A stretch of 10,101 nucleotides of DNA, from IMG/VR virus record IMGVR_UViG_2617270959_000008; one strand, 5' to 3'. Of this stretch, positions 1-10,101 are shown one piece after another. Numbering within the stretch: position 1 is the stretch's first letter; every line of letters begins with the position of its first letter. Below the pieces are notes generated by a model. That model was not told the DNA's origin. It saw nothing but the letters and a program-made list of their open reading frames with translations, and did not search any database. Origin of the DNA: a virus (Duplodnaviria > Heunggongvirae > Uroviricota > Caudoviricetes). The position numbers were made by a program, and so were the translations under genes.

Positions 1-1112
1 TTACGCGCCAGGTCAAAGGCCAGAATGCACGGCTGCCCCTCGAACTGCTCAAGGGTCAGTGATTTATCCTCGCAGCTCTGCCAGCTCACCAGGTTGAAAT
101 ACGCCGAACGCGCCGACACCCAGATATTGAGGTGTTTTGTTTTAAAGACGTTTGCCAGACGGGCGTTATTTTTCGCACGCTGCTGCTGACTTAACAAAAA
201 TTCGCGATAAACCGACACGCCAATATTTGGATTGGCTTTTTCCAGCACCTGCGGGTCGGTCCAGTCGTCACCTTCATCAACGGTATAGATGATCCCGAAC
301 AGTTCATCGTTGGGTACCGAACCGTTGAGCATCTCGATGACTTCCCGCCGCTTGTCGTAGCACGGCCCCTCAATGTTGTACCCGGCGGTGGTGATGGCCC
401 ACATCAGTGGCTGACGTCGCGCCCCCATCCCGGTAAGCATCGTGGTATAAAGCGCATCGGTGGCGTGCTCGTGATATTCATCCACCACCGCACAGTGGGG
501 TGATGAACCATCACCAGGGTTACCGATCAGCGGTTCAAACCGCGCGCCATCCTCCGGACGGTTCATGTTTGAGGCGTTAACCTCAATCCCGAACGCTTCC
601 GTCAGCATGGGTGTGCGTTTACACATCAGTCGCGCCGGGCGAAAGACTTCCCACGCCTGTTTCTCTGTCGTGGCACCGGAATACACTTCCGCGCCAAACT
701 CGTTATCACAGGCAAAACAATACAGGGCAACACCGGCAGAGATTGCTGATTTGCCGTTCTTACGGGGGATTTCGGTATACACCTCCCGGAAGCGGCGCAA
801 CCGGGTGCCTTTATTGACCCAGCCAAACGCACAGCAGATCACAAATAGCTGCCACGGCTCCAGCGTGATGGGCATCCGTTTGAATGCCCACTCACCCTTG
901 GTGTGCGGCAACAGCTGAATAAATTTCGCGGCCCGTTCAGCCAGGTCCTTGTCGAAGCGGTAACGAAACGACTTACTTTTTTCCGCCATCAGGTCATCAA
1001 GATGGCGCTGGCAGGCCTGAATCACAAACTGGCAGGCCACAATCTTTCCGCGCACGACATCACGGGCATACTGATTGGCTGCATTTACGTTGGGGTAAGA
1101 TTTCCGGCTCAT
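1..1112 (-). CDS. Phage terminase large subunit, N-terminal 370 codons (gene continues beyond the window start)
   Basis: I checked every minus-strand codon from 1112 down to 3 and found no stop; the ORF track omits it because it runs off the window edge. The ATG at 1112-1110 overlaps the small-terminase stop in an ATGA arrangement. The translation begins [20 protein letters not shown] and contains a Walker-A-like PRKNGKS and a Walker-B-like [10 protein letters not shown], typical of Terminase_1-type large subunits. Confidence 0.85.
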
Positions 1113-1603
1113 GACTCGATGATTTTCAGAAACGGGTTAGTGGCTTTCTTCTGCCCCGCCAGGCCAATCAGACGCTGGCGGCTGCTGGGGTCGAGTCCGA
1201 GCATTGCCCCCGTGCTGCTCATCTCGGACTCCTGTTCTTTCTTGGCGGTCAGCTCCGGGTTTTTGACCCTGCCACCCATTGCACCGGTAATGGTGTTGCC
1301 CTGGCTGGCAATATTTTTCACGGCACGTCGCCAGAACTCATAGGCCACGCACCAACGCTCAAGCACCGCGAGGTCAGTCACGCACAGCAGCCCCTGACCA
1401 CAGAGTTCTTTGGTTGTCAGCTGCCACATGATCGTGGCGAGAGGGAGATTTTCTTCTGCGAACCACTCCGGTGGCTCAACACCTTTGATGGGCGTAAAAA
1501 CAGGTTCATCTTTGTTCAGGGCTCGCTTGCCGGGGTTTCCGGCCAGCGCCTTGCGCGCCGTTGGCTTGGGGCGACGCCCGGAACGCCCCGCCGTTCCAGC
1601 CAT
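1109..1603 (-). CDS. Phage terminase small subunit, P27-family-like
   Basis: The ORF track gives 1109..1612 with a GTG start. An ATG at 1603-1601 is preceded by AGGAG with an 8-nt spacer, so I place the start there. The N-terminus ([25 protein letters not shown]) matches my recollection of the conserved P27-family opening. Position immediately upstream of the large terminase fits. Confidence 0.8.
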
Positions 1604-1612
1604 ATGCGGCAC

Positions 1613-1728
1613 TCCTGGTTAAATTTCATTTTTCGCGGGTATAAAAAAACGATGGGGCGGGCAGTCCGGAAGACGTCAGGTCACAGAGATTTGCCCCGCC
1701 CCTCCCATCAGACAGTTGAGAATTATTA
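1613..1728. other. Intergenic region between HNH endonuclease and small terminase; candidate cos/packaging-initiation region with a GC-rich inverted repeat
   Basis: GGGGCGGG (1654-1661) pairs with CCCGCCCC (1695-1702) as an 8-bp G/C stem around a 33-nt spacer. In HK97-like phages cos lies between the HNH gene and the small terminase gene (established knowledge); the cut site itself cannot be identified by eye. Confidence 0.3.
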
Positions 1729-2079
1729 TCACTTCAGCCGTTCACGGGCCGTCTTCGCCTTATGACAAGGCCAGCACAGACTCTGCAGATTACAGTCGGC
1801 ATCAGTGCCGCCATGCGCTTTAGGGATGATGTGGTCAACGGTTTTCGCCTCACGCACCACACCAGCACGCAGACATAACTGACACAGTCCTTTATCACGC
1901 TTCAGCACGCACGCGCGGATAACATCCCACTTCGAACCGTAGCCGCGCTGGTGACGGGATTGTCTAGGTTTGTACTGCTTCCAGCCTTCGCTTTTGTGGC
2001 TTTCGCAGTAGCCTGACGGGTCTGTGGTTATAGAGCGGCAGCCGCGAACACGGCAGGCTTTTGGCGTTCGTGGTGGCAT
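1729..2079 (-). CDS. HNH endonuclease, terminase-associated (HK97 gp74-like position)
   Basis: 116-aa ORF with a GAGGGGAG ribosome-binding site 8 nt upstream of the ATG. It has an N-terminal Cys cluster (CRVRGC...CESH) and an HNH motif (DHIIPKAHGG...NLQSLCWPCHKAKT). It sits directly upstream of the terminase genes. Confidence 0.85.
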   Translation of the reverse strand: MPPRTPKACRVRGCRSITTDPSGYCESHKSEGWKQYKPRQSRHQRGYGSKWDVIRACVLKRDKGLCQLCLRAGVVREAKTVDHIIPKAHGGTDADCNLQSLCWPCHKAKTARERLK

Positions 2080-2207
2080 GATAGGCTCCCCTCGTAAATG
2101 AGGTGATACACAAAATGAAACAAAAAAATACTGGTAGTACCAGCATCCTAAATTACAGATTCCATAACATGCTCAATGCTGCTAATGGCAAGAAAGGATG
2201 TTTTTAA

Positions 2208-2420
2208 ATGACAAGCGATAATCTGGACTCCAAGCCCACAATTGAAGATGTTGATTTCAAGCATTTGATCTGCGTCGCAGGAGGAATCATCGAGGATCTA
2301 AAAGGCCCATTTATATTCAAGGCTCCAGAAAATATTAGGCGATTACTTAATCATAAGGGAGTGAATGAAATAAGTAATCTCTCTCAAAAATTTAATGCAG
2401 ATTCTCCATCTTGCTATTAG
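2208..2420 (+). CDS. Hypothetical small protein (70 aa) in AT-rich island A
   Basis: ATG preceded by AAAGGA about 9 nt upstream; AT-rich; convergent with the 2497-3090 gene. No recognisable motif. Could be spurious. Confidence 0.4.
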   Translation: MTSDNLDSKPTIEDVDFKHLICVAGGIIEDLKGPFIFKAPENIRRLLNHKGVNEISNLSQKFNADSPSCY

Positions 2421-2496
2421 AGTTCAGCAGCAGGCACTCAGTGAATGCCTGCTGTAACGACTACTCCAATAATAATGGATGCTCTATGGATACATA

Positions 2497-3090
2497 CTAA
2501 AATATGGATGTTAAATAATTGCTAAGTCTTTTTGCATTCTTACAGAATGCCAAAGCATCTTCCTGAGTACATAAGAGCTTTCCTTGGGATATAGGCTTAA
2601 TAGACTCTCCTGTTTTTTCATAGAGCTTAACAATGTCACTAGAAATTTTGTTTGCAGATTGGACATTTTTCAAGGCAGCGATACCTGAAGCCCGCCCTAA
2701 AGATGTCCCGTTGATCTCAATCCCCTTTTTAGATGCAAGCGTTATAGCGGTTAACTCCAATTCGCGCCAAGCTGAAAGTACAGCAACATTAGGCTGAGTA
2801 CTAGCAAGACTCTCAAAAATATTGAAATTCTCAATGAGTTGTGTCGGCAGGACAGGATTTGTTCCAGGTAAATTTTTAATAACCTCTATACTTTTAGATT
2901 CTATTTCAAACATTTCTTTTTTAAATTTAATCTCATAGTCACCTAGCTTAACTGTATTAAGACGACCTAAAACCATTATTATTTCTTTTTTTAAAGTAAA
3001 AAAGACAATCAAACAAGCAAGAACAATAAATAAAACATTGCCTTCTTTAAGAAGCATCTCTATCCAGTAAAAAAAAGTATAGTCCGTCAT
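2497..3090 (-). CDS. Hypothetical membrane-anchored protein (197 aa, one N-terminal transmembrane helix); moron-type accessory gene of unknown function
   Basis: Long ORF in very AT-rich DNA, where stops are frequent by chance. A hydrophobic helix (NVLFIVLACLIVFFTL) near the N-terminus is followed by a soluble domain. It occupies the slot between the spanins and the HNH/terminase genes. A possible sigma70-like promoter lies upstream on the minus strand (GTGATA -35 at plus 3144-3149, 17-bp spacer, TATACT -10 at plus 3121-3126). Confidence 0.65.
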   Translation of the reverse strand: MTDYTFFYWIEMLLKEGNVLFIVLACLIVFFTLKKEIIMVLGRLNTVKLGDYEIKFKKEMFEIESKSIEVIKNLPGTNPVLPTQLIENFNIFESLASTQPNVAVLSAWRELELTAITLASKKGIEINGTSLGRASGIAALKNVQSANKISSDIVKLYEKTGESIKPISQGKLLCTQEDALAFCKNAKRLSNYLTSIF

Positions 3091-3284
3091 TTTCAGTTCT
3101 CAAATAGAAATAGTTCTCTCAGTATACGTATATTGAGCTCTGCTATCACTTAGTTTATACAACGTTATGCTGGCCACACGCTCGTAGTTGACGTGCATGT
3201 GGCTACTCGCTATTTTAGGTATTTTGGACATCTTCATTAATGCTGAACAGGCACTTCTTGCTGCGGTCTTTCCACTTTACTGCT

Positions 3285-3542
3285 TCATGGCTCACTCTTC
3301 TCTGCTTCAATTTTACGAATATCAGCCTTATCCCTATTACAGGCAGCCAGCACTGACAGCAGGCTCACGTTTAAATCCAGACTATCTTTGTAAGTCAGCG
3401 GATCAGGAATAGCTGGCTGTGGGGTTTCAGCGGTCAGGTTCGCCGGTAGTGGTACCGCCGGAACTGGCACGTAAATTGTCCGCGTACCGGCGCAGCCGCT
3501 CAGTTGCACGAGCAGGAACAAGACGGGAAGCGCAATCATCAT
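3285..3542 (-). CDS. o-spanin (Rz1-like outer-membrane lipoprotein), overlapping the 3' end of Rz in another frame
   Basis: Lipoprotein signal with lipobox LSGC followed by a proline-rich mature region (CAGTRTIYVPVPAVPLPANLTAETPQPAIPDP). It starts inside Rz and extends past the Rz stop (overlapped architecture). The start is ambiguous: ATG at 3542 or TTG at 3548; the ORF-track start at 3608 would give an implausibly long leader. Confidence 0.6.
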   Translation of the reverse strand: MMIALPVLFLLVQLSGCAGTRTIYVPVPAVPLPANLTAETPQPAIPDPLTYKDSLDLNVSLLSVLAACNRDKADIRKIEAEKSEP

Positions 3543-3819
3543 TCTCAACAGCCACTTTGATATCTTCCTGGGTTCTCTGTGACTCCAGTGCGATCTGCTG
3601 TTTTGCATGCTGGTTAGCCTCCAGAACTGTATTTACGATTTGTATTGATTGCAGGACGTTATTGGTAATGGCAGTTGCCGATTCAGCATTTTGTACAGCC
3701 TCATCAGCACGTTTCTTTTCATGCTGATATTTGCTGTAGTAGTAATTCGCTGACCAGATGAAAGAGCCAATGACAGTAAAGAAGAAAGCAGAGATAGCCA
3801 ACTTATAACTCAACTTCAT
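3427..3819 (-). CDS. i-spanin (Rz-like inner-membrane spanin)
   Basis: 130-aa ORF immediately after the endolysin. N-terminal transmembrane helix (LAISAFFFTVIGSFIW) followed by a charged, probably coiled-coil periplasmic region; contains the Rz1-like lipoprotein ORF in another frame. It overlaps the endolysin 3' end by 17 nt. Confidence 0.7.
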   Translation of the reverse strand: MKLSYKLAISAFFFTVIGSFIWSANYYYSKYQHEKKRADEAVQNAESATAITNNVLQSIQIVNTVLEANQHAKQQIALESQRTQEDIKVAVENDDCASRLVPARATERLRRYADNLRASSGGTTTGEPDR

Positions 3820-4279
3820 TTACCACCCCACCAGCCTCTTTAAATCGGGCAATCAGGTCACCGATTCTATGTTCATACTGACCGTAACCAGCGCCCGGCA
3901 GTGAAGCCCAGATATTGCTGCAACGGTCGATAGCCTGACGAATATCACCGCGATCAATCATCGGTAAAGCGCCACGCTCTTTAATCTGTTGCAGTGCCAC
4001 AGCGTCCTGGCTTTTCGGAGAGAAGTCTTTCAGGCCAAGCTGCTTACGATAGGAATCCCACCAACGGGAAAGAAGCTGGTAGCGCCCGGCTGCTGTTGAT
4101 TTGAGTTTGGGGTTTAGCGTGACAAGTTTGCGAGGGTGATCGGAGTAATCAGTAAATAGCTCTCCGCCTACAATGACGTCATAACCATGATTTCTGGTTT
4201 TCTGCCGTCCGTTATCCGTTCCTTCTGACCATGCCACCATATCGAGGAAAGCTTTACGCTGGGAATTTAGTACCTGCAT
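3803..4279 (-). CDS. R: Endolysin, lambda R-type lytic transglycosylase
   Basis: 158-aa product (…NSQRKAFLDM.AWSEGTDNGRQKTRNHGYDVIVGGELFTDYSDHPRKLVTLNPKLKST.AGRYQLLSRWWD.YRKQLGLKDFSPKSQDAVALQQIKERGALPMIDRGDIRQAIDRCSNIWASLPGAGYGQ…) is near-identical over most of its length to bacteriophage lambda R as I recall it. GGAG ribosome-binding site 6 nt upstream of the ATG. Confidence 0.92.
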   Translation of the reverse strand: MQVLNSQRKAFLDMVAWSEGTDNGRQKTRNHGYDVIVGGELFTDYSDHPRKLVTLNPKLKSTAAGRYQLLSRWWDSYRKQLGLKDFSPKSQDAVALQQIKERGALPMIDRGDIRQAIDRCSNIWASLPGAGYGQYEHRIGDLIARFKEAGGVVNEVEL

Positions 4280-4282
4280 AAA

Positions 4283-4609
4283 TTACTCCTTAGAGCCACC
4301 AAACTTATTACCGATTACTCTCATTGCAGCCCCACGAATAGCATCGACACCGATCAACCCAACGCCACCACCAATGGCAACAGAAAGCGATTTAGGCCAT
4401 CCGACATACTCAAGAGCGGATGCAAAAGTCAGCGTCAGAGCGCCACAGAGTAGAATTTCGAGTGTTTTTCGCTTCCAGCCACCACCACCGCCAAAATAGG
4501 CAATGCGCAAACCAGCCATAACGATCGACATAATCACTGCGCCCAGCGGTGTGTCTCCACGCCACCAGCTCTGGACCAACTCCAACCAGGTATTTGGGTT
4601 ATGAGGCAT
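4283..4609 (-). CDS. Holin, class I, lambda S family (divergent)
   Basis: 108-aa ORF immediately upstream of the endolysin. Three predicted transmembrane segments and a charged C-terminus (RVIGNKFGGSKE). The pattern resembles lambda S105 but with low identity. Confidence 0.8.
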   Translation of the reverse strand: MPHNPNTWLELVQSWWRGDTPLGAVIMSIVMAGLRIAYFGGGGGWKRKTLEILLCGALTLTFASALEYVGWPKSLSVAIGGGVGLIGVDAIRGAAMRVIGNKFGGSKE

Positions 4610-4761
4610 TTGTAGTTATCTCTCACCTCGCTGATACAGCAGGTGCAAATTGAGGGAACATCATGTACCGCAAATCAGAAGCGGAAACGTCAAAGAAGCC
4701 GAACCAATGGATAACTGCGGAATAGGCCAGAACCAACGAATCCCCAGCCCCAGAAACGACA

Positions 4762-4782
4762 AAACCCGCTCGACGCGGGTTT
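4762..4782 (-). terminator. Intrinsic-terminator-like hairpin, stronger on the minus strand, about 150 nt upstream of the holin
   Basis: 8-bp stem AAACCCGC (4762-4769) pairs with GCGGGTTT (4775-4782) around a 5-nt loop. On the minus-strand RNA the stem is followed by UUUUGUCGUUUCU. On the plus strand the downstream tract is weaker. Confidence 0.4.
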
Positions 4783-4827
4783 AAGCTGTGTGGCGAAGTA
4801 ACCACTCTTAACACGATACAATACTTT

Positions 4828-4856
4828 TTGCGTACGCGTTAAGATTTTTTTATAAT
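4828..4856 (+). promoter_or_regulatory. Candidate sigma70 promoter for the large island-B gene
   Basis: TTGCGT (4828-4833), 17-bp spacer, consensus TATAAT (4851-4856), about 70 nt upstream of the ATG at 4926. Plausible own promoter for the cargo gene, but AT-rich DNA yields such matches easily. Confidence 0.35.
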
Positions 4857-4925
4857 TACTTACCTTTCTCACACCAAATGTAAAAGCAATATTTTTTGAT
4901 AATCCTGTTGTTTAAAGGGAATAGC

Positions 4926-7900
4926 ATGAAATCAATTGTACACTTATCCGACTTACACTTATCAGACTCAAAAAAATATGGTTTTCACTGGAAGAAAGCC
5001 AAAGAACTGGTCACAGTATTAGTTAATGATATACATTCATTAAGTAAAGAAAACAACCTCCAGATAGATGCCATTTTTTTTACTGGGGATTTAACGTTTT
5101 CTGGAACCAAAGAGCAATTTCAACTATTTGATGAACATTTCCTCTCTCCACTTATTCAAAAGCTGAACATCAGTAAAAAAAACATTTTTATAACCCCAGG
5201 CAATCATGATGTGGACAGAAGTAAAGTTCATCCACTTGAAAAACAACTGCGAACTGGTTCGGACGAAAATTTCATATCATCATACTTTGATATGATAAAT
5301 AATGGAGAGTATTCATGGGAACGTCTCTACGAGTACTGTGAATATAATAAAACAATATTAGATCATCATTCTGATGTTGAACAATCTGGACGCATGATTA
5401 CATGCTTTAAAGTAACAAACAAATTATACGTCGTTAGCGTAAATAGCGCATGGTTAGCTATGGATGATAATGATATTGGTAACTTACGAATTACCCAAAA
5501 GCAAATTGATTTTATCAATCGTGCCAAAATACCTTCTGATGCAAAAATAATATTATTATGCCATCATCCTTTAGATTGGTTGAATAAGAATGATCGTGAC
5601 ATTTTTTCAACATTTATTGAAAAAAAAGTTTCAATGTTCTTTTTTGGTCATATGCATGATTTTAAACAAAAACTAGAATCTAGTTTTTGTGAAAACATCA
5701 CCCTCTTTTTGCAAGCAGGAACTTTGGATACTAGTGAAAATGTATCAGGCTATTCATTAATAAATTTTAATAGTTCAAATGTCATATCAGACGGAAGAAT
5801 TTTTTATAGAAAATATAATAAAGAAAAAACATGCTATGAACCATGGGAAGAAAGAGGAAATGGTGGTGTTTTTGATTTCACCACTGAGAAAACTCTAACT
5901 TTTGACTCTGAAAAATTTGCAACATTATCTAATGAGATTCTAGAGAAAACTGATAAGGATTTATTAATTAACATTGGAATCTCTGATGAAAAGAAAAAAA
6001 GTCTAAGAACTCTATTTACTGAACCAAATTTCCTTGAATTTGCTCTTGGAGCCATGCCTTCTATGGAGATTAAGTCCACACAAGAATTACTAGAAGGACG
6101 AAACAACCTTGTGATTGTAGGAAACCATAGCTCAGGTAAAACATCTCTTTTAAAATACCTATTCATTAAGAGTCTAGAAAAACAGGCCTGCAAAGACTTC
6201 AGTAACTTTGCATTTTTCTTAGATTTAAATGCAATTGAATTAAATAGATTAAATACAATTGTAAGCGCATTATGTACACAATATTTCAATGCAGATTCGA
6301 CCACATCTTTTGAAGAAAAAATTAAAAAAATGTTACATGAGGGAAGATGTGTTATATATATTGATAATCTGGACAATATAAATACAAAAGAACAATGTGT
6401 AATTTCTGATTTTTTTATAAAATTCAAAGAATGTAGATTTATCGTAACTGCTGGCTATAATAATTCAGATCTGGTAGTTAAAATATTATCAGATGAAAGC
6501 AAAGCTAAATTTCATGCAATTGCTATAGGTTCATTACGCAGATCTAATGTTCGCGATATTGTATCAAGATGGCACGACACAACATCACAAAATATAATAT
6601 ACAAAGAAATCACGCGAACAATCAACAATTCGCAACTTCCTCATAATTATTTTACATACTCAATGCTTTTAGCTATTTATGAAGTTGATCATGACGTTAA
6701 AGGAATATTAAGTGAGTCTGATATTATAGAAAACTTCATAGAAATTTTGCTTCGTAAACATTTTATGGATACTCCGCCTAATAAGCCACAATTTAAAGAA
6801 CTTCGGCATTTTCTTGGATATTTAGGATTTACATTATTCAAAAACAAATGTAATTTTATTTCAAATAATGATCTTCTGCAGACTGCAATAATTTTCAATA
6901 GAGATACCATGCATGATTATCAAGTAGAAGACTATATAAAACCATTAAAAGAATGTGGAATATTGAAAGAAGAGCTATGTAATGTGATTTTCTCGCAGCC
7001 TTGCTTTTTATACTATTCCATCGCTTATTTCATGAAGCATAACGAAGAGCTAAAGAAAGAAATTTTATCCGATAATAATTATCTACATCTACATAAAGTT
7101 ATTGAATACTATTCATCGCAGAACTCATCTAGTCTTGATTTATTATACTTACTTAAAAAGAAGACTAATGCAATCAAATCTTCTTTATCTGAACGAATGC
7201 TCGAAGATAAGGGAATAAATATTGAAGATATAAAGATTGAAGACTCTAATACTTTCTCTATTTTAGATATGGTATCAACCCAAGATGATTTCGAAAAAAA
7301 GATAGAATCACTCCGTGCAGATAGAGAAAAAGATGACGCGCGACTAGATGAATTATCACCTTTATCTGATAAAGATAAAAAAGCTAATATATCAAATGTT
7401 AGAGCGGAAGGTAATAATAATCTGTTACATGATCTTATTAACACTTTATCTCTTTATGCAAGGGTATTCCGTAGTACTGAATTATCTATGGAAAGAGAAA
7501 ATATATTAAATATATTTAATGACCTTGTAAAGGGTTATGTTTTTTACATGAAAGCGTCACTAGTACTAATGGATGATTCATTTGTTCTTCCAGTAATACT
7601 CCCTGCATTAGAAAAGAAAATGCAAGAGGATAAATTAACCGATAACGAAAGACAACGAGTTTTTGAAATGTTTAAACTAGTATTGTCTTTAGTTCGCTCA
7701 ATGATCCCAAATAACATACAGTTTATTATGAGCAATGACTTAAGCTCGAAAAAACCACGTATTGCAAACATTATTACTGAATCAAAAGACTCAAATAGCA
7801 ATCCTGTAGAAAAGGCTATTTTAACTTTCACCTTAATGGATATTAAAGATGAAATGGTTATACAATTAGCTAACGATTTAGCAAAGATACAAAACAAAGT

Positions 7901-8078
7901 TGTTCAAGAATCTCTTTTCTTCAAGATTAATCAAATTATAACAAGTAACTATGATTTAAAAAGAACTGAAGAAGAAGCATTGAAAGAGTTAGCAAAAAAC
8001 ATTGGCATTAAAAGAAAATTAATTCTCACACCCAAGATTAGTGATGCCTTTAATACGTTAAACCGCATAGGACATTAA
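4926..8078 (+). CDS. Large fusion protein (about 1050 aa): N-terminal SbcD/Mre11-like metallophosphoesterase domain + central P-loop NTPase (STAND/AAA-like spacing) + about 450-aa helical C-terminal region; candidate single-gene anti-phage defense protein
   Basis: Uninterrupted 3.15-kb ORF in about 27% G+C DNA. The ATG at 4926 has an AAGGGA ribosome-binding site; the ORF-track start at 4896 is a TTG. Metallophosphoesterase motifs are all present: IVHLSDLHLS (DxH, 4950-4958), FFTGDLTF (GD, 5085-5090), GNHD (5199-5210), CHH (5562-5570), GHMHD (5646-5660); the first three resemble SbcD/Mre11. Walker A is VGNHSSGKTS (6120-6146) and Walker B is CVIYIDNLD (6351-6374). Confidence 0.9.
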   Translation: MKSIVHLSDLHLSDSKKYGFHWKKAKELVTVLVNDIHSLSKENNLQIDAIFFTGDLTFSGTKEQFQLFDEHFLSPLIQKLNISKKNIFITPGNHDVDRSKVHPLEKQLRTGSDENFISSYFDMINNGEYSWERLYEYCEYNKTILDHHSDVEQSGRMITCFKVTNKLYVVSVNSAWLAMDDNDIGNLRITQKQIDFINRAKIPSDAKIILLCHHPLDWLNKNDRDIFSTFIEKKVSMFFFGHMHDFKQKLESSFCENITLFLQAGTLDTSENVSGYSLINFNSSNVISDGRIFYRKYNKEKTCYEPWEERGNGGVFDFTTEKTLTFDSEKFATLSNEILEKTDKDLLINIGISDEKKKSLRTLFTEPNFLEFALGAMPSMEIKSTQELLEGRNNLVIVGNHSSGKTSLLKYLFIKSLEKQACKDFSNFAFFLDLNAIELNRLNTIVSALCTQYFNADSTTSFEEKIKKMLHEGRCVIYIDNLDNINTKEQCVISDFFIKFKECRFIVTAGYNNSDLVVKILSDESKAKFHAIAIGSLRRSNVRDIVSRWHDTTSQNIIYKEITRTINNSQLPHNYFTYSMLLAIYEVDHDVKGILSESDIIENFIEILLRKHFMDTPPNKPQFKELRHFLGYLGFTLFKNKCNFISNNDLLQTAIIFNRDTMHDYQVEDYIKPLKECGILKEELCNVIFSQPCFLYYSIAYFMKHNEELKKEILSDNNYLHLHKVIEYYSSQNSSSLDLLYLLKKKTNAIKSSLSERMLEDKGINIEDIKIEDSNTFSILDMVSTQDDFEKKIESLRADREKDDARLDELSPLSDKDKKANISNVRAEGNNNLLHDLINTLSLYARVFRSTELSMERENILNIFNDLVKGYVFYMKASLVLMDDSFVLPVILPALEKKMQEDKLTDNERQRVFEMFKLVLSLVRSMIPNNIQFIMSNDLSSKKPRIANIITESKDSNSNPVEKAILTFTLMDIKDEMVIQLANDLAKIQNKVVQESLFFKINQIITSNYDLKRTEEEALKELAKNIGIKRKLILTPKISDAFNTLNRIGH

Positions 8079-8104
8079 AATGCCACTTTTTTGATATAAT
8101 TAAA

Positions 8105-8126
8105 AACCACCCGTAACAGGGTGGTT
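8105..8126. terminator. Hairpin terminator between convergent genes; stronger in the minus-strand direction (candidate tR'-like late terminator and/or terminator of the large plus-strand gene)
   Basis: Perfect 8-bp stem AACCACCC (8105-8112) pairs with GGGTGGTT (8119-8126) around the loop GTAACA. The minus-strand RNA has a downstream U-rich tract (UUUUAAUUAUAU). The plus strand has an A-tract before and a weak UUCUCU after the stem. The hairpin lies 27 nt after the stop of the large gene. Confidence 0.5.
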
Positions 8127-8181
8127 CTCTACCTCTGCTGCAATATATCTCAAATAATTAAAACGAGCAGGAATTTACCTA

Positions 8182-8361
8182 TCAAAAAACTTGACTACCG
8201 GAATTCGAATTTAAAACCCCATTAGTCTTTTTAGGTTTTGTCATTTTCAAATTAGCTTTCATACTACATGCCATAAAATATTGGGTAAGAAAAATGGTAT
8301 TTAAATAATTCCAAGAAGTAGTTTTATCATAAAAATAATTAATTCTTTGTTTCTTATTCAT
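8182..8361 (-). CDS. Hypothetical small protein (59 aa) with a strong Shine-Dalgarno sequence, between Q and the hairpin terminator
   Basis: ATG at 8361-8359 is preceded by AAGGAG with a 5-nt spacer; the ORF-track start is a GTG at 8367. Product MNKKQRINYFYDKTTSWNYLNTIFLTQYFMACSMKANLKMTKPKKTNGVLNSNSGSQVF is Lys/Asn-rich with one hydrophobic stretch. No recognisable homology. Confidence 0.4.
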   Translation of the reverse strand: MNKKQRINYFYDKTTSWNYLNTIFLTQYFMACSMKANLKMTKPKKTNGVLNSNSGSQVF

Positions 8362-8592
8362 GCACACTCCTTAGTAAAATATAGAAATAAAAGACAAATC
8401 ACTTATAAATGTCATGTTAAAAAAATTCTCATCATGATTATTGATGAGTGATTTTATATTATCAAAAAATTATATTATTAACAACTCTTGTTTATTACTC
8501 AACCAATACCAAAATCATTAGCCACGCATATATATTTTCAAACATATAAAAACAACACACAATATAAAATCCAGCCACAAAAACTCGCACTT

Positions 8593-8937
8593 CTATTTTA
8601 TGAAATAAAAACACCCTTCAATAAAACCTAAAGCAGTTTGCAATTCCTTTCTAATCGTACCGTCCGAACATTTTCGCTTCTTCGCAATAGTTCTAAGCGA
8701 AATACCAATAACAAAATGAGCTATAATTAGCTCATATTCCTCTGGTTTATACTTGCGCAACCGAGCCACACAACTATCTATCATAATGCCTTCGTCATCA
8801 TCACACTGAATCCGGGACTTTTTGCCATGAGGTAAAAGCCCCTTGAAGCCAGCGGCTACCGGTTGCCAATCCACACCACTGTTATCTGCTGCAGCCCATG
8901 CTCCCCAGCGGTCCAATACTTCATACATATCACGCAT
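8593..8937 (-). CDS. Late-gene antiterminator Q, QuuD-type
   Basis: Product MRDMYEVLDRWGAWAAADNSGVDWQPVAAGFKGLLPHGKKSRIQCDDDEGIMIDSCVARLRKYK... aligns with my recollection of E. coli DLP12 QuuD (MRDIQMVLERWGAWAA...AAGFKGL...CSDG...). The ATG at 8937 has a GGAGA ribosome-binding site 6 nt upstream; the ORF-track start at 8952 is a TTG. It lies immediately upstream of the lysis cassette region. Confidence 0.8.
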   Translation of the reverse strand: MRDMYEVLDRWGAWAAADNSGVDWQPVAAGFKGLLPHGKKSRIQCDDDEGIMIDSCVARLRKYKPEEYELIIAHFVIGISLRTIAKKRKCSDGTIRKELQTALGFIEGCFYFIK

Positions 8938-8954
8938 CAACTTTCTCCACAAAA

Positions 8955-9542
8955 TCAGGCCAGCACGCCAATTGCCAGCGCACGATCGATAAAACGAAAT
9001 ATCAGCTCCAGCTGGGAGCCATACTTCTCTTCAAATGCCACGGTATCCGCATGCAGCTCGTCGTGATGCTTTCTGCACAAAGGCAACACAAAGAGGTCAT
9101 GCGCTTTTGTACCCATTCCACCCTGACCGTGGCCTATCAGGTGGTGGGGATCATCAGCAGGCTTTCCACAACATGCACACGGCTGTGTCTTAACCCAGCG
9201 CGTGTACTTTTCATTAACCCAGCGGTGACGTTTTGGGCGTAACATAAAAGACTCCGGCGACTCCGGCTCCACTTTCAGCGCCAGCACCTTTTTCGCTTTA
9301 TCCTGGATGATGCTGGTGGCAGGAACCGAAGGAACAAGGTCACTTTCCCGGGTGACAGACGGCACTACAGGCTTCGGTAATCTCAGTGCCTTACGGGCTG
9401 CACTTTCCGGTAAGGCATCCGCCAGGTCATTACGAACCAGCCACCAGCATAGTTCCGGCATTGTCACAACGTGACTATCATCAAAACCGAGATCCCGACG
9501 CACAACAGACAACATCCAGCGGGCACAGTTATCCGTTGCCAT
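8955..9542 (-). CDS. DUF968-like phage protein, C-terminal Cys/His-rich (HNH-like or zinc-binding) portion
   Basis: 195-aa ORF containing CACCGKPADDPHHLIGHGQGGMGTKAHDLFVLPLCRKHHDELH, which I recall as the conserved core of DUF968 proteins found next to Q in lambdoid prophages. Its stop lies 15 nt from the Q start. Confidence 0.7.
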   Translation of the reverse strand: MATDNCARWMLSVVRRDLGFDDSHVVTMPELCWWLVRNDLADALPESAARKALRLPKPVVPSVTRESDLVPSVPATSIIQDKAKKVLALKVEPESPESFMLRPKRHRWVNEKYTRWVKTQPCACCGKPADDPHHLIGHGQGGMGTKAHDLFVLPLCRKHHDELHADTVAFEEKYGSQLELIFRFIDRALAIGVLA

Positions 9543-9949
9543 TGATTCCAGCCATTCGTGAACTGATCGCGCAGCTGGTTATCGCAGTGCCAGCACAGAC
9601 GGATTGCGCCCGGCGCGTGTCGCATTGTGGTCATGTTCTCGCTGTGCCAGTCGGAATGAGGCCACTGGCAGCCTTTTTCACGAAGTAACCAGCTTTCAAG
9701 ACATTCCACTCCACCAGCACGACGGATCACTGCCTCATTGCGGAACACGGCCCGAACGGCAGGATCATCCGCCAGCGGTTGTGATGCTGCCGGAACGGCA
9801 CCACTGGCGAAAGATGAATAACGTTCCGGCTCAGGCTCCAGCAGGACACGCCCCTGCATAAACAGGGGCATCAGCTCTGAACCTGGTCTGAACAATACGA
9901 TCCCCATACGCGGGGCAATTTCAGGGGTCAGTAGTGCTCTCACGGTCAC
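9464..9949 (-). CDS. Hypothetical phage protein (161 aa); may be the N-terminal part of the DUF968-like gene separated by a frameshift, or an independent overlapping gene
   Basis: GTG start at 9949 preceded by a GAGGTGA ribosome-binding site that overlaps the stop of the upstream gene. Contains CWHCDNQ. It overlaps the 8955-9542 ORF by 79 nt in a different frame. Confidence 0.5.
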   Translation of the reverse strand: MTVRALLTPEIAPRMGIVLFRPGSELMPLFMQGRVLLEPEPERYSSFASGAVPAASQPLADDPAVRAVFRNEAVIRRAGGVECLESWLLREKGCQWPHSDWHSENMTTMRHAPGAIRLCWHCDNQLRDQFTNGWNQWQRITVPAGCCLLCVGISVLMIVTL

Positions 9950-9950
9950 C

Positions 9951-10100
9951 TCAATGAACGGTATCGAGCAGCTTTAACAGCTCAGGGAATCGGGATTCGA
10001 AGAAATGCGGCTGCGTCTCGCGCGGATTTGCAGGACTGGTGATGTTCTTGCCGAACATGCAGCCTTTCGCTGTCAGCGACCAGAATTTTTTGATGTTGTT
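9951..10100 (-). CDS. Hypothetical phage protein, C-terminal 49 codons only (gene begins beyond the window end)
   Basis: Minus-strand frame is open from the window edge to a TGA at 9953-9951 (…NNIKKFWSLTAKGCMFGKNITSPANPRETQPHFFESRFPELLKLLDTVH). The stop overlaps the ribosome-binding site of the next gene, suggesting translational coupling. Identity not recognised. Confidence 0.45.
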   Translation of the reverse strand, partial: NNIKKFWSLTAKGCMFGKNITSPANPRETQPHFFESRFPELLKLLDTVH

Positions 10101-10101
10101 A

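What the first reader, a model, noticed from the sequence alone, without database searches (positions are those of the whole stretch)
2100..3180. Second AT-rich moron island between spanins and HNH/terminase, encoding a membrane-anchored protein of unknown function
Seen in sequence: low-G+C DNA between Rz1 (ends 3285) and the HNH gene (starts 2079) carries a 197-aa minus-strand ORF with a single N-terminal transmembrane helix plus a small convergent 70-aa plus-strand ORF. Established knowledge: this position corresponds to the bor moron slot of lambda, and membrane-anchored moron proteins in such slots are often superinfection-exclusion, abortive-infection or host-interaction factors. Inference only; no motif was recognised.
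Basis: partly seen in the sequence, partly recalled or inferred. Interest (0 to 1): 0.5.

Follow-up and report, generated by a model that had tools for sequence, protein, structure and literature searches.

The report
Membrane-tethered inactive-HEPN prophage moron gene
A 1.2-kb AT-rich cargo cassette between the lysis and DNA-packaging genes of an E. coli prophage encodes a membrane-tethered protein whose cytoplasmic domain has the fold of HEPN RNases (common anti-phage weapons) but has lost their catalytic residues, so it probably acts by binding or at the membrane, not by cutting RNA.

Summary
Window 2080-3284 is a low-GC insert (0.28-0.41, against about 0.55 in the flanks) exactly between the LysC/Rz1 stop and the HNH start. 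It carries a real 197-aa minus-strand gene with an N-terminal hydrophobic helix. The convergent 70-aa ORF exists, but its gene status is unproven.

The slot is a true variable cargo site. 1,269 of 5,426 E. coli genomes have the flanks, 20 have this island, and others carry different cargo or only 26 bp.

The lambdoid-prophage clade (E. coli, Yersinia and unnamed metagenomic contigs with enterobacterial-type phage genes) has replaced the catalytic R-N-x3-H motif (I164, K165, His deleted). It remains under purifying selection. It also keeps a conserved promoter-like element, and its homologs usually have a terminator just downstream.

Best reading: an accessory, probably lysogen-expressed, inner-membrane-tethered pseudo-HEPN that acts in phage exclusion or abortive infection without RNase activity. 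That function is inferred. It is a new variant of a known kind and of moderate interest.

The parts
2080..3284 (.). AT-rich cargo island (moron cassette) inserted between the LysC/Rz1 stop and the HNH start
   Evidence: GC is 0.28-0.41 against about 0.55 in the flanks. The full island is in 20 of 5,426 E. coli genomes, while the flanks are in 1,269. The empty slot in strain D53-1 leaves 26 bp between LysC and HNH. Other strains carry unrelated cargo there. Homology to other loci begins at the HNH ATG.
2497..3090 (-). 197-aa gene: single-pass membrane-tethered protein with a HEPN-fold (DUF4145-like) domain that lacks the catalytic motif
2992..3039 (-). Codons 18-33 (NVLFIVLACLIVFFTL): predicted transmembrane anchor, N-out/C-in
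   Evidence: Kyte-Doolittle hydropathy is 3.25 over 15 aa and 2.2-2.3 over 19-21 aa. The segment is conserved in the clade, and 137 of 148 wider-family members have an equivalent segment. Flanking charge is -2 (N side) and +3 (C side). It lies inside one long modelled helix.
2500..2844 (-). Codons 83-197: cytoplasmic HEPN-fold helical bundle (helices 83-98, 100-121, 136-145, 151-168, 176-195)
2584..2613 (-). Codons 160-169 (TGESIKPISQ): the position of the family's LRxLRNxAxH motif. The catalytic Arg is replaced by I164, the Asn by K165, and the His falls on a gap after S168.
   Evidence: Alignments A2 and A4. hhalign column mapping. Motif states are RNH in 112 of 156 sequences and none of the three in all window-clade members and Yersinia P0011. 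The protein contains no histidine.
3121..3149 (-). Sigma-70-type promoter-like element (GTGATA, 17 nt, TATACT) about 30 nt upstream of the ATG
   Evidence: Consensus scan, 9 of 12 matches. The same 'AAGTGA, 17 nt, TAnAnT' layout at the same distance from the ATG appears in five loci (L003, L004, L013, L006, L014) whose proteins are 47-69% identical, with non-conserved spacers. This is a prediction only.
2428..2454 (.). Stable GC-rich hairpin between the convergent ORFs (12-bp stem, no T-run)
   Evidence: Inverted repeat I3. Fold of 2425-2500 gives dG -25.6 kcal/mol, z=-3.5 on the minus strand and -22.7, z=-3.0 on the plus strand.
2115..2149 (-). Intrinsic-terminator-like hairpin plus T-run at the HNH-proximal edge of the island
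   Evidence: Terminator scan and fold z=-2.5. Equivalent GC-hairpin plus T-run terminators follow the homologous gene in L004, L009, L013, L014 and L032. The unrelated GrlR cargo also ends in its own terminator before HNH.
2208..2420 (+). 70-aa convergent ORF, gene status unproven
   Evidence: ORF with an AGGA 9 nt upstream of the ATG. Matches phrog_22590, unknown function, E=3.6e-48. Only 94-99% identical homologs exist. RefSeq does not annotate it. It is absent beside divergent homologs. Its length is not beyond chance, P about 0.06-0.10. Its single substitution is K18N.
3285..3608 (-). Flank: LysC/Rz1-like o-spanin gene, embedded in Rz at 3427-3819
   Evidence: Pfam LysC 1.4e-16 and PHROG Rz-like spanin. 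RefSeq calls it lysC.
1729..2079 (-). Flank: HNH endonuclease gene preceding the P27-family small terminase (1109-1612)
   Evidence: Pfam HNH 5.3e-15 and Terminase_4 1.1e-20. RefSeq annotation agrees.

Best explanation
The island is a self-contained moron cassette: a promoter-like element, the 197-aa gene, a hairpin and a T-run terminator. It sits in the variable cargo slot between the spanin genes and HNH/terminase of an E. coli lambdoid prophage.

Shown or strongly supported:
- The product is a single-pass inner-membrane protein with a short N-terminus predicted to face the periplasm.
- A roughly 40-residue helical stalk follows, then a cytoplasmic HEPN-fold domain.
- The protein descends from a roughly 190-aa 'single TM + DUF4145-like HEPN RNase' family that temperate phages, phage-plasmids and mobile islands carry as accessory cargo.
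- In the lambdoid-prophage clade (E. coli, Yersinia and unnamed metagenomic contigs with enterobacterial-type phage genes) the catalytic R-N-x3-H motif has been replaced by [IV]-K with the His deleted. The protein therefore cannot be a canonical HEPN RNase.
- It is nevertheless kept under purifying selection and has its own set of invariant residues.

Inferred mechanism:
- It is expressed from its own promoter in the lysogen, and also by late read-through.
- It sits in the inner membrane as an oligomer.
- It acts as an accessory phage-exclusion or abortive-infection factor through a non-catalytic activity of the HEPN scaffold. That activity would be binding a ligand, RNA or protein at the membrane, or driving oligomerisation of the TM helices. 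Nuclease-inactive Csx28 works in the second way.
- It does not act by RNA cleavage.
For: Identity and homology:
- 264 representatives at E<=1e-3, nearly all 180-200 aa.
- The family consensus is ...LAWP...KYKDxExxF...SPxAAIxEAWRExE...LRxLRNxAxH.
- 30 of 54 members hit Pfam DUF4145, and others hit HEPN_RiboL-PSP, HEPN_Swt1 or HepT.
- The clade-against-family hhalign gives 99.9%, E=2.7e-33 over 186 columns. The C-terminal domain alone gives 99.6%, E=6e-24.

Fold:
- AF2 mean pLDDT is 79 with 8 sequences and 92.6 with 54, with the same helices in the C-terminal domain.

Motif loss:
- Arg aligns to I164, Asn to K165, and the His to a gap.
- The protein has no histidine.
- The motif decays stepwise: RNxxxH, then RKxxx[ND], then [VI]K.

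Still functional:
- 5 of 8 substitutions are synonymous.
- 51 columns are invariant across relatives at 47-99% identity.

Moron cassette:
- Low GC.
- 20 genomes carry the island against 1,269 that carry the flanks.
- An empty slot and alternative cargoes exist.
- The promoter-like element is conserved in six loci.
- Terminators follow the gene in five homolog loci.

Mobile, accessory character of the family:
- Phage D6 orf24 lies between the dar operon and the portal gene, and D6-like plasmids carry the same gene.
- A P2-like Pseudomonas phage carries a member next to its integrase.
- Another member lies between an integrase and Abi_alpha.

Precedents:
- Csx28 is an N-terminal TM helix plus a nuclease-inactive HEPN bundle that forms a membrane pore (bioRxiv 10.1101/2021.11.02.466367).
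- DUF4145 proteins fused to a TM segment, and inactive HEPN domains acting as binding modules, are described in PMC3710099.
- The same prophage carries a PDC-S60/DS-8-like defence-type gene in its other AT-rich island.
Against: - There is no functional evidence of any kind.
- There are no hits to PADLOC, Pfam or NCBIfam models.
- No known defence gene lies next to members of this clade.
- Loss of the catalytic dyad removes the one activity that makes HEPN proteins defensive, so 'defence' rests on family ancestry, the moron architecture and analogy.
- The recurrent position right after spanin genes (six of eight contexts) could instead reflect a lysis-linked or late function.
- The promoter, terminator and TM topology are predictions. 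No dedicated TM predictor and no expression data were available.
- Foldseek against the PDB gave no significant hit.
Confidence: 0.45

Rival explanations
1. Lysis-linked or late accessory protein. It would be co-transcribed with the late operon and act at the inner membrane during the carrier phage's own lytic cycle, for example by tuning holin/spanin timing or tethering something at the membrane. It would not act in the lysogen against other phages.
For: - It has the same orientation as the lysis and packaging genes, with no terminator predicted between LysC and the gene.
- Six of eight distinct contexts, including Yersinia at 35% identity, place it immediately after spanin genes.
- It is a small single-TM protein, as many lysis regulators are.
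Against: - The neighbouring lysis genes belong to different families from locus to locus. Holins are Phage_holin_3_1, holin_2_1 or phrog_1350. Endolysins are GH24, GH19 or Phage_lysozyme. Spanins are DUF2570/LysC, Phage_lysis or phrog_1275.
- L006 and L009 lack upstream lysis genes.
- Only 20 of 1,269 E. coli genomes with the same LysC/HNH flanks carry it, and some have an empty slot.
- It has its own conserved promoter-like element, its homologs usually have a terminator just downstream, and its GC content is foreign.
- Neither the gene nor its protein occurs in any of 50,697 deposited phage genomes.
Confidence: 0.15
2. It is still a nuclease, or another enzyme, using an alternative active site built from the clade-specific invariant residues (R109, E110, E112, R133, S135, K141, Y157, K165, S168, D178, N185, K187). 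On this reading it would be a membrane-tethered toxic effector of the classical HEPN abortive-infection type.
For: - The clade has many invariant polar or charged residues of its own. K165 is invariant at the position of the motif Asn.
- The WRELE helix shared with active members is retained.
- PMC3710099 notes HEPN families that use alternative catalytic residues.
Against: - Both the Arg and the His of Rx4-6H are gone, and the protein has no histidine anywhere.
- Mutating the equivalent residues abolishes the activity of the DUF4145 protein RAZR (PMC13017515).
Confidence: 0.12
3. Anti-defence decoy. A catalytically dead paralogue heteromerises with active TM-HEPN defence proteins carried by competing elements such as D6-like phage-plasmids. 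It poisons their composite dimeric active site and so protects the lambdoid phage.
For: - There is full-length homology, including the TM and stalk region, to active family members that occur on E. coli and Salmonella phage-plasmids.
- HEPN active sites are formed across dimers (PMC13043305; PMC13017515).
- Read-through from the late promoter would supply the protein during lytic growth.
Against: - The D6-type gene is rare in E. coli, at 9 of 5,426 genomes, and never co-occurs with the island. The expected overlap is only about 0.03 genomes, so this is uninformative.
- Identity to active members is only about 20%, and the family's conserved W-P motif in the TM segment is lost. This argues against specific heteromerisation.
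- There is no precedent for it in the papers read.
Confidence: 0.08
4. Host-physiology modulator. A non-catalytic HEPN-like domain binds a host protein or nucleotide at the membrane, in the manner of MtlR/YggD or sacsin HEPN, and gives the lysogen a fitness or virulence trait unrelated to phages. Bor does this from the equivalent lambda slot.
For: - The lambda slot equivalent holds bor, a lysogen-expressed host-fitness gene (own knowledge).
- Other cargo in this same slot includes a GrlR-family regulator.
Against: - The protein's sequence relatives are the DUF4145-type phage-borne family, not MtlR.
- No host pathway genes are linked to it.
- It is distributed across isolates from humans, pigs, chickens, sediment and a platypus, with no obvious niche signal.
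Confidence: 0.08
5. Two-gene module. The 70-aa convergent ORF encodes a partner, antitoxin-like or regulatory, of the 197-aa protein.
For: - The ORF has an AGGA at a suitable distance from its ATG and matches phrog_22590 over its full length.
- The segment is well conserved among E. coli copies, with 1 change in 213 bp against 11 in 194 bp in the upstream spacer.
Against: - It is absent from every divergent homolog locus, where a terminator follows the gene directly.
- Only near-identical homologs exist.
- Its length is not beyond chance, and PGAP does not call it.
- Its only substitution is non-synonymous.
Confidence: 0.05

Closest known systems
Single-TM + DUF4145-like HEPN proteins of mobile elements (e.g. 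Escherichia phage D6 orf24, YP_009914701.1, 'DUF4145 domain-containing protein'; Pseudomonas phage UFJF_PfPro XLE45413.1)
   Same: - Same size (about 185-200 aa) and same architecture: an N-terminal hydrophobic helix, a stalk carrying K-Y/L-G/K-D-x-E-x-x-F, and a C-terminal HEPN bundle with the AWRExE helix.
- Profile-profile homology is full length.
- These proteins are also accessory cargo of temperate phages.
   Different: - Those proteins keep L-R-x-L-R-N-x-A-x-H and the L-A-W-P motif. The window clade has [IV]-K with no His, and has lost W-P.
- The window protein does not itself reach any Pfam DUF4145 score.
- The genomic slot differs. The window clade usually lies after the spanin genes, whereas D6 orf24 lies between the dar operon and the portal gene, and the Pseudomonas phage member lies beside the integrase.
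Csx28 (type VI-B2 CRISPR accessory protein)
   Same: - An N-terminal transmembrane helix plus a cytoplasmic four-helix HEPN-like bundle.
- The HEPN motif is not used for nuclease activity.
- The function depends on oligomerisation in the inner membrane.
- It is the best mechanistic analogue.
   Different: - Csx28 needs Cas13b, and no CRISPR genes are present here.
- Csx28 retains a divergent R/H motif that it uses as a protomer interface; here both residues are gone.
- Pore formation is untested here.
RAZR / PD-T7-4 (zinc finger + DUF4145 HEPN RNase defence)
   Same: The HEPN domain is of the DUF4145 type, as in the wider family. It is a single-gene anti-phage system from E. coli.
   Different: - RAZR is soluble, has an N-terminal zinc finger, and needs its Arg and His for defence.
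- The window protein has a TM helix in place of the zinc finger and has lost both residues.
- Only one wider-family member weakly hit the PD-T7-4 model, at E=0.0034.
HepS (Gifsy-1 prophage HEPN abortive-infection protein)
   Different: [quoted passage not shown]
Non-catalytic HEPN-fold proteins (MtlR/YggD, sacsin HEPN)
   Different: These are soluble regulators or chaperone domains, with no TM anchor and no phage context, and the sequence link runs to DUF4145-type proteins instead.
Lambda bor moron (slot analogue)
   Same: Accessory cargo between Rz/Rz1 and the packaging genes of a lambdoid phage, with foreign composition (own knowledge; slot variability shown).
   Different: Bor is a lipoprotein transcribed opposite to the late operon. 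This gene is co-oriented with the late operon, has no lipobox and is unrelated in sequence and fold.

Membership tests
HEPN superfamily | Four-helix up-down alpha-helical bundle (HEPN fold) | tested here: met
   [not shown]
HEPN superfamily | Rx4-6H catalytic motif | tested here: not met
   No Rx4-6H anywhere and no histidine in the protein. The motif columns read S-I-K-P-I-S, so Arg is replaced by I164, Asn by K165, and the His falls on a gap. PMC3710099 recognises motif-less, presumably inactive HEPN families.
HEPN superfamily | Sequence homology to a recognised HEPN family | tested here: met
   The link is transitive. The window clade matches the TM-HEPN family at 99.9%, E=2.7e-33 (99.6%, E=6e-24 for the domain alone). 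30 of 54 members of that family hit DUF4145, and others hit HEPN_RiboL-PSP, HEPN_Swt1 or HepT.
Pfam DUF4145 (PF13643) | Direct match of the protein to the Pfam model at or above the gathering score | tested here: not met
   No Pfam family matched at E<=0.1 for the 197-aa protein. Only more distant family members hit DUF4145, with a best E-value of 6.3e-08.
Single-TM + DUF4145-like HEPN family (phage D6 orf24 type) | About 190 aa with an N-terminal hydrophobic helix, a conserved stalk and a C-terminal HEPN domain | tested here: met
   Full-length profile alignment over 186 columns. The hydrophobic segment is present in 137 of 148 members and in the window protein. The shared F56, P100 and E112 signature positions are retained.
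Single-TM + DUF4145-like HEPN family (phage D6 orf24 type) | Family signature residues W-P in the TM helix and R-N-x3-H in the HEPN domain (each at least 90% or the majority state) | tested here: not met
   W-P is replaced by I22-V23 and R by I164. R, N and H are all present in 112 of 156 sequences and all absent in the window clade.
Csx28 | Sequence or fold match to Csx28, and genetic linkage to Cas13b | tested here: not met
   [not shown]
Csx28 | Octameric inner-membrane pore that depolarises the cell | not testable with these tools
   Only monomer prediction was available. This needs biochemistry or membrane-potential assays.
Phage moron (autonomous accessory cassette) | Present or absent between otherwise homologous phages at a fixed slot, with deviant base composition | tested here: met
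   20 genomes carry the island against 1,269 that carry the flanks. The slot can be empty or hold alternative cargoes. GC is 0.28-0.41 against about 0.55.
Phage moron (autonomous accessory cassette) | Own promoter and terminator allowing expression from the repressed prophage | tested here: inconclusive
   A conserved promoter-like 'AAGTGA, 17 nt, TAnAnT' appears in six loci. Terminator-like hairpins follow the gene. These are sequence predictions only, with no expression data.
Lambda Bor family | Lipoprotein signal peptide with lipobox; transcription opposite to the late operon; Bor sequence family | tested here: not met
   No Pfam or PHROG Bor hit. The N-terminus is acidic with no lipobox. 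The gene is co-oriented with the late genes.
HEPN-MNT toxin-antitoxin | Adjacent minimal nucleotidyltransferase (MNT) antitoxin gene | tested here: not met
   The neighbours are LysC, the 70-aa ORF (no family beyond an unknown PHROG) and HNH. No MNT gene occurs in any homolog locus.
Catalogued anti-phage defence systems (PADLOC-DB v2) | Match to a defence-system protein model | tested here: not met
   The 197-aa and 70-aa proteins hit no PADLOC family at E<=0.1. Wider-family members give only scattered weak hits.

The most novel reading that the evidence does not exclude
The prophage clade is a stand-alone, CRISPR-independent counterpart of Csx28. The HEPN fold has been stripped of its RNase dyad and repurposed as the cytoplasmic oligomerisation and sensing ring of a single-TM inner-membrane pore. 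A lambdoid prophage would express it to depolarise the cell and abort superinfection, or to time events at its own lysis. This would show that nuclease-dead HEPN scaffolds were recruited as membrane effectors more than once, in this case by phages themselves.
Probability: 0.15. Interest if true: 0.7.

Novelty: new variant of a known kind. Interest (0 to 1): 0.45.

Why it matters
HEPN RNases are among the most widespread anti-phage and toxin modules. Almost every characterised bacterial example depends on the Rx4-6H dyad.

This clade is membrane-tethered, phage-borne, has clearly lost that dyad and is still under purifying selection. It also keeps its own promoter-like element, and its homologs usually have a terminator just downstream. 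It offers a compact 197-aa, single-gene test case for what a HEPN scaffold does when it is no longer a nuclease. The candidates are a membrane effector, a sensor, a decoy or a regulator.

The work also gives a family assignment to a protein that RefSeq, Pfam, PHROGs and PADLOC all leave as hypothetical. It shows that PHROG 30030 starts at M39 and so omits the conserved N-terminal hydrophobic anchor. And it documents the LysC-HNH junction of P27-terminase-type lambdoid prophages as a cargo hotspot that could be mined for more accessory genes.

The practical importance is moderate. The gene is rare (20 of 5,426 complete E. coli genomes) and its function is still inferred.

Tried and rejected
- Direct family scans of the 197-aa and 70-aa proteins against Pfam, NCBIfam, PADLOC and PDB sequences gave nothing usable. 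The weak NCBIfam darobactin hit (E=0.008, 16 bits against a cutoff of 45) was dismissed as noise.
- PHROGs gave only unknown-function families.
- Megablast and tblastn against 50,697 phage genomes found no copy of the island or of either protein.
- The scan of species-representative genomes with the clade alignment found none. Viral contigs gave only near-identical E. coli copies.
- Foldseek against BFVD and the PDB gave no significant hits. The afdb50 library was unavailable.
- The M39 start implied by PHROG 30030 was rejected, because residues 1-38 are conserved as protein down to 35% identity and no Shine-Dalgarno sequence precedes M39.
- The 45-aa ORF at 3100-3237 was rejected as a gene. 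It has 2 synonymous and 6 non-synonymous changes and lies in the most variable part of the island.
- A cleavable signal peptide was rejected because the N-region is acidic.
- Rfam and repeat scans of the island found nothing relevant.
- Co-occurrence of the island with D6-type active homologs was uninformative because both are rare.
- A literature search for the RefSeq accession found nothing.
Full report

Yes. The window is a stretch of an E. coli lambdoid prophage, 100% identical to strain 300033 and two other records over the island. Its late genes are on the minus strand:
- antiterminator Q, 8593-8952
- holin, 4283-4609
- GH24 endolysin, 3803-4279
- Rz, 3427-3819
- LysC/Rz1, 3285-3608
- HNH, 1729-2079
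- P27-family small terminase, 1109-1612

Between the LysC stop (3285) and the HNH start (2079), GC falls to 0.28-0.41. The packaging genes are at 0.55-0.58 and the lysis genes at 0.47-0.52.

The two ORFs differ sharply in how well they are supported.

The 197-aa ORF is a real gene:
- None of 3,000 composition-matched simulations of the island gave an ORF of 197 aa; the longest was 186.
- Among 15 E. coli copies it has 5 synonymous and 3 non-synonymous substitutions. The upstream spacer carries 11 changes in 194 bp.
- Relatives at 35-69% identity align over the whole length.

The 70-aa ORF is unproven:
- Its length is not beyond chance, with P about 0.06-0.10.
- It has only 94-99% identical homologs.
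- RefSeq does not annotate it in any of the eight records inspected.
- It is missing next to every divergent homolog.
- Its one substitution is non-synonymous.
- In its favour are a plausible Shine-Dalgarno sequence and a full-length match to an unknown-function PHROG.

**2. Is the slot a moron slot?**

Yes.
- The LysC and HNH flanks occur in 1,269 of 5,426 complete E. coli genomes, but only 20 carry this island, always on the chromosome.
- In strain D53-1 the slot is empty, with 26 bp between LysC and HNH.
- Other strains hold two plus-strand hypothetical genes, a GrlR-family regulator or a 169-aa hypothetical protein.
- On the HNH side, homology to the other loci begins at the HNH ATG, and the GrlR cargo brings its own terminator.
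- The island travels with different early-region, Q and holin modules, as in AR_0061.

The equivalence with lambda's bor position rests on my own knowledge of the lambda map.

**3. Start codon, membrane anchor and topology**

PHROG 30030 covers only residues 39-197 of a 159-position profile, which implies annotations that start at M39 and lose the hydrophobic helix. Three points count against that start:
- Residues 6-38 (FYWxEMLLKEGxVLFIVLACLIVFFxLKKEII) are conserved as protein down to 35% identity.
- No Shine-Dalgarno sequence precedes M39.
- The AR_0061 copy has a 1-bp deletion at 3069, but RefSeq annotates it from M12 (186 aa), which retains the helix.

Residues 18-33 score 3.25 on the Kyte-Doolittle scale over 15 residues and 2.2-2.3 over 19-21. 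The N flank is acidic (net -2) and the C flank basic (+3). The positive-inside rule therefore predicts an uncleaved N-out/C-in anchor with the bulk of the protein in the cytoplasm. This is a prediction, since no dedicated TM predictor was available.

**4. What the protein is**

Direct scans found nothing in Pfam, NCBIfam, PADLOC or PDB sequences. The word-indexed homology search found only seven clusters. Three independent routes then converged.

*Fold.*
- An AF2 model from eight sequences had pLDDT 79. It shows a long N-terminal helix and a five-helix C-terminal domain.
- These were followed by MtlR/YggD, the SO_3166 HEPN toxin, LsoA/RnlA, Csm6, the Gifsy-1 protein HepS and AbiV.
- Re-prediction with 54 sequences gave pLDDT 92.6 with the same helices in the C-terminal domain.
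- Foldseek was not significant.

*Exhaustive profile search.*
- 264 cluster representatives scored E<=1e-3. Nearly all are 180-200 aa and align from the N-terminal region onwards.
- Their consensus is a hydrophobic helix with L-A-W-P, a stalk with K-Y-K-D-x-E-x-x-F, an S-P-x-A-A-I-x-E-A-W-R-E-x-E helix, and L-R-x-L-R-N-x-A-x-H. The last is the textbook HEPN R-N-x3-H motif.
- 112 of 148 have RNxxxH and 137 of 148 have the hydrophobic N-terminus.

*Curated families.*
- 30 of 54 members hit Pfam DUF4145, and others hit HEPN_RiboL-PSP, HEPN_Swt1 or HepT-like.
- Profile-profile comparison of the window clade with motif-bearing members gives 99.9%, E=2.7e-33 over 186 columns.
- The C-terminal domain alone gives 99.6%, E=6e-24, so the link does not depend on the TM region.

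**5. The twist: the catalytic motif is gone**

- In every alignment the family's catalytic Arg column is I164 (I or V throughout the clade). The Asn column is the invariant K165, and the His column is a gap after S168.
- The window protein contains no histidine at all.
- Intermediates exist. P0013 has RNQANH, P0024 and P0088 have R-K-x3-[ND], Yersinia P0011 has V-K, and the window clade has I/V-K.
- The family's W-P in the membrane helix is also lost.
- The clade is nonetheless highly constrained, with 51 invariant columns among relatives at 47-99% identity. These include W108-R-E-L-E-L-T-A, R133-A-S-G, K141, Y157, G161, K165, S168, C174, D178 and F182-C-x-N-A-K.

So the protein is not decaying. 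It is a pseudo-enzyme branch with a retained, different function.

**6. Where the clade and the family live**

Contexts of the motif-less clade:
- After holin, endolysin and Rz (L003).
- After Q, a DUF3800 gene, holin, a GH19 endolysin and a DUF2570 spanin (L004).
- After LysC (L013).
- After an Rz-like spanin (L014).
- In Yersinia enterocolitica, where it is common: after holin, lysozyme, Rz and LysC, and before ParB_N, Mom and terminase.
- L006 (after UmuD-like and unknown phage genes) and L009 (after an unknown gene) are exceptions.

The adjoining holins, endolysins and spanins belong to different families from locus to locus. The linkage is therefore to the slot, not to a particular lysis protein.

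Motif-bearing relatives are also mobile cargo:
- Phage D6 orf24, between the dar anti-restriction operon and the portal gene, and about a dozen D6-like E. coli and Salmonella plasmids.
- A P2-like Pseudomonas phage, beside its integrase.
- A metagenomic contig, between an integrase and an Abi_alpha gene.
- One member lies among chromosomal housekeeping genes.

**7. Expression signals (predicted)**

- A GTGATA, 17 nt, TATACT element at 3149-3121 lies about 30 nt upstream of the ATG.
- The same 'AAGTGA, 17 nt, TAnAnT' layout at the same distance recurs in L003, L004, L013, L006 and L014, while spacers and flanks have diverged.
- Five homolog loci have a canonical GC-hairpin plus T-run terminator within about 150 nt after the gene.
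- In the window the gene is followed by a strong hairpin without a T-run at 2428-2454 (dG about -21 to -26 kcal/mol, z=-3.5).
- About 280 nt further on, a hairpin plus T-run at 2149-2115 lies just before HNH.

This is the classic moron layout. It allows expression from the repressed prophage, and Q-antiterminated late transcription would also read through. None of this has been tested experimentally.

**8. Mechanism**

*Shown or strongly supported.* An accessory cassette encodes a single-pass, membrane-tethered HEPN-fold protein, derived from a DUF4145-type RNase family, with the catalytic dyad lost and still under selection.

*Inferred.* It acts in inter-phage conflict (exclusion or abortive infection) by a non-catalytic route at the inner membrane. 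The grounds are:
- The family's ancestry in HEPN defence-type RNases. RAZR/PD-T7-4 shows DUF4145 acting as a defence RNase that needs its Arg and His (PMC13017515). HepS shows a lambdoid-prophage HEPN abortive-infection protein (PMC13043305).
- The moron architecture.
- The presence of a PDC-S60/DS-8-like gene in the same prophage's other AT-rich island.
- The Csx28 precedent. Csx28 has an N-terminal TM helix and a nuclease-inactive HEPN bundle, and it forms an octameric depolarising pore in which the HEPN motif residues serve as an interface.
- The view in PMC3710099 that motif-less HEPN domains act as binding modules.

I put about 0.85 on the structural and evolutionary identity and about 0.4 on the exclusion or abortive-infection role, hence 0.45 overall.

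*Rivals.*
- A lysis-linked or late role, 0.15.
- A residual enzyme using alternative residues, 0.12.
- A dominant-negative decoy against active family members, 0.08.
- A host-physiology modulator, 0.08.
- A two-gene module with the 70-aa ORF, 0.05.

**9. Comparison with known systems and novelty**

In architecture it most resembles Csx28, but it is not a member of that family. There is no sequence or fold hit and no Cas13b.

By descent it belongs to the TM + DUF4145-like HEPN family. PMC3710099 lists TM fusions of DUF4145, with the motif conserved in about 80% of members. However, it fails that family's signature residues, and it fails the HEPN-defining Rx4-6H motif. It is therefore best described as a catalytically degenerate offshoot.

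It is unrelated to Bor, is not a HEPN-MNT toxin-antitoxin pair, and is not in PADLOC.

Verdict: a new variant of a known kind. A specialist would find a prophage-specific, membrane-tethered dead HEPN mildly to moderately surprising. It makes the question of what nuclease-dead HEPN scaffolds do directly testable with one small gene. Interest is 0.45.

Noticed in passing
window 4896-8078 (+): The first AT-rich island, between Q and the holin gene, encodes a 1,060-aa metallophosphoesterase + NACHT/STAND protein. It matches PADLOC PDC-S60 (E=1.3e-97) and, below the curated cutoff, NCBIfam DS8_antiphage (171 bits against 790). It is probably a defence gene related to the validated DS-8 metallophosphatase system.
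   Followed up: partly
window 8955-9949 (-): Two overlapping ORFs (195 aa and 161 aa) correspond to a DUF968 gene that RefSeq marks as frameshifted in strain 300033, so it is a pseudogene.
   Followed up: no
L001 (NZ_CM128588.1) 1-8033: In strain 300033 the prophage looks defective. The portal, protease, capsid and head-completion genes between the large terminase and the tail sheath are missing (compare AR_0061, L002), and the sheath, DNA-circularisation, baseplate and repressor genes are pseudogenes.
   Followed up: no
window 3118-3137: A 20-bp near-palindrome (CTCAGTATACGTATATTGAG) overlaps the -10 element of the putative moron promoter and could be an operator. Its outermost pair is broken (3137 G to A) in most other E. 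coli copies, and it is not seen in divergent loci.
   Followed up: partly
L002 (AR_0061), position equivalent to window 3069: A 1-bp deletion in the T-run at codon 8 frameshifts the annotated start. RefSeq instead starts at M12 (186 aa), which keeps the membrane helix. The first 11 residues may therefore be dispensable.
   Followed up: partly
L006 about 2361-2405: The 5' end of an HNH gene (ATGCCGCCGCGTACACCAAAAGCCTGCTGTGTTCGCGGCT, close to window 2079-2040) lies about 83 nt downstream of the 67%-identical homolog. The upstream side there is not a lysis cassette, and a different low-GC single-TM gene follows. This points to recombination at the same slot.
   Followed up: no
window 3427-3819 (-): The Rz (DUF2570, i-spanin) ORF is intact in the window and matches phrog_214 (E=3.8e-47). 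RefSeq does not annotate it in strain 300033, where only the embedded lysC is called.
   Followed up: no
L031-L034 about 11260-11900 (Yersinia prophage): The Yersinia prophages that carry the homolog also carry a ParE/RelB or PemK-like toxin-antitoxin pair between the terminase and portal genes, and variable cargo (NA37, or methyltransferase/AAA_15) between Q and the holin gene. The same two-hotspot pattern is seen in the window.
   Followed up: no
PHROG 30030, compared with window 2977-3090: The PHROG profile (159 positions) starts at M39 of the 197-aa protein. It therefore omits the conserved N-terminal 38 residues, including the membrane anchor, most likely because its member annotations start too far downstream.
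   Followed up: yes

Follow-up and report, generated by a model that had tools for sequence, protein, structure and literature searches.

The late-control module of this prophage is read here as a block at 4758-4840 directly upstream of the holin gene and away from the antiterminator gene Q, with the cargo gene that separates the two lying outside the late transcript (probability about 0.72). The stretch analysed (the window, 10,101 nucleotides) is part of an E. coli lambdoid prophage with its late genes on the minus strand. From its sequence and conservation, the minus-strand block of about 85 bp would hold pR', the late promoter, together with a site for Q, a pause region like that of lambda and the terminator tR'. 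That polymerase starts, pauses and terminates there and that Q binds are predictions. It was found in 80 phage records. At this locus, Q and the module are 3780 nt apart and Q is thus not immediately upstream of pR'. Endolysin, Rz, HNH and terminase genes follow the holin. The prophage appears defective, with frameshifted DUF968 and tail sheath genes, and its late circuit may therefore no longer be operating. The features are compiled in Table 1.

Table 1. Features between the holin and Q genes, with positions in the window
Feature	Position	Strand	Basis
Holin, lambda S family, first late gene downstream of tR'	4283..4609	-	Pfam PF05106; RefSeq annotation
Hairpin 2 with T-run, read as tR'	4758..4782	-	Top terminator-scan match; folds; conservation
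Invariant T-AAGAGT-GG-TTACTTCGCC block	4792..4810	-	Conservation profile; lambda pR' resemblance
TATCGT (TAnnnT), best conserved of the module's -10-type hexamers	4813..4818	-	Conservation; weight matrix
Inferred cargo promoter: -35 TTGCGT (4828-4833), 17-bp spacer, -10 TATAAT (4851-4856)	4828..4856	+	Sequence; positional conservation
Palindrome GCGTACGC, candidate Q-binding element	4830..4837	.	Q-class match; A5 tract (4829-4825) next on the minus strand
Cargo gene, metallophosphoesterase-NACHT/STAND NTPase fusion, 1050 aa	4926..8078	+	Pfam PF00149, PF05729, PF24406; ~30% G+C
Hairpin 1 with T-run, intrinsic-terminator-like	8102..8126	-	Fold; convergent junction of Q-side unit and cargo 3' end
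Small ORF, 59 aa, hypothetical	8182..8361	-	RefSeq CDS; AAGGAG upstream; co-directional with Q, between Q and hairpin 1
Q antiterminator gene, 114 aa, Q21 family	8593..8937	-	Pfam PF06530, E=1e-45; RefSeq annotation

The candidate module upstream of the holin

A preliminary description of this DNA had proposed two minus-strand terminator hairpins, 8105-8126 (hairpin 1) and 4762-4782 (hairpin 2), and had taken one of them as the equivalent of tR'. Both are present and fold far better than shuffled sequences in the fold check. On the minus strand, each has the G+C-rich stem, the loop of 3-8 nt and the U-rich tract immediately 3' that characterise intrinsic terminators, and the proposal that both are terminator-like is thus supported. 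Terminator-like sites were in excess in the window (15 observed versus 8.5 ± 3.1 in shuffles) and the hairpins are thus beyond chance.

Hairpin 2 (AAACCCGC / GTCGA / GCGGGTTT; 8 bp with 5 G-C pairs) ranked top among the terminator-like sites in the consensus scan and its local fold had -18.8 kcal/mol (z = -2.2). Its minus-strand tail is T-GTCGTTTCT, so that the U-tail is interrupted (UUUU-G-UCGUUUCU). The tail had earlier been given as UUUUGUCGUUUCU; the T-run is there, but three of the U counted belong also to the 8-bp stem. Approximately 150 nt separate hairpin 2 from the holin start codon, an intrinsic terminator ahead of the late genes as expected of a Q21-family cassette. Hairpin and T-run were retained in 71 of 74 distinct module variants, among which there are three or more distinct stem sequences and numerous loops; in the comparison of these variants with RNAalifold, loop indels blurred the columns and most stems were identical. 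In strain EC71, homology with the window ends at 4761 and tRNA genes lie beyond. Of the two hairpins, it is hairpin 2, ending the conserved module, that is read as the tR' equivalent, a late-gene terminator at which transcription would stop and which Q would override.

The palindrome GCGTACGC and the invariant motif each occur once in the window, away from Q, and in 71 of 75 distinct elements the palindrome centre lies 24.5-25 bp from the motif. Direct repeats as a Q-binding element were sought in the module and not found; the presence of a palindrome matched to the Q class instead suggests a variant mode of putative Q binding. Between palindrome and motif, the second and sixth letters of the TAnnnT hexamer are A and T, respectively, in all 53 distinct variants, and no other position has a higher mean weight-matrix score; of the -10-type elements, it is thus the most consistent. 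A TATTGT at 4818-4823 overlaps it in this Q class. TAnnnT would be either the -10 of pR' or a sigma-dependent pause element. A sigma-dependent pause may also be encoded by a second conserved -10-type hexamer, AAGAGT (4809-4804). Three assignments of the promoter and pause roles come into question, depending on the start site, which is predicted somewhere in 4806-4811 with an uncertainty of about 6 nt or more. No convincing -35 hexamer was found beside them. The invariant block resembles positions +1 to +18 of lambda pR' (AACGATGGGTTAATTCGC).

In the proposed circuit, polymerase in the lysogen would start at pR' and terminate at 4758-4761, yielding an RNA of ~50 nt and leaving the lysis genes off. 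Upon induction, Q produced from the early-right transcript would bind the palindrome and load onto polymerase paused just downstream of it. The Q-loaded polymerase would then pass tR' and reach the holin, lysis and packaging genes. Late transcription would never cross the cargo gene.

Q classes and the cargo between Q and the module

PF06530 is the Q21 family (PMC9388147), and an assignment of the domain to the phage 82 family was rejected as the literature gives Q21. The pause anatomy of lambda and phage 82 has been described (PMC5001585), and that of phage 82, with an extended -10-like element near +9-14 and GCC at +15-17, does not match the block. A profile of these Q proteins matched the Q21 structures 6JNX/6P18 (E=1e-10, Q21 residues 20-100), while a search with the single Q sequence gave no PDB match.

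The module was surveyed in at least 120 IMG/VR contigs with the exact 17-mer TGTTAAGAGTGGTTACT, whose identity across the retrieved loci holds by construction as it was the search pattern; 105 loci had enough upstream DNA. In all 105, a PF06530 Q gene was located upstream on the same strand. Q abuts the module (3-44 nt) in thirteen of them, the classical Q-pR'-tR' layout seen for example in Stx2a phage L004. In the other 92, Q is 620-3780 nt away with cargo between, and the cargo was solely on the opposite strand in 79 of 88 distinct intervals. The late-region starts that the module precedes are varied and include the lambda-type holin, DLP12 essD, tRNAs and stx.

The module palindromes are 8-14 bp long; their class and that of the Q helix-turn-helix corresponded one-to-one in the 105 loci, with seven principal classes, and the GCGTACGC class alone spans at least thirteen different cargo lengths. 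This match links Q and module despite the intervening cargo and thus argues that pR' lies on the far side of the cargo from Q, with the cargo excluded from the late transcript, although the match could partly reflect co-inheritance. The comparative evidence hence favours a late promoter just upstream of hairpin 2 and not beside Q, which had been the second of two alternatives in the preliminary description.

Here, the cargo is part of an AT-rich 3.8-kb cassette comprising the Q tail, the small ORF, hairpin 1, the opposite-strand cargo gene and its -10. Beyond a GF(I/V)(E/D)G motif, the C-terminal tails of Q diverge between loci, and the last ~6 Q codons here lie within the cassette. The cargo gene matches the PADLOC candidate defence family PDC-S60 (E=1e-97). 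Relatives of it were not found in GTDB representative genomes, and in IMG/VR only 100%-identical copies were present. The small ORF, without a Pfam or PADLOC match, accompanies this cargo only (16 E. coli genomes). The inferred cargo promoter and pR' stand back-to-back, the -35 of the former overlapping the palindrome of the candidate Q site. A -10-like hexamer in cargo direction, 17-19 bp from the same -35-like block, was observed in 19 of 33 distinct junction types against a background of 12% (binomial P=7e-10).

The back-to-back arrangement allows a further proposal, which is speculative and to our mind rather doubtful: the short Q21-family proteins might bind the palindrome as a symmetric dimer, and the site might double as the -35 region of the opposing promoter for any cargo in the slot. 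If true, Q binding at late onset would not only turn on the lysis genes but also occlude the defence or moron promoter, a built-in silencing of self-targeting defence during lytic growth.

Hairpin 1 and other readings of the locus

Hairpin 1 lies between the cargo stop codon, 27 nt away, and the stop of the small ORF. It is composed of AACCACCC / loop / GGGTGGTT with a perfect 8-bp stem, extendable to 11 bp. As minus-strand RNA, it folds with -17.2 kcal/mol (z = -3.6), equalled by 1 of 200 shuffles, and is followed by TTT-AATTATATC, that is, five U and then AAUUAU. The consensus terminator scan omits it (8126-8105) only because greedy G-T stem extension consumes the T-run; a separate scan detected it. 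The hairpin itself was seen in 16 near-identical E. coli copies only. Comparable G+C hairpins with T-runs were present 3' of the Q stop in many cargo-bearing intervals with unrelated cargos (e.g. L002, L011, L041, L049, L088, L094 and L100). Given its good U-tract facing the Q side, and by position and analogy, hairpin 1 most likely serves mainly to stop Q or early transcripts from entering the cargo antisense, and would act where Q-side and cargo transcription converge. It may mark the 3' end of the cargo mRNA, too. An N-like early antiterminator, if the phage has one, would carry polymerase past it.

Possibly, though on balance we doubt it, hairpin 1 is mainly the cargo's own plus-strand terminator or an mRNA-stabilising 3' hairpin borne by the cassette, with an incidental effect on the minus strand. 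Its location shortly past the cargo stop within the AT-rich cassette and its plus-strand fold of -14.4 kcal/mol (z -3.7) agree with this. However, the U-tract is on the minus strand: on the plus strand, A5 precedes the hairpin and only UUCUCU follows, and the tail UUCUCUACC is poor for intrinsic termination. Both roles are compatible with each other.

It is improbable that the late promoter is instead the minus-strand pair TTGGTG-17-TATAAA (-10 at 4849-4854), which had been put forward as a candidate. Transcription from it would start at ~4842 and run through the palindrome to hairpin 2, for an RNA of ~85 nt. The hexamers are indeed present with the 17-bp spacing, H22 has a -10-like hexamer at equal distance on the same strand, and the corresponding 86-nt minus-strand RNA folds well (-29.1 kcal/mol, z -3.1). 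Still, no more than ~18 of 53 variants have a qualifying minus-strand hexamer at this offset, and the scores are poor. The position is thus not conserved on that strand; it mirrors the TATAAT of the plus-strand cargo promoter, and the positional signal at this offset belongs to the cargo direction, as the 19 junction types show. The Q-abutting loci have nothing equivalent at this spacing, and a Q site within the transcript would depart from the layouts of lambda and phage 21 (PMC6606751).

We consider it very unlikely that pR' lies just downstream of Q (~8400-8590), with late transcripts antisense to the cargo that would encounter hairpin 1 and hairpin 2 in turn, one of them being tR' and the pair insulating the cargo without Q. 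In lambda, 21 and 933W, pR' does lie next to Q, its textbook place, hairpin 1 is a good minus-strand terminator, and the TATAAT noted before at 8469-8474 on the minus strand exists, together with several promoter-like hexamer pairs in 8437-8541. That TATAAT, however, stands in DNA of 22% G+C with neither a Q site nor a pause motif nearby, and the Q-proximal region has 22-29% G+C altogether. Promoter-like sites in the window occurred at the expected number (22 versus 22.2), so that the hexamers of the preliminary description, taken alone, are indistinguishable from chance. Neither the palindrome specific to the Q class nor the invariant motif occurs in the Q-proximal region. Since 8040-8600 is present only where this cargo is, it cannot be the conserved Q target. 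No promoter would fit between Q and cargo in H22 and SfII, where the two stop codons are at most 20 nt apart, and in this Q class, other members leave no gap between Q and the cargo gene convergent with it. Contrary to what had been proposed, the two hairpins would not both stand in the path from Q to the holin, as the candidate Q-binding site, the -10-type hexamers and tR' are all located between cargo and holin. Nor would the pair insulate the cargo: with a late start downstream of it, hairpin 1 would never be met by late transcription.

Least probable is a role of the block outside Q control, as a small-RNA gene in its own right or as a leader of the holin: it encodes a compact RNA with two hairpins, and short pR'-tR' RNAs such as StxS can be regulatory (PMC7547250), but it is always downstream of a Q21-family gene with a palindrome matching the Q class, it precedes differing late-region starts, no Rfam family matched anywhere in the window (E<=1), and an sRNA role would add to the pR'-tR' role, not replace it.

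Implications and comparison with known systems

Reading the block 4758-4840 as the late-control module corrects the transcription map of the prophage, as the defence-candidate gene would not be embedded in the late operon. Its slot would separate Q from the remote promoter that Q targets, with a terminator at a convergent junction on one side and the divergent pR' on the other. Many lambdoid prophages with a Q21-family Q carry cargo in this slot, DLP12 and some Stx1, SfII and SfIV phages among them, and this bears on the expression of moron and defence genes in lysogens as well as on locating pR' in annotation. The covarying palindromes provide a set of predicted Q-specificity classes.

Phage 21 (Q / pR'21 / tR'21) has a homologous Q, a Q site upstream of a -10-like element, an intrinsic terminator within ~50 nt of the start and late lysis genes downstream, all similar to this locus; in its pR' sequence, -10, pause element and terminator fall within ~46 nt, the same scale as in the module. 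Phage 21 Q, the only member of the family with a solved structure, binds two direct repeats, and its site is between -35 and -10 (PMC6606751). Here, an 8-bp palindrome is the candidate site in place of the two TGAGCA direct repeats, the TTGACA -35 is absent, and Q is 3.8 kb from pR' instead of adjacent. At 114 aa versus 162, Q is also without the long loop seen in the helix-turn[loop]-helix of Q21.

DLP12 of K-12 (quuD - nmpC - essD/rrrD/rzpD) has the same order of Q21-family Q, opposite-strand cargo, module and holin, and its module shares the identical 17-mer and a CCCGCC/GCGGG hairpin. It differs in its Q class, palindrome (TTTACGTACGTAAA) and holin family, and its cargo is the porin pseudogene nmpC and not a defence candidate. 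A Q-like factor reportedly controls the DLP12 lysis cassette, going by the title of Rueggeberg et al. 2013, cited in PMC7918800. The published +1 of the lysis operon (primers of PMC7918800, mapped) was considered and set aside, as this RpoE-dependent start is ~350 nt upstream of the module and uninformative on pR'. In the available parts of the supplements of PMC7815308, PMC11092163 and PMC12207403, no 5'- or 3'-end entries were found for the DLP12 module.

With lambda (pR' - 6S RNA - tR'), the locus would share a constitutive late promoter, a short terminated RNA and a terminator overridden by Q. The initial transcribed regions are similar, with AACGAT-GGG-TTAATTCGC in lambda and AAGAGT-GG-TTACTTCGC here. 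The lambda Q belongs to an unrelated family (PF03589), its RNA has 194 nt versus ~50 nt here, and there is no cargo between Q and pR'. In Stx phages of the 933W/Sakai type, pR' transcription is prematurely terminated at tR' in lysogeny, upstream of the accessory and lysis genes (PMC7547250). Their StxS was rejected as a homologue of the block, since it goes with a different Q of 144 aa, is 258 nt long (processed to 74 nt) and has no sequence relation (PMC7547250). Unlike the cargo here, stx lies downstream of tR' and inside the late transcript.

Hairpins and gene order of the window

Both minus-strand hairpins proposed in the preliminary description, 8105-8126 and 4762-4782, were confirmed by sequence and folding. 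The first has a perfect 8-bp stem that can be extended to 11 bp and is followed on the minus strand by five U and AAUUAU; the fold calculation that had been proposed for it gave -17.2 kcal/mol on the minus strand (z -3.6). The second is composed of AAACCCGC/GTCGA/GCGGGTTT followed by U-GUCGUUUCU on the minus strand, and was the top match in a terminator scan of the window. Another hairpin, AT-rich and weak, was seen 145 nt past the Q stop and upstream of the small ORF (CTCATCA...TGATGAG, -7.6 kcal/mol, z -1.7, with AAUUUUUUU after it). It may act as a partial terminator or have arisen by chance.

The ORF listing, Pfam and the RefSeq annotation of an identical E. coli chromosome region identify a lambdoid prophage that carries its late genes on the minus strand. 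The G+C content is 22-34% across approx. 4843 to 8613 compared to 50-58% in the flanks. The cargo protein encoded there matches the PADLOC defence candidate PDC-S60 (E = 1e-97). The copies found in IMG/VR were all 100% identical, and none were found among GTDB representative genomes. The second AT-rich insert (28-41% G+C) holds two ORFs, for which no Pfam or PADLOC match was found, and is probably another moron island. The DUF968 gene is frameshifted in the RefSeq annotation, in which the tail sheath gene has an internal stop, and regulator-gene fragments are found still further upstream (8955-9949, minus strand; 1-603 in the collected locus L001). The prophage is probably defective.

Features of the window and palindromes of related modules
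Feature	Position	Strand	Remarks
DUF968 pseudogene	8955-9949	minus	upstream of Q, first in the minus-strand gene order (ORF, Pfam, RefSeq)
Q	8593-8937	minus	PF06530
Q-side edge of cargo cassette	8593-8630	minus	falls inside Q
Weak hairpin	8428-8448	minus
59-aa ORF	8182-8361	minus	after Q
Q-proximal hairpin	8105-8126	minus
Cargo gene	4926-8078	plus	1050-aa fusion of metallophosphoesterase (calcineurin-like phosphoesterase) and NACHT/STAND NTPase
TATAAT	4851-4856	plus	candidate cargo -10
TATAAA	4849-4854	minus	proposed earlier as late -10
Palindrome	4830-4837		GCGTACGC; 8-14 bp across classes
TTGCGT	4828-4833	plus	candidate cargo -35
TATTGT	4823-4818	minus	class-specific
TAnnnT	4818-4813	minus
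Small hairpin	4792-4805	minus
Hairpin, predicted tR'	4762-4782	minus
Holin gene	4283-4609	minus	followed by GH24 endolysin and Rz
Second AT-rich insert	~2100-3150		after Rz/spanin region, before HNH and terminase genes
197-aa ORF	2497-3090	minus	in second insert
70-aa ORF	2208-2420	plus	in second insert
Palindromes of other Q classes			TTTACGTACGTAAA (QuuD class), GCGGTCCGC

The conserved block around hairpin 4762-4782

A block from approx. 4840 to 4758 is common to the window, to H22 with a different cargo and to E. coli EC71 with a different downstream region (tRNAs and a different lysis cassette). To either side of the block, homology is lost; in EC71 this happens at 4761, inside the T-run. 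In EC71 (L003, 3600-4010) and eight related genomes, the same Q-cargo-pR'-tR' unit is joined to three tRNA genes and the different lysis cassette; given that this switch occurs exactly past the T-run, the tR' end is a recombination boundary.

The block was found in 80 phage genomes. Its 17-mer TGTTAAGAGTGGTTACT, used as exact search pattern and hence identical in all retrieved loci by construction, occurred in at least 120 IMG/VR contigs. Among 127 loci compared, 105 had enough upstream DNA for a Q search, and in all of these a co-directional Q gene of PF06530 was present upstream. The distance from Q to the motif was 3-44 nt in 13 loci and 620-3780 nt in 92. In a Stx2a phage, the beginning of the block coincides with the Q stop codon (the textbook Q-pR'-tR' layout); a Stx1a phage and Shigella phage SfII have two or three genes of the opposite strand between Q and the block. 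Opposite-strand ORFs only were present in 79 of 88 distinct Q-to-block intervals. E. coli K-12 DLP12 is also a member, with quuD, nmpC (opposite strand), the block and essD.

In the 5' to 3' direction of the late strand, the palindrome comes first in the block and is followed by an A5 tract (in some classes T4), ~10 variable bases, TAnnnT, AAGAGT-GG-TTACTTCGCC and a G+C hairpin with T-run. The TAnnnT hexamer was conserved in 53 of 53 variants and AAGAGT-GG-TTACTTCGCC is invariant. The invariant region is similar to positions +1 to +18 of lambda pR' (AACGAT-GGG-TTAATTCGC), in which AACGAT is the sigma-dependent pause element with pausing at +16 (PMC5001585). In the phage 21 pR', recovered from IMG/VR, -10, pause element and terminator lie within ~46 nt, and 66 of 71 variants of the window-type module span 49-53 nt from AAGAGT to where the T-run ends. 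Of 74 variants, 71 retain the terminator hairpin, whose loops differ and whose stems are of at least three kinds. Invariant motif and palindrome occur once each in the window, neither of them near Q. A good -35 was not seen in the block. The Q family of phage 21 corresponds to PF06530 (PMC9388147), and a profile of these Q proteins matched the Q21 structures (E = 1e-10). On this comparative evidence, hairpin 4762-4782 is the predicted tR', with the late promoter beside it.

Ahead of the terminator hairpin, the predicted short RNA contains a small hairpin that is nearly invariant (GUGGU-UACUUC-GCCAC). Its variation was too low for a covariation test, and it may stem from pause signals at the DNA level instead of RNA structure.

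The start of pR' may be placed differently depending on the -10. If the class-specific TATTGT is the -10, transcription would begin near 4809-4811 and AAGAGT would be the pause element, an arrangement as in lambda and phage 21. TAnnnT was the most consistent -10-type element in a weight-matrix scan, which left its role as -10 or pause unassigned; it may serve as the -10, which would put the start near 4806, or be the pause element itself. For the K-12 DLP12 copy, no experimental RNA ends were found. The published RpoE-dependent start of the DLP12 lysis operon lies ~350 nt upstream of the conserved block, and such transcripts would also need to cross tR'. The start used for numbering the lysis-operon promoter fragment (-121 to +650) corresponds to approx. 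576,874 in K-12 MG1655 (L247).

Palindrome, Q classes and the predicted cargo promoter

Seven principal palindrome classes were distinguished: GCGTACGC, GCGG(T/G)CCGC, TTTACGTACGTAAA, TTTACGATCGTAAA, TTTACAATCGTAAA, TGTTATAACA and TGGAATTCCA. They corresponded one-to-one to the helix-turn-helix classes of Q in 105 of 105 loci, although the cargo between them varies widely within a class. For 71 of 75 distinct elements, the invariant motif was located 24.5-25 bp from the palindrome centre. The Q-binding element of lambda and phage 21 lies between -35 and -10 (PMC6606751). The palindrome behaves as expected of a Q-binding element and is a candidate for it. Q diverges between loci with different cargo over its last 5-40 codons, past the conserved GF(I/V)(E/D)G motif, and thus the C-terminal tail of Q and its stop codon are supplied by each cassette itself.

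The minus-strand TATAAA promoter had been suggested as late promoter. Its hexamers are present, as is the minus-strand TATAAT at 8469-8474 named in the preliminary description, but promoter-like sites occur in the window at chance level (22 vs. 22.2 expected). TATAAA overlaps a perfect plus-strand TATAAT, which is 17 bp from TTGCGT, a hexamer made of the A-tract and half the palindrome. A -10-like hexamer in cargo direction was found at the same position (17-19 bp from the -35) in 19 of 33 distinct junction types (L001-L126) against a background of 12% (P = 7e-10). This positional signal therefore belongs to a predicted cargo promoter back-to-back with pR' and not to the late promoter. For its -35, the cargo promoter seems to rely on pR', using the conserved A-tract and palindrome there. 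Since this -35 is shared with the candidate Q site, Q binding could occlude the cargo promoter.

The Q-proximal hairpin and known systems

Hairpin 8105-8126 is located 27 nt beyond the cargo stop codon and 56 nt beyond that of the small Q-side ORF, and thus at the convergent junction. Its U-tract is toward the Q side and its plus-strand tail is poor. Region 8040-8600 was found only together with the window cargo (16 E. coli genomes), so that independent conservation is absent for this hairpin. Among unrelated cargo intervals, it is common for a G+C hairpin with a T-run to follow the Q stop directly and to face the convergent cargo. Hairpin 8105-8126 is most economically read as a junction terminator, which would end Q/early-right transcription and protect the cargo from antisense transcription; it may double as the cargo mRNA 3' end. 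Q-modified polymerase would not cross this hairpin, since loading of Q is predicted only at the candidate binding site, ~3.3 kb further on. Of the two hairpins between which the preliminary description had left tR' ambiguous, 4762-4782 is upheld as tR' by the conserved block, with the late promoter predicted next to it. The idea that the pair brackets the cargo and insulates it from late transcription is unsupported, as the cargo lies outside the predicted late transcript.

The widespread Q-pR' cargo slot, the covarying palindromes and the sharing of a promoter region with the cargo are to be taken as leads, not as conclusions. Judged from sequence, the module would work by the Q-dependent antitermination switch that is already known. 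DLP12 has the same gene order as the window. Compared to the solved phage 21 case, the module of the window is without a consensus -35, and window-type modules are usually detached from Q by cargo. Phage 21 has a direct-repeat Q site, whereas the candidate Q site of the window module is palindromic; with the one-to-one match of palindrome and Q classes, this suggests that the short Q21-family proteins of this group use a symmetric site.

Follow-up and report, generated by a model that had tools for sequence, protein, structure and literature searches.

The window, as we call the whole stretch of 10,101 nucleotides analysed here, contains an AT-rich island between the gene for a lambdoid Q antiterminator and that for a lambda-type holin, with one large gene on the strand opposite to both (Table 1). 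The identity of the two flanking genes, the orientation of the cargo against Q and the lysis genes and the sharp drop in G+C between Q and the holin had been proposed from the sequence, and all were borne out. By exact composition, the island has a G+C content of 29.6% (30.1% in the cargo ORF and 27.0% in the Q-proximal part, 8079–8592), compared with 49.2% in the lysis cassette (3285–4609), 46.9% in 4610–4850, 42.6% in Q and 54.6% in 8955–10101; it lies 20–25 points under its flanks. The original prediction of 27–28% fits the Q-proximal part and is slightly low for the island as a whole. Its boundaries, placed at ~4815 and ~8590, were compared with relatives bearing other cargos: homology breaks at 4848–4854 on the left and at 8591–8618 on the right. 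Position 4815 is not the left boundary because it lies inside a conserved regulatory block, and since homology ends at 8591–8618, the last ~9 codons of Q are part of the exchanged segment. That the island is horizontally exchanged cargo, sitting in a recognised moron region of prophages, is supported by its deviant composition (29.6% against ~50% G+C) and by its presence or absence among homologous phages, in which the site is empty or alternatively filled.

Table 1. Features of the cargo locus in window coordinates
Feature	Position	Strand	Description	Basis
Holin, lambda S family	4283–4609	−	heads the late genes that follow the late-promoter block	PF05106, E 5.7e-25
Candidate tR', late-leader intrinsic terminator	4757–4782	−	stem 4782–4762, loop GTCGA, T-run to 4757	terminator scan
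Predicted late promoter pR'	4805–4842	−	−35 TTAACG (4842–4837), 18-bp spacer, −10 TATCGT (4818–4813), start ~G4805	homology to Sp5, TAnnnT
Candidate Q-binding element (QBE)	4826–4839	−	motif ACGCGTACGCAAAA in pR' spacer	invariance
Predicted cargo promoter	4828–4856	+	−35 TTGCGT (4828–4833), 17-bp spacer, −10 TATAAT (4851–4856), start ~4863	read from sequence
Exchangeable AT-rich cargo island	4851–8592			composition, homology breakpoints against relatives with other cargos
Cargo gene, candidate anti-phage defence	4926–8078	+	1050-aa metallophosphatase-NACHT STAND NTPase, PDC-S60/DS-8 family	Pfam, PADLOC, DS-8 homology
Strong hairpin between convergent small ORF and cargo	8101–8125	−	proper minus-strand terminator, followed by TTTTTAATT	fold
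Small ORF, 59 aa, on the Q strand	8182–8361	−	strong Shine-Dalgarno AAGGAG	sequence; annotated CDS
Q antiterminator, Q21/Q933W family, 114 aa	8593–8937	−		PF06530, E 1.2e-45, profile positions 1–111 of 118

Q, whose family is named here after 10.1101/651190, gave a distant match to the Q21 cryo-EM chains 6P18/6JNX and is 48% identical to QuuD of DLP12 and 44% identical to the Q of the Stx2a phage Sp5. The terminator at 4782–4757 is followed by the holin, labelled 'phage holin, lambda family' in a near-identical record, and then by endolysin and Rz/Rz1. Between Q and the 3' end of the cargo, the 59-aa ORF matched no family; it accompanies the cargo in EC71, and small ORFs are found at this place in Citrobacter, Enterobacter and Rahnella as well, with detectable similarity in the Rahnella one alone. 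The hairpin beyond it folds at −17.0 kcal/mol (z −3.8) on the minus strand and at −14.4 kcal/mol on the plus strand, where it is followed by UCUCUACC, a poor U-tract. A DUF968 ORF is split in the window, and in the near-identical record the tail sheath gene has an internal stop and tail genes come straight after terminase. The prophage may therefore be defective, in which case induction might never happen.

A metallophosphatase-NACHT cargo protein

Profile searches of the cargo protein, whose start at 4926 follows the RefSeq annotation, detected the Pfam Metallophos and NACHT domains, the latter at 27.4 bits against a cut-off of 26.7. The PADLOC model for PDC-S60 (PDLC05051) matched at full length (E 1.3e-97; residues 14–1039 on profile positions 3–1001 of 1027). 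The metallophosphatase motifs (D9-x-H11, G54-D55, G92-N93-H94-D95, H213-H214 and G241-H242-x-H244) are invariant among 26 homologues, and the Walker A sequence, GNHSSGKT, contains lysine K405. By profile, the nearest solved relatives are cyclic-nucleotide phosphodiesterases (Lmo2642 and Rv0805) and Mre11/SbcD nucleases, and NLRC4 and NLRP14 were also matched. The protein resembles Avs and bNACHT proteins in predicted architecture, but is not classed in those families; no Avs model (Avs1–5) was among its PADLOC matches at E <= 0.01.

The informative comparison is with DS-8 (WP_032203427.1, working name MNAC), a validated single-gene defence of E. coli found by DefensePredictor, in which protection from phage needs both domains and is lost in the mutants D52A, N84A and K375A (PMC13092281). 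The two proteins share an N-terminal metallophosphatase, a central NACHT domain, a long helical C-terminus and a length of ~1000–1050 aa. BLASTP aligned the cargo protein to the first 399 aa of DS-8 (E 5e-15), and this fragment matches the same PADLOC model (E 2.6e-28). The three residues essential in DS-8 are kept, with D55, N93 and K405 of the cargo protein aligning to D52, N84 and K375. However, identity is only 23% across 431 aligned residues, a figure that covers the DS-8 fragment only, and the cargo protein is a distant homologue. Given this relationship, the cargo allele would be expected to act in defence. On the model of DS-8 and of other NLR-like proteins of bacteria, its C-terminal region would sense infection, after which the protein would oligomerise via the NACHT NTPase and switch on the N-terminal phosphoesterase.

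Homologues of the cargo gene adjoin Q in prophages of four genera. In Cronobacter, the homologue lies antisense within the early nin region, and two others lie outside prophages: in Aeromonas beside thrABC, and in Pectobacterium within an island of the chromosome that also carries a PIN toxin-antitoxin pair.

A probable late-promoter block linked to Q

A block of ~85 bp (4842–4757, minus strand) separates the start of the cargo from the holin. Each of the 76 related phage loci that offered sufficient sequence has it downstream of Q, at 1.3–3.7 kb in 73 of them and at only 11–15 bp in the three loci in which the slot is empty; in the window it is about 3.7 kb (3.75 kb) from the Q stop codon. 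The filled slots of relatives with the same Q bear unrelated genes that end 22–35 bp from the Q stop codon, and ~20 unrelated cargo classes were distinguished, nearly all convergent with Q. The same block layout recurs in prophages of Enterobacter, Rahnella and Citrobacter, and in an empty-site phage a toxin gene on the sense strand comes next after the block, ahead of the lysis cassette. Conservation starts abruptly at CTAACG. Among the relatives with the same Q, we found no conservation directly after the Q stop codon, and the block is the only conserved sequence linked to Q; the adjacent segment 4757–4610 differs in EC71 and in Stx2a phages that share this Q.

The block is homologous to the region of the constitutive pR' of Sp5, which produces a short terminated leader (PMC7547250). 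The distances published for the transcription start, RNase E and 3' ends of Sp5, with values of 258 nt and +173 (PMC7547250), fit solely a start 8 nt after TATCAT of the homologous block, where a promoter scan returned TTTACG-16-TATCAT. These internal distances were used to place the start; the absolute coordinates in that paper disagree with the RefSeq version used here. By homology, late transcription in the window would start at ~4805, downstream of the cargo. The predicted promoter is weak against the consensus (−35 3–4/6, spacer 18 bp, −10 4/6), and its −10 retains the TAnnnT signature in all variants, with the key positions alone conserved. It is probably active in the window's strain, the start having been transferred from a phage with a 44% identical Q.

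Within the spacer, ACGCGTACGCAAAA occurs once in the window and is invariant in 38 distinct variants and also in Enterobacter and Rahnella prophages. It changes to ACGTACGTAAAA in DLP12 and to ACGATCGTAAAA in Sp5, whose Q proteins are 48% and 44% identical, and from this pattern we infer that the motif is the QBE. Counted from the predicted start, the candidate tR' spans ~+24 to +49; it folds at −14.3 kcal/mol (z −2.8), and a hairpin with a T-run is found at its position in nearly all variants, with varying stem and loop sequences. No clear −10-like hexamer was recognised within the conserved sequence from +1 to +20, nor any clear sigma-dependent pause element downstream of the start, and no second terminator was found in the window between the candidate tR' and the holin. 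The Sp5 leader, in contrast, runs for 258 nt and ends at a second terminator; the hairpin of the Sp5 block itself is evidently read through.

In the canonical cassette, pR' immediately follows Q (10.1101/651190). In the window the elements are there, but the adjacency of pR' and QBE to Q is broken. The Q-pR'-StxS-tR'-stx cassette of the Stx phages Sp5/933W has a Q of the same family and a homologous promoter block, with the TAnnnT −10, the conserved initial transcribed sequence and the first hairpin. It differs in that its block lies at the end of the Q gene and overlaps the stop codon, leaving the slot empty, and in that its cargo (tRNAs and stx2) is downstream of tR', in sense and Q-dependent, whereas in the window the cargo precedes the predicted pR', is antisense and would not be part of the late transcript. 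The cryptic prophage DLP12 of E. coli K-12 (quuD, antisense nmpC, essD) is closer in layout, with a Q of the same family, cargo convergent with Q and the block on the holin side, between nmpC and essD; the published essD promoter/regulatory fragment maps to this same intergenic region. What it carries is not a defence gene but one for a porin, disrupted by IS5, and nmpC starts ~370 bp from the block and therefore does not use a hybrid promoter of the kind described below. Of the analogy originally drawn with stx and nmpC, the second half holds, nmpC being upstream of pR' as the cargo is; the first is imprecise, since stx lies downstream of pR'/tR' in sense. We found no entry for essD in the K-12 3'-end dataset.

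Late transcription relative to the cargo

According to the original prediction, late transcripts must cross ~3.5 kb antisense to reach the lysis genes. This is not supported: the Q-linked block at 4842–4757 abuts Q in empty-site phages and is homologous to the Sp5 pR', and with the predicted late promoter beyond the cargo, late transcription probably need not run backwards through it. That prediction had itself named a distinct late promoter just before the holin as an outcome that would speak against it, and homology points to one. We propose that pR' (~4842–4805, minus strand), the putative Q-binding motif and the terminator at 4782–4757 stay beside the holin, that Q would act across 3.7 kb, and that late transcription would begin downstream of the cargo without crossing it. 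The cargo transcript would end convergently with the Q operon at the shared hairpin (8125–8101).

Antisense transcription of the cargo might nevertheless come from another source. With pR' on the holin side, antiterminated transcripts of the early right operon, including Q, could pass the small ORF and the hairpin and damp the cargo after induction. Q, the small ORF and the 3' end of the cargo are arranged head to tail and then convergently, with one strong hairpin between them, and the Cronobacter homologue is antisense to an early region. In lambda, N-modified polymerase ignores such terminators. Against this, the hairpin is a good intrinsic terminator on the early-transcript strand, and the window yielded no sign of an N-like antitermination system; we regard such damping as possible, although not probable.

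It is improbable that the block at 4842–4757 does no more than terminate the Q operon or mark the cassette boundary as a recombination scar, with the true late promoter elsewhere, for example in 4757–4610. The block does have a terminator and sits at the cassette-exchange junction, and for DLP12 the literature assigns a sigma-E-type start ~350 bp upstream of it. However, the Sp5 start maps within the homologous block, the TAnnnT pattern of conservation is that of a −10 element and the segment 4757–4610 is not linked to Q. Even then, the late start would remain on the holin side of the cargo.

The arrangement first proposed, with pR' right after Q and Q-modified polymerase crossing ~3.5 kb antisense to the holin and silencing the cargo after induction, is very improbable. 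It agrees with the canonical position of pR', and the 515-bp AT-rich stretch after Q offers promoter-like hexamers (8541–8514, 8502–8474 and 8465–8437) and a weak hairpin (8448–8428). Such sites are not enriched over shuffled sequences (16 found against 21.5 expected), the stretch is specific to this cargo class and missing from other phages with the same Q, and the convergent cargos of other classes end too near the Q stop codon to leave room for a promoter. The Q-linked block, whose Sp5 homologue contains a mapped pR', is found beyond the cargo, towards the holin, and the strong minus-strand terminator at 8125–8101 precedes the cargo. The view that the AT-rich segment belongs to the conserved backbone of the phage and serves one of its core functions can be dismissed: the same gene does lie beside Q in four genera, but in same-Q phages the slot holds ~20 unrelated cassettes or nothing, the empty sites already contradicting a backbone, homologues occur outside prophages (Aeromonas, Pectobacterium) and the composition is 20–25 points under the flanks.

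A predicted cargo promoter and the slot as a defence hotspot

Under the preferred reading, with late transcription starting beyond the cargo, the cargo appears to be transcribed from its own promoter (TTGCGT-17-TATAAT). Its −35 is the reverse complement of part of ACGCGTACGCAAAA and lies inside the pR' spacer. A −10-like hexamer (at least 5 of 6 positions) was present 17±1 bp from TTGCGT in 54% of 26 distinct cargo flanks, compared with 6% at control offsets, and was absent at this offset from the empty site. With this position-specific enrichment, expression in the lysogen from a promoter of its own, as first suggested, is most likely. The cargo would be transcribed divergently from a hybrid promoter, the cassette supplying the −10 and the pR' spacer the −35.

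Many slot cargos are known or candidate defence systems (Kiwa, PD-Lambda-5 and others), and sequence comparison indicates that the slot between Q and the late promoter is a defence hotspot. The island would be a mobile cassette for defence that has docked in a hotspot of recombination, which extends from the Q stop codon to that Q's own late-promoter module. As a whole, a docked defence cassette with a late start beyond it and a divergent hybrid promoter for the cargo is the best explanation, and we consider it likely. A further conjecture, which we think rather unlikely, is that lambdoid phages of the Q21/Q933W family have, at the junction of Q and its late promoter, an insulated site dedicated to the docking of defence cassettes and equipped with a built-in off-switch. 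The −35 would be borrowed from the putative QBE, in the lysogen expression of the cargo would always have to compete with a constitutively occupied pR', and Q binding would shut it off at the late phase. If true, the phage would be spared its own abortive-infection cargo without antisense transcription.

Defence hotspots are found in P2-like phages and P4-like satellites (Rousset et al., PMC9122126). As in these, unrelated defence cassettes of low G+C content interchange between conserved flanks at a fixed position of a temperate phage. The slot described here differs in phage family and position, in that one flank is a promoter whose spacer gives the −35 of the cargo promoter, and in that, at the other end, the junction falls within the final codons of a regulatory gene.

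The slot between Q and the holin

Sliding-window composition placed a fall from about 50% to about 30% G+C near 4850 and a recovery across 8590-8900. Together with exact composition, this bears out the AT-rich island proposed between Q and the holin in the original prediction, with its left edge at about 4851 and not at 4815; the proposed identities of the two flanking genes agree with their Pfam matches. Past the holin lie an endolysin gene, Rz/Rz1, an HNH endonuclease and a P27-family small terminase. Scanning the window for tRNA genes and Rfam families gave no matches. A prophage 99.95% identical to the window, belonging to the SfV/SfII-like group, is present in Escherichia coli strain 300033.

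Features of the island, its flanks and the predicted late promoter (window positions)
Feature	Position	Strand	Description	G+C
Island	4851-8592			29.6%
Cargo ORF	4926-8078	plus		30.1%
Cargo start	4926	plus	ATG, annotated start; ribosome-binding site AAGGGA	
Cargo-to-Q stretch				27.0%
Q gene	8593-8937	minus	PF06530, E 1e-45	42.6%
DUF968 region				54.6%
Holin, lambda family	4283-4609	minus	PF05106	
Lysis cassette				49.2%
59-aa basic ORF	8361-8182	minus	strong Shine-Dalgarno; between Q and cargo 3' end	
Hairpin	8125-8101	minus	-17 kcal/mol, then U-tract; good terminator on minus strand	
pR' -35 (predicted)	4842-4837	minus	TTAACG, by homology	
pR' -10 (predicted)	4818-4813	minus	TATCGT, by homology	
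pR' +1 (predicted)	~G4805	minus	start site transferred by homology	
Leader hairpin	+24 to +44, T-run to 4757	minus	fold -14.3 kcal/mol	

Comparison with relatives defined the boundaries of the insert: homology is lost at 8591-8618, on the Q side, and picks up again at 4848-4854. On the holin side, only 4761-4854 is common to phages with the same Q and other downstream genes, such as the tRNAs of EC71 or the methylase, tRNAs and stx2 of Stx2a_1447. The Q-side junction falls within the final ~9 codons of Q, and the C-terminal tail of Q accordingly differs by cassette (...GFIEGCFYFIK in the window vs ...GFIDGCICLILS at an empty site). Among relatives that share this short Q, the slot is filled by very dissimilar genes, nearly always on the strand opposite Q. 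Only 22-35 bp separate the ends of these genes from the stop codon of Q, too little to accommodate a promoter adjacent to Q.

We surveyed 80 viral contigs encoding close Q relatives, 76 of which had enough downstream sequence. A block of ~85 bp was found downstream of Q in all 76, separated from it by 1.3-3.7 kb of low-G+C DNA in 73 and located 11-15 bp from the stop codon of Q in the other three (L084, L086 and L087), which are empty sites. Since the slot holds unrelated cassettes, or none, in phages with the same Q, the earlier reading of the island as cargo is upheld. In an alignment of 38 distinct variants, the sequences are unrelated until an abrupt boundary, which is followed by CTAACG, an invariant ACGCGTACGCAAAA, a TAnnnT hexamer in which T1, A2 and T6 alone are conserved, an invariant TTAAGAGTGGTTACTTCGCCACACAGCTTAAA and a hairpin with a T-run, whose structure is kept and whose sequence differs among lineages. 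The invariant motif ACGCGTACGCAAAA occurs once in the window. At the two loci examined from Enterobacter and Rahnella, both this motif and TAnnnT are present a short way upstream of the cargo start.

In the empty-site phages, a sense-strand gene for a pertussis-like ADP-ribosyltransferase comes after the block, ahead of the holin, endolysin and Rz genes. In L084 (IMG/VR UViG_2541047948_000004), the product of this gene (9519-10307), directly downstream of the block, is pertussis-toxin-S1-like. Its position is that of stx in Stx phages, the classic stx site.

Placement of the late promoter

A mapped pR' was available from Sp5, the Stx2a phage of strain Sakai, whose Q is 44% identical to that of the window and where the homologous block overlaps the Q stop codon. 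Sy et al. mapped the Sp5 start by dRNA-seq, the leader 3' end 258 nt downstream of it by Term-seq, and an RNase E cut in GU|AUU at +173 (PMC7547250). The absolute coordinates of that paper disagree with the RefSeq version used, and the placement relied on the three internal distances. These have a single sequence solution, in which transcription starts at the G of TATCAT-GATAAGA-G and the leader ends at the T-run of the second terminator, and a promoter scan at this site returned TTTACG-16-TATCAT. The placement identifies TAnnnT as the predicted -10 element of pR'.

Located in the window by homology, the predicted pR' is a weak match to consensus and would start late transcription between the cargo and the holin, that is, downstream of the cargo. 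The original prediction had Q-modified late transcripts crossing ~3.5 kb of the cargo in antisense on their way to the lysis genes; with the late promoter so placed, this passage is not supported. Ordinary transcription from Q should also halt before the cargo, given the minus-strand terminator at 8125-8101, a hairpin that has no proper U-tract on the cargo strand. Antiterminated early transcription might pass this hairpin, and this is the sole form in which the antisense idea survives.

DLP12 of K-12 has the same arrangement, with the order quuD, antisense nmpC, essD, and its homologous block lies between the nmpC start and essD, not beside quuD. The DLP12 Q is 48% identical to that of the window, and in keeping with this distance the repeat part of the motif is changed to ACGTACGT. 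We mapped the '-121 to +650' promoter fragment of the DLP12 literature wholly within the nmpC-essD intergenic region. The published essD '+1', placed indirectly with the primers of PMC7918800, resembles a sigma-E-type promoter ~350 bp upstream of the block and not pR'. The block itself (L090 6199-6280, K-12 MG1655 ~577,198-577,279) appears intact and pR'-like, reading TTTACG-16-TATGCT with a predicted start near 577,230, a hairpin and T-run ending near 577,277, and a predicted leader RNA of ~48 nt. In the accessible part of the K-12 Term-seq/dRNA-seq supplementary text of PMC7815308, there were no entries for essD or nmpC. Within the window, TTGGTG-17-TATAAA (4877-4849, minus) was considered as pR' and rejected: the region is unconserved between cargo classes, it stands at no fixed distance from the invariant motif, and nothing equivalent is present at the empty site.

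For the window pR', no pause element was identified, and no second terminator like that of Sp5 was found before the holin. In Sp5, a strong-looking hairpin with T7 at +23 to +50 (L106 1069-1096) is homologous to the only terminator of the window's leader, and the published RNA continues past it to the second terminator (L106 1276-1304) at +258. Either termination at the first hairpin is inefficient in vivo or its short products went unreported.

The cargo protein and its predicted promoter

The cargo product (1050 aa) carries a calcineurin-like metallophosphatase at its N-terminus and a NACHT NTPase in its centre, and it matches the PADLOC candidate family PDC-S60 across its full length (E 1.3e-97). 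DefensePredictor validated DS-8, an E. coli single-gene system of the same architecture, whose mutants D52A, N84A and K375A lost protection (PMC13092281). The first 399 residues of DS-8, taken from the supplement of that paper, match the same PADLOC model and align with the cargo protein at 23% identity (E 5e-15), with D52, N84 and K375 corresponding to D55, N93 and K405. All metallophosphatase motifs are invariant across 26 homologues ranging from 59% down to 23% identity. A PDB search with the single cargo sequence gave no match; with a family profile, the N-terminus matched cyclic-nucleotide phosphodiesterases and Mre11/SbcD nucleases, and the NTPase part matched NLRC4/NLRP14. On the basis of the PDC-S60 match, the DS-8 alignment and the conserved essential residues and motifs, we assign the cargo, as a new member, to a known defence family that has a validated member.

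Homologues 57-64% identical occupy the same slot in the same orientation in Enterobacter, Rahnella and Citrobacter prophages. Others were found at a prophage end in Proteus, antisense within the nin region of a Cronobacter prophage, and at chromosomal sites outside phage in Aeromonas and Pectobacterium, a spread that marks the cargo gene as itself mobile. The 59-aa ORF has a counterpart at the same position beside the Citrobacter, Enterobacter and Rahnella homologues. Position is thus conserved in four genera, with similarity detectable only to Rahnella (39% over 46 aa, tblastn) and none in pairwise comparisons among the remaining small ORFs. At this position, no ORF was found in Aeromonas or Pectobacterium and only an unrelated 50-aa ORF in Cronobacter. 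In Proteus, a small ORF lies 3' of the cargo homologue, at a different locus. The 59-aa ORF could be transcribed together with Q and encode a regulator or partner of the STAND protein, or its position could be a coincidence.

On the cargo strand, the reverse complement of the invariant motif includes TTGCGT (4828-4833), and a spacer of exactly 17 bp separates this hexamer from a perfect TATAAT (4851-4856). Of 26 distinct cargo flanks, 54% have a hexamer matching TATAAT at 5/6 positions or more placed 16-18 bp from TTGCGT; at control offsets within these sequences the figure is 6%. No such hexamer stands at that spacing in the empty site. Placement of the cassette -10 at 16-18 bp accounts for a faint 'T.TA..AAAA' conservation just outside the block. 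This enrichment points to a hybrid promoter, with its -35 inside the pR' spacer, as the probable driver of most cassettes. It also favours the earlier proposal that the cargo has its own promoter: the gene most likely encodes a candidate anti-phage STAND protein expressed from the predicted TTGCGT-17-TATAAT.

Because the two predicted promoters overlap back-to-back, they probably cannot be occupied simultaneously. In lambda, the -35 and -10 elements flank the Q-binding element. For phage 21, the segment from -40 to -1 was sufficient (10.1101/651190). Conservation and co-variation with Q make the invariant motif a candidate Q-binding element; if it is one, Q would also cover the cargo -35. The regulatory hypothesis raised is thus one of promoter competition, or of occlusion of the defence promoter by Q.

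Slot cassettes, cargo positions and other features of the prophage

Prophage morons and defence hotspots are already well known, the cargo family has a validated member, and in this respect the island itself is ordinary. The architecture is a variant of known prophage hotspots in which Q is parted from its promoter by an exchangeable cassette, with a junction at ~-45 of the predicted pR' and a shared promoter core. What is added is the precise anatomy of one very common hotspot, with exchange between the last Q codons and ~-45 of pR' and with cassettes almost always directed away from pR', most often with a predicted promoter overlapping it back-to-back. We found no published description of this hotspot in the searchable literature, which does not prove that none exists.

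By family matches, representative cassettes encode Kiwa (KwaAB), PD-Lambda-5, PDC-S33, PDC-S42 and PDC-M53; others carry a TIR-like ThsB plus a caspase-like protein, or an NsnA/PD-T4-2-like protein with a cytosine methylase. YejK/NA37 nucleoid-associated domains occur in three cassette classes, and a YejK/NA37 domain in defence was also validated by DefensePredictor (PMC13092281). The cassettes of L009 (Stx2a_1447; 4130-5693), L005 (5192-7058), L033, L017, L048, L051 and L081 had no Pfam or PADLOC match. Among them are one from an Stx2a-converting phage and one encoding a STAS-like domain protein. Judging by their neighbours in the slot, we consider these cassettes candidates for uncharacterised defence systems, for which Q plus the block provides a simple search handle.

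The usual phrase 'between Q and S' lumps two cargo positions that are here told apart: one upstream of pR', where defence genes and nmpC lie antisense and are probably expressed in the lysogen, and one downstream of tR', sense, Q-dependent and holding stx, tRNAs and the pertussis-like toxin. Distinguishing them matters for predicting the timing of prophage cargo expression.

The DUF968 (YdfU-like) gene (8955-9949, minus) is broken into two ORFs, 8955-9542 and 9464-9949, which overlap; in relatives it is an intact 329-aa gene. The near-identical chromosome (L001 745-4112) has a stop inside the tail sheath gene, and its tail genes directly follow the large terminase, with the head module absent. 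The prophage is probably defective, or these are assembly errors.

A second AT-rich island (2100-3150, 35.5% G+C) lies between Rz/Rz1 and the HNH-terminase module. Its ORF at 2497-3090 (minus) encodes 197 aa with a predicted N-terminal membrane helix; Pfam and PADLOC gave no match, and its sole match is PHROG 30030, of unknown function. A 70-aa ORF (2208-2420, plus) matches PHROG 22590. Where the window has the 197-aa ORF, the features of one relative include a DUF6236 protein (H37). The island corresponds in position to the Tai defence genes, reported 'upstream of the packaging module' (PMC11364771).

Follow-up and report, generated by a model that had tools for sequence, protein, structure and literature searches.

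The small ORF at positions 8182–8361 of the window, a 10,101-nucleotide stretch of an E. coli lambdoid prophage with its late genes on the minus strand, is probably a genuine translated small gene that belongs to a mobile cassette of two genes. Its companion there is a PDC-S60-type cargo gene, which runs towards it on the opposite strand. The cassette would occupy a cargo hotspot between the antiterminator gene Q and the target promoter of Q, pR', beside the holin gene, and because it lies between the two the small ORF would not be part of the Q-controlled late leader. The features concerned are the following.

8593–8952, minus strand: antiterminator Q of the Q21/Q933W family (PF06530, E = 1.2e-45)
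8437–8484, minus strand: two overlapping candidate sigma-70 promoters for the small ORF (promoter scan)
8421–8448, minus strand: weak hairpin of 7 bp (−7.6 kcal/mol) with a T7 tract, between Q and the small ORF (scan and folding)
8367–8372, minus strand: Shine–Dalgarno sequence AAGGAG, 5 nt 5' of the ATG, with an equally spaced strong Shine–Dalgarno sequence in all positional counterparts
8182–8361, minus strand: small ORF, 59 aa plus stop (read from the strand; the Rahnella ORF is homologous; annotated by PGAP as a hypothetical protein)
8105–8126, no strand assigned: GC-rich hairpin between the convergent small ORF and cargo gene (folding; an equivalent is present in the homologous loci in which the gap was read)
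4926–8078, plus strand: cargo gene, encoding a 1050-aa protein with a metallophosphoesterase and a NACHT/nSTAND4 NTPase (PADLOC PDC-S60 match)
4845–8608, no strand assigned: AT-rich island with the cargo gene, hairpin and small ORF (approximately 25–34% GC against approximately 50% in the flanks)
4813–4842, minus strand: putative late promoter pR' (conserved in every locus of this Q type)
4752–4782, minus strand: strong intrinsic terminator with a T-tract, approximately 150 nt 5' of the holin gene (folding and comparison)
4283–4609, minus strand: lambda-family holin, the first late (lysis) gene after the putative pR'–tR' (family match and annotation)

The minus strand begins with a frameshifted DUF968 gene (9949–8955), followed by Q (8952–8593), the small ORF (8361–8182) and the hairpin (8126–8105). 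After the plus-strand cargo gene it continues with the holin gene (4609–4283), lysozyme, Rz/Rz1, an unknown gene, an HNH endonuclease and the small terminase subunit. The Q protein is only distantly related to that of phage 21 (E = 0.0015 to the 21Q structures 6JNX and 6P18). The cargo protein matches the PADLOC PDC-S60 model over its full length (residues 4–1029, E = 1.3e-97); PDC-S60 is itself a computationally defined candidate anti-phage system. The AT-rich island measures 3.8 kb, lies between Q and the lysis genes and replaces the last 5 or so codons of Q. The region is 98–100% identical to a prophage found in 16 of 5,426 complete E. coli genomes, and a blastn search of 50,697 phage records with the segment from Q through the ORF to the hairpin gave no match.

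Read on the minus strand, the Shine–Dalgarno sequence is joined by the spacer tgtgc (8366–8362) to an ATG codon (8361–8359), which opens a frame of 59 sense codons closed by TGA, the stop included ending at 8182. The original prediction had described AAGGAG, a 5-nt spacer, an ATG at 8361 and 59 codons, and all of these are confirmed. The same applies to its placing of the ORF in an AT-rich interval after Q (20–25% GC over 8300–8600) and to the hairpin with a U-tract about 55 nt beyond the ORF, which is found 56 nt past the stop. A GTG start at 8367, listed by the ORF tool, was rejected as not credible because it overlaps the Shine–Dalgarno sequence. The NCBI (PGAP) entry for the small ORF is WP_033866695.1, ‘hypothetical protein’.

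Homologues of the cargo gene occur across the Enterobacterales and beyond, and the DNA around 18 distinct homologues was read, 11 with a cargo identity of at least 48% and seven with at most 46%. A convergent ATG ORF of 39–59 aa, preceded by a Shine–Dalgarno sequence, lies downstream of the cargo stop at every one of the 11 closer loci, which span six genera, and the end of the small ORF is 10–103 nt from the cargo stop. The Shine–Dalgarno sequence varies over these loci (AAGGAG, GGAGG, GGGAGG, GGGGGG, GAGGAGG, GAGGTG and AAGGAAG). A GC-rich hairpin is present between or across both stops in the nine loci whose gap sequence was written out, the L029 gap being excluded. Under criteria that were fixed after the first cases had been seen (an ATG-initiated ORF of 39 aa or more, preceded by a Shine–Dalgarno sequence, on the same strand and ending no more than 110 nt from the cargo stop), the chance expectation is indicatively 0–0.7% per locus in shuffles. 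For the window, a comparable ORF arises in 0.2% of shuffles, made with dinucleotide content preserved, of the 320 nt that follow the cargo gene. No convergent small ORF was found at the loci of the more distant homologues (0/7). Distant PDC-S60 homologues work, if at all, without the small ORF, an observation that counts against a partner model.

Six of the 11 loci have Q on one side of the cassette and the lysis genes on the other (E. coli, Rahnella, Citrobacter, Enterobacter and the loci L029 and L033), and the remaining five have no Q nearby. These comprise an island by an integrase gene in Pantoea, L032 with neighbours that include an MqsA-type antitoxin gene, L034 beside a resolvase gene, the end of a Proteus prophage near int/xis, and an island in Providencia. 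In prophages with a Q that is 80–89% identical to that of the window and with other cargo, the small ORF is absent. Because it is present without Q and absent with other cargo, the small ORF belongs with the cargo gene and not with Q. Co-variation with Q was tested and not found; the ORF follows the cargo instead. Similarly, the sequence groups of the small ORFs agree with the clades of the cargo protein. Enterobacter, in a Q context, and L034, in a non-Q context, share 81% cargo identity and have small ORFs that are recognisably related. As an alternative the original prediction had proposed that the small ORF is a partner of the adjacent cargo gene, and this is supported by its co-inheritance across 11 loci and six genera, the loci without Q included. 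These comparisons support a mobile, convergent two-gene cassette. Scanning genome contigs with the cargo protein gave no match, and an alignment-based scan gave only three distant loci. None of the PADLOC models matches the small ORF, and PDC-S60 is modelled there as a single gene.

Between E. coli and Rahnella the small ORFs can be aligned over 46 aa with no gap, at 39% identity (E = 3e-8, z = 11 against shuffles). Nucleotide identity at the first, second and third codon positions is 0.52, 0.59 and 0.33 for this pair, and 0.75, 0.72 and 0.56 for Enterobacter and L029. The 120 nt 5' of the E. coli and Rahnella ORFs show the similarity of shuffled sequence. As far as aligned sequences can tell, this codon-position pattern in combination with dissimilar upstream DNA is a signature of selection on the protein. 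A different view is that the selected element is non-coding, either a terminator or insulator that protects the 3' end of the cargo gene or an RNA that is antisense or overlaps at its 3' end, and that the open frame is incidental. The hairpin is indeed the most constant feature, similarity between the ORF groups is undetectable, and within E. coli substitutions accumulate in the small ORF as fast as in the flanks. However, a frame of 39–59 codons with a well-spaced Shine–Dalgarno sequence recurs in 11/11 loci, at a chance of no more than 0.7% each, in AT-rich DNA that is rich in stops; the codon positions are asymmetric; and the ungapped E. coli–Rahnella protein alignment contrasts with upstream DNA that is no more alike than shuffled. 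Nor did Rfam covariance models, applied at gathering score, give a match anywhere in the window. Conservation of the frame in homologues was a check suggested with the original prediction, and both frame and Shine–Dalgarno sequence are kept wherever cargo identity is at least 48%. Together with the codon-position pattern this disfavours the non-coding reading that the prediction had also allowed, and we give that reading very little probability.

Among the 16 genomes that carry the region, the small ORF is intact in the copies read, five from E. coli chromosomes and two from IMG/VR, and the sole indel among them lies outside it. Three alleles are found in E. coli (Y19H; K45N or K45M), codon 45 having changed twice. 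Only four substitutions are seen within E. coli, two synonymous and two non-synonymous; they are as dense as those in the non-coding flanks, so that no recent purifying selection can be seen.

By sequence, four groups of small ORFs can be distinguished. G1 consists of E. coli and Rahnella, G2 of Pantoea and L032, and G4 of Proteus and Providencia; G3 contains Citrobacter, L033, Enterobacter, L029 and L034 together with two database entries known by sequence only, and its pairs score z = 3.9 to 22 against shuffles. Homology between the four groups is not demonstrable (hhalign E = 0.05–0.4; Smith–Waterman scores no better than shuffles). A single homologous family is not claimed, as pairwise Smith–Waterman alignment and hhalign failed to join the groups; they are positional counterparts, which may have a common ancestry or may be mere positional analogues. 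Divergence is much faster in the small proteins than in the STAND protein, a cargo identity of 63% corresponding to approximately 35–39% between small ORFs, and the Enterobacter and L034 small ORFs are clearly less similar than their cargo. A single-sequence search of 5.8 billion proteins with the small ORF returned only an allele with 95% identity. Only cassette-linked ORFs were returned by a word-indexed profile search of the same 5.8 billion proteins and by an exhaustive HMM search of 1.84 billion representatives, in which none was named or carried a Pfam domain. Two weak matches to long proteins look spurious and were discarded. Searches of Pfam, PADLOC and PHROGs with the small ORF and its counterparts gave nothing significant, and a profile search of the PDB with the small ORF found no relative.

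The predicted small protein is basic, with a pI of 10.0 and a net charge of +8, and has a GRAVY of −0.63 and a highest 19-residue Kyte–Doolittle mean of 0.71. All family members are likewise basic (pI 9.3–10.6) and hydrophilic, with no transmembrane segment (all below 1.4 on the same measure). The basic, Lys/Asn-rich composition is partly a default output of AT-rich DNA. AlphaFold2, run on an alignment of 14 sequences, predicts with modest confidence (mean pLDDT 66) a single helix formed by residues 13–40 and flanked by disordered tails. Two known types of small protein were considered and rejected. A type I toxin peptide does not fit a protein that lacks a hydrophobic membrane-spanning segment. 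A type II antitoxin would be expected in an upstream, same-direction operon, whereas the two genes are convergent and tail to tail in all 11 loci, and an antitoxin domain of this type is not indicated by a single predicted helix with no Pfam, PHROG, PADLOC or PDB relative.

It is also conceivable that the small gene is real and translated but unrelated to STAND function, for example encoding a small nucleic-acid-binding protein with a host or phage target, and merely hitch-hikes in the segment. The convergent orientation and separate promoters suggest independent expression, a basic protein with a single predicted helix would fit nucleic-acid binding, and no homology to known partner families was found in Pfam, PADLOC, PHROGs, the PDB or the protein databases. 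A hitch-hiker should nevertheless be lost or swapped, as the flanking DNA is, whereas the pairing is kept down to 48% cargo identity and across at least five unrelated insertion contexts. The tail-to-tail geometry and the shared hairpin are constant across these contexts, and the family occurs nowhere else among the 1.84 billion representative proteins. An independent gene is therefore considered unlikely, and the two-gene cassette is preferred.

The hairpin between the two genes of the cassette (8126–8105, AACCACCC-tgttac-GGGTGGTT) folds on the minus strand at −17.2 kcal/mol (z = −4.05, a value matched by 0/200 shuffles), and UUUUUAAUU comes after it. For the plus strand the folding energy is −14.4 kcal/mol, and the tail, UCUCUACC, is a poor U-tract. 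The hairpin is likely to serve both genes as a bidirectional terminator, its U-tract being the better one on the minus strand. A simple terminator scan of the window does not list it. The weaker hairpin at 8421–8448 may be a leaky terminator; its T-tract is T7 or T8 depending on the strain.

The first of the two candidate promoters of the small ORF is TTGTTA-17-TAATAT with a TG extension (8484–8456) and the second is TTGATA-17-AATAAT (8465–8437). Promoter-like matches between Q and the cargo gene number four, against 4.7 expected in shuffles of this AT-rich DNA. A plausible sigma-70 site is found in most small-ORF loci, with the end of the −10 element 22–48 nt 5' of the ATG. Its position is constant in the four Q-adjacent G3 loci (Citrobacter, L033, Enterobacter and L029), and in Citrobacter and L033 the site overlaps the 3' end of Q. 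In the loci without Q the small ORF must have a promoter of its own. Read-through from Q into the small ORF is also likely, because only the weak hairpin and its T7 tract intervene in the window and no hairpin does so in Citrobacter and L033, where the small ORF begins approximately 30–35 nt past the Q stop. The small protein may thus be made in the lysogen without Q, on grounds other than those of the original prediction. A repeat search of 8050–8650 revealed no operator-like repeats of note.

The proximity to Q raises a further possibility, that the Q (delayed-early) transcript has the small ORF as its final gene, whose product silences the STAND sensor of its own prophage at lytic entry. 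BstA/aba is a precedent for self-immunity elements in prophage defence loci. The short distance from Q in Citrobacter and L033 makes read-through hard to avoid, and in the window Q and the small ORF are parted only by the hairpin of −7.6 kcal/mol. On the other hand, the small ORF pairs with the cargo gene in loci that lack Q and lie outside recognisable late or early operons, and most loci have a plausible promoter of their own close to the ATG. Such a self-immunity role tied to the Q transcript is considered improbable. In the preferred cassette the small ORF would probably be transcribed from its own promoter in the AT-rich spacer, to which read-through from the Q operon may add in lytic growth.

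The position of the late promoter was assessed by comparison with more than 1,200 E. coli genomes that carry Q genes 80–89% identical to that of the window. DNA homology to these relatives ends approximately 15 nt before the Q stop codon. In these prophages and in the phages SfII, mEp460 and vB_EcoS-569R4, an unrelated reverse-strand cargo starts 12–30 nt after Q, or overlaps Q; examples are a TIR and caspase pair, a TIGR04255 protein, a nucleoid-associated protein and various hypothetical proteins. Because cargo abuts or overlaps Q in the relatives, there is no space for a promoter between the two. The block that is common to all loci of this Q type instead starts exactly at the lysis-side end of the cargo (TAACGCGTACGCAAAAAGTATTGTATCGTGTTAAGAGTGGTTACTTCGCCACACAGCTT) and is situated between the cargo start and the lysis genes. 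It consists of TAACGCGTACGC, TAnnnT at 18-nt spacing and then GTTAAGAGTGG, and is found across E. coli, Shigella phage SfII, Rahnella, Citrobacter and Enterobacter, in loci whose cargos and holins differ. Each locus with this Q type, including Rahnella, Citrobacter, Enterobacter and two metagenomic loci with unrelated holins, has a single copy of the 12-mer TAACGCGTACGC, on the late strand; the loci without Q have none. An alignment of 12 sequences of the block has the invariant columns CGTACG and T-A-n-n-n-T. The ACG directly before CGTACG and the C directly after it are 90% conserved, only the DLP12-like sequence differing, and T-A-n-n-n-T lies 18 nt past the hexamer TTAACG, matching the expectation for a −10 element.

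In the window the putative pR' is made up of the −35 hexamer TTAACG (4842–4837), the palindrome GCGTACGC (4837–4830) and the −10 hexamer TATCGT (4818–4813), and the palindrome in the spacer is a candidate Q-binding element. A consensus promoter scan misses this site, which has 8/12 matches and an 18-nt spacer; the assignment is one of conservation and not of consensus strength. In the E. coli loci the conserved block is followed by a terminator of the form AAACCCGC-N5-GCGGGTTTTGTCGTTT, which in the window is the hairpin AAACCCGC-gtcga-GCGGGTTT (4782–4762) and is likely to be tR'. The placement of pR' at 4842–4813 and tR' at 4782–4762 is, on this comparative basis, probable. PA-2 and the lambdoid phage Lambda_4C10 have a block of 74% identity before an S21-type holin, with ACGTACGT replacing GCGTACGC, and both have an OmpD/Lc porin gene in the reverse-strand cargo position. 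In phage 21, the founder of this family of Q proteins, the element bound by Q is located in the spacer that separates the −35 hexamer from the −10 hexamer (PMC6606751); its reported repeat, TGAGCA, was not found in the conserved block. A different Q-binding sequence is expected, because the window Q is only distantly related to 21Q. A literature search for promoter mapping at DLP12 essD/quuD yielded nothing usable.

This placement bears on the central proposal of the original prediction, in which pR' lies just past Q, the hairpin at 8126–8105 acts as tR' and the small ORF between them is expressed constitutively in the lysogen without Q. Canonical cassettes of the Q21/Q933W family and of lambda do put pR' directly after Q (bioRxiv 10.1101/651190; PMC6606751), and promoter-like hexamers and two U-tract hairpins are present between Q and the cargo gene. 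However, these hexamers are no more frequent than in shuffled sequence (4 against 4.7), and nothing past Q is conserved with the 80–89% identical relatives, in which cargo abuts or overlaps the Q stop. In every locus it is a Q-linked promoter-like block and terminator next to the holin that are found, the same type of ORF accompanies the cargo gene where there is no Q at all, and late transcription would need an antisense run of 3.2 kb through the cargo gene. From the placement of pR' and tR' it follows that the small ORF is upstream of the late promoter and that the hairpin at 8126–8105 is not tR'; by comparison, the pR'-like block and its terminator lie 3.3 kb downstream of the small ORF in the late direction. 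Neither the pR'–tR' interval just past Q nor the role of that hairpin as tR' is thus upheld: the Q-linked block is near the holin, and the strong terminator at 4782–4762 follows it. A late promoter downstream of the ORF is the outcome that the prediction itself had named as speaking against it, and this is where comparative sequence data place it. Expression of the small ORF from a late leader is accordingly very improbable.

The arrangement resembles lambda-type Q/pR'/tR' regions (the 6S RNA leader of lambda, phage 21 and 933W) in having a PF06530 Q, a promoter-like block, a terminator and a holin. It differs in that the promoter–terminator block is separated from Q by the 3.8-kb cargo island and does not follow it directly, and the small ORF is in the island upstream of pR' and not in the leader. 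As with the Q-binding element of phage 21 (PMC6606751), the conserved element of the window is in the spacer between the −35 and −10 hexamers, but it is a palindrome, GCGTACGC, where that of phage 21 is a direct repeat of TGAGCA. The island also has the properties of ‘moron’ cargo (lc of PA-2, nmpC of DLP12 and stx of Stx phages), which is foreign, compositionally distinct and found at the same genome position. The lc and OmpD-type porin genes are transcribed against the late direction, as is the cargo gene of the window. PA-2 and Lambda_4C10 have the conserved block before the holin, and Lambda_4C10 has the same layout. In contrast to these loci, the cargo of the window is a convergent two-gene cassette, the small gene of which has no counterpart there.

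The large protein, a full-length match to PDC-S60, has the effector–NTPase–sensor layout that is usual in antiviral STAND/NLR-like single proteins (Avs, bNACHT). No description of a conserved small convergent partner limited to one PDC-S60 clade was found, and ‘PDC-S60’ itself gave no literature match. In toxin–antitoxin and self-immunity accessories (type II antitoxins; BstA/aba) a small, fast-evolving factor is likewise locked to a potentially toxic defence protein. Compared with type II antitoxins, the small ORF of the window is convergent, not upstream and co-transcribed, and has no recognisable antitoxin fold or family. Type I toxin small ORFs share with it an overlapping convergent transcript, but the small protein is hydrophilic and basic and has no membrane-spanning segment. 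The convergent orientation is unusual for functional partners, which counts against a partner model. What is already known is that the small ORF is annotated as a hypothetical protein, that the cargo is a catalogued candidate and that the space between Q and the lysis genes is well known as a place for cargo. Two points appear to be new: in one clade of a STAND system supposed to consist of a single gene, a small convergent gene is a conserved companion; and comparative data apparently place the target promoter of a Q subfamily beyond a cargo hotspot.

In the proposed mechanism the two genes of the cassette end tail to tail and the GC-rich hairpin probably terminates both transcripts. The product of the small ORF would be a basic, soluble protein of approximately 50–60 residues with a single predicted helix, evolving much faster than the STAND protein. 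It may act on the STAND protein or on its expression, whether by inhibition as an ‘antitoxin-like’ brake or in the role of immunity factor or cofactor. Where the two mRNAs overlap at their 3' ends, antisense control could be a further layer. That the small protein modulates the STAND protein or its mRNA is put forward tentatively, the favoured form being one in which it acts on a potentially toxic effector as a brake or immunity-type partner. This version is preferred because of the strict co-inheritance, the fast, co-diverging evolution and the restriction of the family to the cassette. Fast co-diverging evolution is typical of interacting or antagonistic partners. Stated more fully, and with the same reserve, the small protein might be the regulatory half of a two-component STAND cassette, a co-evolving brake, ‘guardee’ or immunity factor encoded on the opposite strand. 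If infection caused it to be lost, displaced or diluted, or if it were induced with Q, the STAND protein would then be switched on or off.

Antiviral STAND/NLR-like proteins are generally treated as self-contained single-gene sensors. As a by-product of the comparison, the likely late promoter and Q-binding element have been located for a Q subfamily that is common in E. coli prophages. With a defence-cargo hotspot between Q and its own target promoter, cargo in the reverse orientation would be tolerated and would not be crossed by late transcription. If the partnership is true, the partner gene implies an extra level of control, by which a dangerous effector is kept off or the carrier prophage is shielded from its own sensor, and the large gene cloned alone may misreport the behaviour of the system.

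The AT-rich island downstream of the antiterminator gene Q contains a large cargo gene, which encodes a metallophosphoesterase domain joined to an nSTAND4/NACHT NTPase domain.

Window about 4845-8608: AT-rich island with the cargo gene, standing in for about five codons at the 3' end of Q
Window 4926-8078, plus strand: cargo gene, a full-length match to the PADLOC candidate PDC-S60

Homologues of the cargo protein with 57-64% identity are found in Rahnella, Citrobacter and Enterobacter prophages, likewise between Q and the holin. In strain JNEC-KY177 (L002) the gene is annotated as two CDSs (9447-9713 and 6562-9429), with the break close to the N-terminus. This strain nevertheless keeps an intact small ORF, of the K45M allele.

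Amino-acid changes in the small ORF among E. coli strains fall at two codons, and a weak hairpin lies between this frame and Q.

Window 8227-8229: codon 45 of the small ORF
Window 8305-8307: codon 19 of the small ORF
Window 8421-8448, minus strand: weak 7-bp hairpin (-7.6 kcal/mol) with a T7 run after it

Codon 45 shows two distinct non-synonymous changes, from AAG (Lys) to either AAT (Asn) or ATG (Met), and codon 19 a change from Tyr to His. That codon 45 has been hit repeatedly is notable, though the changes are few overall. In strain 6409 the T-run that follows the hairpin is T8; across the 591-nt region, the compared strains show no other indel. Together, hairpin and T-run could form a leaky terminator or attenuator of read-through from Q.

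Different small ORFs are observed in two other genera.

L014 (Rahnella) 2579-2767: 62-aa Cys-rich ORF (CxxC...CxxC), located after the putative pR' and ahead of the holins
L021 (Pectobacterium) 6477-6779: acidic ORF of 100 aa that has a strong Shine-Dalgarno sequence, after the cargo homologue and in the same direction

The Rahnella ORF is followed by a strong terminator, and the late leader region of this locus does contain an ORF, unlike that of the window. The Pectobacterium cargo homologue is more distant (42% identity) and lacks a convergent small ORF; the acidic ORF behind it may be a different accessory gene.

Two further genes of the window lie outside the island.

Window 2497-3090, minus strand: 197-aa ORF between Rz/Rz1 and the HNH endonuclease gene
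Window 8955-9949, minus strand: DUF968 gene upstream of Q, split between two ORFs that overlap (9949-9464 and 9542-8955)

The DUF968 gene is labelled 'frameshifted' by PGAP in the identical strain 300033, and relatives have an intact 330-aa gene. The 197-aa ORF has no match in Pfam or PADLOC. At its position strains JNEC-KY177 and 2014C-3338 have two different reverse-strand hypothetical genes, a pattern suggesting that cargo is also exchanged at a second hotspot, on the downstream side of the lysis cassette.

Related prophages (L004, L005, L006, L007 and L010) hold different reverse-strand cargo in the gap between Q and pR', including a TIR and caspase-family pair, a TIGR04255 protein accompanied by two hypothetical proteins, and a nucleoid-associated protein. 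Each adjoins or overlaps the Q stop codon, and the gap is therefore a sharp-edged exchange hotspot. A conserved block lies at its far side.

Window 4752-4842, minus strand: conserved promoter-like block, with a strong terminator after it

The block consists, in order, of TTAACG, a spacer containing the invariant palindrome GCGTACGC, TAnnnT at 18-nt spacing, and GTTAAGAGTGG in the initial transcribed region; the strong terminator comes after it. Every locus that has this Q subfamily, in four genera, carries the block as a single copy, and other loci lack it. Block and terminator together provide a candidate for pR', the Q-binding element, the pause site and tR'. With the block as candidate pR', the defence-cargo hotspot would lie between Q and Q's own target promoter.
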